A DNA stretch of 64,000 bases from the NCBI GenBank assembly GCA_965198115.1, contig OZ240241.1, positions 4,224,001-4,288,000 of the forward strand. Reading direction: 5' to 3'. A program made the position numbers and the translations under genes. A model generated the notes under the pieces. It worked only from the letters and a program-made list of their open reading frames with translations, did not search any database and was not told where the DNA came from. Of the stretch, positions 1 through 64,000 are shown piece after piece. The number at the start of each line of letters is the position of its first letter. Within the stretch, counting starts at the first letter, position 1. The stretch comes from Candidatus Latescibacterota bacterium (lineage in GTDB: Bacteria > Latescibacterota > UBA2968).

Positions 1-744
1 GCGATCCCATCGTTCCAGCCAGGCGCGAATCATACCGACACGCGTATCATCCGACGTGCCGACGAGCTCGTTGATCTTCCATCCGCCTTCCTCTACAAGG
101 ACGTAGCCGACGATCGCATCATCCTCGTCCATCGCGACCCACGGCTCCTGATACCACGTCAACAGATGCTTGACGAAATCCTCGAGGGGGCGCACCCCGT
201 GTACCACCGCCTGCTCGTATAGCCCCTTGCAAGCGGCGACGCGGTCCGAATAGTGTTCGCCCAGGGGCTCGAAGCGGAGTGATGGCGTCGGATCGTCGAA
301 CGTGTGACGAATGTTGCTACGACCGATCGTGAAGATGGGGTTGACCCCGCACTTTTCGTAACCCCAATAGGCATACCGTTGTCGCTGCCCGCCCAGGAAT
401 GAAATGTGGGCCTCTTCGAGAAGATTTGCGACAGCTCGATCCATAAGAATCTTCATCAACCCCGTTCTGCGATAGTCAGGGTGTACGCAGACACCCCCTA
501 TCCCCGCGACGTTCCATCGAACATCCCCAACCGCGGTCACCCGCGGATAGACGCCCACGACCGCTGCGATTCGACCATCCCGCCGGATCGCATAGTTACA
601 CCGCATCCACTCGTCTGTTGGACGATAAATCGCCGGATGGAGCGTCGGAAACTCGCGAGGCGGCTCGAACCCGAACGAGTATTCCATCATCGCCATCGCC
701 TCGTCAAAGTCGGCTGCCGTTAGGCGCTCGATTATCTCTGGCAT
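1..744 (-). CDS. GNAT family N-acetyltransferase, Eis-like (3' end beyond window)
   Basis: Manual translation (not in ORF track): MPEIIERL...NVAGIGGVCVHPDYRRTGLMKILM...LGGQRQRYAYWGYE; GNAT motif A (V.P.YR..G) and the Eis-like Y...GYE; frame open to base 1. Confidence 0.8.
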   Translation of the reverse strand, partial: MPEIIERLTAADFDEAMAMMEYSFGFEPPREFPTLHPAIYRPTDEWMRCNYAIRRDGRIAAVVGVYPRVTAVGDVRWNVAGIGGVCVHPDYRRTGLMKILMDRAVANLLEEAHISFLGGQRQRYAYWGYEKCGVNPIFTIGRSNIRHTFDDPTPSLRFEPLGEHYSDRVAACKGLYEQAVVHGVRPLEDFVKHLLTWYQEPWVAMDEDDAIVGYVLVEEGGWKINELVGTSDDTRVGMIRAWLERWDR

Positions 745-799
745 TTCATACCGATTGGTCGATGTTTCGCAAACAGCGACGAGGGTTCGCGAAGACCGA

Positions 800-823
800 C
801 ACTTCGACTCCGCTCAGTGTGAC
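800..823 (-). repeat. CGTC/GTCA-type REP-like element
   Basis: cacttcgactccgctcagtgtgac matches the reverse complement of 8131-8154 with one mismatch. Confidence 0.65.
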
Positions 824-886
824 GGTGGTTTTCTGAACACTCAACACCGAACCGCTGAACACCTATTTCGTCTTCTGTGGTTCCCT

Positions 887-1871
887 CTACGTTTCCAAGT
901 CCTGGCGAGGAATCCTATACAACCGGATCTCGTGCGCACCGTTTTCCTTCTCGACCTCCGCAAACACGCGAAGCTCATTCTCGACCCACATCCAGTGAGA
1001 ATAACGCCACGTGTGAAGACGACCAGGCGTCGGGCTGATCAGCAGCGGCGCATCCGGCGTCAGGTCCGTCACGCGATGAAGATCGAACGTGAATCCCAAC
1101 CCCGTCGCAATGTTATAGCTCGGATCATCCCAGGCCGTGCTCGATCCTTCGTAAACGAACAGATGACCGACGCCCACAGGCAGTAGACTCGCGGGACGAA
1201 CCGCGTGGGTATGCCATCCGTCCAATCCCATCGTCGAGAGATTAGGATTGCCAACCGGCTCCCACGTGTCCCCGTCTTCGCTGCGAAAGTGGAAGATGCG
1301 TTCGCCTCGCTGAATCCCGATCACGTAGCAGTGGTAGACGCCGTTCGCGATCAACACCACGGGATCTTTGAACCCCGTCGGGCCACTCGGACCTCGCTCG
1401 TAGACCCCGGTTGGGCGATACCTCCTCGGTCGTCTCGGCCTCAATCACCGTCTGTACAGCTGAAGGGGCGAACTGATTGGGTCGGATCGCATCGCCCCAC
1501 TTCAGGACCGTCCACGTACCGTGGATGGGCGAGCAACCGTAGAGGCGAAACACCCGTTGGGCAGCGTCGTAGACCAGGGACGATCGTTCGAACCCGTCCA
1601 GCGGGATCTCTTCGCGCTTGATCGAGTGGACCGGTTCGAACGCCAAACCGTCATCGCTGCGGAAAATCCGAATCTCATAACCTCGATAGCCGAGAGGAGC
1701 GTCAGCCGTACGCATTCGGGCAGACATCCAGAACACGCCGTCCGGCCCTCGCGCGACCGATGGTGCACCGGCCCACCACTCCGCCTCATCCCGATCGGAC
1801 CCGGCCACCACTGTCCAGTCGAGGAAACGATCGCGAATCGCGTCAGTGAAGCGGGTTGTTTCAACAGTCAC
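887..1871 (-). CDS. Glycoside hydrolase-like beta-propeller protein (GH32/GH43/GH130-like), frameshifted near 1408
   Basis: ORFs 1242..1871 (WAGAPSV, RSDDG, FERSSL) and 887..1444 (FKDPVV, RSEDGDTW Asp-box, WRYS) join into one ~330-aa protein. Confidence 0.55.
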
Positions 1872-1902
1872 AGACGGCTCCTGGGGCAGTCGACATTCAA
1901 TG

Positions 1903-2916
1903 TCATACGGTCAGTCCGTAAATCCGTACATCCGGGGTCGAGGGATCGTGATGGTTGTAGTCGTCTCGCAATCTCGACTCCAAGAGAAAGCCCCGATCCT
2001 CGAACCAGGCAATATCCGAAGAGGCGTCTCCATGGAGAAAGGTGGTCACGTGTCCGCCGTTGGGCATCGCTCCGTCGAAAAGTCGCTCACGCTCCGACGC
2101 AAAGCGCGGATGAACATACATATCGAGGACGTGGGCGTTCTGTGGCTCCACACCGAATCCATCGCTTCGTCTGAGCAGGGCCTCCCCCACGATCTGACCT
2201 TCCGGTAGGACGAGAGCCAACCAGCGACAACGTTCCTGCCCGGACTCGATCATCCGGCTCTCGAAATCGCTGACGAGCGGATGGTGGGCGTCAGGCGATC
2301 TGCCCCACATCAGCGCCCGGTGCGGCAACCAGTGACACCAGTCGACCTCGGTCACGACCGCCCCGGCGGGCTCGCCTTGATAGTAGCTGTCCCACGAGGA
2401 ATCGCCGAAATGCTGTTCCATCCCTGTTCGACCGTTGCGCTGCCACGCCGTCCGATAGCCGAACGATTCGAACATGACTTCGGCGGGACTCCCGGTGCAC
2501 GTCGTGAAGAATCGAACGTGCCCACCCCCTTTGAAATCTTCCTCCAGCGCACCCATCAAGCTACGCGCGATCCCCAGCCTGCGTTTCTCACGGACGACAA
2601 ACGTGCTGTTGATGTACCCGACCGAAGACGATTCCGATGTCACGATGCACCCGACGATCTCCCCGGCAAGCCGCATCGCATAGAAGCTCACGAGGAGACC
2701 AGGCAGATCGCTCGTGAGCAGAAAACGATAGAGCGATGGACCCAGCGGTGTTGGCGGACGGTTCAGGAACGTGCAGAGCGGGTCGACCCACTCCGCATCC
2801 GGCGCGTCGATACGAATCAGCTCTGCCCTCTGCCCGTCGCGAAGCCGGACTTCTTCGGTGCGATCAACACTCAAGGATGCACATCCTAACCATCGCCAAC
2901 TTTGGTCACTGGTCAC
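1903..2916 (-). CDS. GNAT family N-acetyltransferase
   Basis: FVVREKRRLGIARSLM motif A and FESFGY; start uncertain. Confidence 0.7.
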   Translation of the reverse strand: MTSDQSWRWLGCASLSVDRTEEVRLRDGQRAELIRIDAPDAEWVDPLCTFLNRPPTPLGPSLYRFLLTSDLPGLLVSFYAMRLAGEIVGCIVTSESSSVGYINSTFVVREKRRLGIARSLMGALEEDFKGGGHVRFFTTCTGSPAEVMFESFGYRTAWQRNGRTGMEQHFGDSSWDSYYQGEPAGAVVTEVDWCHWLPHRALMWGRSPDAHHPLVSDFESRMIESGQERCRWLALVLPEGQIVGEALLRRSDGFGVEPQNAHVLDMYVHPRFASERERLFDGAMPNGGHVTTFLHGDASSDIAWFEDRGFLLESRLRDDYNHHDPSTPDVRIYGLTV

Positions 2917-2937
2917 TTGTCAATCGTCAGTGGTCAA
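2903..2937. repeat. Degenerate heptamer tandem array (one of about 10 at gene junctions)
   Basis: tggtcac tggtcac ttgtcaa tcgtcag tggtcaa. Confidence 0.7.
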
Positions 2938-3998
2938 TCTACCCGGTACTTCTCGAGCTTCCCCTCATCCACCTCGACACCGAGCCCCGCTCCTGTGGGC
3001 ACGGTGAGCTGACCGTTCTCGAACTGCAGCTTTTCGACGAGGATGTCATCGACCAACCCGTGGTAGCAGGTGTCATTCGGCCCTGACCAGTTGGGAGTCG
3101 CCGCAGCCACGTGTGTGATGGCTGCCGTCTTGAGGCCCAGATCGTGCGAGCAATGCATCAGGCAAGGCACATCCCACGCTTCGGCGACGGCGGCGATCTT
3201 GCGCACGCCAAGGAGGCTACCGGCTACCGGCGTATCCGGCATCAATGCATCTCCCGCCTCGGCGATCAGCATCTCGCGGACCGCATCCAGCGAAGTCACG
3301 CCCTCGTTGATCAGCACCCTCATGCCTGTTTCACGTATTCCTCTCAGGATCTCCGTGTGATCGGGTGAACACGGGTCCTCGAAATCATTCACGCCGACGT
3401 CCTTCATTCTTGCCATCGCTTCTGTCGCCAGGTCCGGTCCGTAGCCGCTGTTAGCGTCGGGACGCAAGGTCGCGTCGTGCTGAATTTCCTTCACGATTGC
3501 GTCGGCTGCCGCAAGGTCGTGCTCGAGATCGTCCCCCGCCTTCGTCTTGAGATGCGTGAAGCCCCATCGGTCCACGACTTCTCGAGCTGTAGACCCGCAT
3601 TCTGCGGGCGACTTGATGCCCTGGCAGGCCGTGAAATCGACCCGATCCCTGAGCCTGCCGCCCCAAAGCACGTGCACGGGGAGTCCGGCGTGCTTCCCAA
3701 GGAAATCCCATAGGGCCATCTCCACACCGGACATTGGCCCCCGCGGAATGCCAGCCTCAGCCATCGCCGCAACGGCACCCTCCACATCGGATATGTCCCT
3801 CCCGACGAGGACCTCGGCCGGGTCCATCTCGAACTGAAATCTGCCCTCTCCCCAACCCACGAGCCCGTCACTCTCGACTTTTACGATCAGCCCGCTTCCT
3901 CCCTTCGTCCCCTCGCCTTTTCCGCGACCTTTGTATGGCCCCACAGGCGCCTCGTAGGGTACAAAAACGGATGTTGCAGTGACTTTCGTGATCTTCAT
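2934..3998 (-). CDS. Mandelate racemase/muconate lactonizing enzyme family (enolase superfamily; glucarate dehydratase-like)
   Basis: GLVGWGE, EMALWD, KxK (LKTK), metal ligands DAN/FEDP/NEG, MH.S motif, PTGAGLGVEVD; start at MKITKV. Confidence 0.85.
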   Translation of the reverse strand: MKITKVTATSVFVPYEAPVGPYKGRGKGEGTKGGSGLIVKVESDGLVGWGEGRFQFEMDPAEVLVGRDISDVEGAVAAMAEAGIPRGPMSGVEMALWDFLGKHAGLPVHVLWGGRLRDRVDFTACQGIKSPAECGSTAREVVDRWGFTHLKTKAGDDLEHDLAAADAIVKEIQHDATLRPDANSGYGPDLATEAMARMKDVGVNDFEDPCSPDHTEILRGIRETGMRVLINEGVTSLDAVREMLIAEAGDALMPDTPVAGSLLGVRKIAAVAEAWDVPCLMHCSHDLGLKTAAITHVAAATPNWSGPNDTCYHGLVDDILVEKLQFENGQLTVPTGAGLGVEVDEGKLEKYRVD

Positions 3999-4026
3999 AG
4001 CCTCATCCTGTATTCGATTACGGGTT

Positions 4027-4061
4027 TTCAATATTCAATGTTCAATGTTCTATGTTCTATG
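4027..4061. repeat. Heptamer tandem array
   Basis: ttcaata ttcaatg ttcaatg ttctatg ttctatg, overlapping the stop codon at 4050. Confidence 0.75.
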
Positions 4062-5156
4062 CCAGTTTCTCGAGTCCGGTACTTCCAACCACGCCCCATC
4101 CTGCAGAATCGAATCCTGACTGATCAGGCCGGGTATTGTCATATCCATCGCCTCGTGAATCCCGATGCAGCACCAGGGTTCCTCACCCTGAATCGCCCTC
4201 AGGAAATCTCGAACAGCGTGATAGTCGCTGCCTCCGTGTCCACCTGTTCCATCCTTCGGCTCGGCACGCCAGATGTCGGGCAGGTATTCGTCGCCGATCG
4301 TATCCAGATCCCGCCAAGTCTCCTTGTCGTCGCACAGGTCTTCCAGCCAGATCCGATGCCTTCCGTCGCGGTCGCGAGCGGACTCGAAGACCCCATTGGT
4401 ACCCTGTAGCTGATAGGTACAGGTCACGCTAGGACGCTCGGATATCATATCGATCCGGATCTTGATCAGCACGCCGCGCGCTGTTTTCGCGAGCATCACC
4501 GCCGTGTCGTCGTGGTAGGGCTGACCTCGTGGATCCTTGAAGTGACTGCCCGATCCTTCGCAGCAGACCCGGACGATGCGGTCTCCTTCCAGCCAGCTCA
4601 GGATGGGTCCAAGCTGGTGAGTCGGATAGGTGATGCCACGCACCCCCGTCTGCCAGGTCCGACGCCACGGTGTGCGCTCGTTGAGATCCTTCAGCTCGTG
4701 GAGGTATTCCCCATCCGCGAAAGTCGGCGAGCCGAAAAGCCCGTGCTGAACCAGAGTTCGAACGATCGCGTTCTGACGCGTATAGATCACGTTCTCACCC
4801 ATCCAATACATGGCACGGGAATCCGCGACGGCGGCAACAAGCTGACGGCATTGGTCCAGGGAAACGGCCGCTGAAACTTCGCTATAGACGTGGATGTCTC
4901 GCGCCAGCGCATCGATGGACTGGGCGGCGTGCAGATGCATCGGAGTCGATACGATGACCGCATCGAGTTTCCCCTCGTCGAGCATCTGCTCGTAGTTCGT
5001 GTAACACGTGACGTCGCCCCAGTGGTCCCGTGCGCTGTCCAGGGCTTCCTCGTCGACATCACAGACAGCCGTCACGCGACCGCCCCCAGCCTCGATCCCG
5101 GACTTGAACGACCTCCCCCGACGCGTCCCAACGATGCCGATTTTCACGGCTGCCAT
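4050..5156 (-). CDS. Gfo/Idh/MocA family oxidoreductase (GH109-like)
   Basis: KIGIVG, DAVIVSTPMHLH, SEV, GEYLH, YPTHQLGP, GGHGGSD. Confidence 0.88.
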   Translation of the reverse strand: MAAVKIGIVGTRRGRSFKSGIEAGGGRVTAVCDVDEEALDSARDHWGDVTCYTNYEQMLDEGKLDAVIVSTPMHLHAAQSIDALARDIHVYSEVSAAVSLDQCRQLVAAVADSRAMYWMGENVIYTRQNAIVRTLVQHGLFGSPTFADGEYLHELKDLNERTPWRRTWQTGVRGITYPTHQLGPILSWLEGDRIVRVCCEGSGSHFKDPRGQPYHDDTAVMLAKTARGVLIKIRIDMISERPSVTCTYQLQGTNGVFESARDRDGRHRIWLEDLCDDKETWRDLDTIGDEYLPDIWRAEPKDGTGGHGGSDYHAVRDFLRAIQGEEPWCCIGIHEAMDMTIPGLISQDSILQDGAWLEVPDSRNWHRT

Positions 5157-5227
5157 TCTTACGTCGTATCCACTACGGCAACCACCCCACAATTTTCATT
5201 TTGCATTCTTCAATTTTCATTCCGCTC

Positions 5228-5944
5228 TCAGGCCGTAGGCCTCTTGTAATACTCCTCCCACCGCTCCGAAGGCTCGAACCCCAGAATCCGACGCGCCTTG
5301 TCGACCGTGTATTTACCGTGCGCTTCGAAGCTGAGCATGTTGAACTCCTGGTAGTCCTCCGGCACGGACTCGATCTCCAGCGCCAGCTTGCACACGGCCG
5401 CCAGATCGTCATAAATGACGGTGAATGGAGGGAAGTCCGTCTGTGTCTGTGGGCCATCGGGACGCGGCCTCAGTCCGTTGAACACGAACGTTACCGTCTG
5501 AATCCCGTAGCGACGGGCGAAGGTCCTGCAGATTTCGTAGGACATCGTCTTCGTCAGCCCATAGATGCCCGATCCCGGGGCGCGCGGCACATCCGACACG
5601 TCGAACGCGTGATCAGACGAACCGCGAATGCACTGGGGCCCTGTATGGACGACTTTCTTGATCCCAAGCTCAGACGCGGCTCGCATCACGTGCCAGGCGC
5701 CAGTGACGTTCACGGCGAAACCAGGATCCCGAATCGATCGCAAGACGGTGAAGTTCATCAGCGCGTCGCATCCACGCGCAGCCTCCAGCACCTGATCGTA
5801 GTTCGTAATGTCAACGTGCGTGATCTCCCGCCCATCGGGATAGGGCGCGATGTCGGACAGGTGAAGTTCGTAGTCTTTCTCGAGCATCGGGACGATGTGC
5901 GGCGCGATGTTACCTGAAGCCCCGTAAAGTGCGATCCGCTTCAT
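5228..5944 (-). CDS. NAD-dependent epimerase/dehydrogenase (extended SDR, uronate dehydrogenase-like)
   Basis: GASGNIA glycine loop, LSDI, VNVTG, YGLTK (YxxxK), ARRILGFEP. Confidence 0.85.
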   Translation of the reverse strand: MKRIALYGASGNIAPHIVPMLEKDYELHLSDIAPYPDGREITHVDITNYDQVLEAARGCDALMNFTVLRSIRDPGFAVNVTGAWHVMRAASELGIKKVVHTGPQCIRGSSDHAFDVSDVPRAPGSGIYGLTKTMSYEICRTFARRYGIQTVTFVFNGLRPRPDGPQTQTDFPPFTVIYDDLAAVCKLALEIESVPEDYQEFNMLSFEAHGKYTVDKARRILGFEPSERWEEYYKRPTA

Positions 5945-6627
5945 GACGCCCCCCCGAAGTTTCTTCGTTCTATCTCGAGCATCGGCCGAAGCCCGGCAAT
6001 ACGCGGGTCACCTTTAAGGAATCGAGGATTCGGGTGATCGCCAACAACGTGAAGGATTCCGTAGCGCTGCTGCCAGTTGAGCTCGTCGGACGTGTCGCGA
6101 TCGACAGCCAGCCCGATAGCTTTGGCCGCATCCCGATAGTCGAGCCAGTCCGTCTGTGGTTCACCTTCGACTGAATCCACATCGACCAGATGTCCGAGTC
6201 GCACCACCGTCACCGCAACTGCGTGATCGCGGGCGAACTCTCTGGCAGCGACCTCAGACAGCAGCGGCAGCAGCTGGTCGAAGTCATCCGTCGGCTCCGG
6301 CCGCCAGTACGGGGTGATGTAGACGTCATCGGGATACGCGCGGAAGAACGCGAGCGTGCTGCCCAGAACGATCCGTCGCACACCTGCGTCCACGGCCGCT
6401 TTCACCAGCATATAGGTTCCCCGTGTGGCGAGATCCATCTGACGATGTTCATCTTCACCAACGAGCTCCCCCAAATGGACGACAGCATCGACTTCGCGCA
6501 CCGCTTCCCAGACTGCCGTGTCATCCGTCAGGTTCTCGGGCTCGAACGTTGTACACTCGTCGTCCGATCGTTCGCCTTTGATCGCCTCGATCAACCGATC
6601 GTCTTGTCCCGCGATAAGGATTCTCAT
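5941..6627 (-). CDS. Extended SDR-fold protein with degenerate catalytic motifs
   Basis: VDAVVHLG, GTYMLVKAA..AGVRRIVLGST, RDAA; no GxxGxxG and no YxxxK; ATGA overlap with next gene. Confidence 0.7.
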   Translation of the reverse strand: MRILIAGQDDRLIEAIKGERSDDECTTFEPENLTDDTAVWEAVREVDAVVHLGELVGEDEHRQMDLATRGTYMLVKAAVDAGVRRIVLGSTLAFFRAYPDDVYITPYWRPEPTDDFDQLLPLLSEVAAREFARDHAVAVTVVRLGHLVDVDSVEGEPQTDWLDYRDAAKAIGLAVDRDTSDELNWQQRYGILHVVGDHPNPRFLKGDPRIAGLRPMLEIERRNFGGAS

Positions 6628-6644
6628 AGGCTCCTCGCACTGAC

Positions 6645-6712
6645 TCGCGGCTGAAAGCCGCTCCTACCCGCTCTGGTCACCGTCCGGTTCGCAGTCGGGA
6701 GACTGCTCCCAC
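6645..6712 (-). repeat. Two GTAG/GTGG-tagged REP palindromes
   Basis: Minus strand GTAGGAGCGGCTTTCAGCCGCGA (6645-6667) and GTGGGAGCAGTCTCCCGACTGCGA (6689-6712). Confidence 0.75.
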
Positions 6713-6789
6713 CGAAGACGTTGCCACGCCTGCTCGCGCACTCGCCCACTCTGGTATTGGTCACCTGTCACCGGTCAATGGTCATTGCG

Positions 6790-8019
6790 TTAAGCCAGCA
6801 CATCCGTAGCAACGCGCAATATGTTCCCGCCAATGATCTTCCGAATGTCCTCGTCCGAATACCCACGCTGAACGAGCCCGACGGTGATCAATGGCCAGTT
6901 CGTCCAAGCGAGACTCTGTACCTGATGATCCTGTTTGAACTCCGGCCATCGCATCGGATCGTTTTCAGGCCACAATGCTTCCCACCGCGCCCGAAGCGCT
7001 CGTGATTTCGGCACCTTGCGATTCTCCTCTTCGGTATAGATCGATGTGTAGGAGCGATCCGTCCCGATCGTCACGTAATCCGTCCCGTAGGTCTTCGCAA
7101 CGAAGTCGATATGGTCGAGCATCGCGCTGATGTCTCCCTTTCCGCCGAGGAACCCCGGAATATTCGTAATTCCCATCGTTCCGCCCGTTCCGATGATCGC
7201 GCGAATCACGTCGTCGTCCTTACAGCGAATGTGGGCGTTCAGCGCGTGGGCGCACGAATGGCTCACGACCATCGGGCGTTCGGTGACGGTCGTAGCATCC
7301 AGACTCGTCTGTCGCCCTGTATGTGCGACGTCCACGATGACACCCACGCGATTCATCTCATCGATCACGGCGCGGCCGAAGTCGCTCAGACCCGCATCAG
7401 CCGGCTCGGCGCATCCGTCACCCATCGGATTGCGGCGATTGTAGGTCAGATGCATCATCCGCACGCCCAGTTGGAAGAAGACGCGGATGAATCGCATTTC
7501 CTCTTCGACGGTTCGCTGATCCCGCGCGAGAGGTATGCCATTGCCCGTCATATAGCGGCAATGCTTGCCCTCCGCTTTGGCCGCCTCGATGTCTTCCGGA
7601 CGTGTGGCGCGCCGCATCAAGTCCGGCATCATATCCGTGACATAGGTGTGGCGCGCCAGCCGCTGGATGAGCACACTCGGATCGTTCCCCTCCTCGCCCG
7701 CGTTCTGAAACGTGCACGTCACGCCCGCGGAGGCCCAAGCTTCGGCGAACTCTTTGCTCAGCTTCGGAACCGTCGCCCATCGAGTCATCCGATGGTCCTC
7801 CGTCAGGTCCTGCAGCTCGACTTCGGTGGCGCCATCCTCGACGGCCTTCGCGACCACATCACCGTCGATCGGCGCCGACAGACCCAGCCCATAAGATTCC
7901 ACGACGACCGAGTCCTTATGAAGCTCCATCCCGTGATCCAGGTCTTTCTGACTCGGCTGAAGGATCCCGAGCCCGATTTCCCGTGCTTTTTTGATTTGGT
8001 CATTCTTTGCAGAGATCAA
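6790..8019 (-). CDS. Membrane dipeptidase (peptidase M19) family protein, divergent
   Basis: GVRMMHLTYN..N..GDG, GLSDFG..VI.EMNR.GVIVDVAH, VSHS, IGTD, GYSDEDIRKIIGGNILRV; start uncertain. Confidence 0.85.
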   Translation of the reverse strand: MISAKNDQIKKAREIGLGILQPSQKDLDHGMELHKDSVVVESYGLGLSAPIDGDVVAKAVEDGATEVELQDLTEDHRMTRWATVPKLSKEFAEAWASAGVTCTFQNAGEEGNDPSVLIQRLARHTYVTDMMPDLMRRATRPEDIEAAKAEGKHCRYMTGNGIPLARDQRTVEEEMRFIRVFFQLGVRMMHLTYNRRNPMGDGCAEPADAGLSDFGRAVIDEMNRVGVIVDVAHTGRQTSLDATTVTERPMVVSHSCAHALNAHIRCKDDDVIRAIIGTGGTMGITNIPGFLGGKGDISAMLDHIDFVAKTYGTDYVTIGTDRSYTSIYTEEENRKVPKSRALRARWEALWPENDPMRWPEFKQDHQVQSLAWTNWPLITVGLVQRGYSDEDIRKIIGGNILRVATDVLA

Positions 8020-8085
8020 CTTTTATCAATGGTCAATGCGTCCATCGCTGTCGAAACGTTGTGGGCGCAAACATCGGACGAGCAC

Positions 8086-8154
8086 GTCGTGCTTCGACTC
8101 CGCTCAGCATTACGTATCATCCACGACATGGTCACACTGAGCGCAGTCGAAGTG
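8086..8154. repeat. Inverted pair of CGTC/GTCA-type REP-like elements
   Basis: cttcgactccgctcag (8092-8107) ... ctgagcgcagtcgaag (8137-8152). Confidence 0.7.
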
Positions 8155-8226
8155 CGGCCAGATCGCGCCTACGCCCACGTGTGCGGGCAAAGCCGTCGTA
8201 ATCGTCCACTGTCTCCCGTCAACCGT

Positions 8227-9138
8227 CTACTCCACAATCCTTCCGTAATGTTCCACCCGCCGATTCTTCTCGAAGTTAAACGTCGTCTCCTTGTAGACCT
8301 GCGCCTGGTCCAGATCGCAACTGGCGACGATGAGTTCGTCCTCGAGCGTCGTGCACATCGCGACGACTTCACCAGACGGAGCAATGATGCAGGACTGACC
8401 GATCTGGCTCACCCCTTCTTCTACCCCGGCCTTGGCAACGCCGACAACCCACGTCGCATTCTGGTAGGCCCCAGACTGCATACAGAGCAAGTTGTGAAAA
8501 TTGGCGAGGTGGTTGCTCCCTGGACTGGCTGGGTTGTTGTCAGGCGTGTTGTATCCTAGAAGAATCATCTCCGCACCTTGAAGACCGAGCGTCCGGTAAG
8601 ACTCCGGCCAACGGCGATCGTAGCAGATGCACATTCCGATCGTTCCACCGAACGCGTCCCACACTCGGAATCCCAGGTTGCCCACGTCGAAGTAGAACTT
8701 CTCCAGATTCTGATACACGTGGCCGGGCTGGTAGGCATCGTATCCCGGCAGGTGGATTTTCCGATACTTGCCGATGATCTGCCCGTCTTTCCCCACGAGA
8801 ATCGACGTGTTGTAGTACCGCGTCTGCCCGTCTTCCACGGCCAACTCCGCATAGCCCAGACAGAACCCGACGTCCAACCGTGCCGCCTCATCGAACAGCG
8901 GCTGCGTCTCAGGACCCGGCATCTCTCGCTCGAAGTAGCCATCGATCTCCCCCTGATCCTCCATATACCAATGAGGGAAAAACGCGGTCAACGCCACTTC
9001 GGTGAAGACAACCAGATCGCAGCCCCGCCCGTGAGCTTCACGGAGAAGGTCGAGCAACCGTTTCACGACATCCTCGCGGCTCTCCGATCTAGAGACCGGC
9101 CCAAACTGTGCTGCCCCAACGATGATATTTCGTGCCAT
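8227..9138 (-). CDS. N-carbamoyl-D-amino acid hydrolase (D-carbamoylase, nitrilase superfamily)
   Basis: E-K-C triad (VVFTE, YRKIHLPG, CICYDRRWPE), GYNTP, AYQN, HYG end. Confidence 0.9.
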   Translation of the reverse strand: MARNIIVGAAQFGPVSRSESREDVVKRLLDLLREAHGRGCDLVVFTEVALTAFFPHWYMEDQGEIDGYFEREMPGPETQPLFDEAARLDVGFCLGYAELAVEDGQTRYYNTSILVGKDGQIIGKYRKIHLPGYDAYQPGHVYQNLEKFYFDVGNLGFRVWDAFGGTIGMCICYDRRWPESYRTLGLQGAEMILLGYNTPDNNPASPGSNHLANFHNLLCMQSGAYQNATWVVGVAKAGVEEGVSQIGQSCIIAPSGEVVAMCTTLEDELIVASCDLDQAQVYKETTFNFEKNRRVEHYGRIVE

Positions 9139-9213
9139 CAGACCGCCTTTAGTGCTCATCTACCCAGCGGGAGCCATCGTTCGAAGGTCGCAACCTCGCC
9201 CTGCCGCCACTCA

Positions 9214-10806
9214 TCACGACAGAAAGCGGCGGAACACGTTACCGGTGATCTTTGGCAGGGTGTCATCGATGACAAGCGAGCTGCCATAGGAAATCGATCC
9301 GACGGAAAACACTTCACCGCCGCTGTCCGTCCTGTGGTAGACAATCTCCGCGCCGCCGTCGTCCGGGTTGAGACCCTTCGCCAGCAGCTGGGCGTTCGCG
9401 GGCGAACTCGGGGACATCTTATCGGTCTCGTGTCCCGACGCGCCGCCGGGACATCGCATATGCAGGTATTTCTCCCCAAAGAGGTCTCCCTCTCGGAGGC
9501 CGGTCCCTTCGAACGCCCAGTGCGTCGAGTCGATCACACGGTAGGGGGCGCCTGTCATAATGCCGGTCTCCGTGCACGACACGCCGAGTAAATTCGCTTC
9601 CGACTCGTGATAAAGATGAAGACGACTCTCTTTCCCCACGGCTTTGAGGATGCCGGCCGAGCCCCCGTATCGGCCGTTTCGAACTTTCATCGTATACTCG
9701 TCTTCGAACTCGACCTCACAGTTGAGGCCGTTGCCCCCAATGTAGGCCAGCTTCCCTCCACGTTCGAACACCCAGTCCTTCAAGCCATAGTACATCTCCT
9801 TCGACCAGTACTCCGGATGGGAGTTGAGGACGAGCACTTTATAAGCGTCGAGGTCGAGTACGCCGCTGTGCAGCTGGGTCTCGGCATATAGGTCGTACTC
9901 GAATCCCTCGCGCTCCAGCCATCCCAGCAGTCGCCATTCCGCGGGTGCAACGTGACAATTGGAGCGGCCCTCGATTGGATCGGTGATGCGCTCATCCTGT
10001 GCCACGTGGTTGATCGGCTCCGGCCGATCGAATGAAAGAGGCTGGTAGTCCTCGAAGGTGAATCCCGCGTAGGTCGGGTTCGTGTAGCGGTCGAGCTCGA
10101 TTCGGGCGTTCACCGTAGGTCGACAAGGCATGCTTTCCGGATGGATGTAGTTGCTGCGACCGCCGAAATTGTTGTAGGCGTTCCAGTTGATGTTGGAGGC
10201 CAGCACCGCGATGTCGGCGGAGGGCTCGGCCGGTGCGACGATCCAGGGAAACGAGAAGAAGTCGCTCGACGCCCCCATGGCGTGAAGGTAGTAGAGGCCC
10301 GATCGATCGGGCGCCTCGAGGAATTGCTTGTGCGCCTCCCGCGTGTAGCCCGTCTCGTTCCATCGCACGCCGGTCTGCGTGTAATCACCGTCCGGCGTGA
10401 TCTGCACGGTCGCCCGGGGGCCGTGCTCGTCATACCAGCCGATCGGCGTTACAAGCTCCTTCTCCCATCCGTACCGCCACAGCTCCAGCTTATAGGACTC
10501 GGCCGAGTGAACCCGAAACTCGGATCGCTCGCCGCTCCGCACCCACTTGGGCCACATATACGCGAGCAGCTGGTCGCGCATCAATCTGAACTGATGCGGC
10601 GCGTCGTCGGGCAGCGTCAGCGTGACACGTTTCGACCCGTAGCCCGGATGGCCGAGCGTAACCTCGTAGGTCCCGGCATCCAGTTCCCCGTGGACGGCGC
10701 CCGTCGCCCTCGACCTGGTCTCCCACGAGTCCTCCCCCCGCCTGAATTCCAGCAGCGCGTCGGGTAGCGCCACGTAGCGTTCGTCGCTCACGTATCCCAG
10801 CAGCAT
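9214..10806 (-). CDS. N,N-dimethylformamidase beta-subunit family protein with N-terminal carboxypeptidase-regulatory-like domain
   Basis: SGLYY, NWNAYNNFGG, LSFDRP, WLEREG, SHPEYWS, YIGGNG, GHETDK, GGEVFSVGSI, ITGNV. Confidence 0.8.
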   Translation of the reverse strand: MLLGYVSDERYVALPDALLEFRRGEDSWETRSRATGAVHGELDAGTYEVTLGHPGYGSKRVTLTLPDDAPHQFRLMRDQLLAYMWPKWVRSGERSEFRVHSAESYKLELWRYGWEKELVTPIGWYDEHGPRATVQITPDGDYTQTGVRWNETGYTREAHKQFLEAPDRSGLYYLHAMGASSDFFSFPWIVAPAEPSADIAVLASNINWNAYNNFGGRSNYIHPESMPCRPTVNARIELDRYTNPTYAGFTFEDYQPLSFDRPEPINHVAQDERITDPIEGRSNCHVAPAEWRLLGWLEREGFEYDLYAETQLHSGVLDLDAYKVLVLNSHPEYWSKEMYYGLKDWVFERGGKLAYIGGNGLNCEVEFEDEYTMKVRNGRYGGSAGILKAVGKESRLHLYHESEANLLGVSCTETGIMTGAPYRVIDSTHWAFEGTGLREGDLFGEKYLHMRCPGGASGHETDKMSPSSPANAQLLAKGLNPDDGGAEIVYHRTDSGGEVFSVGSISYGSSLVIDDTLPKITGNVFRRFLS

Positions 10807-10825
10807 TGTCTTCTTTCTGTCCCCC

Positions 10826-12541
10826 TCACTGGCTACGTTCGGCTCGAAGTTTCGTCGTGGCCTCCGCGTCCACCTCTCCCCCGTTCAACACGACACCGTA
10901 GTGCTCGCGTGCCGCTTCGACGGACACCTTGTCGTTCTGAACATCGCGAGCAACCGCTTGCGGGTTCCGCTCGAAGGGATCGCCCCATCCCCCACCACCG
11001 GGCTGCCGATGATACAGCTGCTGACCCTCCGTCATCGTGGTCGAGATCATCGTGGGCAACACCTGCTCGCCGTCGTCGCCTTTCAGGAGGTTGATCGACC
11101 CCGTAGCGGCACCGCCCCCGGCCAATCCGTAGGGAAGGTGGTCTCGACGATCCGAGCGAATCGCAAGGTGAGCCGCGCCCTTCAACAGACACCACTCTCG
11201 CTCGATCGCCAGACCGCCGCGATTCTTGCCCACGCCCCCCGAGTTTTGGACGAGACCGTAGCGTTCGATTCGGATCGGGTATTCACACTCGGCTTCTTCG
11301 ATCGGGATATTGGCCGCCACGTTGGCAGGATTGCTCAGCCCGTCATTTCCGTCACGTGTGGGGTGAGCACCCCACGTTCCCGTCAGCAATTCGAAGAAGA
11401 CATAGGGTCGCCTGTCATCGTGCTCGCCTCCGACGACGACCAGGGTATTGCCTCCCTCGCCGGCAGCCGGAACGCGATCGGGTAGCAGCCCAGCCAGGGC
11501 CCCGAGGACCGAGTCGACCATTCGGAAGGCCGTGACGCCTCGCATCGATGACGCCGCCGGCATCACCCCGTTGGCCACGGTCCCGGGCGGAGCGATCACC
11601 TCGATCGGCTTGAACATGCCTGCCGTGTTCGGAATACTCTCCTTCATCATACAGCGAACACACATCACGACCGTCGACACTGTGAACGAGAGGGTGTTGT
11701 TGATCGCGCCCTGAACCTGCGGGGACGTTCCAGTGAAGTCTACCGTCAGGCCGTCCCCTTCGACGCTCACGTTCACCTGCAGCTTCACGCGTGGACCCCC
11801 GACTCCATCGCTGTCCATAAAGTCGGTGAACGCGTGATTGCCATCGGGCCAGGAGGCGATCTCGGCCCTTAGAAGCCGCTCGGTGTAGTCGATCAGATCC
11901 GTGCAACACGCCGCGAACCTCTCCGGTCCGTACCGATCGATCAGATCGTGGACCGCGCGCTCGCCGATGTGGCAGGCCGCCACCTGAGCTCGCAGATCGC
12001 CGAGGGTCATCCTCGGAACGCGGACATTCACGCGCAGCAGCTCGAACAGCGACGCATCCGGCTCTCCCGCACGATACAGTTTGAGCCACGGAATGCGCAG
12101 TCCCTCCTGGAAAATCTCCGTGTTGTCGCACGCCGAGCTGCCCGGCAGACGCCCGCCTAGATCGAGGTGATGAGCGGTACTCACCGCGAAGGCCACGCGC
12201 CGCTGTTCCCAGAACACGGGCTTGACGATGAAGATGTCGGGAATGTGCATACCGCCGTCGAACGGATCGTTGAGGATGAACACATCCCCCGGCTCCATAT
12301 CATCGCCGAATTTCGCAAAAAGCGCCTCCATCGCAAAAGGCACCGCCCCCAGGTGGAGGGGAATCGTCACGCCCTGCGCAATCATCTCGCCCTCGGCATC
12401 ACACAAGGACGTGGAATAGTCGAGACAGTCACGCACAATCGTGGAATATGCCGTGCGATAAAGTGCCATCGACATCTCGTCGGCTGCAGCCGCGAGCCCA
12501 TTCTTCACGATCTCTCGTGTAATCGGATCGACTTCAGTCAC
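10826..12541 (-). CDS. hyuB: Hydantoinase B/oxoprolinase family protein
   Basis: RTAYSTIV..D.S, HLG, NDPF.GG.H.PD, HHLDLGG, EIFQEG, SGG.G..RGG, PGGGGWGDP. Confidence 0.92.
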   Translation of the reverse strand: MTEVDPITREIVKNGLAAAADEMSMALYRTAYSTIVRDCLDYSTSLCDAEGEMIAQGVTIPLHLGAVPFAMEALFAKFGDDMEPGDVFILNDPFDGGMHIPDIFIVKPVFWEQRRVAFAVSTAHHLDLGGRLPGSSACDNTEIFQEGLRIPWLKLYRAGEPDASLFELLRVNVRVPRMTLGDLRAQVAACHIGERAVHDLIDRYGPERFAACCTDLIDYTERLLRAEIASWPDGNHAFTDFMDSDGVGGPRVKLQVNVSVEGDGLTVDFTGTSPQVQGAINNTLSFTVSTVVMCVRCMMKESIPNTAGMFKPIEVIAPPGTVANGVMPAASSMRGVTAFRMVDSVLGALAGLLPDRVPAAGEGGNTLVVVGGEHDDRRPYVFFELLTGTWGAHPTRDGNDGLSNPANVAANIPIEEAECEYPIRIERYGLVQNSGGVGKNRGGLAIEREWCLLKGAAHLAIRSDRRDHLPYGLAGGGAATGSINLLKGDDGEQVLPTMISTTMTEGQQLYHRQPGGGGWGDPFERNPQAVARDVQNDKVSVEAAREHYGVVLNGGEVDAEATTKLRAERSQ

Positions 12542-14633
12542 GGTTCCACTCCATCACAAGGTTGTTGTGTTCGTCGACGTGCGCCCGCACATCGGGAGGC
12601 ACGACAATCGTCGAATCATACTCGTCGATCAACAGCGGGCCTTCGACGAATCCGTCGATCTCGCTACAACGCACGACGGAGGCGACTTTCCTCGCGCCCT
12701 CGAAGTATGTTTCGCGGCTCGTCTCACGCTCGCCGGCCAGTTCGGCCGCCTCGAGGTTCGTCCCGATCCCTTTTACACCCGCTCTCCCCACGAGGCGTAC
12801 GGCCACGACTTCGATCGGATTGTCCGGATCCGAACGGTGGCCGTAGAGCCGCTCGTGTTCGTCTTCGAACGCCACACACAAATCCGTCACAGCTTCAGGC
12901 ATCGAATCCGACGTCAGGGGAACCCTGATTCGGGACGTCTGGCCCTGGAACCGGACATCCACGGCGAAGGAGAATTCCACGAGCGACGCTTTGTAGCCTT
13001 CGGTGTCGAATCGGGCGGTCATTTCGTGCCGAAGATCATCGCACACACGACCGAGTGTCCGCGCATTCAGACCGTCGCCCACGAGCTGGCACGAGCGCAC
13101 GTCGTGATGCTCGACGCCCGAAACTAGCAAGCCCAGTGCGCTGAACAACCCGGGCAAAGGCGGCACGAGGATTCGTCTTGCGTGCAACTCCCGCGCCAAC
13201 CCAGCCGCGTGAACCGGCCCCGATCCCCCGAAGGCGATCAGCACAGAATCGCGTGGGTCTCGACCCCGCTCGCTCGACACCTGCCGCAGTGCACGCATCG
13301 TCTGCGCATTGGCGATACGGTGAACACCCTCGGCCGCCTGGTGGACATCCATTTCGAGCGGGACGGCAATTCGATCGTGAATCGCGCGCTCCGCCTCCGA
13401 CGGATCGATGCTCACACCACCGTCCGCGAGTGTCCCGGGACGAATGTAGCCCAGCACGACGTTCGCATCCGTCAGGGTCGGCTCGGTGCCCCCGCGCCCG
13501 TAGCACGCCGGCCCCGGCTCCGCACCAGCGCTGAGCGGCCCGACGCGGAGCCCCCCAGCGGTGTCGAGCCAGGCAATGCTGCCTCCGCCGGCCCCTACTT
13601 CGGCAATATCGATGCTCGGCGCACGGATGACGTCCCCACCCCCACCCACGATGCGATTGCCCGCCGACAGAGACGCCCCGACTTCGTACTCCGAACTGTA
13701 GGCGATCGCACCGGCTTCGATCATCGACGCCTTGGCCGTCGTGCCACCCATATCGAGTGTGATCGCATTCTCGATACCCGCGCGATCGGCCGTGTGTGCG
13801 GCAGCCAGAACGCCGGCAGCCGGCCCCGATTCCAGCGCGAATACCGGCCGTGCGGCCGCATCCTCTTCCGGTGTCAACCCCCCCGCTGACTGCATAATGT
13901 GCAACGGGGCGTCGATCCCCCGGCCGGCCAATCCCTCCCGAAGCGCGCCGAGATAGCGCTTCATTAACGGCTGTACGTAGGCATTAATGACCGTCGTCGC
14001 TGTGCGCTCGTATTCTCGTCGCTCGGGTAAGACCTCGTGCGAAAGGGAAACGGGTATGTCGCCCAGGCGACTTCTCAGAAAAACTCCTGCCTTCTGCTCG
14101 TGCTCGGGACAGGCATAGGCGTGTAAAAAGCAAACCGCCACCGACTCGACTTTTTCTCCTTCCAGGCGATCGACCAACTCGCTCAGAGCGTCCTCGTCGA
14201 GCGGCACGAGCACTTCGCCTTCGGCCGACACGCGCTCTGTTGCCTCCAACCTCAAGTGGCGTTCGATCAGCGTAGGTGGCTTCTCGAAGCTCAGATCGTA
14301 TAGCTGAGGTGCCTTGAGACGCCGCAGTTCCAGGACGTCGCGGAATCCACGTGTCGTGATCAGCGCGGTACGCGCACCTCGTTGTTCCAGGACCGCATTC
14401 GTGGCAACCGTCGTTCCGTGGGCGACTTCCCGCACGCGTGCACCAGCCAACCCCGACACGTCGAGCAGATGCTGCGCCGCGAGGAGTACGGCCCGATCGA
14501 AGTCGGGAGGCGTGGAGGGAACCTTGTGGGTCCACAGTCGGCCCTGGTCGTCGATCAGGACGACGTCCGTGAAGGTCCCTCCCACGTCGGCACCGATACG
14601 TGCGGCAGCGGCTGTTTTCTCGGTCGAAATCAT
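12534..14633 (-). CDS. hyuA: Hydantoinase A/oxoprolinase family protein (ATP-binding)
   Basis: DVGGTFTD, HGTTVATN, REYER, ESGPAAG, DMGGTT, GAGGGS, SAGAEPGPACY. Confidence 0.92.
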   Translation of the reverse strand: MISTEKTAAAARIGADVGGTFTDVVLIDDQGRLWTHKVPSTPPDFDRAVLLAAQHLLDVSGLAGARVREVAHGTTVATNAVLEQRGARTALITTRGFRDVLELRRLKAPQLYDLSFEKPPTLIERHLRLEATERVSAEGEVLVPLDEDALSELVDRLEGEKVESVAVCFLHAYACPEHEQKAGVFLRSRLGDIPVSLSHEVLPERREYERTATTVINAYVQPLMKRYLGALREGLAGRGIDAPLHIMQSAGGLTPEEDAAARPVFALESGPAAGVLAAAHTADRAGIENAITLDMGGTTAKASMIEAGAIAYSSEYEVGASLSAGNRIVGGGGDVIRAPSIDIAEVGAGGGSIAWLDTAGGLRVGPLSAGAEPGPACYGRGGTEPTLTDANVVLGYIRPGTLADGGVSIDPSEAERAIHDRIAVPLEMDVHQAAEGVHRIANAQTMRALRQVSSERGRDPRDSVLIAFGGSGPVHAAGLARELHARRILVPPLPGLFSALGLLVSGVEHHDVRSCQLVGDGLNARTLGRVCDDLRHEMTARFDTEGYKASLVEFSFAVDVRFQGQTSRIRVPLTSDSMPEAVTDLCVAFEDEHERLYGHRSDPDNPIEVVAVRLVGRAGVKGIGTNLEAAELAGERETSRETYFEGARKVASVVRCSEIDGFVEGPLLIDEYDSTIVVPPDVRAHVDEHNNLVMEWNRD

Positions 14634-14661
14634 CCGATTGGTTTTCCGATTCGTGACATCT

Positions 14662-16302
14662 CTACTCGGCGACCGAAAGCATCACGTGAGAGGATCGATC
14701 CGGGCTACAGTGGATCGTTTGCTGCGCCTCTACCAGCTCGGCATCGCTGCCCTGTTCGTGACCGGTGTTGGGGTTCCGATCCCACAGGGGAAAGTTGCTG
14801 CTCGTGACGTGAACGCGAATCCGATGTCCGGGCAGGAAGACGTTGCTCGTCGCCATCAGATCGATCTCGAACGCATAAACTTGACCGGGTTCCATCAACC
14901 GCTCGGGTTCCCAGATCGACTCGCGGAACCGCCCGCGCAGGATCCCCTCAGTCAGGTTGAAAGCCGTTCCATCGGGATAGACGTCGATCAGACGCACGAC
15001 CCAATCGGTGTCGCGTGCACTCGAGGCGGCATATATCGTCGCGGTCACCGGGCCCGTCACCTCGACCGGTTCGTCAACCGGCTCACTCGTGAACACCAGG
15101 ACGTCCGGTCTGTCTTCGTTCGGCCGCTGATCGACGGGCCCTGCCCGAATGACGCCCTCGATGAGCGGCGAGGAATGATTACCCCCTCGCGTCGGCACCG
15201 GGTCCTCAGGATTGTAGACGTATTCCAGCGTCGTATCGTCCTCTGGCGGATCAGGACTGAGCCCGCCATCGTGCGGCCCCGTTCCGACGTGCAGATAGTA
15301 GGGCACGGCGCTCGTCCGTGCGGGAGGCCACTGGTCCTCCAGACGCCACTCGTTCACACCCATCGTGAAGATCCGCACAGGTGGCTCCGCACCGATCCCG
15401 TCATCGTGCCCTTTCAGCACCGCGTCGAGCCACCGAATCGCCAGCGCGATCTGGTCCTGATCCGCATCCTCCCCGAAATCCCGGTCACCTACAACGGCGA
15501 ATCCGCTATGGGTCGTCGGAAAGATCGCGACACGAATCTCGTCCGTCGCTCCGACTTCCTTCATCCGATTGAAGTATGTGAGGGTGGCACCCGGGTAATT
15601 GTCGTACCAGCCGCTCATCATATACACCGGGATGCGAACCTCGCTGTAGTGGTCGCGTGTCCCGATGGCGCGCCAGAAGTCGTCGTACTCGGCGTGGTTG
15701 AGGTAATCCTGGTAGAGTCTGTTCGGGGGCGTGTCTGCAACCGTGTCCAAATCGCGAAGAGGGAGATGTTTATACCAATTCAACAGACCGAAGCGTTCGA
15801 CAAGCTCTTTGCCCTTCTCGTTGTAGTCGTAGATGCGACGAGCGGTGTGGGCCAGCTGCAGCGCCCCGTGGTCCCGATACTGCCGCTCCCACGGATCGGG
15901 GTTGATATTCTGCGGAACGATGGCTTTCAGGTTCGGGTGCTGCAGCGGCGCCACCAGCCATTGTGTCGCCCCATAGTAAGAGCTGCCATACATCGCCACA
16001 TCGCCGTTGCACCATTCCTGTTCGGCAGTCCAGGTAATGGCGTCGTAGCCGTCCTGCGCGTCGTCGAAGAACCGGTTGTCCATCGCGTGGGCGCCCTCCG
16101 ACCCGATATGGCCCCGGGTGGCCTGCCCAACGTAGACGTAGCCCGCGTCCACGAAGCGGTCCGAGACCCCTCCCCAGAAGTCTGTGTTGTAACCACGGAT
16201 CAGAACGACCGGACGAGGTGTATCGTCGGCGCGGGCGATCTTCGTGCGCAGTCGCACGCCGTCCGGCATCGCAACCATCACTTCTTCCTCGATGGCGTTC
16301 AA
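14662..16302 (-). CDS. CocE/NonD family serine hydrolase (peptidase S15)
   Basis: MPDGVRL, DGYDAITW...W.NG.V.MYGSSYYG nucleophile, GWYD, GHRIRV.VTSSNFP; TTG start overlaps upstream TGA. Confidence 0.9.
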   Translation of the reverse strand: MNAIEEEVMVAMPDGVRLRTKIARADDTPRPVVLIRGYNTDFWGGVSDRFVDAGYVYVGQATRGHIGSEGAHAMDNRFFDDAQDGYDAITWTAEQEWCNGDVAMYGSSYYGATQWLVAPLQHPNLKAIVPQNINPDPWERQYRDHGALQLAHTARRIYDYNEKGKELVERFGLLNWYKHLPLRDLDTVADTPPNRLYQDYLNHAEYDDFWRAIGTRDHYSEVRIPVYMMSGWYDNYPGATLTYFNRMKEVGATDEIRVAIFPTTHSGFAVVGDRDFGEDADQDQIALAIRWLDAVLKGHDDGIGAEPPVRIFTMGVNEWRLEDQWPPARTSAVPYYLHVGTGPHDGGLSPDPPEDDTTLEYVYNPEDPVPTRGGNHSSPLIEGVIRAGPVDQRPNEDRPDVLVFTSEPVDEPVEVTGPVTATIYAASSARDTDWVVRLIDVYPDGTAFNLTEGILRGRFRESIWEPERLMEPGQVYAFEIDLMATSNVFLPGHRIRVHVTSSNFPLWDRNPNTGHEQGSDAELVEAQQTIHCSPDRSSHVMLSVAE

Positions 16303-17426
16303 CCGGCCACCTCGACGGGACCAGTCACCAGGCTGGCGAAATCGGAAAGGGCGGGCATGCCTCGCGAAGTCACCATCCCCATCGACAGAAGGGTCGTCGG
16401 ATCGCCCTCCAGACGGCTGCCGTTGCCACCGCCGTGACTGATCACCCACGGCGGATCGAGCAGACGCTCTCCCTCCCAGACGCCACCGCTCGCCACGAAC
16501 AACCCGTAGCGCGCAAGATCGCTCGCCGACATAATTGCCCAGCCCCCTCCCCCTCTGACCTTGTGGCCGTCCATCTCGTAAGGTGGGTCGATGAAGTCGC
16601 CGTAGCCAGGCATACTGAGGTAGAAATCCTTGTTCTCAAAGACCTCTCTACCCGTCACCCAATCCCATCGGTCAGGGCGAATGCCGATCTTCCCGAACAA
16701 CCTGTCATCGAGCACGTCCTTCACGTCTCGACCCCAGAGCGCCGTCAGCGCCTGACTAAGACGCCAGATGCCACCACTCGCGTAGATCCCCTGCGTGCCC
16801 GGTTCGACGTGGGAATAGTTGTCGTAAAGCGGATCTCCCGTCCACTTCGCCCAGGACGGCACGGGGCGTCCCGGATCGTCTTCCGCATCCGGCCGAGGCG
16901 TAAACACGCCATCGATGAACCCGCCCGTGCTGTGCGCGTAGGCTTTCTTTTTCCAGAAGTAACCGTTGGTCACCGGAAATCCACCGAAGTGCGCAGAGGT
17001 CTTGTCGGGCGCACCGATCAAGTGTCGCCAAGTCAGCTTGGGATGATGGCCCTCGGTCAGAACCTTGTGTGGATGCGACAGCTGCCCCTCACCGGTCCAC
17101 GTCTCGCAGATGGGATCGTCCTCGTGAATCATCCCCTCTCCCACGGCCAGACCGATCAGCGCCCGCGTGAACGTCTTGGCCACCGAGGCCGTCTGGTAGG
17201 CATAGTCGGGATCCCCCCAGCCGTTGACGATATAGCCTCCTCGTGTCAGCACCACGCCCCACTCGTTTCCCTCGTGCGTTTCGCCCTCCCACTCTGCACC
17301 CTCGATCGTCGCATCGGAAATAAGACGGTCGAAGCGATCCGTGTCGAGTCCCGCTTCCGTCGGGGGAATCTGCTGCCATTCTTCTCTCGGGTAGGTCACC
17401 CAATCAGGGATGCCCGTGTCAGCCAT
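16299..17426 (-). CDS. Serine hydrolase, beta-lactamase/PBP-like fold
   Basis: YP.EEW...P..AGLD, ASVAK (SxxK), YASGG, GGGW...SASDLARYG; RBS ggagag. Confidence 0.8.
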   Translation of the reverse strand: MADTGIPDWVTYPREEWQQIPPTEAGLDTDRFDRLISDATIEGAEWEGETHEGNEWGVVLTRGGYIVNGWGDPDYAYQTASVAKTFTRALIGLAVGEGMIHEDDPICETWTGEGQLSHPHKVLTEGHHPKLTWRHLIGAPDKTSAHFGGFPVTNGYFWKKKAYAHSTGGFIDGVFTPRPDAEDDPGRPVPSWAKWTGDPLYDNYSHVEPGTQGIYASGGIWRLSQALTALWGRDVKDVLDDRLFGKIGIRPDRWDWVTGREVFENKDFYLSMPGYGDFIDPPYEMDGHKVRGGGGWAIMSASDLARYGLFVASGGVWEGERLLDPPWVISHGGGNGSRLEGDPTTLLSMGMVTSRGMPALSDFASLVTGPVEVAG

Positions 17427-17538
17427 GGTTTCCTCTCCAGTCACCATTTAAGGCCAGCGTAGCCTGGGCCATACTCTGAACAGAAGGATGCTCGACCGCT
17501 TTCTCTTGTTGTGGTTCCACACATCTCGGTCGTTTCCC

Positions 17539-19518
17539 TTACCAGTTGTGCACGGTGTGGGGCTCGCCTGGGAACCAGATGGCATCGACCGCGCCCGAGC
17601 AACCAATCCCGAACAGATACCCGAGAATGGCTCCATACCAGAATGGCAGCGTACGCCGATAAAGCAAGCCACCGCCATAGCTGATCACACCCCGTTTCAT
17701 CATCCACACCAGCATCAGGCTGAATCCATAGCGGCGTGTCGGAAACGCAATCGCAGCAGGATGGAACGGGAACCGGAGGTATTTGGCTCTTAGGTATGTC
17801 AAGAGACCGGCTTCAGCGAACCCTAAAAACCAGATCCCTGCCTTTGCAAAATCGAAATAAGTTTGCCGACTGCCCTCAATGAATGGCGTTCTTGCAATCA
17901 GCTGGCGCCAATCATAGGTGGGCGCCAGCCCGTTGAGGGCTCCTTCAGTATAACACCGGTAGAGCTCCAAGCCCGCCGAGAGGGCGAAGCCACTGAGGAA
18001 TGCGACGGGTACGCACCCCCACACCAGCGGATGTCTCTTGAGACGATCTCCCATCATCTGAAAGAAGTGGGATACCGAAGGGATCGATGCTGTTCGAATG
18101 GGCACGCCACCAATACAGTTGCTGTTGACCAACCAGAGCGCAGTTTGCGTACTCGGCTGCGTGTTGACGGTCCCGACCAGCGAGGTCATGATTGCCGCGC
18201 CCTTGCCACCGGCGGGAGACAGAAACGTAAATCCCGTCGTTGCCGCGTACTTGGCGATTCCAAAGTAGCACGTGAACATCAGGAGGAGTTGCGCGAGCGT
18301 GGAGAAGAAACCCATTCCAGCCGAGACGCACCAGCCACCCAAAATGACCGCCGAAAATGTCAGCCCGAGCCAGGCCGTTCGGTAGGAAACCGGAAGACCG
18401 TCGTCGTCCTCCCGTCGCCTAGAGCGAGCCTTATCGACCGTCTCCTTGAGATGTCGCCGCGACAGCCAAACCGACCAGCCCACGAGAAACACAAGAGCAC
18501 CGTGAGACTCCAGTGTGGTGAGCTGTCCACCTGAGGCAGCCTGACCATGGCGCCCTACGCTGAAACCCGTTCGATTCAGGACGCCAACCTTATAAATCTG
18601 CAGAAGGTTGTAGACCCAGAAGCTGAACAGGACGTCCAGCGGACACAGGTAGGCCAAACCCATAATCATCGGCTGTACCCGCGTGTAGTAGTCAGGATAG
18701 TACCGCCCGACGGTCACTGCTTTCAAGACAGTGGTATCGAAAAGCGAGATCCTCGGGATGCTCGGCCTGAAATAGCCGACGATGTTCCAGCCGATGATCC
18801 CCGCTGCGAGCCCGAAACCAATCCAGAACACGCGATCCTTGAACAGATCGGGCACCACCTGGTCCCGCGGCCCCTCCAACAGGGCCGTGGGAAACGCGGC
18901 CATCGGAAACACCAAACGTTCCTTGTCTCGCCACTGTCTGTAAAACAGGACACTCCCGAAGAATCCGGCCCCCACGAGCGCCAGACACGCCACCAGCCAC
19001 CAGAAAAGAGGCCTGATCCAGGCAAGCCACGGAACCCCGTCACCGGGTCTGAGCCCGGTGAAAAAGGAACTGATCACAATGGGAGATGGCTCAGGGAACA
19101 GCCAGTCGGGCAGAAGGGGTATCAGGAGGTCGCGCGCCCGGTTCTCCGGGGATGCGAAGTGCTCGGGGGCGGCGAGGTCGGTCACCATATAGCTGGCCCA
19201 TCCGATGCCCGGCAGGTTTCCCACCACCCACAACATCGACAGGATGGTCAGCATTTCGGTGCGCGTCAGAGCCACGCGAGGAAACAGGATCTTGAGAAGG
19301 ATGTTGGCCCCGACCCAAGCTGCAAAGGGCAACATAGCTGCAACGGGCAGGTATGTCTTGCTCAGGCTCCGACCGAAGTACGTGACATAAAGAACCATGC
19401 CCGCAATGGTGAGAACGCCAAGGACCAGGGATCTGCCCGTTACCTGTTCGCTCGCTTGCGCTCCTGGCGCAGCTGCGAATTCAGCCGATCGGTCGACTTT
19501 TTCGGCGTCAACGGTCAT
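17539..19518 (-). CDS. DUF6785/DUF6784 family polytopic membrane protein (putative oligopeptide transporter)
   Basis: RQW..KERLVFP, FWIGF, P.DVLFSFW, C-terminal FPFHPAA...K..GG..LYR...PF..G.ILG; many TM segments. Confidence 0.75.
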   Translation of the reverse strand: MTVDAEKVDRSAEFAAAPGAQASEQVTGRSLVLGVLTIAGMVLYVTYFGRSLSKTYLPVAAMLPFAAWVGANILLKILFPRVALTRTEMLTILSMLWVVGNLPGIGWASYMVTDLAAPEHFASPENRARDLLIPLLPDWLFPEPSPIVISSFFTGLRPGDGVPWLAWIRPLFWWLVACLALVGAGFFGSVLFYRQWRDKERLVFPMAAFPTALLEGPRDQVVPDLFKDRVFWIGFGLAAGIIGWNIVGYFRPSIPRISLFDTTVLKAVTVGRYYPDYYTRVQPMIMGLAYLCPLDVLFSFWVYNLLQIYKVGVLNRTGFSVGRHGQAASGGQLTTLESHGALVFLVGWSVWLSRRHLKETVDKARSRRREDDDGLPVSYRTAWLGLTFSAVILGGWCVSAGMGFFSTLAQLLLMFTCYFGIAKYAATTGFTFLSPAGGKGAAIMTSLVGTVNTQPSTQTALWLVNSNCIGGVPIRTASIPSVSHFFQMMGDRLKRHPLVWGCVPVAFLSGFALSAGLELYRCYTEGALNGLAPTYDWRQLIARTPFIEGSRQTYFDFAKAGIWFLGFAEAGLLTYLRAKYLRFPFHPAAIAFPTRRYGFSLMLVWMMKRGVISYGGGLLYRRTLPFWYGAILGYLFGIGCSGAVDAIWFPGEPHTVHNW

Positions 19519-19665
19519 CGAACGCTCATAACCACCGAAGACTTCAGCCTTTTAGAGCAGACCGGGGGGAATCGTCCAGCAAGCGCGCACACAACGCCCT
19601 CGTTCGCCGAGACTCCCCGATGGCCAACGCTATGTCATAGCTCTGTGGCGGATGAGGTCCTCTGT

Positions 19666-21105
19666 TCACACGTTGTCCAACAAATGCAGGAACCTATCGA
19701 CGCACTCTCTCAACCCACCAGCCAGCCGGTTTTCCGCTCCCAAAACCATGAATCCGTCGAATCCGGAACAGCGTAAAATCGAAATCAACTCCTTGATCTC
19801 GGCATTGCCACGCCCAAGTTCGGTCGGTCGACCGTCGTACGTCACGTCCGACACGTCGAGCTGGTCCGTCAGCGCCTTCAATCTCGCCCGATGCATCTGG
19901 TGAAAGGGCTTTTCTCCCAGACGAGCGAAATTGCCCCCGCAGTAAGTGAGGTTCGCGAGAACGCCGGCTGCCCGCAGATGCTGGATCGCGTCGTGCGCGT
20001 CCGTCGTGCTCAGGTGAACATGGTAAAAGGAAAGTTGGATCTCACTCTCAGATGCCACCTCTATGAGACACTCGTTTGGCCCTGCCAGGGGAAGGACGAC
20101 GCGTCCAACGCCGCTGTTTAGGGCCGCGGCCAGAATGTCCTCTACGTTACAACACGTGTAACCACGCAGAGCCGTCACGACGCATCCGCCGTCCGTAAGT
20201 TCCTGAACGGCCGACACGATACGCGCCGCCCCGAGCGACTGTAGGGGCCGCCCTTGCAAAGCATCTATCTCGACGTGGCCGATGCCGACAGCCCGACAGT
20301 TTTCGATCATCTCTGGCACGTACCGGCCGGCCAAGCTCGCAGATGTCACGAGCGTGAAGTCCTCGGCTTCCCATCTCGTTCGGAAGAGATCGGCGCGCTG
20401 ATCGATGCACGCTTCGCAGTTCGGGTTGTCGCATAGCGCAAAATCTGGATGTGTCTTTCCGAATTCGAACAGGTAGTCGACCAACTCCTTGCTCTTCATC
20501 AGCCTTACGGCCGATCGCCCGATCCGCCCAAGCTTCACGATGCCCTGACGGCGCAGCATTGCATCGAGACCGATGAAGTCCCGATGCGGCCCCGGAAAGT
20601 AATCCCACGATCGCGTCACTTCGCCTTCCGGCGTGTCGAAGGTGTGCTCTTGCGTTCGGTTCAGATACGAGAGTCGAAGCATCGACTCCACGGCGTGTAG
20701 CGTTGTGTTGCGGTCCTGATCCACGCCTAGCAGGCAGACGTACCCGCCGAGGTCTCCGATCCGGGCATAGGGTGTGCCCTCCGTGTGGGCCATCTCAGCC
20801 TTCCAGTGGTCCTGGCAGACCTCTGTCGCCTTTCCACCGACGGCTGCAACACTCGCGCGGGGATGAATGCTCTCCACGACACCGGGTCGCCGTTTAACCT
20901 CTTCCATAATCGCACCGAAATCACCGAATGTCGGAACGACGAGCGTCCCATCAGGCCCCAGCACCTCGAGAAAAGCATCGACAACGGTCGCGGCGCCTCC
21001 TTCCACCGGTCCGAGACTGGACAGAGAGCTATGAACGAGCACGTGATCCCCCGTCATCAACCCGAGGTCTCTCAACCCGCTCTCGATGTCGCCTTTGGTC
21101 AACAC
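19666..21105 (-). CDS. AAC(3)/YokD-family N-acetyltransferase fused to an AP-endonuclease-2/xylose-isomerase-like TIM barrel
   Basis: VLVHSSLSSLG.VEGGA, GTLVVPTF, S.HP..SVAAVG, LLGV...NTTLH..E; linker CDNPNCEAC; C-terminal LGRGNAEIKELISIL...FDG. Confidence 0.8.
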   Translation of the reverse strand: MLTKGDIESGLRDLGLMTGDHVLVHSSLSSLGPVEGGAATVVDAFLEVLGPDGTLVVPTFGDFGAIMEEVKRRPGVVESIHPRASVAAVGGKATEVCQDHWKAEMAHTEGTPYARIGDLGGYVCLLGVDQDRNTTLHAVESMLRLSYLNRTQEHTFDTPEGEVTRSWDYFPGPHRDFIGLDAMLRRQGIVKLGRIGRSAVRLMKSKELVDYLFEFGKTHPDFALCDNPNCEACIDQRADLFRTRWEAEDFTLVTSASLAGRYVPEMIENCRAVGIGHVEIDALQGRPLQSLGAARIVSAVQELTDGGCVVTALRGYTCCNVEDILAAALNSGVGRVVLPLAGPNECLIEVASESEIQLSFYHVHLSTTDAHDAIQHLRAAGVLANLTYCGGNFARLGEKPFHQMHRARLKALTDQLDVSDVTYDGRPTELGRGNAEIKELISILRCSGFDGFMVLGAENRLAGGLRECVDRFLHLLDNV

Positions 21106-21132
21106 GCGAAGCGTCTCCCGGTGTTCAACGTT

Positions 21133-22018
21133 CTATCTTCGATTTTCGATGTTCAATGCCCCTGCCATCGCCCGTACCTGTTCCGGTCCCGACCCGCAGC
21201 AGGAACCGATGTAGTCGATCCCGATGTCACGCGCGCGTCGTGCGTAGTCCGCCATCCCCTCCGGAGACACCACCCGCCCGGTCCAATGCCCTTCTCCTGC
21301 GCCCATATACAGATGAGGAGTACACATCACGGCGACGGGTTGCGCGGCGATAGGACCGTCCACGGCGTCCCGAATCCGCTCCATCATCGGTAACATCAAC
21401 TCGGGATCCTGCATACAGTTCAGCCCCACGATATCGGCGCCCGCGGCCTTCAACCGTTTCGCGCACTCGTCCATATCCAATCCGTCTCTCGATCTCAGTT
21501 CCGGCTTGCAGGACATCGTCACCATCACCGGAAGGCCCGTTGGGCGAGCAGGCATCTTCGATGTAGTAGAGCGTCTCGAGGATCAAAAAGTCGACACCTA
21601 ATTCTGCGACGAGCTCGCATTCTTCCTGGTAGAGTCCCCTCGCGTCGTCGGTCGAAAGACCCTCCGCCGCAAGGCCCTTCGACCCGACAGCCGATCCGAT
21701 CGAGCTGGCCAATAGCCCATCCTCACCAATCACGCTCCGGGCTACTTCGACGGCTTTCCGATGGATCTCCTCGTAATGATCGGCCGCACCAACACCCTCG
21801 AGACGGTTTCGAGTGCCCTGAAATGTCTGCGCCTGGATGACCTCCGCCCCCGCATCGAAGAATTCCTGATAGAGGCCGCGAACTGTTTCCTCGTTCGACA
21901 GAATCCCGTACGGGGAGTAGTCCTCCATCGGAACACCGCGTTCCTTCAAGATGAACACGTATCCGCCGTCGCCCAGCACGGGACCGTCAGCCAATCGATC
22001 AAGAATGGATGCGGACAC
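21133..22018 (-). CDS. Homocysteine S-methyltransferase family protein, frameshifted near 21550
   Basis: LGDGG, EFFDAGA, GVDFLILET in frame 21227..22105; GADIVGLNC and IGSCCG Zn ligands in frame 21133..21555. Confidence 0.8.
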
Positions 22019-22067
22019 GATCGTCTCCTGTGGTTTCCGTGACCGTAGAGCGTATTGCAATACGCCC

Positions 22068-22805
22068 CTACGGCGCGCGCTCCTTGGAAAAAACGTGCCG
22101 CGCAACTTCGTGATGTTCGCCGGCCATCATTTCCTCGAGGTACGTCACGGTCCGTGAGACCGCCGCCTCGACAAGTTTTTCGCCTTTCTCCAGGGACGCA
22201 GCGAGCGGCTGCTTCTCCTCCTGATCGTTCATCGCATCCTGCCTAATGCCACCCGGAAACAACGCATAGGCAGTCGACGTCTCGTATTCCCCGGCGTGGC
22301 CCGGAACGCGAGCCTCGCACACCTTTTCAGCGTCATCCCGGCTGAGATTCCAATAGGATTGGAACTGCACGTTTGCGTCAGGATTAGTGGACTGGAAGTA
22401 GAGTTGCCACTGTCTGATCATCCCGTAGATCGGCATCTCGTTTCCACCGTGGCCATTCAGAATCAGGACATTCTTGACCCCGTGGCGTATCAGGCTCTCG
22501 ACCGAATCGAACAGGACAGCCAGCCACGATCCGGGCTTTGCCGTAACAGTGCCCTTGTGAATCATATGGTGCTCGGAAATGCCGACGGCCATCGGCACAG
22601 CCACAATCACCTTGGGGTGAAGTCTGCGAGCGGCTTCCTCCGCAATCGCCGTCGAATGGGCGATGTCGTGCCCCATCGGCAGATGTTCCAGGTGTTGCTC
22701 GATGCTCCCCGTGGGGATGATCCCTGCTTCGAATTCGCCACGTTCGAGTGCCTCGCGAAACTCACGTCGTGTCAGACTCTCGATTCTCACTACCTTGTCG
22801 GCCAT
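22068..22805 (-). CDS. Creatininase family amidohydrolase
   Basis: P.GSIEQH..HLP...D, GISEHH, NGHGGN, GHAGEYETS. Confidence 0.9.
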   Translation of the reverse strand: MADKVVRIESLTRREFREALERGEFEAGIIPTGSIEQHLEHLPMGHDIAHSTAIAEEAARRLHPKVIVAVPMAVGISEHHMIHKGTVTAKPGSWLAVLFDSVESLIRHGVKNVLILNGHGGNEMPIYGMIRQWQLYFQSTNPDANVQFQSYWNLSRDDAEKVCEARVPGHAGEYETSTAYALFPGGIRQDAMNDQEEKQPLAASLEKGEKLVEAAVSRTVTYLEEMMAGEHHEVARHVFSKERAP

Positions 22806-22836
22806 ATCGTTATCCTCGCTTAGTCACACACGGAAA

Positions 22837-24225
22837 TCAGAGCGGCGGAATGGGGTACCGATCCGTCCAGGCTTTCAGTTTTTCTTCCAGGGACGTCTGT
22901 ATCTGGGCAACATCCGGTTCTCCGTAACGGTTGTTCAGCTCATCCGGATCATCATCCAGCAGATACAGCTCGAATTCGTCATTCGGGTTGTGGATCAGCT
23001 TGGCGGACTCCGTCCGGACCATCGTCGCTGCATCCTCCAAACGGGATGAGACCGCGATACCCTGCGGCAGGTTGTGCACGTTAACGACGGTGTTCCGCCC
23101 CACCGAGGCGTAGACCGCGTCGCGATGGACGTCGCCTGTTTCCCCTCGAGCCAGGGGAAGGATGGATCGACCCCGGTTGGAGGGCGGAGAAATGCCAGCC
23201 GCCTCGCAGATCGTAGGCCCCAGGTCGAGCGCCTCGACCAGCTGATCGCACACCGTACCTCTGGGCAACTGCCCTTCTGGTGCGCGGACAACCAGGGGCA
23301 CGTGCAGCAGGCAGTCGTAGAGCATCTCCGCCTTCGTCATCATCCGGTGCTCACCCGTAAAGTCACCGTGGTCCGACGTGTAGACAATCCACGTGTTGTC
23401 CAGCAGCTCCCTTTCCTCCAGGCAATCGATGACGCGCTGGAATTGCCGATCGACGTGACTGATCATCCCGTAATACATCGCGATCACTTTGCGCACCTGG
23501 TCATCGCCGCACAGATCCATTCCCTCTTCTTTGGACAACCGCTTCAACCGTCCGATTGCCTTATCCCACACAGGGTCGGGCGGCAGCTCGATCGTATCGG
23601 GATCGTACATCGTGTCGTACGGCGGCGCGACCATATAGGGCGGATGTGGGTCCTCGTGAGAGACGTGGAGGTAGAAGGGTCCCTCCGTGCGATCCAGGAA
23701 ATCGATGGCCAGGTCCGTGATCACCGCTCCCGTCGACGAACTTTCCGGCACGGGGCTCGTATCGCACCACCAACCGACCCATCCGAATTCGGTCTGCGGC
23801 GCGTGTTCTTCGGAGTACTCCCGCACGGGTCTCACAGACTCGATGATGGGTGACTCGTGCATATCGTGGATCCAGTCGAATCCCCTGCTGAACCCTTTAT
23901 TCGCGTGGAGATGTCCGACAGCACCGCACGTGTAGCCGTGGGCCCCAAGGACTTCCTGAAACATCTCCCGATCGGGGGGAACGCCATCCGTTCGCGAAGA
24001 GTTCCCCATCACGCCGTGTTCTTGAGGGTAGGTACCCGTCAGAATCGAGGTGCGCGACGGCTGACACAGCGGACTCTGGACGAAGCAGCGCGTGAAGTTC
24101 ACCCCTTCGGCCGCCAATCGATCCGCTGCAGGCGTGACGAGCTGCGTGTTGCCGCCCACCCGGCTTGCCGAGAACTTCTGCTGGTCCGATGTCAGCAGGA
24201 TGATGTTGGGTCGATCATTCGCCAC
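22837..24225 (-). CDS. Sulfatase (formylglycine-dependent, S1)
   Basis: RPNIILLTSDQ, CQPSR (CxPxR), PHPPY, YTSDHG, ELY.L..DPDELNN; GTG start. Confidence 0.92.
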   Translation of the reverse strand: MANDRPNIILLTSDQQKFSASRVGGNTQLVTPAADRLAAEGVNFTRCFVQSPLCQPSRTSILTGTYPQEHGVMGNSSRTDGVPPDREMFQEVLGAHGYTCGAVGHLHANKGFSRGFDWIHDMHESPIIESVRPVREYSEEHAPQTEFGWVGWWCDTSPVPESSSTGAVITDLAIDFLDRTEGPFYLHVSHEDPHPPYMVAPPYDTMYDPDTIELPPDPVWDKAIGRLKRLSKEEGMDLCGDDQVRKVIAMYYGMISHVDRQFQRVIDCLEERELLDNTWIVYTSDHGDFTGEHRMMTKAEMLYDCLLHVPLVVRAPEGQLPRGTVCDQLVEALDLGPTICEAAGISPPSNRGRSILPLARGETGDVHRDAVYASVGRNTVVNVHNLPQGIAVSSRLEDAATMVRTESAKLIHNPNDEFELYLLDDDPDELNNRYGEPDVAQIQTSLEEKLKAWTDRYPIPPL

Positions 24226-24334
24226 GTTCCTCTCCTCAGATCCTCTTCGTCGATCTCTCCCCGGAAACAAGGAAAGGCCCGACTGCGTGTTCCGCAACCG
24301 GGCCTCGTGGGCGTCTTCTCCCATTGAGAGACGA

Positions 24335-25420
24335 TCAGCCGTCCTCCAACGCGTCGAGAATCCGGACCACGATCTCGTTCTGAATGTTCACCCTTTCAAC
24401 CTCATCTTTGACCTGGTTCCACGTGCCTGGATTCTGAGAAACCACGAGCCCCAGCCGGGGGCAGACCCAGATGTGCTTGGCGCCCGCACCCGAAGCGGCA
24501 AAGGAATCGCGTGGAAGGTCGGGCCACTGCTTGCCGTGATCGTTCACCCAGAACCCGTGACCATATTTCCAGTTCTTTTCGGGCTCGTTTTCCAGAATGA
24601 ACCGGTTCGTGACGGTAGCTTCTTTCAGATAGGCTTCCGGGATGACCTGCAATCCGTTCCAGTTCCCCCAGTTGAGCCAAAGATGTCCCGCGCGTGCTGT
24701 ATCCCTCGCCGTCGCGACCACCCTGAGGGAGTGTCCGAAGATGTTCTTCTTGGCTTGAGGAGGATGGTCGAAGTCGTTGTATCCGTGTGACCACGTTCCT
24801 CGAATCGGATCGCGTATCCACTCTTCGACCAGTCTGGCGCAACCCAACAGCCGATCCGGATCTCCACTATCGTAGAGGCCGCAGATCGTGGCGATCGAGT
24901 TCGCGAGAAGGTTCATCCCGAAAGTCTGATAATGGAACACCTTTCCTGGCTCCTCACCCGGCTTCATATACCCAGAGGTGTTGCAGATGAGCTGGCGGAA
25001 CGTGATGTCCCGGTCCTTTTCAAATGGATATCGGCCGGGTTTCGGCCCCTCGTCCTCTGCGATAGCCATCATCTCAGGATAGTATTCGACGACCTTGGCG
25101 TCCGGACTCGGAACCTTCCCTCGCTCGACTGCAACACCAAGCACGCAAGAGAAATAGGACTTCGACGCGGACGCTTGCCCCAGCTCTTCATCCCCTTCGA
25201 TGCCTTGGTTCCATTCGGCCACAAGGTATCCGTGACGCGCGATGACCACTCTGAACTTCGCGTCAGGATTCGTATCCCTCAGCCACCTTTCGACGCCATT
25301 CAGCCTTTCCAAGGATAGACCGAGGTCTTCGGGCGACCGTGTTTCCCATTCCTCACCAGGAAAGGTCGATTCCGGCCTCGCGATCTTCGACGTCACATCC
25401 GTCACGGTCATTCTACGCAT
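24335..25420 (-). CDS. Serine hydrolase, beta-lactamase/PBP-like fold
   Basis: ASASKS (SxxK), ITFRQL...TSG, PGKVFHY, ARD.AR.G.L.L..G.W.G.Q, YGHGFWVN. Confidence 0.85.
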   Translation of the reverse strand: MRRMTVTDVTSKIARPESTFPGEEWETRSPEDLGLSLERLNGVERWLRDTNPDAKFRVVIARHGYLVAEWNQGIEGDEELGQASASKSYFSCVLGVAVERGKVPSPDAKVVEYYPEMMAIAEDEGPKPGRYPFEKDRDITFRQLICNTSGYMKPGEEPGKVFHYQTFGMNLLANSIATICGLYDSGDPDRLLGCARLVEEWIRDPIRGTWSHGYNDFDHPPQAKKNIFGHSLRVVATARDTARAGHLWLNWGNWNGLQVIPEAYLKEATVTNRFILENEPEKNWKYGHGFWVNDHGKQWPDLPRDSFAASGAGAKHIWVCPRLGLVVSQNPGTWNQVKDEVERVNIQNEIVVRILDALEDG

Positions 25421-25441
25421 CCTTTCTAAATAGAGCCGTTC

Positions 25442-26185
25442 TCATTCCAGCTTCAACAGACGCGCGATGGTACCCCAAAAGAGATTGTCACGATCGTCAT
25501 CGCTGATCTCGAGGCCCCGAATCCGGTCGATTTCAGATCTCGCATACTCTGCCAACGTGGGATAGGGATGGGGCCCGTCGATGCCGAAAGCCATCCTGTC
25601 GGATCCGACTCTCGTCACGGCATCCTGAATCTTCCAGGACAGCGTCACCCCGCTCGTGTCCAGAATCGCATTCTCGCATTCTTCGGCCAGCTCGATGAAC
25701 TGATCGAGCAATCCTGCGGCCGTACACAGATACTTTCCCATATGGGCGACAATGATGGTCGTCGCTGGAAAAGCACGGAGGATGCGTCGCGTGTGTTCCA
25801 CGTTGCCCACGAAGTCGACCAGACACGGCACATCCAACCGGCCAGCCAGCTCGAACACGGGATCGATGATGTGCTCGGCCAGCCTGGTTTCCCCACCGTG
25901 GATCTTGATGCCCCGGAACCCCCAGTCGCTGACCGCCTCCTCGACGAGGCGGAGGGCGGGCACTTCGATGTGGGGAATGGCATAGGCGTAGGGAATCAGC
26001 CGATCCGGGAACGACTTCGCGGCTTCCCGCGCCATCTGGTTGGCTCGGCAAGAAGTGGTCGACATCGCGAAAACGACGGTTCTGTCGATACCCGCCTCAT
26101 CCATCACCTCGACGATCGTCTCAGGTGAATACTCGGTCTTGTCCCTGTTGCCGTGCTTCAGATGACAATGCGAATCACAAATCAT
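25442..26185 (-). CDS. Amidohydrolase family protein (Amidohydro_2)
   Basis: DSHCH, GFRGIKIH, AHMG, LDTS, FGIDGP. Confidence 0.88.
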   Translation of the reverse strand: MICDSHCHLKHGNRDKTEYSPETIVEVMDEAGIDRTVVFAMSTTSCRANQMAREAAKSFPDRLIPYAYAIPHIEVPALRLVEEAVSDWGFRGIKIHGGETRLAEHIIDPVFELAGRLDVPCLVDFVGNVEHTRRILRAFPATTIIVAHMGKYLCTAAGLLDQFIELAEECENAILDTSGVTLSWKIQDAVTRVGSDRMAFGIDGPHPYPTLAEYARSEIDRIRGLEISDDDRDNLFWGTIARLLKLE

Positions 26186-26251
26186 CGCCCGTCTTTTTCC
26201 TGACGACTGAACCCTGAACCCTGACAACTGCCGTGGGGCACTGCCGCACGG

Positions 26252-27499
26252 CTACGCGAATCGATCGACGCGAGTCAACGACAGATCGAACCCGTGATCC
26301 TCTCCCGTCACAATCCCCGCCGCGATCTTGCCCGTAACGGGTCCAAGAGAGATGCCGATCATCGCGTGGCCGGCCGCGACGGTCAGGTTCGGATGGGCCG
26401 AGGAGCGTCCGAGGAAGGGAAGCCCATCAGGCGTACAGGGCCGAAGACCCCGCCAGATCTCCAGCAATTCCATCTTGTTCGGATCCAGATCGGGCAGGTA
26501 TTTCGGAAACGCGTTCAGAATGGCCTGAACCCGGCGCTGGTTGATCGTGAAATCGAGCCCTGCGAGCTCAAGAGTTCCCGCGAACCGGAGGGTATCCCCC
26601 ATCGGATTGATGCCGACTTTGGCCTCCGTCAACATCATCGGAATGGTCGGCGCGATCTCTGGCATTCGTACCGTCACGCTGTAGCCCTTGGCCGGCTGAA
26701 TCGGCAGGCGAAGATCGAGCGACTGGGCGATTCCGGGCGACCACGAGCCGCCGGCCAAGACGACTTCCTCAGCTTCGATATCGCCTCTCGTGGTTCGAAC
26801 GACACCGATCGCATCTCCCTTGCGCTCGAAACCGAGCACTTCGGTTTGGGTGCGAATCTCCACACCCGTATCCTCGACCCGCCTGGCAAGCGTCGTCACA
26901 AAACGAGCCGGGTTTATATGTCCGTCCTGGGGGTAGAACACACCACCCACGATGTCGAGTCGAACACCAGGATTGAGCGCCTGCACCTCTTCAGCCGTCA
27001 GCACTTCGATCTGGATACCGAACTCGGCGATATGGCGCGCCTCAGCTACCACCTTTTCCCGGGCCTGTTCGGTCCGGTAGACGTGAATGCCGCCGACCTG
27101 CTGCAGTCCGAAATCGAATTCTTTCGCGAGCGCCTCGTACAGGCGGACGCTCTCGAGGCTCAGATCGCGGATCAGCGGCATCGCTGAGGCAACTTGCCGA
27201 GAGTTAGCCGACCGCATGAAGCGCCACAGCCAGGCGATCAGGTCGCGGTTCAGTCGCGGTTTGATGTAAAAGGGACTGTCAGGACTGAACATCCATTTGA
27301 GACCCTGGGAGACCGCCTTCGGTTCGGCGAGCGGCACGCAGTGGCTCGGTACCAACAAGCCTGCGTTCCCGTAGGAGCATCCCGAACACACCTCCCCGCG
27401 TTCGACGACGACGATGCGCTTCGACGTTTCCGAAAGGTAGTGCGCGGTACAGATCCCGATCGCACCAGCCCCCACAATCACGACATCAGCGTGATCCAT
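26252..27499 (-). CDS. dadA: FAD-dependent D-amino acid dehydrogenase family protein
   Basis: VGAGAIG, CSYGNAG, P.KGYS, W.GLRPCTPDGLP, GH...G.SLGP.TG. Confidence 0.85.
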   Translation of the reverse strand: MDHADVVIVGAGAIGICTAHYLSETSKRIVVVERGEVCSGCSYGNAGLLVPSHCVPLAEPKAVSQGLKWMFSPDSPFYIKPRLNRDLIAWLWRFMRSANSRQVASAMPLIRDLSLESVRLYEALAKEFDFGLQQVGGIHVYRTEQAREKVVAEARHIAEFGIQIEVLTAEEVQALNPGVRLDIVGGVFYPQDGHINPARFVTTLARRVEDTGVEIRTQTEVLGFERKGDAIGVVRTTRGDIEAEEVVLAGGSWSPGIAQSLDLRLPIQPAKGYSVTVRMPEIAPTIPMMLTEAKVGINPMGDTLRFAGTLELAGLDFTINQRRVQAILNAFPKYLPDLDPNKMELLEIWRGLRPCTPDGLPFLGRSSAHPNLTVAAGHAMIGISLGPVTGKIAAGIVTGEDHGFDLSLTRVDRFA

Positions 27500-27508
27500 T
27501 TGCGCCCC

Positions 27509-27771
27509 TCACGACTCGAGGATGTAGGGAAGCAACTCTCGTGTTTCGAAAAACTCGAAATTGGCGACCCCCGGTGGCGTGCACTCTGGGGGAACCCGAT
27601 AAGCGGTCGACCACCCTACTCCGGTCGCGCCGGCGACGTCCTTTTTCAGGTCGTTTCCCACGAAGAGGATTCGGTCTCCGCTACACCCCATCACGTTCTC
27701 GGCGTGCCGGAAAATCATCGGATCCGGCTTTGAGATCCCAAGGTCGCCGGAGTAGGTGCGCGTTTTAAAAA
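27509..27771 (-). pseudogene. HAD-family hydrolase, C-terminal part (gene interrupted by ISL3 unit)
   Basis: Reads ...KTRTYSGDLGISKPDPMIF...FVGNDLKKDVAGA (HAD motifs III/IV); rejoins in frame with 29781-30235 when the insert and one TTAAAAA copy are removed. Confidence 0.85.
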
Positions 27772-28069
27772 GGCTATATCCGGATCTCTCAACGAGATGA
27801 AGTGGGTGAAGGTGCCGTGGTTCCTGGCATGGGGGGCGCGGTTAGAGTGTGCGGAACCTCTTCGGAATCTGCTCAGGGATGTTTATGTCTCCGACGGTAA
27901 GGAAGATCATATCGTTGAATGCGTCGAGTGTGCGGAATCCGCTGGCTCGGTTCTTGACGATTTGGACGATTCGGTTGAGGCCTTCGGCGATGGCGTTGGT
28001 AAGACGCGTGTTCACGAATGCGAGGACGCCGAAGAAGTGCTGTCGCAGGGTCCTGACGAACTTTCGCAG

Positions 28070-28365
28070 TCACGTTCTACGACTTCCCGAAGGAACACTG
28101 GAAACACCTGAGAACCACGAACGTCGTCGAGAGCCCCTTTGCTTCCGTTCGGCTTCGCACAAACGCCGCCAGGCGATTCAAGAAAGTCAGGAACGCCACG
28201 ACTCTCATCTGGCGTACGCTCAAGGTCGCAGAGAGCCGATTCAGGAAACTCACCGCGCCACACTTGCTACAACAAGTCTACGATCAGAAACACTCAACCG
28301 GACCGCAGGTCGAAGCCGGGAAGATGGCCGCCTGATTTCTTTTACACACCTATTGACCTGAACTC
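28070..28365 (+). pseudogene. 3' fragment of an IS256-family transposase plus right inverted repeat
   Basis: TFYDFPKEHWKHLRTTNVVESPFASVRLRT...GKMAA* then tttacacacctattgacctgaactc; homologous but not identical to the C-terminus and right end of the IS256 at 44 kb. Confidence 0.85.
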
Positions 28366-28469
28366 TTTCACCGTTGAGAAACGGTGAAACTATAGAATGA
28401 CAAGGTCATAGATCGTTCCCTACGCTTGGTTGTGTGTGTAGGACAATCAAAGCGAAGGGGGTGCGACCT

Positions 28470-29711
28470 ATGACCGGGAGCAGATTACTATCGAAACTGC
28501 TGAGATTCAAGGGGTTCCGTGTTGTCAGCTGGTGGTTTGAGGGGAGAAGCTGTTTCGTCATCGCCGTAAAGCCACATAAGAATGGTTGTTGTTGTCCGGA
28601 GTGCGGCCGTCGAGGTAAAATCGTCCGCACAATGCCCCATCCGCGTCGGTGGCGTGACATTCCGGTGTGCGGGTGGAGGGTCTGGCTTCTCTACCATCCT
28701 CGGGAGATTCGGTGTCCTACCCACGGTCGTGTGGTCGAGGAGATTCCGTGGGCGGAGCGGTTCTCTCGGGTGACGTATCGCTTCGAGTATGCCATGCTGC
28801 GCTACTGCCAGACCATGACGCAGAAGGCGGCGTCCGAGTTACTGCGCATCTCTGCCTCGACGCTGTCGGATCTCCTTCACCGATCCATCACGCGGCTTCG
28901 TGAAGGTCATCGTATCCGAGGGCTCAAAACCATCGGGATCGACGAGATCTCCTACGCCAAGCGTCACAGGTACGCCACGCTCGTTTACGATCTGGACCGC
29001 TCCTGCGTGGTGTGGGTTGGCCGCGGCAGGGCGCGTAAAACGATCGATCGGTTCTTCACAGAGGCTCTCAGTCCCTACCAGAGATCCAAGATCGAGTGGG
29101 CCTGCTGCGACATGAGCGAAGCTTACATCGGAGCCATCCAGGAACACTGTCCGAATGCCAAGCTGGTCCTCGATCGCTTTCACATCGTCAAGGCTCTCAA
29201 TGCCGCCGTTGACGAGGTCCGTAAGGACCAGTGGCGTAAAGCTGCCCCGGATGAGCGCAAAGCCATGAAGGGCCTCCGATGGCTCCTCTACCGGCACTCA
29301 GCGACACGCTCCAGAGGGGATACTCGGACACTCAAAGCACTGGAGAAGGCGAACTACCGAATCTATAGAGCCTGGAGACTCAAGGACGAGTTCGAGCAGT
29401 TCTGGGAATACAAAGCGCCCTGGGCTGCCGAACGCTTCCTGAAATGCTGGACGACGTCCGCACTCAGAAGTCGACGTGAACCCCTGCGAAAGTTCGTCAG
29501 GACCCTGCGACAGCACTTCTTCGGCGTCCTCGCATTCGTGAACACGCGTCTTACCAACGCCATCGCCGAAGGCCTCAACCGAATCGTCCAAATCGTCAAG
29601 AACCGAGCCAGCGGATTCCGCACACTCGACGCATTCAACGATATGATCTTCCTTACCGTCGGAGACATAAACATCCCTGAGCAGATTCCGAAGAGGTTCC
29701 GCACACGCTAA
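28470..29711 (+). CDS. ISL3 family transposase
   Basis: CPECG and CPTHG zinc finger, IGIDEISY, CCDM, LDRFHIVK, TNAIAEGLN, RASGFR. Confidence 0.93.
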   Translation: MTGSRLLSKLLRFKGFRVVSWWFEGRSCFVIAVKPHKNGCCCPECGRRGKIVRTMPHPRRWRDIPVCGWRVWLLYHPREIRCPTHGRVVEEIPWAERFSRVTYRFEYAMLRYCQTMTQKAASELLRISASTLSDLLHRSITRLREGHRIRGLKTIGIDEISYAKRHRYATLVYDLDRSCVVWVGRGRARKTIDRFFTEALSPYQRSKIEWACCDMSEAYIGAIQEHCPNAKLVLDRFHIVKALNAAVDEVRKDQWRKAAPDERKAMKGLRWLLYRHSATRSRGDTRTLKALEKANYRIYRAWRLKDEFEQFWEYKAPWAAERFLKCWTTSALRSRREPLRKFVRTLRQHFFGVLAFVNTRLTNAIAEGLNRIVQIVKNRASGFRTLDAFNDMIFLTVGDINIPEQIPKRFRTR

Positions 29712-29780
29712 CCGCGCCCCCATGCCAGGAACCACGGCACCTTCACCCACTTCATCTCGTTGAGAGATCCGGATATAGCC

Positions 29781-30235
29781 TTAAAAAAAGGCAGCAATCC
29801 AACACCCGAAAACGCGCGGTCCATACAGAATCCGGGCCACGACGTATTGGCGACGACGCCCATCGGCAGTCCGGTACGATGGAGTGCTTCAATCGTCTCG
29901 ATCGTCCCTTCAAAGAGCCAGGAGGCGTAGCGGGGACCCGCATACGAATCGGCCAAGCTAGCCGCAATCTCCGCCCCTACGCCCAGACGTTCGCAGTAAC
30001 CGATCAACAATCTGAAAAAGTTATACGCTGCCCCGAGTTCCTCCGAGCGCGTCGTTTCGAGGCTTGATAAACTCGCGCATACCTCGTCGGCGCCGACATC
30101 GACGCCATACGTGGTCAGACCAGCCGCCACGCGCTCGAACCGCCCACCCCTGACCTCGGCCGGAGACGGATCGGATCCACCCTCTTTACCGTAGAGGGTG
30201 CCGCCCGAGTCGAAGAAAACGACATCGAATCGCAC
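29781..30235 (-). pseudogene. HAD-family hydrolase, N-terminal part
   Basis: VRFDVVFFDSGGTLY (motif I), GVVANT (motif II), ending GLLPFFK at the insertion. Confidence 0.82.
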
Positions 30236-30236
30236 G

Positions 30237-30944
30237 TCAGCCTTCCAAGTGGACCCAAAGGGGAAGGTGGTCACTGAGAGACGTCTTCCCTTCCAGATCG
30301 ATGGCCAGGTCGTCGACGTCCAACGTCTGGTATCCCGTCAGACGATCCAAAACGCTCGATTGAACGAAAATCCGATCGCCGCGTTTCCCGCTCAGATTCG
30401 TGGGGCGCGCCGTCTGTCCGGTGTGTGCCGCCGCGTCTACATACCCCTTGTCTGTGAGGAGCTGGTCGACCGAACCGCCGGGGGGTTCGTTGAAATCGCC
30501 CAACACAAGGTCGGGCCGATGCATCGTTGCTTTGGCGATTTCATCCATCCTCTGGACAGCCGCGCGCGCTTGCCCTAGCTGTCGACTCGATGGAAGATGA
30601 ACATTGCAGACACTGAACCCTCCGCTTTTACCAATCTGCCAGACACGCTGCGTCCCGTCACCGGATTCCGAGGTCCGCAGGATCTCCCCCTCACGCCAAA
30701 GGATTGCACCCCCATACTGGCGCAGAGTCGCACCCTCTGTATAGTGCACGTCGAATCCCAGGGAGCGAGCTGGAAGATCGGCCGATTCCGGACTCTGGAT
30801 CTCCTGGAGACAGGCGATGTCGGGTTCGATTCGCCGGTAGAGACCCATCAGATCCTGCACCACCTCGATGCGTGCGTCCCCCGGCTGATCCGTATCGAAC
30901 GGAACTCCCTGAAACCAGTAGACGTTGTGACTGAGGATCGTCAC
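30237..30944 (-). CDS. Endonuclease/exonuclease/phosphatase family protein
   Basis: LSHNV, DIACLQE, NVHL, LGDFN, DRIF, SDHLP. Confidence 0.9.
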   Translation of the reverse strand: MTILSHNVYWFQGVPFDTDQPGDARIEVVQDLMGLYRRIEPDIACLQEIQSPESADLPARSLGFDVHYTEGATLRQYGGAILWREGEILRTSESGDGTQRVWQIGKSGGFSVCNVHLPSSRQLGQARAAVQRMDEIAKATMHRPDLVLGDFNEPPGGSVDQLLTDKGYVDAAAHTGQTARPTNLSGKRGDRIFVQSSVLDRLTGYQTLDVDDLAIDLEGKTSLSDHLPLWVHLEG

Positions 30945-31809
30945 CCTACTCCGAAAGCTTCCATCCGCTCCAGGACGCCTTTTGGAATTTCGAAGTTGAT
31001 CGCCTCCTTGAACACGACGGACCAGTCCTGCCTTTTGTAAAAGTCCAAGTAGACCTGCCGATCTTGCGTCTTGAAACCGAGCTCCGTCTTCGCAGTATGC
31101 ATACTGAGGTTGGCGTAGGGTGTATCGTTGCTCAATTGGTAGATCCGGAACCCGGAAGCCTCGCTCTGGACCGCGAGACTAAAGAGTCTTGCGGCGTCCG
31201 TCACCGTCGTGTGACCGCTGACCAGCAGGTGAAGCGGGTTAACGACTTTGTCATTGTCGCTTCCGGGAGCGGTCATATCGTCCCACATCAGGTTGCCGGG
31301 ACGAATCGCGGTCACGGATAGACCCTCTCGGGCGTAGCGCTCGCAGACCTGTTCACACAGCCATTTGTGAAAGAAATAATTCTGGGTTTCCAGTCCGGGA
31401 AACAGCCCGTAGCCTTCGTAAATCGGGAAGAAGCCATCCCAGAAATCGCTGTCGAAGAAGCTCGGACCGAACATCGGATGATTGTCGTAGACCGGATCGG
31501 ATAGGAGATTCCGCCCGAGGACGTGTAGGCCACGCGGCCAACGCCAGTCTTTTCAGCCCCTTCGAGGATGTTCCGGATCCCGTCGATCGATACTTCCAGG
31601 TTCCCCACCACGAAAGTGATGATGGCGTCGTGTCCTTCGCAGGCTCGCGCAACCCCATCCGCGTCCAGAACGTTTCCGGCAATCAGACGACACGAAAACT
31701 CGGGTGTCGTCTCTTTCAGTTCGAAGACAGAAAGATCGTGCTCTGCGGACAGTTTCTCGGTGATTCTGACGCTGTAGCGACCCAGTCCACCAAACACGAG
31801 CACCTTCAT
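30941..31809 (-). CDS. NAD-dependent epimerase/dehydratase (extended SDR), frameshifted near 31493
   Basis: MKVLVFGGLG, YTSS in 31312..31830; YFFHK (YxxxK), IRPGN, AKTELGF in 30941..31474. Confidence 0.78.
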
Positions 31810-31900
31810 GGCATCCTCCAAGGCGTTCATCGCAGCAGAGTTTTCAAAAGGTACAGCGGACCCTCCCCATCTCCTACGAAGGTCGCAGGCGTAGGAAGGT

Positions 31901-31951
31901 CAAAACGAAAAAAGGACCGCCCGAGCGGCCACAACCACTCGGGCGATTCCT
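31901..31951 (-). terminator. Rho-independent terminator
   Basis: Minus strand aggaatcgcccgagtgg-ttgtgg-ccgctcgggcggtcct then tttttcgtttt, just downstream of the Mo-subunit gene. Confidence 0.7.
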
Positions 31952-31990
31952 ATCACCTGTTATCTGACGACTGATGTCTGAAACTGCTTT

Positions 31991-34294
31991 TCAGTCCGCG
32001 GCCTGTGTCGAAGCCCCCTCCGCCCATAGAGCTTCCAGCACCCGACCCGGCGACATCGGCAGGTCACGCATCCGGATTCCGATGGCCTGGTAGATCGCGT
32101 TCGCGACTGCTGCTGGCGGCGGAACGATCGGTACTTCTCCAACCCCTCGAACGCCGTAGGGGTGCCCGGGGTTCGGCACCTCGACGAGCACCGTATCGAT
32201 CATCGGCAAGTCCAGCGCCGTTGGCATACGGTAGTCGAGTAGGCTGGCGTTCGCCATCACCCCATCCTTCGTGTAGTAATATTCTTCGTTCAGCGCCCAA
32301 CCCACGCCCTGAGCAACACCGCCTTGCATCTGGCCTTCGACATAACTCGGATGAATCGCGGTGCCCACATCCTGAATGATCGTCGCCCTGTCGATCTCCA
32401 CCTTCCCCGTGTCCGGGTCGACCTCGACGTCGACGATCATCAGCGCCAACGCGTTGCCCGGCGTCTTCCCCGAGATGGCGCCCGTTCCGACAATCGCACC
32501 GCCCGCACTCTTGTGGCGACTGGCGAATTCTTTGAAGTCCATCGACTTCGAGCTATCCGACTTAGATTTCACCACGCCGTCATCGTAATCGACGTCGTCC
32601 TCGGAAATCTCCCAGATCTTGGCTGCCCGTTCGATGATCTTCTGTTGCATATCACGGGCGGCTTCGATGCCCGCGTAGCCCGTGGCAAAAGCCACACGGC
32701 TGCCGCCGGTTCCATCGGTCTGGCCAATGGAATCCGTATCCGCGACCAGCGGATTTACCTGGTCGACCGGAATCCCGAGTGTTTCCGCGAATTGCATAGC
32801 CACGGCCGTGCGAGTACCGCCAATGTCAGCCGATCCCTCGACCAACGTGACGGAGCCGTCCGGATTCAGATTCGCGACAACCGTAGACGTCCCACCCCCG
32901 TTGAACCAGAATCCGCCGGCGACACCACGACCCTTGTTGGGACCTTCGAGAGGCGCTTTGTAATGGGGATGCTCCATCGCGGCCTTCACGACCTCTTCCT
33001 GTCCGATCTTCAGGAACACCGGCCCGTCTGCGCGACGCGTGCCCTCTTTTGACGAGTTCTTCAGCCTGAACTCGAGCGGGTCCATTCCGATTTCTTCGCA
33101 AATCTCGTCGATCACCGTTTCCGACGCGAAGGCTGCGTTCGTCGCCCCCGGAGCACGATACGCCGAACTCTGGGGTTTGTTCACGACCACGTCGTAGCCA
33201 TCGATCTGGGTGTGCTCGATGTTGTAAGGGGAGAAAATGCAACCTGCCCCAGCGCCCACGGCCGAACCCGGATAGGCACCCGCTTCGTAGATCATCTCGG
33301 CCGACGCGGCCAGCAGCGTGCCATCCTTCTTCGCTCCCATCTTGCATTTGATGTAGGAACCAGGTGTCGGGCCCGTTGCCTTGAGCACCTCTGTACGGGA
33401 CATCACCATCTTCACCGGCCGGTTCGTCATCCTGGACATCAGCGCCGCCGTCGGACCCTGATAGACGCGGAACTTGCCACCGAATCCGCCGCCAATCTCC
33501 TGCGGGATGACTTTGACATCCGCCACAGGGATACCCAGCAGATCGGAGAACTGCCCACGCACCTCGAACGGACCCTGTGAGCTCTGCCAAACGGTCACCT
33601 TGCCATCCTTGCCCCAGATCGCCGTGCAGTTGTGCGGTTCGATGTAGCCCTGATGAACCGTCGCCGTCCGAAACTCCCGCTCGATCACGACGTCGGACTC
33701 GGCGAAACCCTTTTCGATGTCCCCGTACTTGTGCTGGAAGTAGCTGGCGACGTTGCTGTGTTTGTCCGTCTGCTCGCCCAGCGACTTGGTCGTCAGGTCT
33801 TCGTGGAGAAGTGGTGCACCGTCCTCTTTCGCTTCGAGCACATCCATCACCGGGGGCAGGACCTCGTAATCGACTTCGATCAGAGTGAGGGCCTCTTCGG
33901 CGATGTTCGGGGACGTCGCGACGACGGCTGCGACTGCGTGCCCCTCGTAAAGCACCTTGTCCTTGGCCAGGACATTCGCGCTCAAATGCTCCGGAAGCAC
34001 CGATCCTTCACCCAGATCGGTCACCTTGTCCTCGAAGCTCTGCGCAAGATCTTTGTTCGTGATGACAGCTTTAACACCCTCGAGTGCTTCGGCTTTGCTC
34101 GTGTCGATCGACTTGATGCGTGCGTGGGCGTAAGGACTCCGCAGGGTCTTGCCGTGTAGACATCCGGGTGGGAGGACATCGGCGCCGTAACGAGCCGCCC
34201 CCGTGACCTTGTCCATCCCATCGTGTCGAATCGGGCGTGTACCGACGACCTTATAGTTCTCAACGCCGAGGTAGGGGTCCTTTTCCGTAGCCAT
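31991..34294 (-). CDS. Xanthine dehydrogenase family molybdopterin-binding subunit
   Basis: KVTG.ARY..D, IGGGFGGK, AYRAPG, GSR, GQMQGG..QG.G, RGVGE. Confidence 0.93.
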   Translation of the reverse strand: MATEKDPYLGVENYKVVGTRPIRHDGMDKVTGAARYGADVLPPGCLHGKTLRSPYAHARIKSIDTSKAEALEGVKAVITNKDLAQSFEDKVTDLGEGSVLPEHLSANVLAKDKVLYEGHAVAAVVATSPNIAEEALTLIEVDYEVLPPVMDVLEAKEDGAPLLHEDLTTKSLGEQTDKHSNVASYFQHKYGDIEKGFAESDVVIEREFRTATVHQGYIEPHNCTAIWGKDGKVTVWQSSQGPFEVRGQFSDLLGIPVADVKVIPQEIGGGFGGKFRVYQGPTAALMSRMTNRPVKMVMSRTEVLKATGPTPGSYIKCKMGAKKDGTLLAASAEMIYEAGAYPGSAVGAGAGCIFSPYNIEHTQIDGYDVVVNKPQSSAYRAPGATNAAFASETVIDEICEEIGMDPLEFRLKNSSKEGTRRADGPVFLKIGQEEVVKAAMEHPHYKAPLEGPNKGRGVAGGFWFNGGGTSTVVANLNPDGSVTLVEGSADIGGTRTAVAMQFAETLGIPVDQVNPLVADTDSIGQTDGTGGSRVAFATGYAGIEAARDMQQKIIERAAKIWEISEDDVDYDDGVVKSKSDSSKSMDFKEFASRHKSAGGAIVGTGAISGKTPGNALALMIVDVEVDPDTGKVEIDRATIIQDVGTAIHPSYVEGQMQGGVAQGVGWALNEEYYYTKDGVMANASLLDYRMPTALDLPMIDTVLVEVPNPGHPYGVRGVGEVPIVPPPAAVANAIYQAIGIRMRDLPMSPGRVLEALWAEGASTQAAD

Positions 34295-34364
34295 ACGGTT
34301 GATTCCTTATATAGAGTCTGCTAATCCGAGTCACAATGAAGAGTAAGGGAATACATAGCCAGCG

Positions 34365-36036
34365 TCAACGCACGCGATCGGACACGTCCGTACGCGTTGC
34401 CACCCCGGCGTGGGCCCGATCCTTGAGGGGGTTCGATCTCACGACTGGAATGTGAATCAGCGTAGGGACCTCTGCGCCGATCGCCGTCAGAATCGCGGGC
34501 AGAATGGCTTCCGGTTCGTCGATCCGCATCGCCTCGGCACCGAACGACCGCGCCATCCCCACGTAGTCGATCGGGCCGAGCTCGCTCGTGATCCCCCGTC
34601 CAAAGTGGCCTTCGTGACCAGTCAGCGTGATGCCCCACGCCTCATCGTCTGCCAGGACGAGCACGAAAGGCAAGCCCTGACGCGTGGCCGATTCGAGTTC
34701 GGCGACCGTGAAGGTCAGCGCCCCGTCGCCCGAAAGCAGAATGACGGGATGGTCCGGATCGTTCAACCTTGCGGCCATCGCGCCGGCAATCCCATACCCC
34801 ACCACACCGCTGGTACCGCACGTCAGCCAGTGCCCCGGGTAGCGATCGTTCAGCACCTGGTGTGCCCACTGGCCGATGTTGCCGCCGTCGATGATGAGGG
34901 TCGTGTCGGCCGTCATCGCCTCGCCGATCGCCTCGACCACATCCAGCGCGTGGCATCCCTCGTCCGGCCTGACGGCCGAAACCACCTGATCGCGATGCGT
35001 CTGCTTGCGGCCTTGGGCCTCGATCAGCCAATCGGTCTTCGGCACGACGAATTCGCACGTCACGTCAAGGTCGCGCAGAAATGCTGCCGGACTCGCGTTG
35101 ACCGTAACGTGAGCACCCGTCCCCTGATCCAATTCGGCCGGATCCGCGTCGACGCGCACGATCGCGGCATTCTCGTCCACTGTCGGTGGTTGCAGATAGC
35201 CCAGGCAGTAGTCGCTGCGCGCACCAAGAACGAGGATCAGATCCGCATCGGCCAGGATCTCGGGGCCTCCCGTGGCCGAACCGATCACACCGACGTAGGA
35301 GCCGTGTTCCTTCGGGAAGCTTCCCCGGTCCCAAATTGGAACCATCGCAGGAATCGCGAACCGATCGCAGAACGACGCCAGGGCGCGTTCACCTTTCGCG
35401 TAGTAGACGCCGCCGCCGGCCACTACAACGGGGCGCTCCGCCTCCGCCACCATCGACGGCGACGCGACTCAGCTCCGATGGGCCTGGCTGACTTTCCGGC
35501 ACTGAAATCGGACGGTGTACGTGAATACCACCCAGCGGGGCCTCACCCTGCTGCACGTCGAGCGGGAACGTGAGATGCACGGGACCCGGCCGCCCTGAGA
35601 TGGCCGCAGAGAAAGCCTCGTGCAGATACTGGCCGATGCGTTCGGGTCGATCGATCAGCTTCGAGTATTTGCAGATCGGATCTGCCAGAGCGACCTGATC
35701 GAGGTCCTGGAAGTGACCCAGACCGATCGTTTCACGGGGGCCGCTGCCCGTGATCAACAGCATCGGCGCACCGTCGAAGTGGGCGTTCACCACACCCGTC
35801 ATCGCATTGACGTGTGCCACACCGCTGCTGACGGCACACACACCGACCTTGCGAGACAAACGGCCGGTGGCTTCGGCGATGTAGCCGGCTGTTTGCTCGT
35901 TCCGCACGTCGACCATCCGGATTCCCGTCCGGTCGAGCGCCTCGTCCAGCGGATCCATTCCGTGACCGCACAACGTGGCCACGTGACGAACACCCCGTCG
36001 CCTCAATTCTCGAGCGAGTAATTCAGCACCATTCAT
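34365..36036 (-). CDS. Thiamine pyrophosphate-binding enzyme (acetolactate synthase/2-hydroxyacyl-CoA lyase-like), frameshifted near 35455
   Basis: VRNEQ.AG, FQD.DQ, GRPGPVHL in 35389..36036; RP...AGGG, DGG, GDGA TPP motif in 34365..35453. Confidence 0.85.
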
Positions 36037-36165
36037 AGTGAGTGAGAAGGGAAAAGAGAGTAGGCAGCAGGAAACCCCTGGTTCTTCCCGTTTGGTGACC
36101 CTGCCGGGAAGAGCCTTGCCACTCTCAGATGTCTGAAGTCGTACATCGGATCTCGGATATCGCTT

Positions 36166-37224
36166 CTACTTGATGGAAACTTCCTTACCTCGTTCGGCGC
36201 TCGCGTAAATGCCATCCATCATCTTCTGCACCATCAATCCGTGTTCTGCGGGCGCCATCGTGGGTTTACCGTAAAGGGAGTGATCCACAAAGTTGCGCAT
36301 CTTGATGCCAAAAATCGAGCCGAAATCCTGATTCCGGGGGAGCCAGCCCGGCTCGCTGTTGATCATATATCCATTGTCGTCCGTGTAAAGCTGAATCGGA
36401 TCGAAGTTGGCGCCACCCTTCTCTCCCATCAGCTGGAAGTTCGAGAAGTTCTTCTCGATGTGAGCCGCAAAGCTCGACTCGACGTGGAGGGTCGCGCCGT
36501 TCTCGAACCGGATCTGCCCCACCGCCAGGTCTTCGACCGTATACGTCTTGTGATCCCAGTTGGGCCACTGACAGGCGACGTTCGACTTTCGATTCCCCAG
36601 GTAAGTGTAAACACTTCCGCTCGCGGCCACCGGCCTGGGCGATCCCATCACGTAGTGTGTCACCTCCAGAACGTGCACACCAATGTCGATCAGGGGGCCC
36701 CCGCCCTGCAACTCCTTTCGACCGAACACGCCCCAATTGGGGATGCCCCGGCGTCGCAGGGCCTGTACGCGACCAAAGAGCACCGACCCCAAACGACCCG
36801 AATCGACCGCGTTTTTCATGAATTGTGCTCTCGGGTCGAATCGCTGCTGAAAGCCGATCACGAGCTTTTGCCCCGTCTTGTCTGCCGTGTCGAGCATCCG
36901 CTGACCTTCTCGCGCGTTCATCGCGAGCGGCTTTTCCACCAGCACATCGGCACCCGCCCGCAACGCGGCGATACTCGCCTCTGCGTGCAACCCATTGGGT
37001 GTGCAAACGCTTACAGCGTCGGGCCCGACCTTCCGCAGCATCTCCTTGTAGTCGGTGAACGCGTCCTGGATGTCGTATTCCTTCCCCCACCGCGCCATCC
37101 CTTCCGTCGAGATGTCGGCCATCGCCACCATCTCGACGTCGTCCATCAACGCGTACTGCTTCATATGGGCGCCTGCGATGCCCCCCGCACCGATAAAGGC
37201 CACCCTCAACTTCCTCTTCGCCAT
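36166..37224 (-). CDS. Gfo/Idh/MocA family oxidoreductase
   Basis: IGAGGIA, VCTPN..H, VEKP, GGGPLIDIGVH. Confidence 0.93.
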   Translation of the reverse strand: MAKRKLRVAFIGAGGIAGAHMKQYALMDDVEMVAMADISTEGMARWGKEYDIQDAFTDYKEMLRKVGPDAVSVCTPNGLHAEASIAALRAGADVLVEKPLAMNAREGQRMLDTADKTGQKLVIGFQQRFDPRAQFMKNAVDSGRLGSVLFGRVQALRRRGIPNWGVFGRKELQGGGPLIDIGVHVLEVTHYVMGSPRPVAASGSVYTYLGNRKSNVACQWPNWDHKTYTVEDLAVGQIRFENGATLHVESSFAAHIEKNFSNFQLMGEKGGANFDPIQLYTDDNGYMINSEPGWLPRNQDFGSIFGIKMRNFVDHSLYGKPTMAPAEHGLMVQKMMDGIYASAERGKEVSIK

Positions 37225-37259
37225 CTCTTCCTTTCGTCAACGACATCCGACGCATCGCG

Positions 37260-38570
37260 TCAACGTCTGTCCAGGTCTCTCAATGCCGCGCGACACAGGG
37301 CCATAAACTCTTTCTCAGATTTCTCCGCAAAGGGAGCCGGTAAGAAATAGGCCATATGCGACGTGTCACCCTCATAGCCGCCCTCGCGGATCAAGCGCGC
37401 CGAACTGATGTAACCCGGACAGGCGTTCGTGTAGGCGGCGGTGGCTACGGGTCCTTCCACAAGCGACCGGGTCGCCACACCCAAATCCGCACAGACTTCC
37501 CCTTCCAACCAGAACTGCGTGAAGTGACCGAGCCGCCACGCCTGAACGTCGTATTCGACCGCCTTTCGCGTGTCCGGATAGGCGATCGACTGCCGCGCCC
37601 ACCACGTCAGGTGTGAGCTGTTGGCGCCCGCCATCGCCTGATCCCGCAGCGCGGCCCTCGATCGTGGACGTTTCAGACTCAGGGATCCGGATACGAGGGT
37701 CGTTTTCAGGCAGGCCTCGAGGGGTTTGAGCTGCGCATCCTCGAGGAGCCTCACCACGTACCGACCGAGTCGGACACCGACTCGTCTGCTACGCACCGGA
37801 TCGCGCGCCAGGGCGTAGTTGCCGGAAACGGGGTCACGATAGTAAGGGTTCGCGTCCGCGCCGCATCCCTTGACGAAGACGGCCCGGGCATCGGCGACCC
37901 GAGACTCGATGTGCCTTCGCATCGCCCCCGGCCAGTCGGGCGACCACTTGGGGTAGGGGCCGGAGCTCGTCGGATGACAGGCGTGATTCACCACGATCAC
38001 GTCCCGCGGTGAGCGTCGGCGCCGCATCCTCAAAACCGGTGTGTGACGATCGTAAATGCCGGCCGGATTGGGTCCCCCACGCACACAGTCGGCCGTCACC
38101 CGCCGTCTGTTCATCCCGATCTGCGCTTCGGTTTCCCCGAACTCGATCCGTGCTGGCGAAAGATTGCGAACGGCCTCGTCCACCAGGTCCATCAAAGCGT
38201 TCTCGAGCCGCGCCAGATACCAGACGTTCAGGCCGCCGACCGAGAAGTTCAGGCCGTAGTTGACAGCGGGGCCACAGTGCGTGTGAGAACACGGGAACGC
38301 AACCGCCGCCGGCGCGATCCCGTGGGAGGACTCGATCCTGTGACGAAAGGCATCGACCAGAACACGGGCGTAGCCGAGGACATCGCTCGCCACGATCGCC
38401 GCGCGATGCCCTTCCGCGTCCTCGACAACGATCGCCTGTGCCCGCAGCGGGGACACGACGCCTGTCGCGTAGCGCTCCGAACCGAACCCCGACGGCAGTG
38501 CCTCGCCGGGAGCGGGCGTGATGTCTTTCTCTGCGTAACCGACTTTCCACCTCAATCCAGCCACACTCAC
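37260..38570 (-). CDS. Neutral/alkaline ceramidase N-terminal domain family hydrolase
   Basis: DITP, SHTHCGP, NRR, HACHPT, SPDWPG, G.GADANP, GGYE. Confidence 0.82.
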   Translation of the reverse strand: MSVAGLRWKVGYAEKDITPAPGEALPSGFGSERYATGVVSPLRAQAIVVEDAEGHRAAIVASDVLGYARVLVDAFRHRIESSHGIAPAAVAFPCSHTHCGPAVNYGLNFSVGGLNVWYLARLENALMDLVDEAVRNLSPARIEFGETEAQIGMNRRRVTADCVRGGPNPAGIYDRHTPVLRMRRRRSPRDVIVVNHACHPTSSGPYPKWSPDWPGAMRRHIESRVADARAVFVKGCGADANPYYRDPVSGNYALARDPVRSRRVGVRLGRYVVRLLEDAQLKPLEACLKTTLVSGSLSLKRPRSRAALRDQAMAGANSSHLTWWARQSIAYPDTRKAVEYDVQAWRLGHFTQFWLEGEVCADLGVATRSLVEGPVATAAYTNACPGYISSARLIREGGYEGDTSHMAYFLPAPFAEKSEKEFMALCRAALRDLDRR

Positions 38571-38612
38571 CTCGTTTCCGATTTCAATGAAACGCGGGCG
38601 TCACACCGACGC

Positions 38613-38647
38613 AAACGAAAAGCCCCGAGCAAATGCCCGGGGCTTCC
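38613..38647 (-). terminator. Rho-independent terminator
   Basis: Minus strand gaagccccgggc-attt-gctcggggctttt-cgttt after the PhyH gene. Confidence 0.7.
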
Positions 38648-38685
38648 AACTCACCACTGCTTGTCTTGGGTTCACCTTCCACCCA

Positions 38686-39432
38686 CTAGGCCACCTTCAC
38701 GACATAGGGATTCCCACCCTTCACTCGCTCCAATCCCAGGAGCTGACGTCGGATCGGATCGGTCACCCGCTGGTCCAGGCGCTGCGCCTGCTCGATCGTC
38801 GACGCGTATTGCTTGAACCAGAAAGGCACATAATTGTAAATGAGGCAGATGCGAGGATTCAGACTCGAATTCGTCATCGCCGTGTGCCAGAGCCGCGTGT
38901 CGAAGATCACAGCCGTCCCGGCTTTCGCGGCCATTTTGACGTGTCCTGGCATCTCCTCGGGCTTCTCGAACTTGGGGATATCCTCAACCGAACGATGTTT
39001 GCCGGGCACGAACGAAGTGCATCCGCCATCTTCGACCACATCGAACAGGTAGTAGAAGAGCTTACTCTTGAGCGCGTAATGAGGATGACTCCAGGGCGGA
39101 CAGTCCTTGTGCCAGTTGGTGTAAGACTTCGGGTTGGGTGGATAAGTCCTGGCCTGGATCCCCATCAATTGTATGTCGGGCCCGATGATTTCCTCCATCA
39201 GCGGGAACGTCGACTCGTAATGCATCAGATCCAGAAAGATGTCGTCTCGTTCGAGGATGTTGGGAATATCGAAGAACCCCCTCGGACATCCATCGGCTTC
39301 CCATTCGACGCGCGTCTCGGCCTGCCCTTCGAGAAAGACTTTCTGCACGCGCTCGAGGTCGGCCCCCTGGATGGCGTTTTCGATCATCACGTAGCCGCTC
39401 GAATCGAAAAACTCGCGCTGCTCCGGCGTCAT
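38686..39432 (-). CDS. Phytanoyl-CoA dioxygenase (PhyH) family Fe(II)/2OG dioxygenase
   Basis: FF...GY, WHKD (HxD), VPG.H, AG..VIFD...WH. Confidence 0.88.
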   Translation of the reverse strand: MTPEQREFFDSSGYVMIENAIQGADLERVQKVFLEGQAETRVEWEADGCPRGFFDIPNILERDDIFLDLMHYESTFPLMEEIIGPDIQLMGIQARTYPPNPKSYTNWHKDCPPWSHPHYALKSKLFYYLFDVVEDGGCTSFVPGKHRSVEDIPKFEKPEEMPGHVKMAAKAGTAVIFDTRLWHTAMTNSSLNPRICLIYNYVPFWFKQYASTIEQAQRLDQRVTDPIRRQLLGLERVKGGNPYVVKVA

Positions 39433-39937
39433 TACGCGTCCCCCTTTTTGAGATCCAGTCGATAGCGAACGAGGATCCGACCGGTTCCCGACCGTCGTCG
39501 AATTGTTCCTGTTCCTCGAAACCTGCGCTCAAATACATCCGCCGTGCCGGCTCGAAGAACGGGTGCGTCCCGGTGACGACGACCATCTGTTGAATGCTCT
39601 TTCCGTGGATTCGTCTCAGAATTCCGTGCTGTGCAAGGCCCAACCCCTTGCCCCCGTGCCTCGGGAGGACGCAGTTCCGCCCGACCGTCGCCGTGTCGAA
39701 CTGCTGGTAATACGACGCGAACCCTGCAGGCTCGCCGTCAACGATCGTCAGAAAAACTTCATCCTCCGGATCCTCGGCAAGTTCGTCGAAAATCTCATCG
39801 TCGAATTTTTGCCAGTCGCTCCTGTCAGGAACCCAGGGAGGCTCGTTCAAGATTTCGAGCCGGCGATAGGTTTCCGCCAAAAGGCTCGACAGGATGCCGC
39901 GGTCGCACGGTTCGATGTCCCTGAAAGTCAGATTCAC
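39432..39937 (-). CDS. GNAT family N-acetyltransferase, frameshifted near 39478
   Basis: GFASY, CVLP.HGGKGLG, ARRMY.SAGF; the tail VRYRLDLKKGDA* lies in the next frame, with TAATG overlap into the PhyH gene. Confidence 0.7.
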
Positions 39938-40089
39938 GATCGGCCTGCCGAGCAAATGGGTTTCAACTCACGAGCAACTCAAGATAGGACATTCACTGGA
40001 AGACCACCAACCCGCGCCCCGATGTCGATCGGTCGCGTGATCGATCCGGCCGTGCAAAGACACCGGTCGGCAACCGGGAAATGAATCCT

Positions 40090-43000
40090 CTACGGCGGGT
40101 TCCATCGAATGGCGACAGCCGTCACATCGTCGAGTTGAGAGGCACTTCCCTGGAAGGCATTGAGATCGGAAACCAGTGCATCGAGTACACGATCGGCTTC
40201 CATCCCTCCCACTTTCCCGAACATCTCGATCAACCGCTCCTCGCCGTAAAAGTCCTCCGCCTCGTTGGCCAGATCCGTCACCCCATCGCTGTAGAGGAGC
40301 AGCGTATCCCCGGGGGCGAGCGCCACACGCTCCTCTGCGACGTTGTGCTTGGATCCGAAGGGTAACGTCAGTCCGAGTGGAATCGAAGGCATCGCGATCG
40401 ACTCGACTTCGCCCGTTGCCACACGATGAACGAGGGGATATGGATGCCCCGCGTTGGCCAGATCCACCAGTCCCGATTCCACATCGAGCGACACCAGACA
40501 CCCGGTCACGAACGACTCGTCGTCCAGGTGGTCGAGCAGCGACCAGTGCAATCCTCGGAGAACCTGTGCGGGCGATCGATCGGGTCTCAGCTCGTATCGA
40601 TACATACCGCTCAGCTGCATCACCCGCACCGCCGCCTTCATCGCCTTGCCCGACACGTCGGCCGCGCCACACACGAACGCCCTTCGGTCCCCGTCGACCC
40701 AGTCGAAGCTGTAGAAATCTCCCCCTACGTGGTTGGCCGGCAGACAACGTCCTGCCGCTTCGATCTGCTCCGTCACGATCGGCTCGAGGGGCAGAAGACC
40801 CATTTGCATTTCGTGGGCCTCCTGCAGTTCCGATTCCAGATCCAGGACCAGTTTCTCCTGGGCGGCACGCCAATCCCTGTGGCGGCGGATGGCTGTAGTC
40901 GTCGACACGCCGACCGCGATCAGTCCGAACACCGACAGAGCCAGGAACCAGGGCCTCAACCAGACGGGCGCGAGTACGTCGAACGTCACCTTCGCCGGAC
41001 TGGGATCGAAATTGAATTGCCGATCGATCGCCCGCGTCTCGAACGTATGCATACCGGGTTCCAACCGATCGAACAGAACCTGACGATCCCCCGTGTAGGG
41101 CGACCAGGCCCCCTCGTCAAGCCGCCAGGAAAAGAGCAGTTCCCGGTCGGGTGTCCCGAGCCAGCTGTCGTGACCGCCCAGACGGAGGTAGACGGGTTCG
41201 CTCGGGGCAACCCTCGTGATGGGATCGATCACGTAGGTTTCGGGGGGTTCTGATCCGGCTCATAACAGCCCAACCCCTGGTCCGTCGAAAACCACAGATT
41301 TCCGTGCCGATCCTCGGCCACATCCCACACAAGCGTGCTCGGGATGCCACTACGGGCACCGTATCGCATCGACGTCAATCCATCTGTGTGAATCGCCCCA
41401 TCCAGAATGCTCGACAGCCACAGGGTCCCATCGGATGCCACGAACATCGAACGAACCCCGTCATACCCCGTCGCCCCACCTTCCGGCATCGTCGTCCATT
41501 GCTCGCCAGACAATCGCCAGACACCCGCCAGGAACGAAACCCAGATCTCGCCGTTCGGGCGCTCGACCACGGCCTCGGGTCCCCCCAGACCGAAGGACGA
41601 TACCTCCTCGACTCGTGAAAGATCCCCTGATCGATACCTGTAGAGATCCCCACGCCGAGCCACAGGTCACCGTTCGAGTCCTCCAACAGAACCCGTGACG
41701 GTTGGTCGACTTCGATGTCCGCTCGGACCAGTGTCTGACCATCGTGCACGAACACTCCATCTCGCCCCGATAGCCAGCACCCGCCCGCTCGTCTCGGCGC
41801 AATGAACCGGAGGCTGCTACGCCGGCCTCTCCCGATACCGCGATCGACTAAACGCCACCCCTCGACGTCCAGGACCCAAATGTCGCGGGCGCCCAGAGCC
41901 CAATAACGATCCTTCGTATCCGGAAACGAGATCGAAGACCGGCTGGGGACGGGCGAATGGAAGAACGAGCTCCCATCCTTGGCCGCCGGCACGAAAGAGG
42001 CCACGGCTCGTCGACGCCCAGAGGTCGCCGTCCGCTGACCGTTCGATACGCACCGGGAACCGCTGCTCACTGAAGGGAGTTCGATGAACCACCCATCCCG
42101 TCGGAGCGTAGCGAGCCACCCCACCCCGGGTCCCGATCCACGTCGTTCCATCCGAAGCAACCAGAACCGCCATCACGCCGTTGCTCGGAAGCGCATTCTG
42201 TTCCGTGAAACTGTCGAACGCGACTTGGCCGGGTCCTCGTCTTGCCACGCCCATCGGCGTACCGACCCAGACCGTCCCATCCGGTCCTGTCGCCAGGGCG
42301 TCGATCGTGTTCGACGGCAACCCATCGTCTACGGTAAACGTCGTCCACCCCTCAACCTGCCGCGAGGTGCTTCGGTCCTCGGAGTCCGACGAGCTTGTCC
42401 CGGACGAGACCGCGGGTGATTCGAGCTGTGAGTCGTACATCAGCAATCCCGCGGTTTTCGTCCCGAACCAAAGACGACGACGCGCATCGGAAGCCACGGA
42501 GATGACATCCAACCTCGCCAGGGGTACCGGATCCCAACTCGACCATACCCCACTTGGATCACGCTTGCTGAGATGCGTCGAGGGCGGACCGGGTCCTCGC
42601 AACCCGTGAACGAGAAACACCGTGCCATCATTAAACACGGTTGCACACTCTACGTCGTCGGAATTCAAGCCATCCCGCGTCGTCAGCCGTTCGAGCCGGC
42701 CACCCTCGCCCTCTATGGAGAGACCCGCGCCACGCGTTCCGATGGCAGTCGCTCCCCCCACCGTGAAGAGCTCCCCAACGAGCGGACGCCGGCGATCGCC
42801 TCCCAGCGTGACGGGCACCCATCGGTCGTCTTGCCGATAAGCGACCCAACCCTGTCTGAATCCTCGAAACCCTTCCCCCGACGCAGCCCAGGGACGCCCG
42901 TTGCTGTCGATCATCAGGTGCGTCACCAATGCGCCGGGCAGACCGTTTGCTTCGGTGTGGTGAGTCCACTCGACGCCGTCGTACCGACTGACTCCATAGG

Positions 43001-43160
43001 CTCCACCGAACCAAATGGCGCCATCGGGTGCCTCGGCGATCGATGTGACGAAGTTGTGGAGCAGACCCTGTTCCCGACGGAAAGTGGACCAGGCGTGCGT
43101 CGGAATCTGGGACTCAACATCCGATGGAATCAGGGACAGGAGGCACAGCAGGAAGGACAT
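40090..43160 (-). CDS. Sensor phosphatase: Reg_prop beta-propeller + Y_Y_Y + TM + SpoIIE/PP2C domain (~1,020 aa; 3 frameshifts)
   Basis: Repeated DGLPSN...DG.VW.GT blades; LEPG.HTF; P.W.RPWF TM; VGGDFY, DVSGK, NAGHP, YSDGVTD, DDVT; frames 41817..43241, 41375..42160, 41229..41663, 40090..41232. Confidence 0.85.
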
Positions 43161-43327
43161 CGATGCTCCTTTGGTCAATCGGCAAGCCTTGCGAAAGATA
43201 ACTAAATGGATCCCGTATCCGGAATCGATCGGTTCCGCCACTTTCCCGACGCATTAACCTAGGGAGCAAGGAACGAGATCGATCGGAATCCGGCTGACTG
43301 TAGCCGCGCCCGGAAGTCTGTGGTCCC

Positions 43328-43351
43328 AAAAGTGGCCCCGGGGCCACTTTT
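43328..43351. promoter_or_regulatory. Perfect 24-bp palindrome (operator or bidirectional terminator)
   Basis: aaaagtggccccggggccactttt is its own reverse complement. Confidence 0.45.
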
Positions 43352-43431
43352 CTCCCTCCGATCACTTGGAGGTCATCTCCCTCGGCGGAAACGCAGGATC
43401 ATCGAAAATTCCGCAGCCTGATCGGTTCGTT

Positions 43432-43977
43432 TCAGCCCCGCTTCGAGGCATCCGCGGCCTCAACGAGATCCCAGAACGATGGAATCGGTGGATTCTCATC
43501 TTCCTCACGCACCGTCACGACCTCAAACCCCCGGGCTTCGTAGTTCGCTCTGGCCCTTGGATGGTCTTGCGAGCACGTCGACAGCCAGACTTTCTTCGAA
43601 GTCAGCTCCCACGCCCTCTTGACAGCCGCGGTCAGAAGCTGGCCTCCGAGTCCCTTGCCGATGAAGGCCGGGGCGAGCCCCATCCTTTTGATTTGAACCT
43701 CCTCTGAGGACAACAGGGTCAGCTCCACGTACCCCACAGGTGTTCCCTCGTGCAATGCCAGCCACATCTCGAACCCGGGCTGGTTCACGTAGGCATCCCA
43801 CTCCTGCTCACCCCATCCGTCTCGTCCTCCCCATTGCCAGGGATGTCCCACGAGCGTGTGAAAAAATTTGGACAGTTCGCCATAGGGGTGTGCGACACGC
43901 TCGACTTGCAGATGACCAGCGCCACCCGGCCTGAATGCATCCTCGCTGTCCATTTCCATCCTGTAGACCGTCTTCAT
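43432..43977 (-). CDS. GNAT family N-acetyltransferase
   Basis: GLAPAFIGKGLGGQLL, VWLSTC..DHPRA..NY.ARGF. Confidence 0.9.
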   Translation of the reverse strand: MKTVYRMEMDSEDAFRPGGAGHLQVERVAHPYGELSKFFHTLVGHPWQWGGRDGWGEQEWDAYVNQPGFEMWLALHEGTPVGYVELTLLSSEEVQIKRMGLAPAFIGKGLGGQLLTAAVKRAWELTSKKVWLSTCSQDHPRARANYEARGFEVVTVREEDENPPIPSFWDLVEAADASKRG

Positions 43978-44016
43978 CCCTCTCCTTTCTCCTTAGTCAC
44001 TGTCCTCAGGACCGAG

Positions 44017-45393
44017 GAGCTACAATCAATAGGTGTGGAAAAATAGAAAAGGCGACCCTACACTTCCCGTGAGATAACAATATCCACGAAATACCGGGTT
44101 CACAGGCCCGGTGGGAAGGAGGATCGCCGTGGGAAAACATAAGTCGAAGTCCCCCTCGTTGTCCATGCCGACGTGGGAAACCCTTGAGGGGTGGTTGCGT
44201 AAGGAAATCGAGGTTCGCATTCAGTCCATCGTTGAGGAGGAAGTGACCCAGTTCCTCGGACGCGGGTGGTATGAGCGCAAAGAAGCCGTAGATGCAGGAT
44301 CCGGTTATCGCAACGGCTATGGGAAGCTGCGGCGATTGTCGACCTCTTGCGGCACGATCCAGATCAAGCGGCCCCGTGTTCGCGGTTTGGAGGAGCGCTT
44401 CGAGAGCAGGATTCTGCCGTTGTTCGCTCGGCGCACGAGAGAGGTGGGGGAACTGCTCCCGGAGCTCTATCTCCACGGTCTGTCTCAGGGCGACTTCGAG
44501 TTGGCCCTGCGAGGGCTTCTCGGTGATGGGGCTCCGCTCTCCCCCTCGTCGATTGCTCGCCTCCGCGGTCAATGGGAGGTTGATTACCAGACCTGGCAGG
44601 AACGACGCCTGGACGATCGTGAGCTCGTGTATGCCTGGGCCGATGGGATCTACGTCAAAGCCGGACTTGAGAAAGATAAGGCGTGTCTGCTTGTCGTGAT
44701 CGGCGCCATGAGTGACGGCCGCAAAGAGGTTCTGGGCCTGGTGCCTGGGTATCGCGAGTCGACCGAGTCCTGGCTGGCTGTCCTTAGAGACCTACGGGAT
44801 CGCGGCTTGGATCACCCCATTCTGATGGCGGCCGATGGCAATATGGGCATCTGGTCTGCCGTCGATCAGGTCTGGCCGCACACCCGTCAGCAGCGGTGCT
44901 GGAACCACAAGATTCTCAACGTCCCGGACCAGATCCACAAACGTCAGCAGCCTCAAGCTCGTGCACTGCTCGTCCAGATTCCCTATGCCAGCACGCGTCA
45001 GGATGCGGAGAAGCTGCGCAAGCAGTTCGTCGCACGATATCGCAACGAGTTCCCGAAGGCGGTGGCAACACTCGAACGGGATTGGGATAGGATGCTCACC
45101 TTCTTCGATTTCCCAGAAGAACACTGGCGCCACCTGAGAACGACCAACATCGTCGAGAGCCCCTTTGCATCCGTGCGGTTACGAACCAACGCCGCCAAAC
45201 GCTACAAGAAGGTCGTCGCGGCAAGCGCTCTCATCTGGCGAACACTGATGGTCGCCGAGAAACGCTTCCGGCGACTCAATGCACCCCATCTGTTACACGT
45301 TGTTTATGCACAGCACAACCAAACTATGACCACAATCGACTCCGGGAAGAAGCTGGCCGCCTGATCTATTTACACACCTCTTGACTCGACCTC
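44017..45393 (+). mobile_element. IS256 family insertion sequence with 8-bp target duplication GGACCGAG
   Basis: IRL gagctacaatcaataggtgtggaaa; IRR (reverse complement) gaggtcgagtcaagaggtgtgtaaa; GGACCGAG at 44009-44016 and 45394-45401. Confidence 0.92.
44129..45364 (+). CDS. IS256 family transposase
   Basis: YRNGY, WADG, ADG, QRCWNHK, RTTNIVES DDE motifs; aggagg RBS before GTG. Confidence 0.95.
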   Translation: MGKHKSKSPSLSMPTWETLEGWLRKEIEVRIQSIVEEEVTQFLGRGWYERKEAVDAGSGYRNGYGKLRRLSTSCGTIQIKRPRVRGLEERFESRILPLFARRTREVGELLPELYLHGLSQGDFELALRGLLGDGAPLSPSSIARLRGQWEVDYQTWQERRLDDRELVYAWADGIYVKAGLEKDKACLLVVIGAMSDGRKEVLGLVPGYRESTESWLAVLRDLRDRGLDHPILMAADGNMGIWSAVDQVWPHTRQQRCWNHKILNVPDQIHKRQQPQARALLVQIPYASTRQDAEKLRKQFVARYRNEFPKAVATLERDWDRMLTFFDFPEEHWRHLRTTNIVESPFASVRLRTNAAKRYKKVVAASALIWRTLMVAEKRFRRLNAPHLLHVVYAQHNQTMTTIDSGKKLAA

Positions 45394-45446
45394 GGACCGA
45401 GGCCGAGGCTACACTGTCCCCTTAGGGTTAACTGCCATCAGGACGT

Positions 45447-46295
45447 TCATTTCACCGTCTGATAATGCCTTGATTTCTGAGCCCACATCGGATAGTGATC
45501 GTGGATCTCGACGTCGGGAAGGGGCTTTCCGAGCGGCTGCGGAGGCACGCGAAAAGGTCCACGGTTGCCCACGACATCGCACAGCGTGTAGCGCAGCCCC
45601 ATAGACCTCAGCAGGCGCGCGGACGGAATGTTCCACGGCGACGTCCGAGCGAGGATCAGACCGCCCTGCTCCAGGATCCAACGACAGGCTGCGGTCATGA
45701 CCGCACGACCCAACCCGCGCCGACCTGACCCGGGTGCGACATCGACGCCGATCTCGTAGACCGGCGGTGTGAGTGACTGAACGGATGTCATCGCGATCAG
45801 CCGGTCGTCGTCAAGCACGCCAAAGTTCGCCGACGCCGATTCCCAATAGCAGTGCCAGAAAATTTTCTCATCGACGGCGCGACGCACCTCCTCCTTCGAC
45901 AGGGCGGCGACATCCTGATCATCGACCGGTCGAAGCGTTTCCGCATTGCCGAAATAGTAGAGGTTCGGCCCCCAAACACTCACGCCGTGCGGCAAAGTCA
46001 CGCGCCCCAGTTCATAGGTTCCCAGAATCGAGAAAAGCTCGTCGTCCGAAAGACCCAGCGCGACACGTTCGATGTCCGATCGCCACCCCATAGGGATTCT
46101 CATCATCGACCGATCGCCGATCCGATACGCGAGCAGCGGTTCGGCGTGGGCGTCTGCATCGGCCTCGTAGATCCCGGGCTCGAGTGCGCACCCGAGTGTG
46201 GCGACCAACCACTCGGCCAAACCGTTAAATGTGGAGATTTCTGCTCTCAAAGATGAGCCCCTTTCCCTTGTCGTCAGAGGTTTCACAAGACACAT
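45447..46295 (-). CDS. GNAT family N-acetyltransferase (start uncertain)
   Basis: YEIGVDVAP..RRGLGRAV, N.PS.RL..SMG. Confidence 0.72.
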   Translation of the reverse strand: MCLVKPLTTRERGSSLRAEISTFNGLAEWLVATLGCALEPGIYEADADAHAEPLLAYRIGDRSMMRIPMGWRSDIERVALGLSDDELFSILGTYELGRVTLPHGVSVWGPNLYYFGNAETLRPVDDQDVAALSKEEVRRAVDEKIFWHCYWESASANFGVLDDDRLIAMTSVQSLTPPVYEIGVDVAPGSGRRGLGRAVMTAACRWILEQGGLILARTSPWNIPSARLLRSMGLRYTLCDVVGNRGPFRVPPQPLGKPLPDVEIHDHYPMWAQKSRHYQTVK

Positions 46296-46372
46296 TGGTG
46301 ACTACGATCACGATATTGCAACCGAGCCGACCTGGCAACACCGCAAGCCCACCGTCAAGACTTGGAAAACGT

Positions 46373-47988
46373 ATGCTCTACAACGGTATCGCCCTGGCGG
46401 ATCCCTGGCCCCCGCACAACGTCGTCGAGGCATCCGCCGAACCGCTCACCATCCCCTATCTGGAAGACCCGCCGGATCTCATTCCCATCGACGATGGGCG
46501 CCAGCTGTTCGTAGACGACTTCCTCGTGGCATCTTCGACGTCCGGCGCACGTATCACAAGCCAACCCTACATCAGGCGAGTCCGGTCCTCGTTCCCGAAA
46601 CCGGCGAAGAAATGGACGACGGTTACTGCCCGATGGCGGCGCCTTTCAACGACGGGATCTGCTACGACCCGGAAGACGGTCTCTATAAGCTGTGGTATAT
46701 GCCCGGCTGGTTTCACGGAACGGCCCTGGCCACGAGCGAAGATGGCATCCACTGGACGCGGCCCGACCTCGACGTCGTACCCGGCACGAACATCGTCTGG
46801 GGCGAGCCGGGCGGTAACAGGACGGACAATCGCGACGGCTGTCTCGTCTGGCTCGACCACGATACAGAGGACCCGGCCGAGCGATTCAAGATGTTCCAAT
46901 ATTACCGTCACATACAGCACGACGGTTCAACGCTCAGCGAGGGAGGCCTCCACGTGTCGGCGGACGGCGTTCACTGGAGTAAGCCGGTTATTACGCCGAC
47001 CGTGGGTGACAACACGAGCTACTTCTACAACCCGTTCCGCAAGAAGTGGTGTATGAGCATTCGGCACGGAATTGCGAGCCTCGGGAACCAGCGTGCCCGG
47101 TGGTATCAGGAACGGGACCGGTTCCTGGATACCTGGTCATCGGACGATGAAGTCTTCTGGCAGCGGGCGGATCGTCTCGACCTCGCAGATCCCGCGCGGC
47201 CCGACCATCGGGTTGCACTCTACGATCTCAACGTCACAGCCTACGAGAGCTTGATGGTCGGGGCGTTTGCCATCTTTCGCGGACCCGAGAACGACATCTG
47301 CGCCAAGGAGGGTGTCCCGAAGACGATCGATCTCGAGCTGGGTTACAGTCGCGACGGCTTCCATTTCTCGCGTCCCGATCGATCTCCCTTCCTCGCGTCG
47401 AGTCGTCAGAACGGCGACTGGAATCGGGCCTACCTCCACGCGTGCGGCGGTCTCTTTACCGTCGTCGGCGACGAACTTCGCTTCTATTTCGCCGGTTTCT
47501 CCGGAGAGTCCCCGAGGCTCGGGCCAACCGACGAGGGACCAGGACGCGGCCGCCGCGTGATGTACGCTGGAGCGAGCACCGGGTTGGCCACCCTCAGACG
47601 CGACGGCTTCGCTTCGATGGATGCGGGCGACGAAGAATCTGAGCTGCTGACCCGCCCGGTCCGATTCGAGGGAGTCAGGCTCTTCGTGAATACCGAATGC
47701 GAATCGGACGGAGAAATACGCGTGGAGGTCTGCGACAAAGCAGGCGATGCGGTCGAGAATCTGAATTCGGAGAGGTGCAACCCGATTCGGAAGAGCACCA
47801 CAAGGGGCGAGATCAAGTGGAACGATGGCAACCTGGGTTCGGTCACAGACCGGGACGTGCGTTTGAGATTCCGGGGGAGAAATTGCCGTCTATACAGCCT
47901 TTGGGTCACATCTGATCGTGAGGGCAAGAGTGGAGGCTATGTGGCAGCCGGCGACCCGGGATTCGGCGATGGCAAAGACGTGCCATAA
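46373..47988 (+). CDS. Glycoside hydrolase family 32-like beta-propeller protein, frameshifted near 46542
   Basis: RQLFVDDFL in frame 46229; YKLWY, ATSEDGIHW.RP, SRDG, LATLRRDGFASM, LLTRPV.F, VRLRF...LYS in frame 46198. Confidence 0.75.
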
Positions 47989-48040
47989 AAGGATTGGGGC
48001 GAAGCCGTCGCTATCGTCCCCTGTCTACCGTCCACTGTCC

Positions 48041-48865
48041 TTACTTTTCCACCATCGCCTTCAGTTTCTTCAGCCCTGTCTCCGCCGCCCACGCCGGCCC
48101 CCGGTCCCAATAGCTCTGATTGAACAACTCCAGCGAAAGCATCCCGTCGAAGCCGATCCGATTCAGACTCTCGACGATCTCAGTCCACGGCGCCATTCCG
48201 TCTCCCGGAAACACGCGATCTGCATCCGTGACGTCTTCACGCCCGGGTGACGCCGGATAGTCGTTGACGTGCACGAGACCAAGACGGCCATCGCCGAAGT
48301 GCTCGAACCCGTGGTGATGTCCGCTGCCCTTGTACATATGAAAAATGTCCGCGAGTAACCGGACATCCGAACGCCCGCATTCAGCTGCGACGAGCAACGC
48401 CTCCCCCGTCCTTCCCAGTGTCTTCGCGATGCCCCAGTATTCCAGCAAAGGCGTGACGCCGTAGCCCTTCGCGACATCGACCACCTTTGCGTATCGTTCC
48501 GCCACCTCGAAGATGTCGACCACACGATCGTGAATCCCTCGGGGTGGGGCCGCCAGAAAGGGGCACCCGAGCGTTCGTGCCATCGCAAGGCAGCGTTCGA
48601 GTTCCTCAAGTCCCGACTTACGCCGGTCTTCCTCGGGCACGGCCCATTCCGGAAACGCAATCAGGTTTACGATCTGAACTCCGCAGTCGTCCGCCTTCGC
48701 CCGTACCTCCTCGAGCGTCCCCCCTCGTTCCACGAAGTCATCCAGTTCACTCACCCAGGGCTCGATACCGTCGTAGCCAGCGCCGGCTGCTGTGCCGATC
48801 GTGTCGAGCGGCGTTGCCTCCTCTGACCGAATCGTACTCGTGTTCAGACAACATTTTAACGCCAT
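48041..48865 (-). CDS. Sugar phosphate isomerase/epimerase (xylose isomerase-like TIM barrel)
   Basis: AGYDGIEPW, LEY, DIFH, VHVND, R.FPGDG, SLELFN. Confidence 0.9.
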   Translation of the reverse strand: MALKCCLNTSTIRSEEATPLDTIGTAAGAGYDGIEPWVSELDDFVERGGTLEEVRAKADDCGVQIVNLIAFPEWAVPEEDRRKSGLEELERCLAMARTLGCPFLAAPPRGIHDRVVDIFEVAERYAKVVDVAKGYGVTPLLEYWGIAKTLGRTGEALLVAAECGRSDVRLLADIFHMYKGSGHHHGFEHFGDGRLGLVHVNDYPASPGREDVTDADRVFPGDGMAPWTEIVESLNRIGFDGMLSLELFNQSYWDRGPAWAAETGLKKLKAMVEK

Positions 48866-48932
48866 ACCGTTCCTCGACTTTCGATCTTCGATTCAACGTG
48901 GATCAATTTCTCAGAACATTCGTCTGGTTTTC

Positions 48933-49702
48933 CTACAAAACCACTTGCACAAAGACCATTAGGCAGAACCCTGTCAGAAACGCCCAGGCGACCTCGTAGG
49001 AAGAGCGCTTGTCGAGGGCATCCGGTATCAGTTCCCCAACGACCAGAAAGATCATCGCTCCAGCTGCAAGTCCCAGCAGCGGGACCATCAGCGGATGGAA
49101 AAACCAGACCATCAACGTAGCGGGTACCGCGGCGACTGGTTGCGGAACGCTCGTAAGGAAGGCGGCAACGGCGCACCGAAGAATGCTCGCGCCCCGGGCC
49201 CGCATCGGGATCGCCACCGCTAGCCCTTCGGGAATGTTGTGGATGGCGATCGCCAGTGCGATGTTGCTGCCGAGGTTGTCCGCATCCGCAACGAGCTCTT
49301 CGGAGGCGTATCCCACACCCACCGCGATCCCTTCGGGGACGCTGTGGAAAGACATCGCCACGAAGATCAGGATCTCCCGACGAGATCCAAAGGATTTCAC
49401 ACGATCCAGTCGCTCCTCTGTGAGGGCTCTGTCCAGAATCCACAGAAATCCACCACCGGCCAGGACGCCCCGAGCAATTTCAAGACAGGCAAGACCGATT
49501 GCCCGTGGCTTCCAAGGGTCAGCCCCGGGAGGATGAGATTGTAAACAGAGGCTGAGAACATCAGCCCCCCGGCAAAACCGTAACCCAGACCTACGCGGTT
49601 CTCCAGATCGATCGTCTTGAAACATAACGGCAGGGCGCCAAGACCGCACGCCAGACTCGCCGCCATCCCGGCGACGAAGCACTCGACAAGGAATGAGTTC
49701 AT
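48933..49702 (-). CDS. ZIP family metal transporter (ZupT/GufA), frameshifted near 49470
   Basis: GFAGGLM.SAS in 49397 frame; HSVPEGIAVG, HNIPEGLAV, AAGAM, ELIP in 48933 frame; RBS aggagg. Confidence 0.85.
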
Positions 49703-49719
49703 TCGGTCCTCCTCCTTGT

Positions 49720-49747
49720 AGAATAGCCCTACCGCTCCGCCCGTCAA
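49720..49747 (-). promoter_or_regulatory. Putative sigma70 promoter for the ZIP gene
   Basis: TTGACG-N16-TATTCT, with AT-rich sequence upstream. Confidence 0.4.
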
Positions 49748-49935
49748 CCCATAACCCATTGTTTTTATGTAATTTGAATACGTAAACATCTGTTTGCCTC
49801 GAACGCCGTCTGTTTGGTCTGCAAAACAGAAGGCGCCGACTATTTCAGCCGACGCCTCGATATCGTCAATGCCACCTCGGAAAAGCAACTCCCACACATC
49901 TCGCTATCTGCATGACTCCCGGTATGCAGTGGTAC

Positions 49936-50739
49936 TTAAAACAGGGCTGATGAAAACGCCCGCCGACGCGATTTCGTCGTTTCGTGATGTTCGCCCAACA
50001 ATTTGAAAAGGGCGATACAAGCGCGGCGGGGACCATCGTCGTCGATCTCGCGGTGGCCGTTCGCGATCGCCTCGATCCACCGATCGAGCGCCGTGTCGTA
50101 GTCCCCTTGAACAAGTGCTACGTTCCCCTCGCCGTAGAGCTTCCACCCGCCCGATTCCGCAGCGTCAGGCAGCCCGGCCAGCCGACCCAGCGTGCGAATC
50201 GCATCCGCATCTTCGAATGCCGGATGGCCTTCATCGATCGACTCGACTAACGCCGCGGCCCTCTCCGGATCATCCGCGAACGTCAATCGGGCAAGCCGCA
50301 CCGCAAGGTCTATTTGGTCAGGATCGCCCTGATGGAGGGATTCCAGGATGGAACGAGCCTGATCCACCTGCCCGGCTTCGATCAGGTCATCGATCCGGGC
50401 AACCGCGTCCTTGCCGGCCGACGGTAAATGGTCGTTCAGCCACTGCTTCACCTGCGGTTTGGGCAATGCTCCCGTAAATTCGCCAATCACCTCGCCCTGA
50501 TAAAAGAGCTTGCAAGCCGGGATCCCACGCACCTGAAACGCCTGCGCGGTTTCCTGATTTTCGTCGACATTCACTTTGACGAGACACCACGCACCATCGC
50601 CCTCCGCCACCAGCTCTTCCAAAACGGGCCCGAGTGCACGGCACGGCCCACACCATTCCGCCCAAAAGTCCACCAGCACGGGCACATCTGCGCTCGCCTC
50701 GATCACATCCTTTTCGAACAACGTGAACACCGCTTCCAT
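49936..50739 (-). CDS. Thioredoxin-TPR chaperedoxin (CnoX/YbbN-like)
   Basis: PVLVDFWAEWCGPC, VRGIP, F.GALP, C-terminal DDGPR...RR.FSSALF. Confidence 0.88.
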   Translation of the reverse strand: MEAVFTLFEKDVIEASADVPVLVDFWAEWCGPCRALGPVLEELVAEGDGAWCLVKVNVDENQETAQAFQVRGIPACKLFYQGEVIGEFTGALPKPQVKQWLNDHLPSAGKDAVARIDDLIEAGQVDQARSILESLHQGDPDQIDLAVRLARLTFADDPERAAALVESIDEGHPAFEDADAIRTLGRLAGLPDAAESGGWKLYGEGNVALVQGDYDTALDRWIEAIANGHREIDDDGPRRACIALFKLLGEHHETTKSRRRAFSSALF

Positions 50740-50886
50740 CTCGAACCTCCAGCCTTTGATCAGCGTAGCCGCGATCAGAGGACATATGGTATGGCAAAAA
50801 ACGAATCGGGTGTTGAGGCTTTTCTCGCTGAACTGTTTCTCAATCTCTGAATCGAAGCAATAGGAACATCGGTCAACGGTGTGGCA

Positions 50887-52272
50887 CTAAGTTGGCCGAG
50901 TCCGGAACAGGGTCACTGCGAGCAGAAAGACAGCGGCGGCCCCGATTGGCCCTGACAGACCGAACAATGCAGATTGGACCGAAGGCGATACCAGGTGGTC
51001 CAGATAACCACCCTGTAGGAGAGGGCCAATCCGAAACAGGACCGCCACGGTCCACACGAGCGTGGCCGGTCCGACCAATCCGGGAACCCCCACGGCTCGA
51101 GCGTGGACGAATCCTGGAATCATGCGCGGGGCCATACCGAACAGAAGCGTCGTCAGAAACCCTGCCACGTAAGTGTGGCGGAGGGCGTCAGCGTCAACCC
51201 ACAGGGTGTGGCCGGCGCACGTTTGAAAACCCGTCAGAATCTCGAGAACGACCCCGATCAACAACCAGACGTAAGCAAGGTAGAGCGCGAGCTCGAAGCG
51301 CCCGTATTCTCCTCGATCCGGCAGACCGGCGCGGGTCGCCTCAGGCCCACCGCTCGCTTGTGCCAGGCGACCGACTGTCCACGGCGGTCTGAGACGGAAA
51401 AGCACATCGAGCTTCCAAATAAAATAGAGTAGAACGGCACCCTTGGTCACGTGACCGATCCCCGTTAGCCCCTCGTGCTCGAGGCTGGGAACGATTCGGT
51501 GTACCAAAACGACCATCGCCGCTCCGACATACACGAACGACGCCTTCGGTACGGACCAGTGGATCGGAGGCAATCGGAGATAAAGAGGGAAAGTCCGGAC
51601 AGAAAAGGCGAGCGCAACGGGTACGAGCGTCAGCCCTACAAAGAGGTCGATGGAAATCCTATTCCAGGTCAGATCGACCACCGCTGCCCCATCGCGAGCA
51701 GCCTCCCAAGAAATCGCCCCGTTGATGACCCCGTAGCTCAGCCATCCCGCCAACGCAGCGACGAGGAGCGGACGGACGGCAGCAAGGGCAGACCGCTGGT
51801 CGGAAGCGTGCAGAACGACGAAGATGGCAGTTCCGACGTAGATGACGATCGCAACCAGCGTCACAAAACCCGATAGGCCGATCACGAAGGGACCCGCACC
51901 GCCATCGGCGCCCAGGCCTGCGGTCGTCTGACCGATCGTGCGAGTCACCACACCTGCGAAAAGCATTCCCACCGCCCACGGCACGACGGCCGGTCGAGGA
52001 AGCGGAACGGCTGCGAGCCTCGGCACGAAGTAAAGACTGACGCCCACGATGAATAGCCCAAGCCACCCGATCAGTTGCGCGTGCCCGTGCGCTTGTAGCA
52101 CGGGAAGCCACCACGTGCCGACAGACAGCCCGAAGCCGACGTGGGCCGATAGGATGGCCGCGAAACCGAACCCGGCCGTCAGGGCAATAGCTGTGGCCGC
52201 CGTGACAGCTGCGAACCCGAAATTCGCATATTCCCCGGCGTGCCCACGCGTGTTCACTTTCCTCTGGCTCAC
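50887..52272 (-). CDS. NnrS-family / heme-copper-related polytopic membrane protein
   Basis: HGHAQLIGW...GV..Y.VPR, DALRH...GF....FGMAPRMIPGF; about 12 TM segments. Confidence 0.7.
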   Translation of the reverse strand: MSQRKVNTRGHAGEYANFGFAAVTAATAIALTAGFGFAAILSAHVGFGLSVGTWWLPVLQAHGHAQLIGWLGLFIVGVSLYFVPRLAAVPLPRPAVVPWAVGMLFAGVVTRTIGQTTAGLGADGGAGPFVIGLSGFVTLVAIVIYVGTAIFVVLHASDQRSALAAVRPLLVAALAGWLSYGVINGAISWEAARDGAAVVDLTWNRISIDLFVGLTLVPVALAFSVRTFPLYLRLPPIHWSVPKASFVYVGAAMVVLVHRIVPSLEHEGLTGIGHVTKGAVLLYFIWKLDVLFRLRPPWTVGRLAQASGGPEATRAGLPDRGEYGRFELALYLAYVWLLIGVVLEILTGFQTCAGHTLWVDADALRHTYVAGFLTTLLFGMAPRMIPGFVHARAVGVPGLVGPATLVWTVAVLFRIGPLLQGGYLDHLVSPSVQSALFGLSGPIGAAAVFLLAVTLFRTRPT

Positions 52273-52278
52273 CTGCGA

Positions 52279-52306
52279 AAGGTAGCCCGCGGACTAACCC
52301 TGTCAA
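52279..52306 (-). promoter_or_regulatory. Putative sigma70 promoter giving a leaderless transcript
   Basis: TTGACA-N16-TACCTT-N6-GTG start; no Shine-Dalgarno seen. Confidence 0.45.
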
Positions 52307-52423
52307 TACGCTTGTCGCTCAGACATCCACTCGCCCGTACAGGCAAAAACCGCCCGAAGTGATCGGAGGCGGTCTGTGCATTTTTCACTTTTCAATCTGA
52401 CTTCTGCGAAGACTACGTCTCCA

Positions 52424-53563
52424 TCACCGTACTCGACGCTTACGCCCTTTGAGAGCGTCCGGTGAAACACGTGGAGCAATGAAGTTCAGGATCGTCTCCA
52501 GACTCTCCCTGGACTTTTTCAAGAACTTGAATCGAACCAGGTCGCGGTCCACCGTCGTCGCGCGGGCCAGCCACCCGGCCAGAAAGGAGGGGCCCTCGGC
52601 GCCCGGCTGAATCCGAATCAGGTCCCCTTCCCCCATCGTCGTGGGGCTTTCTACCACCAGCCCGCTCCCGCTCTGTTCGACCAACCGCACAGGAATTTCT
52701 TCCAGGTTCTCGAATTTGTCGAACAACTCGTCCGAAGGGATCTCGCGTCCATACGTGGAAGTGGGTAAGTGCGTTACCGTAACGGCCACATCCAGATCAC
52801 AGCTGAAGATCTTTCGATCTTCGTTGTATATCAGTTCGTCCCCGTGTTCCAGAACCAGGTAGGCGTGCGGACGAGTATACTCCTTCATAATCTGTGTGCT
52901 GAACCGACATTCACCGCCATACGGCGACCAGAAAAATGCCCAGACAGGATGTCGAGGCCGAAACCGAACAATGCGCTTGCCCTCTTGGAAGGGCTCCGTG
53001 TAAATCGCCAGGTCGTTGAGTTCGAGGATCTCGGCCGAAAGTAGACGAAACCCCGATCCACCACGGGCCAAGACGAACAGCTTCTGACCGAGCATAAGGT
53101 GCCGCGTGTTCCTGGGTCGACGATCCTCGGAAATATACCGGAAGCCCACCTTCTCTCGCACGGCTGCGATCCGGTCGACGGCGTCTTCCATCTCCAACCA
53201 CGGCAGCTTTCGTGCACGCCGGATGTAGGCACGTGCCGCGTTATCGAACCCATCGAGCGAAGAAAGAACCGTCGCCGGATTGAGATCGGGCACGGCCTCG
53301 GCCATCGACTCGACCAGCCTGTTCTCCATCGGATCGAACGCATTCTGATCCGCCAGCTTTTGTAGCTGATCGAATCCCCTCAGGGTGCGCTCTCTACGTC
53401 GGATACGCTTGCGCACGGTGTTGACCACGAGGGGAATGAGCACCAACAGAACCAACACGATTCCGATATACAGAACCGCCTGCACAGTCGGATCCTCACG
53501 ATCCTGTAGCTTCGACAGAACAGGCGCGAATCCTTCGACTTTCAGGAGCACGAACGAAACCAC
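52424..53563 (-). CDS. Membrane-anchored hypothetical protein with YcgR/PilZ-like C-terminal region
   Basis: N-terminal TM (LYIGIVLVLLVLIPLVV), helical region, EDRKIF and EQSGSG resembling degenerate RxxxR and DxSxxG. Confidence 0.5.
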   Translation of the reverse strand: MVSFVLLKVEGFAPVLSKLQDREDPTVQAVLYIGIVLVLLVLIPLVVNTVRKRIRRRERTLRGFDQLQKLADQNAFDPMENRLVESMAEAVPDLNPATVLSSLDGFDNAARAYIRRARKLPWLEMEDAVDRIAAVREKVGFRYISEDRRPRNTRHLMLGQKLFVLARGGSGFRLLSAEILELNDLAIYTEPFQEGKRIVRFRPRHPVWAFFWSPYGGECRFSTQIMKEYTRPHAYLVLEHGDELIYNEDRKIFSCDLDVAVTVTHLPTSTYGREIPSDELFDKFENLEEIPVRLVEQSGSGLVVESPTTMGEGDLIRIQPGAEGPSFLAGWLARATTVDRDLVRFKFLKKSRESLETILNFIAPRVSPDALKGRKRRVR

Positions 53564-53740
53564 GTGGCCTTCCCGCAAATGATGGATCGTCGCAGCAAGA
53601 TGACCGCTTGCTCCTTTTAAATATAGGGCACTTCGAATCCTGTGACTATACGACGGCTCACAGGCGTACCGAACTGGATTGATGAAAGAGCACCGCACAG
53701 AAGCGATGTTCGGACTCTCCGCTCTTGGGGGAGACGGCGA

Positions 53741-53780
53741 AAAGAGAAAGGGCGTCCACGACTACGTGGACGCCCTTTTC
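53741..53780 (-). terminator. Rho-independent terminator after the giant surface-protein gene
   Basis: Minus strand gaaaagggcgtccacg-tagt-cgtggacgccctttctctttt. Confidence 0.8.
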
Positions 53781-53797
53781 AAACAAGATGATGAAAG

Positions 53798-56700
53798 CTA
53801 CTTGAGCAGCATCATCTTTCGAACCGTGGTGAACGCGGACGTTTGAGTACCCACAGCCTGCATTCGTACGAAATACAGACCGCTGGCCACCTGTCGACCG
53901 TATTCGTCTCGACCGTCCCACGCCACACGGTGGCAACCGGCGGTGAGCCGATCGTCGACAAGATGGGAGACCTGCTGGCCCAGCACGTTGTAAATCGTCA
54001 GGCGAACATCGGCAGCCTCGGGCAACGCGAACGGAATCACCGTTTCCGGGTTGAACGGGTTCGGGTAATTCTGCGTCAGTGCGAACGCATCGGGCATCGC
54101 CTGAAGCTCCGCCGCGGAGTCACCCAGGCGACGGATGTTGCCGGCTGGATCAGACACGAACGCTTCTGCAATTTCGACCACACCCGTCACCGTCGGGTCG
54201 AGCACGTTGAACTGAAGCTCCACAATCGAACGATCCCCGACGATCCCCTCGGTCAGGACATCGGCCAGGGTGATCTTGCCCGACTGGCGAGCCTCGAGCG
54301 CTGGCCGCCCGTCTTCCGCGAACAAGGAAGTGCCGGCAGACAGCACATCGGAGAGTTCAAACGCCACGGCGTCGTATTTCAGCGTCAGTCCATAGCCCTG
54401 AACGACCTCGGCATCGGAGAGATCGACTGAGACCGTGATCATCTCGCCGTTGCGGGCGCTTTGAGCCACCAGACTGATCCCAGTCTCGGCATTCAAATGA
54501 GGCCCGAGACCCAGAGGTTTGGTCAACGCCCGTTTAGCCGGCCCACCAAACGCCCCGGCAAAGGTGATGAAGTCGGGGAACCCAATGTTGCCATCCCCGT
54601 CGAGGTCGAACTTCGAATCGAAGTTCGCTGCCCCTACAGAGGCCCCGAAGGCCTGAGCGAACTGGATGAAATCGCCGAACCCGACGATTCCGTCCCCGTC
54701 GAAGTCGGGTGTGGGTTCACCGCTGGCATCGCCACCGATCTGAATCGTGGCGCCACCGGCTCCGATCGTCAGACGCGTCTGATCGGCAGCCGAGGTGGCG
54801 AACTGACCACTGCTGAGCGTGATACGTGTCGGCAGCGTCGCACCATCCTTCACGGTGAATGTGACCGTGCCGATGCTTCCTGAGTCCGCGGTCGTCTTCG
54901 TTGTCCCCAGGAAGGCCACACTCCCGCGGAAGAGACCGTCCCCCTCCGTCGGAATCGGCAACGCACCCGAGAAGAGTCCGGACAGCGTGAAGGTGCCGAA
55001 CTCAAGGTTAGCCGACTCGAAAAGCAAAGTGAATTGATAGCCTGCCAACCCCGTGGCGCCTTCGGTGGCCACCAGATCAACCGTCACCGTGCCGTCATCC
55101 GGCACGTCCTCGAGGATGCGTTCCTCCCGATCCCCGTCGGCCGAATCGAGATCGAGCGCCATCGGACCGATCGTGCCTTCCCCGATGGCTGCCGCAGCCC
55201 TACCCACGACCGTTGCGGTCACCTCACGGGCACCCGATACATGCGGTAACAACCACGTCACCTTCAGCCTGAATCGTGAGGGAGGCGGTCGCCATACCAG
55301 ATGCACTCGGAACCGTTGCGCTCGATCCGCCGTCGACCTGTGCGTCCCCTGAAGTGACCGAGAACGTAATGTCCAACCCGTCGTCGGTCAGTGCGAGACC
55401 GTCCAGGTCGAACAACGCCGCCGTCAATGTCGCCGACTCACTCCCGTCCGAGGCGAGCGAATCAGAGCTCGACGTCAGCGTAATCTGACGCTCGAGACCT
55501 TCGACATTCACCGTTCCACGCGTGAACGTCTCGAGTTCCTCAACACCACCTTCACCGTTCGAGAACTGAACCTTGGTTACGGTCACATCGGTCATGCCGC
55601 TGAACCGGTCGTTCACGAGGAAAGACAGGACGGCCAGCAACCCATCACCCTGCCCCAACTGGCTGTCGGAAGCGCCCAGGAGCACTGTGGAGAAGCTGAT
55701 GGCGTCTCCCTGGGGGATCGAGAGGCTGACGGCGACACCCCCGCTCTGCTTCAGAATGTTGGTCTCGAGCGTGCCGTCCTCTGCGATTCCGTCGAGCGTC
55801 ACGGCTGTCGAGTCGTAGTCCACCTGGATCTCGTAGCCCAGCAGATCCACGACGCCCTTGGCGTAAACCGCGATTTCGAACGACTCACCCGGCGGGACCG
55901 TGGTTTCCGTCACGCCACCGTCGCCTGCCGCCGTATCGAAATCGACCGAGACAGCGTCATCCGCCACCAGGTCGACTTCCGTTGTCACGAGCGGAAGCGG
56001 CACGGTAAAGTCCTCCACGACCGTAGCCCCACCCGCTTCGACGGCGATTGGGTCCGGAGCTCCGTCACCGTTTGGATCGTAGGCGCCGGAGGTCGGTCCT
56101 GCCGATGTCTCGACCTGGGCGAACAAACCGTATGTACCTTCGCTCAGACCTTCAACTTGGTAACCGCCCTGCTCGTCGACAACGCTCCCGCCTGCGATCT
56201 CACCTTCTTCGTTGACCGCGATGACCTCGCCGAACAGAATCTCGACCGGATCTGCTTGTTTCGAAGCCGCTTCTACGAGCAACAGACTGCCCTCGATGCT
56301 ACCAAAAGACTCGAGCTGACCGCCCGTCGCAAACGTGAGTGTCAACGACTCGGGCAGGGGCTGTCCATTCTTTCCGTGCGCACCACGGAGCGTGAATGTG
56401 TAGGACGTGTTCGGCGCCAGCTCGACAGGAATCACGGCGGTCGTTCCATCGTCATCGAGGAAAACGTCGAGTGGACGTCCCTCGCCGGGAACCAGGAACG
56501 CCTCGACGTTGACGAAACGTCCTGCCTGACGGACCGGTGCGGAGAACGTAATGCGTATCTCGCCGCTCTCGGGCACGTCGACCGCGCCGTTTTCGGGTTC
56601 GGTGCTTACCACGCGGAATGCAGATCCTATCGCCCGGATCGTGAAGTCAGCCTTCGCGAAAAGACCGAGTGACGGCACTTCGATTTCGACCTCGTGAAGA

Positions 56701-59700
56701 CCCGGACCCAGGTTGCGGGCGACCGCGCCGGATCGGACAACCACCGGAGGCAGGAAATCGAGGAACACGACGATCTCGGTGTCGAGTACGTTCCCATCGA
56801 TATCGACCACGTTGAGAACCGCATCATTCTCATCGCCTTCACCGTCAAAATCTCCGGTGTCAACTTCAACGAAGACTTCCGCCAGATCTCTGAACGTCTC
56901 CGCGTAGAAGACGAGCGGCGCATCACCGATGATTTCGCCTTCCATGAAGATGTTTTGACCCGGAAGGGAAGCGAGACTCACCGGGTTCTCATTCTCGTCG
57001 ATGACCTCGATTCCGTCGCCCAGCGTGAACGGCGGAAGTGCCGTGAACACCAGGAGGAACCCGTCGTCCGTTTCCTCGATTTGAACCTGGAAGCGATCGA
57101 AGATCTCTTCCTCGGGATGAAGGGGACGCGGAAACGCCGGATTCAGCAACGTCAGCCTGACGACACCGGGCCTGAACGGGTTGAATTCGACGACGATCTG
57201 CGCTTCCTCGCTGGATTCCAGAAGATCCCTGAACTGTTCAGGGGGAATGCCCCGGCCACCAAAGTCGCCGAAGAATGTACGGTCCGTGATCGGCTCGGGC
57301 AGACGTGCCGCGAGTACAATCGTCCGCTAGCCTCATCCACGCTCTCCACGAGGCCATCGATCTCAAAAGGTTCGCCGCCGATGATCGACACGAACTCGGC
57401 CACGCGCTCACCCTCGGGTGCGCCCGGGAAGACCGTTTCCGTTCCCTCCACGGCCACCAGAACACCGTGTCTCAACTCGTGGAGACCCGCTGGGGACTCA
57501 TCGGGGAAAGTGATCACTGTGTTGCGCGTGATCCTGGCTGGTGCAGGTGGACTCGGTGAAATGACATTTTCGAAGTCACGCAACTGACCGAACAGGTCAT
57601 CAACCCGAATGAGAAGATCCTCATCGAGTTGAATCGGGTCCACGCCGAGTGGTAGCACCTCGATGCCCACGGCCAGCTGCCGGTTAGGATCGGGAATGTC
57701 TTCGGTGAAGATCCGAAGGAAACGTGGCTCGAACTGGAACGTCTGCTCCGAGAGAAGCGCATCACGCAGTTCTCTCAACGACCCCACGACGTTGCCGTCG
57801 GGCAGCATGATCTCCGTACCTGGCGGCACGAACAGCTCGATCGACGGTTGGAAGAACAGGAAGCCACCGAACTGATCGAAGAACTCCACGCGCGCTGCGA
57901 TCTCGAACGTGCGCTGACGTGCACCACCGTTCAGAATTAGAACGAAGCTCGCTGTGATCCTGCCCGAATCGTTCTCCTCTCCGAACACGGCGACCTGAAC
58001 GCCGAGGCCGATGTCAGCGAATTCTCGTAATTCGTCCAGAGGCACGCCTGGAATCGGGCTGGGCGGCGGGAAGAACGGATCGGGGAACTGCTTGGCCCTC
58101 GTCACCTTGGCAGCCGGTTTGGTTGCCTTGCTGTTCGTGAGCGGCTGGGCACGCTTGAACGCGGACCCTCTGGCCCCCCGAAGAAGGGATCGAAGAAATC
58201 GTCCTGGAAAGGATTGAAAAAGACGACACCGACGACCGTATCATCTGTGATCGCAACTTCGACCGGTACTTCGTCGTCACCTTCCACAAAGATCAATCGA
58301 TTATCGGCATCGACATCGACCACGGCGCCGATGATTTGGGGCTCTTCCTGTTCCGGGCCGCGGAAAATCATGACACGATCGGCATCAATGCTGCCATCGT
58401 CGCGGAACAGGCCGAAGATGTCGACGTCATCTCCTTCGACCAGGTCGTCGAACGTACCCTGCACGATCTCCGGCTCCTGGAAAATTGGAACAAGGCCGAA
58501 CAGAATCTCGAAATCGAAGAAGTCGACGATCCCGTCGCCGTTGGCATCGTGCGCTTCGGGGCTGTTGAACCAAGCGTCGAAGTCGGCATCATCGAAGATC
58601 CCGTCTCCATTGAAATCACCCGGTTCACCGAACTGCGCCCGCTTGGCTGCGACCTTTCGGCGCGCCTCCTTCAGGGCGTCTCGCTGGAAAAATGGTTCTT
58701 GGAAAATCTGGATCTCGAAGACCGTCGCGTCAGAGACGTGAACTGTCGTCCGGAATCCGAAGTCGTCGATGACGAAGGAGCCGACCGCACGATCGATCTC
58801 AATCACCCGACCGAAAGCAACCGGGAAACCACCAAACCCACCGCCACCTGCGTCGAAATCGCGCAGGATCTTCACACCGGTGGCAAAGATCGTACCGTCA
58901 CTCTCCACCTCGCCGAACACTTCGACGAAATCTCCTTCGATCAGGTCCTCGTAGACGGCGAATCCTTCGAACGGGTCACCACCACCGGCGAATGGATCGC
59001 CGAATGGGTCGCCACCGAAGAACGGGTCATCGAACTGGCCCTGCTGGGTCTGCCCGAACGTACCGAATCCATCTTCGGGCGGAGGTGGACCCCCGACGCG
59101 AATGAAGAATTCAGTCTCATCCGTGACCTGGACGGTGTGAACCACGCCCGTCTCATCCTGGACATCGAACGTCCCGGCATCTCGATCGATCGTGACAACC
59201 TCGCCTTCTACGGCAAGTTCGCCGAGATCTCCTGGACCACCGGGTCCTGGCTGGAGGATGCGGTCCAACCCATCGAACGTGATGAACCCGTCTGGACCGA
59301 CCTGGTTCCGGAAGAGTTGCTTCAGATCTTCTGGGAGCTGGAACAGGAGAAGTTCGTCAAGCGGTACTCCGAACCCGCCGGAGTCATCGATGGCTCTCCG
59401 GATGGACTCGATGATCTCGAACACGATTCCCTCGAATTCGGGCGGAATCCCCGGCGGGAATCCATCGGGCGGAGGGCCACCGCCGAGGGCGATGCGAACC
59501 TCGTCCAGATTAATCTCACCGTCATCACCGGCGATGTCCTCGAGAATGCCTCGAAGATCGTCCGTCAGGAAGCCGAACCACGAAATCGCCGGCGTCGGCG
59601 GCGGAGCACCCGGCTCCAGCAGCGTCGCCTCGATGTCGAACAGTACGTCGATCAACTTCTGCGGGAGATCGCCGAAGGGTGGCGGTGGAGAGCCACCGCC

Positions 59701-61995
59701 GAGGGCGATGCGAACCTCGTCCAGATTAATCTCACCGTCATCACCGGCGATGTCCTCGAGGATGCCTCGAAGATCGTCCGTCAGGAAGCCGAACCACGAA
59801 ATCGCCGGCGTCGGCGGCGGAGCACCCGGCTCCAGCAGCGTCGCCTCGATGTCGAACAGTACGTCGATCAACTCCTGCGGGAGATCGCCGAAGGGTGGCG
59901 GTGGAGGGCCACCGCCGAGGGCGATGCGAACCTCGTCCAGATTGATCTCACCGTCGTCACCCGCGATGTCCTCGAGGATGCCCCGAAGATCGTCAGTCAA
60001 GAAACCGAACCAAGCAATTGCAGGCGTCGTCGGTCCCGCCCCCGACTCCAACAGTGTCGCTTCGATATCGAACAGCACGTCCAGCAACTCTTGCGGTAGA
60101 TCGCCGAAGGGGGGCGGTGGGGACCCACCACCGAGGGCGATGCGGACCTCTTCCAAGTCGATCTCACCGTCATCACCGGCGATGTCCTCGAGAATGCCTC
60201 GAAGATCGTCAGTCAGGAAACCGAACCAAGCGCTCGCGGGCGACGTTGGCGGCGCACCGTCCTCCAGCAGCGTCGCCTCGATGTCGAACAAAACGTCCAG
60301 CAGTTCCTGAGGAAGGTCGCCAAAGGGAGGCGGAGGCTGGCCGCCGAAGAGGGCGGCACGGACTTCGTCCAGGTTGATCTCACCGTCATCGCCAGCGATG
60401 TCCTCGAGCAGAGCGCGAAGATCGTCGGTCAGAAAGCCGAACCACGAAACAGCCGGCGTCGTCGGTGGTGCGCCAGGTTCCTCCAGGGTCGCGAGAATGT
60501 CGTGCAACACACTGACCAGTTCATCCGGGAAATCACCCGGAGGCGGCGGACCGAAGTCGAAGATGCCGTCGAGAGCCCGGAAGACATCGTCGAGTACAAA
60601 CTGCCCGTTTGAGCCGCCGAGCAGTTCCAGAAGCTCGATGTCCCGATCATCGCTCAGACGTGAACGGAATTCCTCGATCGAAAGCAGGAATCCGGGAGGC
60701 TCACCTTCGAGCCGAACTCTCATTTCCTCAAGAAGGTCTCTTAAAACCTGGCTGAGAATGACCGGCTCGTCCGGTCCTCCGAATCCGGGTTCCAGCTGCT
60801 CAAAGAACTCGATGATGTCCGCGCTCAGGCCACCACCTTCGTGCTCGACCACAAACACGTTGACCGGCGTGTCGAGCTGAACGTCACCGAAGGAAGCCGG
60901 TTCGAACGCCGGTGGTGGGATCGGCTCGGTGGGATCGACAGGCGGTGGCTCCGTTCCAGGAAGAATGCGCCGATACTCGGTCTCTGGAACGGTGCCGATT
61001 AGTTGGACGGTCCCATCTTCCTGAGTAACCTCGAACTCGCCCGTCGCGGGATCGACAAACGTGATGACACCAAACACCCAGAACCCTTGTCCATCGGGGC
61101 CAGGCGGGGGCTGGCTGAAGAAGATGTCGAAGTCATCCCTATCGATATCCCCGTCGCCATCGAGGTCCGACGCTTCAGGTTCGGCCACCCAGAAAGCGAC
61201 ATCGGCATCATCCAGGATGCCGTTGCCATCAAAATCGCCGAAGATGAACTCGGGAGGTTGTCCCCCTGGAATGAATCCAGGCGGCGGATTGGCCGGATCG
61301 AACTGGGTATTGAAGACAGGGACCCCGTAGAATAGATCGAAGTCTTCGACGCCTACCTCCCCATTGCCATCGAGGTCACCGGCTTCCGGAAGTCCCGCCC
61401 AGGCAAAGAAGTCCGAGAAGTCCACCAGTCCATTGAAGTCGAAATCGGGGCCAATTCCTGACGGAGGAGGCTGGTTGGGATCCGTTGGGTCGCTAGGGGG
61501 CGGCTGGTTGGGGTCGGTGCCGAAGAAGGAGTCCCCGAAGAAGAGATCGAAATCGAGTGTATCGATCACGCCGTCACCGTTCAGATCCCCAGCCTCAGGC
61601 AGTGACGCCCAGAGGATGAAATCCCCGAAATCGACGGCTCCAGTCCCATCGTAGTCAGGCCCTGGAAGCGGAGGTGGCTGATTCGGATCGGTCGGATCAC
61701 CCGGAGGGGGCGGCGGAGGCTGGTTCGGATCGACCGTCGTGCCAAAAACGGGTCCGCCGAAGAAGAGGTCGAAGTCCTCGACGCCTACCTGCCCGTTACC
61801 GTCCAGGTCACCCGCCTCAGGCAGCGACGCCCAAATTAGGAAGTCGCCAAACCCCACCACGCCGTCCCCATCATAATCGGGCCCTGCAGGTGGCGGATCC
61901 TGAGCAAGAGCAGGTGAGAGCGAGATCAAGGTTACGCCCACCACGGCTGTCAGCGCGACTGCGGCGCCCCGGTAATTTTGAAACCACCGCAACAT
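53798..61995 (-). CDS. Giant secreted acidic multidomain protein (~2,730 aa; 3 frameshifts): dockerin/EF-hand modules, 72-aa repeats, DUF5666-like, Ig-like, three cohesin-like domains, FlgD/T9SS-like C-terminal sorting domain
   Basis: ggagg RBS; signal peptide ending PALA|QD; frames 58102..62064, 57152..58105, 55224..57149, 53798..55306 join at ~58162, ~57325, ~55240; C-terminus LTQNYPNPFNPET...IYNVLGQQV...WDGRD..G..VASGLYF...KMMLLK. Confidence 0.82.
59476..60552 (-). repeat. Five tandem 216-bp (72-aa) intragenic repeats
   Basis: Motif recurs at 59476, 59692, 59908, ~60124, ~60340; unit PPPPFGDLPQELLDVLFDIEATLLE.GAPP.TPA.SWFGFLTDDLRGILEDIAGDDGEINLDEVRIALGGG. Confidence 0.92.
61115..61885 (-). 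repeat. Four paired EF-hand/dockerin-like modules separated by Pro-rich linkers
   Basis: PD(Y/F)D..G.V.F.DF..WA.LPEAGDL(D/N)G.G.....DFDLF three times plus a divergent fourth; linkers DPNQPPP. Confidence 0.85.
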
Positions 61996-62048
61996 AGCTA
62001 CCCTCCGATGAGAAATGACGATGCGACTTCGTAACAGATAGACCCTTA

Positions 62049-63310
62049 GTACTCCTGTTCGCAAATACGGTGACGTATTCTAAGCAGACTTTGCCAAGGG
62101 CGTATCGTAGAACCTGAGTTTGTCGATCATCTCCGCGAGATCTGTTCGTGTGAACTTCCATTTGAAGGGTGTGGCGATACGTCCGTAGCGTTCCTGAAAA
62201 CCGAGGATTCTTGCCTCAAGCTCTTCGAGCGATGCAAATTCGATAGGTGTCAGAGCCTTGCGTTTGAGGATCGAGAAGTAGATCTCGATCTGATTGAGCC
62301 AGCTTGCGTGGATCGGAAGGTGAACGGGGTGGATGTTTGGCCACTTCCCCTGGATACGGTCGATGCATGTTTGCCCTCGGTGCGAGGAGCCATTATCCAC
62401 GATGAGGTAGACTTTCTTTGCCGAGCAATAGGGTTTCCGGCTCATGATCAGGCTCAGGAGCCGGTTGAAGGGCTCGATACCCGAAGAAGACTCACAGAGA
62501 CCGAAGATTCGACCATTGTGCACGTCGAGAGCAGCCAGATAGGCCAGGGCTCCTTTCCGCTCGTATTCGTGTTTCAACGCGTGCCGCTCTGTTCGAGGCT
62601 GGCGGTAGGGTAACGTGCTTGCGAGCTCGTGCTTGAATACTGGTCTTTTCGTCGGCAGAAAGTACATATTCCCTCGGCCCTAAAGGCTTTCCTTGCCATT
62701 GGCGGTGATACAGATCAAGGACTCTACCTGCTTTGGTTTGGAAGTCCGGGTCCCGTGGGAAAATCCAGGAGCGATGATACCAAGGACGAATCGCGTCCTC
62801 GTTCAACCAGCGCCAGACAGTGGCGCCGCTGATCTTGGCAACGAAGCCCCTTTGCACTGCCTCGGCGGCAATCTCGGAACAGCTGAACCGCGAGAGCGGT
62901 ATCCCGCTCTCGCTCGGTAGTTCACACGCCAGCGCCTTGATCTGAACGACCACCTGAGGGGGGAAAACCGGGCGGGCGCCCGGGACGAGATCTATCTTCG
63001 AGTCCCGAAAGACGCTCTTCGAAAAAGCGCTTACGCCATTTGCTTACGATCGGACGCGGGACATCCAACCGTTGGGCGATAATCTTGTTGGATAATCCCT
63101 CGGCGGCGAGAAGCACGATTTTCGATCGGATCACTTGATAATACGGTAACGTATATTGTCCAGCCATTCGCTCGAGGTCGACCCGTTCCTTCTCAGACAG
63201 TAGCACCACATAAGGCGAACGTCTTGGCATTGTTCTCCTCCTTTTGAAGGAGAACATAAGCTACAAATAATGTTCAGAACATACGTAATAATGTTTATGA
63301 AACCATGCAC
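62049..63310 (-). mobile_element. IS630 family insertion sequence with TA duplication
   Basis: TA at 62047-62048 and 63311-63312 (empty site CTTAAG); imperfect IRs gtactcctgttcgcaaatacggtgacgt / gtgcatggtttcataaacattattacgt. Confidence 0.8.
62080..63230 (-). CDS. IS630 family transposase in three frames (probable programmed frameshift ~62960; extra indel ~62573)
   Basis: HTH (RSKIVLLAAEG...KWRKRF...RPGRP), TTTTCCCCCC slippery run, ADEKT, HEYERKG, IVDN, HLP.HASWLNQIE DDE motifs. Confidence 0.88.
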
Positions 63311-63313
63311 TAA

Positions 63314-63345
63314 GAAGCCCCCATCAAAATTAGATGGGGGCTTTC
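63314..63345 (-). terminator. Hairpin, likely terminator of the SCO gene
   Basis: aagcccccatc-aaaatta-gatgggggctt. Confidence 0.55.
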
Positions 63346-63422
63346 GACTTTCAGATAAAGTATCCCGAATTTTCCTTCGTGCCTTGGTGCCGGAGCCAGC
63401 CCCGAGTATAGTCGAGGGTGGT

Positions 63423-64000
63423 TTATGCTCCTTCTGCAAGCACCTTCTGAATCAGTCCTGCAATGATGGTCGCGCTGTCACCCGGCTGCGAGAGATAGCG
63501 TAGATCCCCATCCGGATCGATCAGATAGACGAGCGTCGTATGGTCGACCAGATAGCCGGCCTCGGTTTCTTCTTCCGAACGTTTGTAATAGACGCCGTAA
63601 CCTCCTGCGGCGACCCGGTTCACTTCCTCCGGCGTACCCGTCAAGCCGATGACCGGCATCTGCCAGTATTCCAGGTAAGCCTTGATCCGATCGGGCGTAT
63701 CGCGCTCCGGATCCACGCTTACCCACACGACCTGCAGCTGCTCCCTAGCTTCCCCCAGCAGGTCATACACTTGGGAGAGCTTTGAAAGCGTCGTCGGACA
63801 CGCATCCGGGCAGGTCGTGAACCCAAAGAACAGAAGGACCACGCGGCCTCGCAGCGCCCGAGAATCGAACGACGCGCCGTGCTGGTCCGTGAGGAAGAAA
63901 TCATCGCCGAAATCCAGCTTCTTCAGTTCAGGAAGCTCGACCTCCTCTGCCACATCCTGTGACGGCACTCTCTCTTGAGTCTGCTTGCAAGCAACTGTGC
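63423..64000 (-). CDS. SCO1/SenC family copper-binding lipoprotein (5' end beyond window)
   Basis: FFGFTTCPDAC (CxxxC), SVDPERDTP, Y.VDHT; frame open to the window end with a TVAC lipobox-like sequence. Confidence 0.92.
   Translation of the reverse strand, partial: TVACKQTQERVPSQDVAEEVELPELKKLDFGDDFFLTDQHGASFDSRALRGRVVLLFFGFTTCPDACPTTLSKLSQVYDLLGEAREQLQVVWVSVDPERDTPDRIKAYLEYWQMPVIGLTGTPEEVNRVAAGGYGVYYKRSEEETEAGYLVDHTTLVYLIDPDGDLRYLSQPGDSATIIAGLIQKVLAEGA

Follow-up and report, generated by a model that had tools for sequence, protein, structure and literature searches.

Does the window analysed here, a 64,000-nt stretch of a Latescibacterota genome, encode a calcium-binding surface scaffold, and is that protein the core of an undescribed cohesin–dockerin system? 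The initial annotation had proposed both for a minus-strand product of about 2,730 residues, pieced together from four reading frames.

The joined reading frame and its breaks

Joining the four consecutive frames from the ATG at 61995 to the stop at 53798 gives a product of 2,728 residues, which is rich in Asp (10.3%), Glu (7.7%), Phe (8.0%) and Pro (8.4%) as first described, and which is collinear with one open frame of 2,296 residues in a same-genus genome, G001 (53–71% identity in the main stretches). The ortholog frame is open, and the locus copy is not the single open reading frame that had been presumed: three frameshifts (Table 1) interrupt it and also stand in contigs of public sequencing runs. 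Contigs from two runs, X1 and X2 (14,137 nt, depth 9–11), contain no other letter and no gap relative to 53500–59500, and the first frameshift is bridged by a 151-nt record, X3, from another sample. Long-read error as the main cause was rejected on these identical breaks; X1 and X2 probably derive from the assembly's own sample and their record gives no library type, so shared systematic errors may remain. Because the frameshifts recur in public-run contigs and an IS630-type element sits 49 bp before the start codon, the locus copy is most likely a pseudogene, frameshifted and likely dead, and production of a scaffold protein from it is not supported. No match was returned by a related-locus search across the genome contigs, and no RNA dataset was listed among the public sets that contain the locus sequence.

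An alternative in which misassembly created the breaks, or recoding gets past them, and the organism makes the full protein appears highly improbable. Such an explanation would fit the frequency of frameshifts across the genome, at about 1 per 10 kb (22 in 75,533 aligned residues of syntenic windows, a rough rate in which a few breaks fall upstream of start codons), with a housekeeping GAPDH copy likewise affected; it would also fit the confinement of the locus sequence to one study in a search of public sequence sets and the absence of in-frame stops from the stretches homologous to the ortholog. Against it stand the gapless agreement of two runs' contigs over 6 kb together with the bridging record from a second sample, the position of frameshifts 2 and 3 outside any homopolymer or slippery run, and the need for recoding to occur three separate times. 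Essential genes are moreover free of frameshifts: ribosomal and RNA polymerase genes have none in 8,760 residues (2.6 expected), compared with 11 in 12,040 residues (3.5 expected) of secreted cargo genes including the locus gene, in gene sets that were picked after an initial result was known. The genome holds 309 repeated stretches totalling 623 kb. A promoter scan gave 5 sites (1.7 expected), none assignable.

Table 1. Features of the locus, in window coordinates.
Feature	Position	Strand	Basis or remark
IS630-type element	62045..63314	-	49 bp upstream of ATG; 67 near-full genome matches at >98% identity
Most likely pseudogene; non-catalytic T9SS cargo of ~2,730 aa, in four frames	53798..61995	-	Frame joining, run contigs, G001 comparison
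Sec signal-peptide-like N-terminus	61906..61995	-	Predicted cleavage before Gln; judged by eye
Four short paired EF-type Ca loops	61132..61878	-	Sequence; 23-aa spacing, Pro-rich linkers
72-aa (216-bp) repeat	59471..60465	-	Repeat analysis; 4.6 copies, 86% matches
DUF5666-like array, predicted OB-fold	56910..59214	-	Pfam, G001 model; spans frameshifts 1 and 2
Fifth EF-loop pair	58513..58617	-	Sequence; within an OB unit
Frameshift 1	58159..58177	-	Net one base fewer (modulo 3) than G001
Frameshift 2	57327..57330	-	One base fewer than G001
FN3-like Ig domain	56631..56909	-	Inferred from G001 model: Z 8.6, rmsd 2.6, 78 aligned; before Big_5
Big_5 Ig domain	56319..56630	-	Pfam E 8e-12
Conserved beta domain with EF-like loop	55992..56312	-	Conservation
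Cohesin 1	55494..55961	-	PF00963 E 2.8e-8, above cut-off
Big_1-like Ig domain	55236..55490	-	Pfam E 1e-6
Frameshift 3	near 55240	-	Two bases fewer than G001; end of Big_1-like domain
Cohesin 2	54725..55195	-	Model: Z 13.5, rmsd 2.8, 132 aligned to 4uyp_A; ~5 residues before dockerin
Type II-like dockerin	54539..54715	-	Two Ca loops, each then helix; Phe10, Ala17, Phe20, Gly21 in both halves
Cohesin 3	54125..54505	-	Model: Z 14.5, rmsd 2.9, 129 aligned to 2vo8_A; subfamily of order-wide stand-alone cohesin-CTD protein
T9SS type A C-terminal sorting domain (CTD)	53801..54100	-	Pfam, TIGR04183, model Z 10.3 to PorU C-terminal region 6za2_B
Terminator-like 14-bp hairpin	53747..53778	-	20 bases past stop; such sites at chance level in region (10 found, 9.5 expected)

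Domain content of the joined product

Most of the architecture first reported was recovered, including the signal-peptide-like N-terminus, the four EF pairs and the fifth, the 72-residue repeats and the Big_5 domain. The four N-terminal EF pairs are absent from the examined part of the G001 ortholog. A diverged copy of the 72-residue repeat begins at 60762; the G001 model of this repeat has a helix–strand–helix resembling a degenerate EF-hand pair (pLDDT 45–80), and a search of the ESM Atlas gave no usable match. The units assigned to DUF5666, of which an additional one starts near 61083, have a predicted OB-fold in the ortholog model (Z 8–9, rmsd 2.0–3.1 over 72–75 residues), but their Pfam score falls below the cut-off (E 8e-5), and the family assignment is weak. 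The region read as a carboxypeptidase-regulatory-like domain has no Pfam match; it is a conserved beta domain with an EF-like loop. The Big_1-like and FN3-like domains had been overlooked. In line with the original reading, none of the Pfam families that match the joined protein at E≤0.1 is catalytic; it also has no CBM by Pfam. Foldseek with a 986-residue G001 model returned only hits with TM<0.1 to the query.

Three cohesins are present as had been claimed, the first assigned by Pfam (the protein has two Pfam cohesin matches, the second at E 2.9e-12) and cohesins 2 and 3 by models whose top fold matches are cohesins (Z 13–14.5, rmsd 2.5–3.0 over ~130 residues). They are separated by an Ig domain and the dockerin and do not form the tandem array of free cohesins typical of a scaffoldin. 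Of 114 cohesin 2 cases, 101 have a dockerin next in the chain, the linker having a median length of 5 residues. For cohesin 3, 150 hits include 67 cases, 65 of which come after a dockerin, an arrangement that the query itself favours. An apparent lack of cohesin 2 in genera g4 and g7 (single query, 0/4 genomes) was dropped, since other genomes of g4, g7, g8 and g9 have diverged copies ahead of their dockerins. The terminal NYPNPFNP domain is a type A CTD: it matches FlgD_ig/Por_Secre_tail in Pfam and exceeds the TIGR04183 cut-off (24.2 bits versus 23). The protein thus combines the signal peptide and CTD of type A cargo, although in the locus copy these lie in different frames.

The protein contains only one dockerin, not several, as none of the five other EF pairs matched a dockerin profile built from the genome itself. 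The module has the duplicated calcium loop (D1, D/N3, D/N5, D12) and helix, and the three best PDB matches of its profile are the cellulosomal dockerins 2y3n_B, 4wi0_B and 4u3s_B (E 1.6e-12 to 1.9e-10). PF00404 is matched at E≤0.01 by 17 of 29 family members; NF041540, the model for GC-type dockerin-anchored proteins, reached 17.3 bits against a cut-off of 29. Among 54 copies, Phe10 is found in 48 and 50 for the two halves, Ala17 in 48 and 42, and Phe20 in 53 and 47, a pattern that fits the type II signature (hydrophobic residue at 10, Ala17, Phe20, Asn/Gly21) as given in the text available from PMC5590126; position 9 of the loop is Gly or Asp instead of the usual Asn. There is no X60 module upstream, where the domain has a cohesin fold; in B. 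cellulosolvens, 111 type II dockerins likewise lack X60, according to the same partial source.

Dockerins, cohesin-CTD proteins and secretion genes across the order

Each of the 14 further genomes searched within the order carries 38–118 dockerins. The 61 in the genome studied (G000) comprise 45 C-terminal copies, all without a CTD, 7 N-terminal copies and 9 that belong to dockerin–(cohesin 3)–CTD tails; in relatives, many copies sit at internal positions. The pool of tagged proteins that the initial annotation had invoked is therefore available. Contrary to what had been suggested, the large protein is not the core of the system: no more than 7 of 40 relatives have strong homologs, the 15 genomes of genus g4 have none, and near-complete relatives with 38–53 dockerins lack any match to it.

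A small protein consisting of a signal peptide, a cohesin and a T9SS CTD is far more widespread (52/53 genomes); in G000 a copy lies at 1278187–1279050 of contig C1. Where its gene stands apart from the hem operon, 14 of 15 copies lie within 5 kb of a dockerin gene, compared with 5 of 40 control windows; the five hem-linked copies have no dockerin neighbour. A weak cohesin-like match lies just before the dockerin in 11 of 12 chosen neighbours. Outside the order, matches resembling cohesin 3 occur in 5/5 dockerin-positive and 0/5 dockerin-negative genomes. Because the genomes are kin, none of these co-occurrence counts are independent.

The 31 of 61 dockerin ORFs that were scanned (the others being short or left out) contain LRR, NHL/Kelch/YNCE propellers, CARDB, ASH, FN3 and peptidases S8, M10 and M28, with no glycoside hydrolase or CBM family at E≤1e-5. 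A crude screen found signal peptides in 19 of 37 dockerin ORFs and 532 of 1,557 controls, a modest excess.

Among the T9SS-like genes whose listing had been called for, SprA and PorV exceed the cut-off in 5/5 genomes, with 11 PorV-family matches in G000 (8 above cut-off) and 8–16 in four relatives, and each genome has a PorU-like C25-type ORF with a CTD that scores 203–258 bits (207 in G000) against a cut-off of 420. Models for GldL, GldM and GldN matched 0/9 genomes, yet matched no control genome either. For type II secretion, no GspL and no GspD above cut-off were found in nine genomes, whereas controls matched, which leaves the dockerin cargoes without an obvious other exit.

Proposed mechanism and relation to known systems

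We consider it probable (roughly 60%) that the tail of this decayed accessory protein is part of a system, spread across the order, whose cohesin-CTD proteins are exported by the T9SS and anchor dozens of CTD-less dockerin proteins at the surface, a reading built on the domains, folds, counts, gene neighbourhoods and breaks observed here. The steps that we infer concern binding, the choice of binding cohesin, export and anchoring. By analogy with Bacteroidota T9SS, the intact protein would cross the inner membrane via Sec and take up Ca2+ as it folds; SprA/PorV would then let it out and, after CTD removal by the PorU-like enzyme, it would be fixed on the outer surface, where its OB-fold and Ig arrays would extend as a long acidic stalk. 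The Phe-rich type II-like dockerin probably docks on cohesin 3, since this domain exists alone in the conserved signal peptide–cohesin–CTD gene, extra copies of which lie beside dockerin genes. Cohesin 2 and the dockerin form a tight unit similar to an X-dockerin dyad, and this cohesin may add docking. Adhesins and proteases that carry a dockerin would then attach to CTD-anchored cohesins and perhaps be exported along with them; as the cargo consists mostly of adhesin-type repeats with few proteases, the system would display binding proteins rather than build a cellulosome. Since cohesins directly adjoin the dockerin in most cases, pairing within a chain, with no recruitment, is also possible. 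A bolder form, which we put forward tentatively and regard as possible rather than probable, is that the pairing serves as a piggyback code for T9SS export: a universal 250-residue cohesin-CTD carrier would take 40–120 CTD-less dockerin proteins from the periplasm through SprA and hold them at the surface, with two-module proteins branching a Ca-locked mesh.

Two other arrangements were weighed. It is fairly unlikely that, as the initial annotation had proposed, two-module proteins chain dockerin to cohesin, head to tail, and so build a mesh on the surface or a matrix resembling an S-layer, the large protein serving as scaffold. In its favour, the 5-residue linker after cohesin 2 may leave too little room for cis binding, the neighbours of anchor genes repeat the cohesin-like–dockerin order, and one OB-fold match, at Z 7.9 and level with numerous unrelated OB folds, is 9fs9_D, a domain for S-layer self-assembly; against it count the few strong homologs of the large protein and its broken copy here. 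Chaining as such is compatible with cohesin-CTD anchors. Unlikely, too, is a dockerin that PorV-family carriers recognise as a signal for export or sorting, with cohesin-fold domains that space or stabilise the chain and do not bind it in trans. The number of PorV-family matches, the C-terminal position of most dockerins in G000 and the excess of dockerins over Pfam cohesins in G004, G008 and G011 (38–53 versus 2–3) favour it, as does the alternative carrier of type B T9SS substrates described in the text available from PMC10994853; yet N-terminal and internal dockerins are unlike C-terminal sorting signals, and the signal peptide–cohesin–CTD protein and its linkage to dockerin genes would go unexplained.

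The anchor reading has several partial precedents. In clostridial type II cohesin–dockerin anchoring, SdbA and ScaE are single-cohesin anchors. The modules described here share with that system (CipA X-dockerin; B. cellulosolvens, available text of PMC5590126) the dockerin signature, the cohesin fold, a module fused tightly upstream of the dockerin and monovalent anchoring cohesins, but differ in having a T9SS CTD anchor in a diderm cell rather than SLH or sortase, a cohesin fold rather than X60 before the dockerin, Phe for Met at position 10 and non-cellulolytic cargo. A further precedent is the cellulosome-like complex of Ca. Stygibacter (Cloacimonadota), for which, in the portion of PMC8542988 available, a CTD-bearing non-cellulosomal scaffoldin was proposed from genomes only. 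Both cases involve an uncultured bacterium, a large cohesin protein that is non-catalytic and has a CTD at its end, and signal-peptide proteins with C-terminal dockerins, S8 peptidase included; in that scaffoldin, however, the cohesins stand in tandem, CBMs are present and the recruited proteins are glycoside hydrolases, whereas here a dockerin lies between cohesins on an OB/Ig body, a single-cohesin CTD protein is found order-wide, and the scanned dockerin ORFs lack GH and CBM families. Of the initial interpretation, the cohesin folds, the dockerin-like module and the type A CTD are supported.

As in type A cargo of known T9SS (PMC10994853, available text), a signal peptide and a CTD after a beta-sandwich occur alongside SprA, the PorV family and a C25 PorU-like gene; the differences are the setting outside Bacteroidota, CTD-less partners proposed to need a cohesin carrier, and GldL/M/N not found with models to which controls were also silent. 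Chlorobium chlorochromatii Cag_2037/Cag_2038 likewise combine a non-cellulosomal cohesin and dockerin in adjacent giant Ig-rich surface-protein genes of an FCB bacterium, but as one pair with T1SS-type export and alginate lyase/RTX cargo (available text of bioRxiv 10.64898/2026.03.19.712371). Literature searches found no paper on Latescibacter with cohesin and dockerin or with type IX secretion, and no T9SS case among titles on piggyback export; PMC4454575 mentions neither cohesin, dockerin nor cellulosome. Dockerins in the phylum have already been reported, as the accessible part of PMC7424252 cites Farag et al. 2017 for dockerins within cellulosomes in Latescibacteria, a study that may bear on novelty.

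The locus gene itself is the less important part, an accessory member that has decayed in an insertion-sequence-rich genome. Provided that they bind, the stand-alone cohesin and the 60-residue dockerin would make a pair that is small, soluble and open to testing, and perhaps orthogonal to its clostridial counterparts; it would allow a direct test of whether T9SS can export CTD-less proteins riding on a carrier. If the binding is true, cohesin–dockerin assembly would reach beyond cellulosomes into a diderm phylum, displaying adhesins and proteases on a scale, tens to more than 100 tagged proteins, that rivals the largest cellulosomes.

Probable decay of the window gene

The window gene is spread over four frames of the minus strand, as the initial annotation saw on joining them, and was not confirmed as a single ORF. 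In a genome of the same genus (G001), one open frame of 2,296 aa, cut by the contig end, is collinear with all four, and several genes downstream are common to both genomes. Relative to G001, there is a net loss of one base at break 1, one base is lost at break 2 and two are lost at break 3. Contigs from public sequencing runs X1 and X2 carry the same breaks, with zero mismatches and zero gaps over 53500-59500, and break 1 is bridged by a 151-nt record from another sample (S2, run X3); all three runs belong to one study, X1 and X2 probably represent the source sample, and no library type is on record.

Comparison with ~350 kb of G001 identified 22 frameshifts in 19/194 orthologs of the source genome, or very roughly 1 per 10 kb. 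No frameshift was seen over the 8,760 aa of the ribosomal/RNA-polymerase cluster (2.6 expected, P = 0.08), nor in SprA, the PorU-like gene and the main PorV (P = 0.02 together). Secreted cargo genes carry 11 where 3.5 would be expected. All gene sets were chosen after the fact, and the cargo set includes the window gene. One GAPDH copy is frameshifted, and the paralog beside it is only 38% identical; galK- and galE-like genes (named by eye) in the comparison of locus L053 are also frameshifted. An IS630 element lies 49 bp upstream of the window gene ATG and has 67 near-full matches in this genome, which contains 623 kb of repeated sequence. The decay is most in keeping with relaxed selection in a genome rich in IS elements, and we regard the window gene as a probably dead member of a proposed cohesin-dockerin system.

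Coordinates of the window gene and of other features noted
Feature	Location	Strand	Observation
Window gene	window 53798..61995	minus	ATG 61995, stop 53798
Break 1	window 58159-58177
Break 2	window 57328
Break 3	window 55240
Basic linkers	window 58640-58660, 58090-58160, 56255-56270, 54515-54535
IS630 transposase	window 62080-63257		split across three frames
IS256-type element (family by eye)	window 44014-45393		8 near-identical matches in source genome
ZIP-type transporter-like gene (family by eye)	window 48933-49897		two frames; no match at that place in G001 locus; likely a pseudogene
424-aa membrane-anchored protein	window 52424-53698		directly downstream of window gene, syntenic in G001; weak PilZNR match (E 0.018)
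Stand-alone cohesin 3-CTD protein	G000:C1:1278187-1279050 (L105:4188-5051)	minus
Broken paralog of window gene	G000:C1:5022-5027 kb
Open paralog of window gene	G000:C1:7645438-7651818
Frameshifted GAPDH copy	L063 (G000:C1:3538734-3539677)
Partial rpoB-family matches (E 1e-25)	G000:C1:3369365-3370096 and 1429118-1430107		ORFs of 1,055 and 1,116 aa, possibly phage-type or divergent polymerases
Pup-proteasome-like cluster (names by eye)	G000:C1:6996541-7003159		L062 comparison
Proteins starting with CxxCH Temptin_C (loci and one database protein)	L016:3640-12987, L021:5987-11236, L022:2-4600, P0005, L078		members of the window-gene family, plus one protein with a dockerin tag
G000, source genome; C1, its contig.

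Domains and predicted folds

Cut at the switch points, the frames sum to 2,728 aa, which bears out the anticipated ~2,730-aa product rich in Asp, Glu, Phe and Pro; Gly is abundant too. Pfam recovered Big_5, Big_1, cohesins and a FlgD_ig/Por_Secre_tail C-terminal sorting domain (CTD) and, as foreseen, no catalytic family; of the predicted domain string, Big_5, the cohesins and the CTD stand, and DUF5666 matched weakly. A 72-aa repeat is present in 4.6 tandem copies. The N-terminus varies within the family: the window copy has EF pairs, and several homologs have a CxxCH/Temptin_C domain at which a surface protein might carry haem c. Named homologs all carry the label Ca. Latescibacterota. One 1,170-aa database protein (P0003), 77% identical to frame C, looks chimeric or misassembled, as its start resembles the tail of a paralog and its end is abrupt.

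AlphaFold predicts for the tail (mean pLDDT 84, pTM 0.41) two cohesin folds (Z 13-14.5), in agreement with the cohesin-like domains noted at first, and a CTD that resembles that of PorU. For the middle region in G001, the predicted structure (pLDDT 73) gives the DUF5666 units an OB-fold and also contains an FN3-like domain, with matches at Z 8-9, a level that speaks for fold and not for function. The very acidic domains are separated by short, basic linkers, many with Lys-Gln at the end, which sit at matching places in homologs; KQ occurs 21 times over ten sequences against ~10 expected, and these linkers could be processing sites.

A profile built from 29 dockerin-like modules matched cellulosomal dockerins best (2y3n_B, 4wi0_B, 4u3s_B), followed by 2b59_B. 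Both halves of the module share conserved Phe10, Ala17, Phe20 and Gly21, which suggests that binding could occur in two orientations, and these residues fit the type II dockerin pattern in PMC5590126.

Dockerins, a stand-alone cohesin and export

Of 61 dockerin modules counted in the source genome, 45 sit C-terminally in their ORFs, some of these ORFs being frameshift fragments, 7 lie near an N-terminus and 9 belong to tails built as dockerin-(cohesin 3)-CTD. In the 31/61 ORFs examined, the cargo consists of LRR, propeller and Ig-like domains plus a small number of protease domains. Among the 150 best representatives, a query-biased set, a dockerin comes after cohesin 2 in 101/114 cases and before cohesin 3 in 65/67.

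A protein consisting of a signal peptide, cohesin 3 and a CTD (~250 mature residues) is present in 52/53 genomes of the order, making it a candidate universal anchor or carrier. Its main copy adjoins hem/cobA genes. In all 20 listed cohesin 3-CTD loci of six single-contig genomes, a dockerin gene lies within 5 kb of 0/5 hem-linked copies and 14/15 others, in most cases as the immediate neighbour on the same strand; for control 10-kb windows the count is 5/40 (P = 4e-8, which overstates the case, as the genomes are kin). In 11/12 chosen neighbours the dockerin has a weak cohesin-like match in front of it, so that the split arrangement [cohesin 3-CTD] + [cohesin-dockerin-cargo] is a counterpart of the window gene's fused tail. 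Outside the order, a cohesin 3-like match was found in 5/5 dockerin-positive genomes versus 0/5 dockerin-negative ones.

PorU cleaves the CTD and attaches a lipid anchor. SprA and PorV-family genes scored over the cut-off in 5/5 genomes, and a PorU-like C25 gene is present with a score below it. In the source genome and eight relatives, SprA occurs together with a PorU-like gene and many paralogs of PorV, and nothing matched the GldL, GldM and GldN models, for which the controls were also silent; these genomes may have a T9SS whose motor has diverged. GspL was not found in the 9 genomes searched, and GspD is below cut-off in 5 and without a match in 4. During export, SprA and PorV bind the CTD, according to PMC10994853.

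Proposed surface sockets and alternatives

We propose, with a probability of about 0.6, that CTD-bearing cohesin 3 proteins would serve as sockets on the cell surface into which dockerin-tagged proteins plug. The window gene would have contributed a long stalk that is optional to the system, carries a dockerin and three cohesins of its own and is now lost in this strain. Dockerins number 38-118 per genome in 14/14 other genomes of the order searched; strong homologs of the window protein occur in 7/40 relatives and in 0/15 genomes of one genus (g4). A head-to-tail polymer centred on proteins like the window protein, as initially envisaged, seems unlikely. Slightly less likely still is that the dockerin acts as a sorting tag for one of the PorV paralogs. 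That the window protein is expressed intact in this organism is very improbable. The first piece of the broken gene keeps the signal peptide and lacks the CTD, and its last piece keeps the CTD and lacks the signal peptide. One paralog in the source genome has a 2,127-aa open frame; another is broken.

For Ca. Stygibacter, PMC8542988 had already put forward a scaffoldin that ends in a CTD, together with enzymes that carry dockerins, and PMC7424252 cites Latescibacteria dockerins at second hand. Our search of open-access main texts found no report of cohesins or a T9SS in Ca. Latescibacterota. Worth testing, returning to the socket reading, are the order-wide cohesin 3-CTD anchor and its possible role as a carrier.

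What the first reader, a model, noticed from the sequence alone, without database searches (positions are those of the whole stretch)
59260..60770. New-looking 72-aa helical repeat with a penta-EF-hand-type loop, recently expanded
Seen: five 216-bp units plus a degenerate unit on each side; the two units at 59476-59907 are almost identical in DNA and divergence rises toward 60550, indicating recent polar duplication. Each unit ends LRGILEDIAGDDGEINLDEVRIAL. Known (recalled): the 11-residue EF1 loop of eukaryotic penta-EF-hand proteins reads AGQDGQIDADEL in sorcin and AGDDMEVSATEL in the calpain small subunit. Inference: a bacterial extracellular Ca-binding repeat domain using the same Ala-initiated loop, probably with variable copy number. 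I do not recognise it as a named family.
Basis: partly seen in the sequence, partly recalled or inferred. Interest (0 to 1): 0.7.

Follow-up and report, generated by a model that had tools for sequence, protein, structure and literature searches.

The report
Unnamed bacterial calpain-loop helical repeat domain
The repeat is a real, unnamed ~65-residue protein domain that carries the unusual calcium-loop sequence of animal calpains and NOX5, recurs in 1 to 14 copies in what are likely exported proteins of one bacterial class (and, circularly permuted, in a flagellar hook protein), and likely works as a calcium-stabilised spacer, but the gene that holds it here is broken by frameshifts.

Summary
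Confirmed: five 216-bp units at 59476-60555 (minus strand) plus a diverged unit on each side, inside a giant DUF5666/Big_5/cohesin/dockerin-like protein with a T9SS-type tail. Here the gene has three frameshifts and an IS630 50 bp upstream; the same-genus ortholog is intact and has two units. Only the last duplication is recent (dS 0.02); the others are old (dS 0.6-1.5, dN/dS 0.05-0.19). No Pfam or NCBIfam family passes its cut-off. The unit is a small family: 9 of 168 phylum genomes and 17 of 31 database hits, in 1-14 copies, in two protein architectures, plus a circularly permuted insert in 16 of 28 FlgL proteins. Its 11-residue loop has every ligand position of the calpain-like EF-hand (A1, D4, E11 in 39 of 51 non-redundant units). 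It is not a penta-EF-hand protein. AlphaFold (pLDDT 87) gives four helices and a two-strand bridge, like a compact EF-hand pair with a dead first hand, but fold matches are weak (Z at most 4.9). Best reading: a calcium-stabilised extracellular spacer. Calcium binding is untested. New variant of a known kind.

The parts
58102..61995 (-). 5' ORF (1297 aa) of the giant exported protein that carries the repeat
   Evidence: homologous to the intact 2296-aa open frame in same-genus G001
61903..61995 (-). predicted Sec signal peptide (basic start, hydrophobic core, A-x-A then Gln)
   Evidence: read by eye; no signal-peptide predictor was run
61129..61878 (-). seven canonical 12-residue DxDxDG calcium-type loops in short dockerin-like pairs separated by Pro-rich linkers (two more at 58548 and 58617)
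   Evidence: regex
60550..60759 (-). diverged unit A; older type, shared with G001 and P0013; loop ligands partly lost
60340..60555 (-). repeat unit 1 (loop 60364-60396)
60124..60339 (-). repeat unit 2 (loop 60148-60180)
59908..60123 (-). repeat unit 3 (loop 59932-59964)
59692..59907 (-). repeat unit 4 (loop 59716-59748); the unit modelled by AlphaFold
59476..59691 (-). repeat unit 5 (loop 59500-59532); 3 nt from unit 4, the one recent duplication
59245..59445 (-). diverged unit C; lacks the final Glu ligand; absent from the G001 ortholog
57152..59240 (-). DUF5666-like beta-domain region, crossing frameshifts near 58160 and 57326
   Evidence: (below cut-off)
55224..57149 (-). Big_5, cohesin and Big_1 domains of the same gene; third frameshift near 55240
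53798..55306 (-). cohesin, dockerin-like EF pair, cohesin and FlgD_ig/T9SS-type C-terminal domain of the same gene
   Evidence: TIGR04183 passes its cut-off in the G001 ortholog
62045..63314 (-). IS630-family element 50 bp upstream of the start codon; 69 near-full copies in the genome, over 99% identical

Best explanation
The unit is an unnamed four-helix domain, predicted to fold like a compact EF-hand pair with a dead first hand, whose 11-residue calpain-like loop likely binds one Ca2+ after export and so likely stiffens a copy-number-variable spacer in large surface proteins. Shown in sequence or by calls: the unit, its conserved loop, its spread and copy number, its host architectures, purifying selection, and the broken state of this gene. 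Predicted: the fold. Inferred: export (Sec plus T9SS-type tail); Ca2+ held by the Ala1 carbonyl, Asp4, the position-6 carbonyl, water via position 8, and bidentate Glu11, as in sorcin EF1; and the spacer role. In this genome the frameshifts cut the repeat off from the C-terminal sorting domain, so the array is likely a relic here.
For: Loop conservation follows the ligand pattern. In 51 non-redundant complete loops (57 units after a 70% filter, FlgL and P0020 rows dropped): A1 45, G2 49, D4 47, G5 44, S/T/N/D8 46, E11 39 (D 11), while positions 3, 6 and 10 vary. Sorcin EF1 uses Ala43 O, Asp46, Gln48 O, Asp50 via water and Glu53 (PMC4649501 Table S1). The 1/4/6/8/11 'calpain-like' scheme is set out in PMC9421330 (passages). 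PDB profile hits are led by NOX5, sorcin and calpain. AlphaFold on 26 rows: pLDDT 87, pTM 0.74, helix-strand-helix-helix-strand-helix. The Foldseek list is almost wholly EF-hand proteins, and the best of 48,161 chains is an EF-hand pair (FhCaBP4, Z 4.6, rmsd 3.0, 61 aligned). Hosts with enough context look exported: cohesin/Big_5/T9SS-tail proteins, dockerin-like plus FGE-sulfatase proteins with 14 and 8 or more tandem units, and FlgL. Units sit between Pro/Gly linkers or in long arrays between other domains. The units are very acidic (76 D+E against 11 K+R in 360 aa) and lie beside canonical Ca loops. dN/dS is 0.05-0.19. G000 has 8 PorV-family matches over cut-off.
Against: Fold matches are weak and tied with Rex winged-helix domains (Z 4.1-4.9); no Foldseek hit reaches E 0.001. 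The two halves of the unit show no significant profile similarity, so the 'dead first hand' is not shown by sequence. Loop statistics are biased upward because the search profile rewards the loop. Only 3 of 16 FlgL inserts keep G2, D/E4 and E11, and units A, C and several G084 units have lost ligands, so the fold can persist without the site. A spacer role is inferred from position only.
Confidence: 0.58

Rival explanations
1. The domain is a calcium-independent helical spacer. The loop is an EF-hand relic kept because Ala-Gly-x-Asp-Gly makes a good helix cap and turn.
For: Ligands are lost in 13 of 16 FlgL inserts and in several array units. Fold searches do not single out EF-hands; Rex winged-helix domains score as well.
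Against: Glu/Asp at position 11 in 50 of 51 loops and Asp4 in 47 of 51 are what an ion site needs and a plain turn does not. All five units here keep every ligand despite near-saturated synonymous sites.
Confidence: 0.2
2. The domain is a calcium-dependent binding module. It pairs with another unit (as PEF EF5 hands do), with a cohesin domain (as a dockerin does) or with a surface ligand, and arrays give avidity for adhesion or for assembling a surface lattice.
For: It co-occurs with cohesin and dockerin-like domains. It is displayed on FlgL at the position of a variable insert. The five B-type units keep a Trp-Phe-Gly-Phe patch and a Pro-rich first loop.
Against: Host proteins already carry recognisable dockerin-like domains. 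P0002 has 14 units and no cohesin. Surface positions vary widely among units.
Confidence: 0.17
3. The array, or the broken gene, is an assembly artefact.
For: Single-contig assembly; 17 of 122 orthologs compared with G001 show frameshifts; u4 and u5 are nearly identical; no contig spans the whole array.
Against: Units differ at many synonymous sites. A 14-kb contig in two runs matches 53500-59500 with no gap, and a read-sized piece from a second sample spans the first frameshift. u4/u5 depth is doubled. rpoB and rpoC are intact. Of the 17 frameshifted genes, 14 get Pfam labels and all look dispensable; the intact ones were not annotated.
Confidence: 0.05

Closest known systems
Calpain-like (11-residue, Ala-initiated) EF-hand: EF1 of sorcin, grancalcin and calpains, EF1 of NOX5
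   Same: Same loop length and ligand positions 1/4/6/8/11, with amphipathic helices on each side.
   Different: Bacterial and likely extracellular. It is the second helix-loop-helix of a stand-alone ~65-aa domain rather than the first hand of a 4-5 hand sensor, and it is not followed by a canonical EF2.
Penta-EF-hand family (sorcin, calpain domains IV/VI, ALG-2, peflin, grancalcin)
   Same: EF1-type loop only.
   Different: No five hands or eight helices, no EF5 dimer hand; no PEF chain appears in the three fold lists shown (not an exclusion).
Two-EF-hand lobes with a degenerate hand (FhCaBP4, Aralar/citrin N-domain, ACF7 EF1-EF2, calmodulin lobes)
   Same: Four helices with a short two-strand bridge between the loops; Z 3-4.6, rmsd 3-3.5.
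   Different: About 7 residues shorter between the loops (calmodulin spacing recalled); first loop has no ligands; matches are no better than winged-helix domains.
Dockerin / DxDxDG F-hand modules
   Same: EF-hand-derived, extracellular, found in the same proteins as cohesins.
   Different: Dockerins have two canonical 12-residue loops; this unit has one 11-residue loop and no Dockerin_1 match.
Calcium-stiffened extender repeats of bacterial adhesins (RTX adhesin / LapA-type Ig repeats; recalled)
   Same: Proposed role: a tandem, acidic, copy-number-variable spacer rigidified by extracellular Ca2+.
   Different: Those are beta-rich and T1SS-secreted; this is alpha-helical and sits in Sec/T9SS-type cargo.

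Membership tests
Calpain-like EF-hand motif | 11-residue loop with Ala/Val at 1, acidic at 4, Glu at 11 | tested here: met
   5 of 5 units here; 39 of 51 non-redundant family loops; definition from PMC9421330 passages
Calpain-like EF-hand motif | helix-loop-helix with a short beta strand at loop positions 6-7 | tested here: met
   predicted only: AlphaFold H41-54, E56-57, H59-66 of the 69-residue model, pLDDT about 91
Calpain-like EF-hand motif | binds Ca2+ in pentagonal-bipyramidal geometry | not testable with these tools
   needs ITC or a structure
Penta-EF-hand family | five EF-hands in one ~170-aa eight-helix domain, EF1 followed by a canonical EF2 | tested here: not met
   the unit is 63-72 aa, occurs singly, and is followed by a Pro/Gly linker; PDB matches cover mostly the EF1 motif
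Penta-EF-hand family | dimerisation through an unpaired EF5 | tested here: inconclusive
   no EF5 equivalent in the sequence; self-association was not settled here
EF-hand pair (two-hand lobe) | two helix-loop-helix units joined by a two-strand beta bridge | tested here: inconclusive
   topology predicted; best fold match is an EF pair at Z 4.6, tied with non-EF folds; half-to-half profile match not significant
EF-hand pair (two-hand lobe) | canonical 12-residue DxDxDG...E loop in either hand | tested here: not met
   first loop Pro-rich and ligand-free in this array; acidic only in some relatives
Dockerin type I (PF00404) | two 22-residue repeats, each with a canonical Ca loop | tested here: not met
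   0 of 16 units match at E up to 1
Any named Pfam / NCBIfam family | score over the curated cut-off on the unit | tested here: not met
   single unit 0 families; the five-unit array gives only sub-cut-off or zero-stretch matches such as EF-hand_6, EF-hand_1 and XopAW
Winged helix-turn-helix (Rex N-domain) | three-helix bundle with wing, DNA-binding basic surface | tested here: inconclusive
   Z 4.1-4.9; the unit is strongly acidic and in exported proteins, which argues against it
T9SS type A cargo (host protein) | signal peptide plus C-terminal sorting domain, with PorV-family genes in the genome | tested here: met
   TIGR04183 over cut-off in the intact G001 ortholog; PorV_fam 8 matches over cut-off in G000; in G000 the tail is out of frame; signal peptide read by eye

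The most novel reading that the evidence does not exclude
This is a self-contained bacterial calcium mini-domain in which a single calpain-like hand is scaffolded by a ligand-free partner hand. It is homologous, not convergent, to the EF1 hand of calpains and NOX5. It folds on meeting extracellular Ca2+, and one bacterial class has spread it as a mobile, length-tunable stalk module, including a circularly permuted copy cut from a tandem array and grafted onto the flagellar junction protein FlgL.
Probability: 0.2. Interest if true: 0.68.

Novelty: new variant of a known kind. Interest (0 to 1): 0.44.

Why it matters
It would add a small, cysteine-free, stand-alone domain in which the calpain-like calcium loop can be studied outside a eukaryotic multi-hand sensor, and it shows the loop is not confined to eukaryotes. 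The family is well enough defined for a new Pfam entry. The FlgL insert is a clean natural circular permutation with presence/absence polymorphism (16 of 28). The impact is limited: the family is small and lineage-restricted, the likely role is structural, and this copy sits in a pseudogene.

Tried and rejected
Single-sequence AlphaFold on the whole array was uninformative (pLDDT 41). Single-unit phmmer against PDB gave 0 hits. ESM Atlas gave no usable hit twice; this shows neither absence nor novelty. Pattern scans found no confirmed relative: genome contigs 0 of 181 and 0 of 193 candidate stretches, metagenome contigs 0 of 598. The second allowed metagenome scan was not used. The homodimer-plus-Ca complex job returned no answer and is not used as evidence. 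No RNA holder was listed. Half-to-half hhalign was not above 30 column shuffles. No penta-EF-hand chain appears in the fold lists; that is not an exclusion. Phylum hits rejected as chance: G164 (Lon-like by eye) and G045 (SMC-like by eye); G008, G013 and G020 (E about 0.009) were not examined. Four of 31 representative hits (P0030, P0031, P0033, P0037) were judged noise. The long plus-strand ORF 58336-60099 is taken as a shadow of the minus-strand gene. TIGR04131 rang nowhere, controls included. Earlier-findings look-ups returned nothing. Paper searches for prior description found none of this domain or of a bacterial calpain-like hand. In one search none of the 10 listed papers held the phrase, but that search was loose. 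A bacterial calcium review has 0 occurrences of 'calpain' or 'penta' (PMC10574481 passages). The library lacks most subscription papers. The organism's phylum was not determined; the architecture recalls Latescibacterota, from memory only.
Full report
Observation. The array is real. Tandem Repeats Finder reports one array in the window, period 216. In the minus-strand ORF 58102-61995 (1297 aa), five 72-codon units run from 60555 to 59476. Units 4 and 5 differ at 3 nt; the rest differ at 30-70 nt. Diverged units lie at 60550-60759 (A) and 59245-59445 (C). Nei-Gojobori counts over 65 of 72 codons give dS 0.02 for u4/u5 and 0.6-1.5 for the other 9 pairs, with dN/dS 0.05-0.19. So one duplication is recent, and the rest are old and were kept under purifying selection. 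Contigs of two runs from one sample show the u4/u5 core at 18-22x against 9-11x in the flanks; no contig spans the array. That sample may be the assembly's source.

Host gene. Four consecutive ORFs (58102-61995, 57152-58105, 55224-57149, 53798-55306) align in order to one 2296-aa open frame in same-genus G001. Frame changes lie near 58160, 57326 and 55240. Domains in order: signal peptide (by eye), DxDxDG loops, the helical units, DUF5666-like domains (below cut-off), Big_5, cohesin, Big_1, cohesin, a dockerin-like EF pair, cohesin and a FlgD_ig/T9SS-type tail (TIGR04183 over cut-off in G001). G000 has 8 PorV-family matches over cut-off. The frameshifts look real: a 14-kb contig in both runs matches 53500-59500 without a gap, and a 151-base piece from a second sample spans the first. 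An IS630 lies 50 bp upstream of the start, one of 69 near-full copies. Of 122 G001 open frames with an ortholog at 55% identity or more (from 16 loci, about 290 kb), 17 are frameshifted in G000 (some may be shadow frames or 5' extensions). The 14 of those with a Pfam label are flagellar, surface or accessory genes. rpoB and rpoC are intact. I infer a genome shedding surface genes, with this gene a likely pseudogene.

The family. No Pfam or NCBIfam model passes its cut-off on the unit. A first search matched 3 of 41 relatives, own genome included. A 10-row profile matched 8 of 132 class genomes, and a 16-row profile 16 of 168 phylum genomes at E 0.01. I read 13 of those 16. Nine hold true units, all in this class and all in the giant DUF5666/cohesin protein; G057 and G085 match through FlgL (G084 both ways); two are chance. 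G000 has one further unit in a paralog near 5.02 Mb. Among 1.84 billion representatives, 31 score E 0.001 or better. By my reading, 17 hold whole units, 10 match only or mainly the loop hand (a calpain, EF-hand proteins, and apparently bacterial proteins such as P0020, P0026, P0028 and P0039), and 4 are noise. Copy number runs from 1 to 14 (79 matches in 31 chosen sequences). P0002 is a second architecture: dockerin-like domain, 14 tandem units, carboxypeptidase-regulatory-like and FGE-sulfatase domains. A tree of 71 units (62 columns, weakly resolved; FlgL, P0020 and short rows left out) puts this array's five units with the single G001 B unit and two P0013 units (100/99). It shows separate within-protein clades for the G036 pair and the P0014 triple, so arrays expanded more than once.

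FlgL. Of 28 near-full FlgL sequences fetched (the best 30 loci of 44 matching genomes), 16 carry a ~70-aa insert and 12 lack it cleanly. The insert aligns to the unit in permuted order: 58 columns, probability 97%, E 6.5e-11, against 41 columns in normal order and a best score of 14 versus 51 for 40 column shuffles. Its last helix alone matches helix 1 (probability 91%). The first part was selected by the search; the last helix was not. This is what cutting a piece from a tandem array would give (inference). Only 3 of 16 inserts keep the loop ligands.

The loop. Unit residues 54-64 give an 11-residue loop from Ala to Glu. Sorcin EF1 binds Ca2+ with Ala43 O, Asp46, Gln48 O, water held by Asp50, and Glu53 (PMC4649501, supplement Table S1 and passages). 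That paper's text calls the sorcin loop 12 residues, but its table spans 11. PMC9421330 (passages) names this 1/4/6/8/11 scheme the calpain-like EF-hand and finds it in NOX5 EF1. All five units here have every position. Among 51 non-redundant complete loops, 39 have A/V1, D/E4 and E11, and 45 if Asp is allowed at 11; the profile favours such loops. PDB profile searches rank NOX5, sorcin and calpain first, at E 0.003-0.2 and 3e-5 to 0.1, mostly over the motif alone. Unrelated proteins are interleaved, such as a glucosyltransferase at E 0.026.

The fold. With a 26-row alignment, AlphaFold gives pLDDT 87: helices 8-22, 32-38, 41-54 and 59-66, and strands 30-31 and 56-57. That is the topology of an EF-hand pair, with a shortened middle. 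Foldseek returns nearly only EF-hand proteins, none at E 0.001. VIA-align gives no Z of 5 or more in the whole-model counts: an EF pair (FhCaBP4, Z 4.6, rmsd 3.0, 61 aligned) leads 48,161 chains, with Rex winged-helix domains tied. The two halves do not match as profiles. So the second hand is well supported, and the reading of the first half as a dead hand is plausible but unproven.

Mechanism. Most likely the domain leaves the low-calcium cytoplasm, binds one Ca2+ at the Ala loop outside, and forms a rigid acidic bead. Strings of beads on Pro-rich or short linkers would set the distance between an N-terminal calcium-loop or dockerin-like region and the downstream domains. Duplication would tune that length, and the site can decay where the fold alone is enough (units A and C, FlgL). 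Rivals are a calcium-free spacer, a binding module and an artefact.

Verdict. My paper searches (listings only, except the three papers cited) found no description of the domain; subscription journals are not covered. New variant of a known kind; interest 0.44.

Noticed in passing
G000:C1:3368573-3371737 (+) and 1427408-1430755 (-), outside the window: Two 1055- and 1116-aa open frames each match both the rpoB and rpoC models weakly and carry the DxDGD metal motif: likely single-chain two-barrel RNA polymerases.
   Followed up: partly
window 62045-63314: IS630 element with 69 near-full copies over 99% identical in the genome; its transposase is split over three frames here. A Mutator-family transposase lies at 44111-45364.
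   Followed up: partly
G000 genome-wide: 8.4 Mb against about 5.6 Mb for the same-genus genome; 17 of 122 compared genes frameshifted, including a flagellin-family gene, FlgK and large cohesin proteins; FlgL is also broken. Looks like recent IS expansion with surface-gene decay.
   Followed up: partly
L029 (G000:C1:5019000-5029000) and L030 (7643000-7653000): Two paralogs of the giant protein: the first has one unit and is also split over several frames; the second has a 2127-aa open frame with no unit found.
   Followed up: partly
L078-L092, L105 (FlgL of family f4 genomes): Circularly permuted copy of the unit inserted in FlgL in 16 of 28 sequences.
   Followed up: yes
P0026, P0039, P0028, P0020: Other unnamed, apparently bacterial repeat proteins that carry the same Ala-initiated loop many times in different helical repeats; no Pfam family passes cut-off.
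   Followed up: no
window 61129-61878: Minimal paired DxDxDG loops only 11 residues apart (shorter than dockerin), repeated with Pro linkers; similar short modules recur in many relatives.
   Followed up: no
L005:16100-16450 (G001) and G000:C1:95390-95774: A different helical domain near the N-terminus of the G001 ortholog, which matches a frameshifted place elsewhere in G000.
   Followed up: no
L027:8299-8691: A ~130-aa domain between units 2 and 3 in G084 that resembles a SEA-like domain by eye; no Pfam hit.
   Followed up: partly
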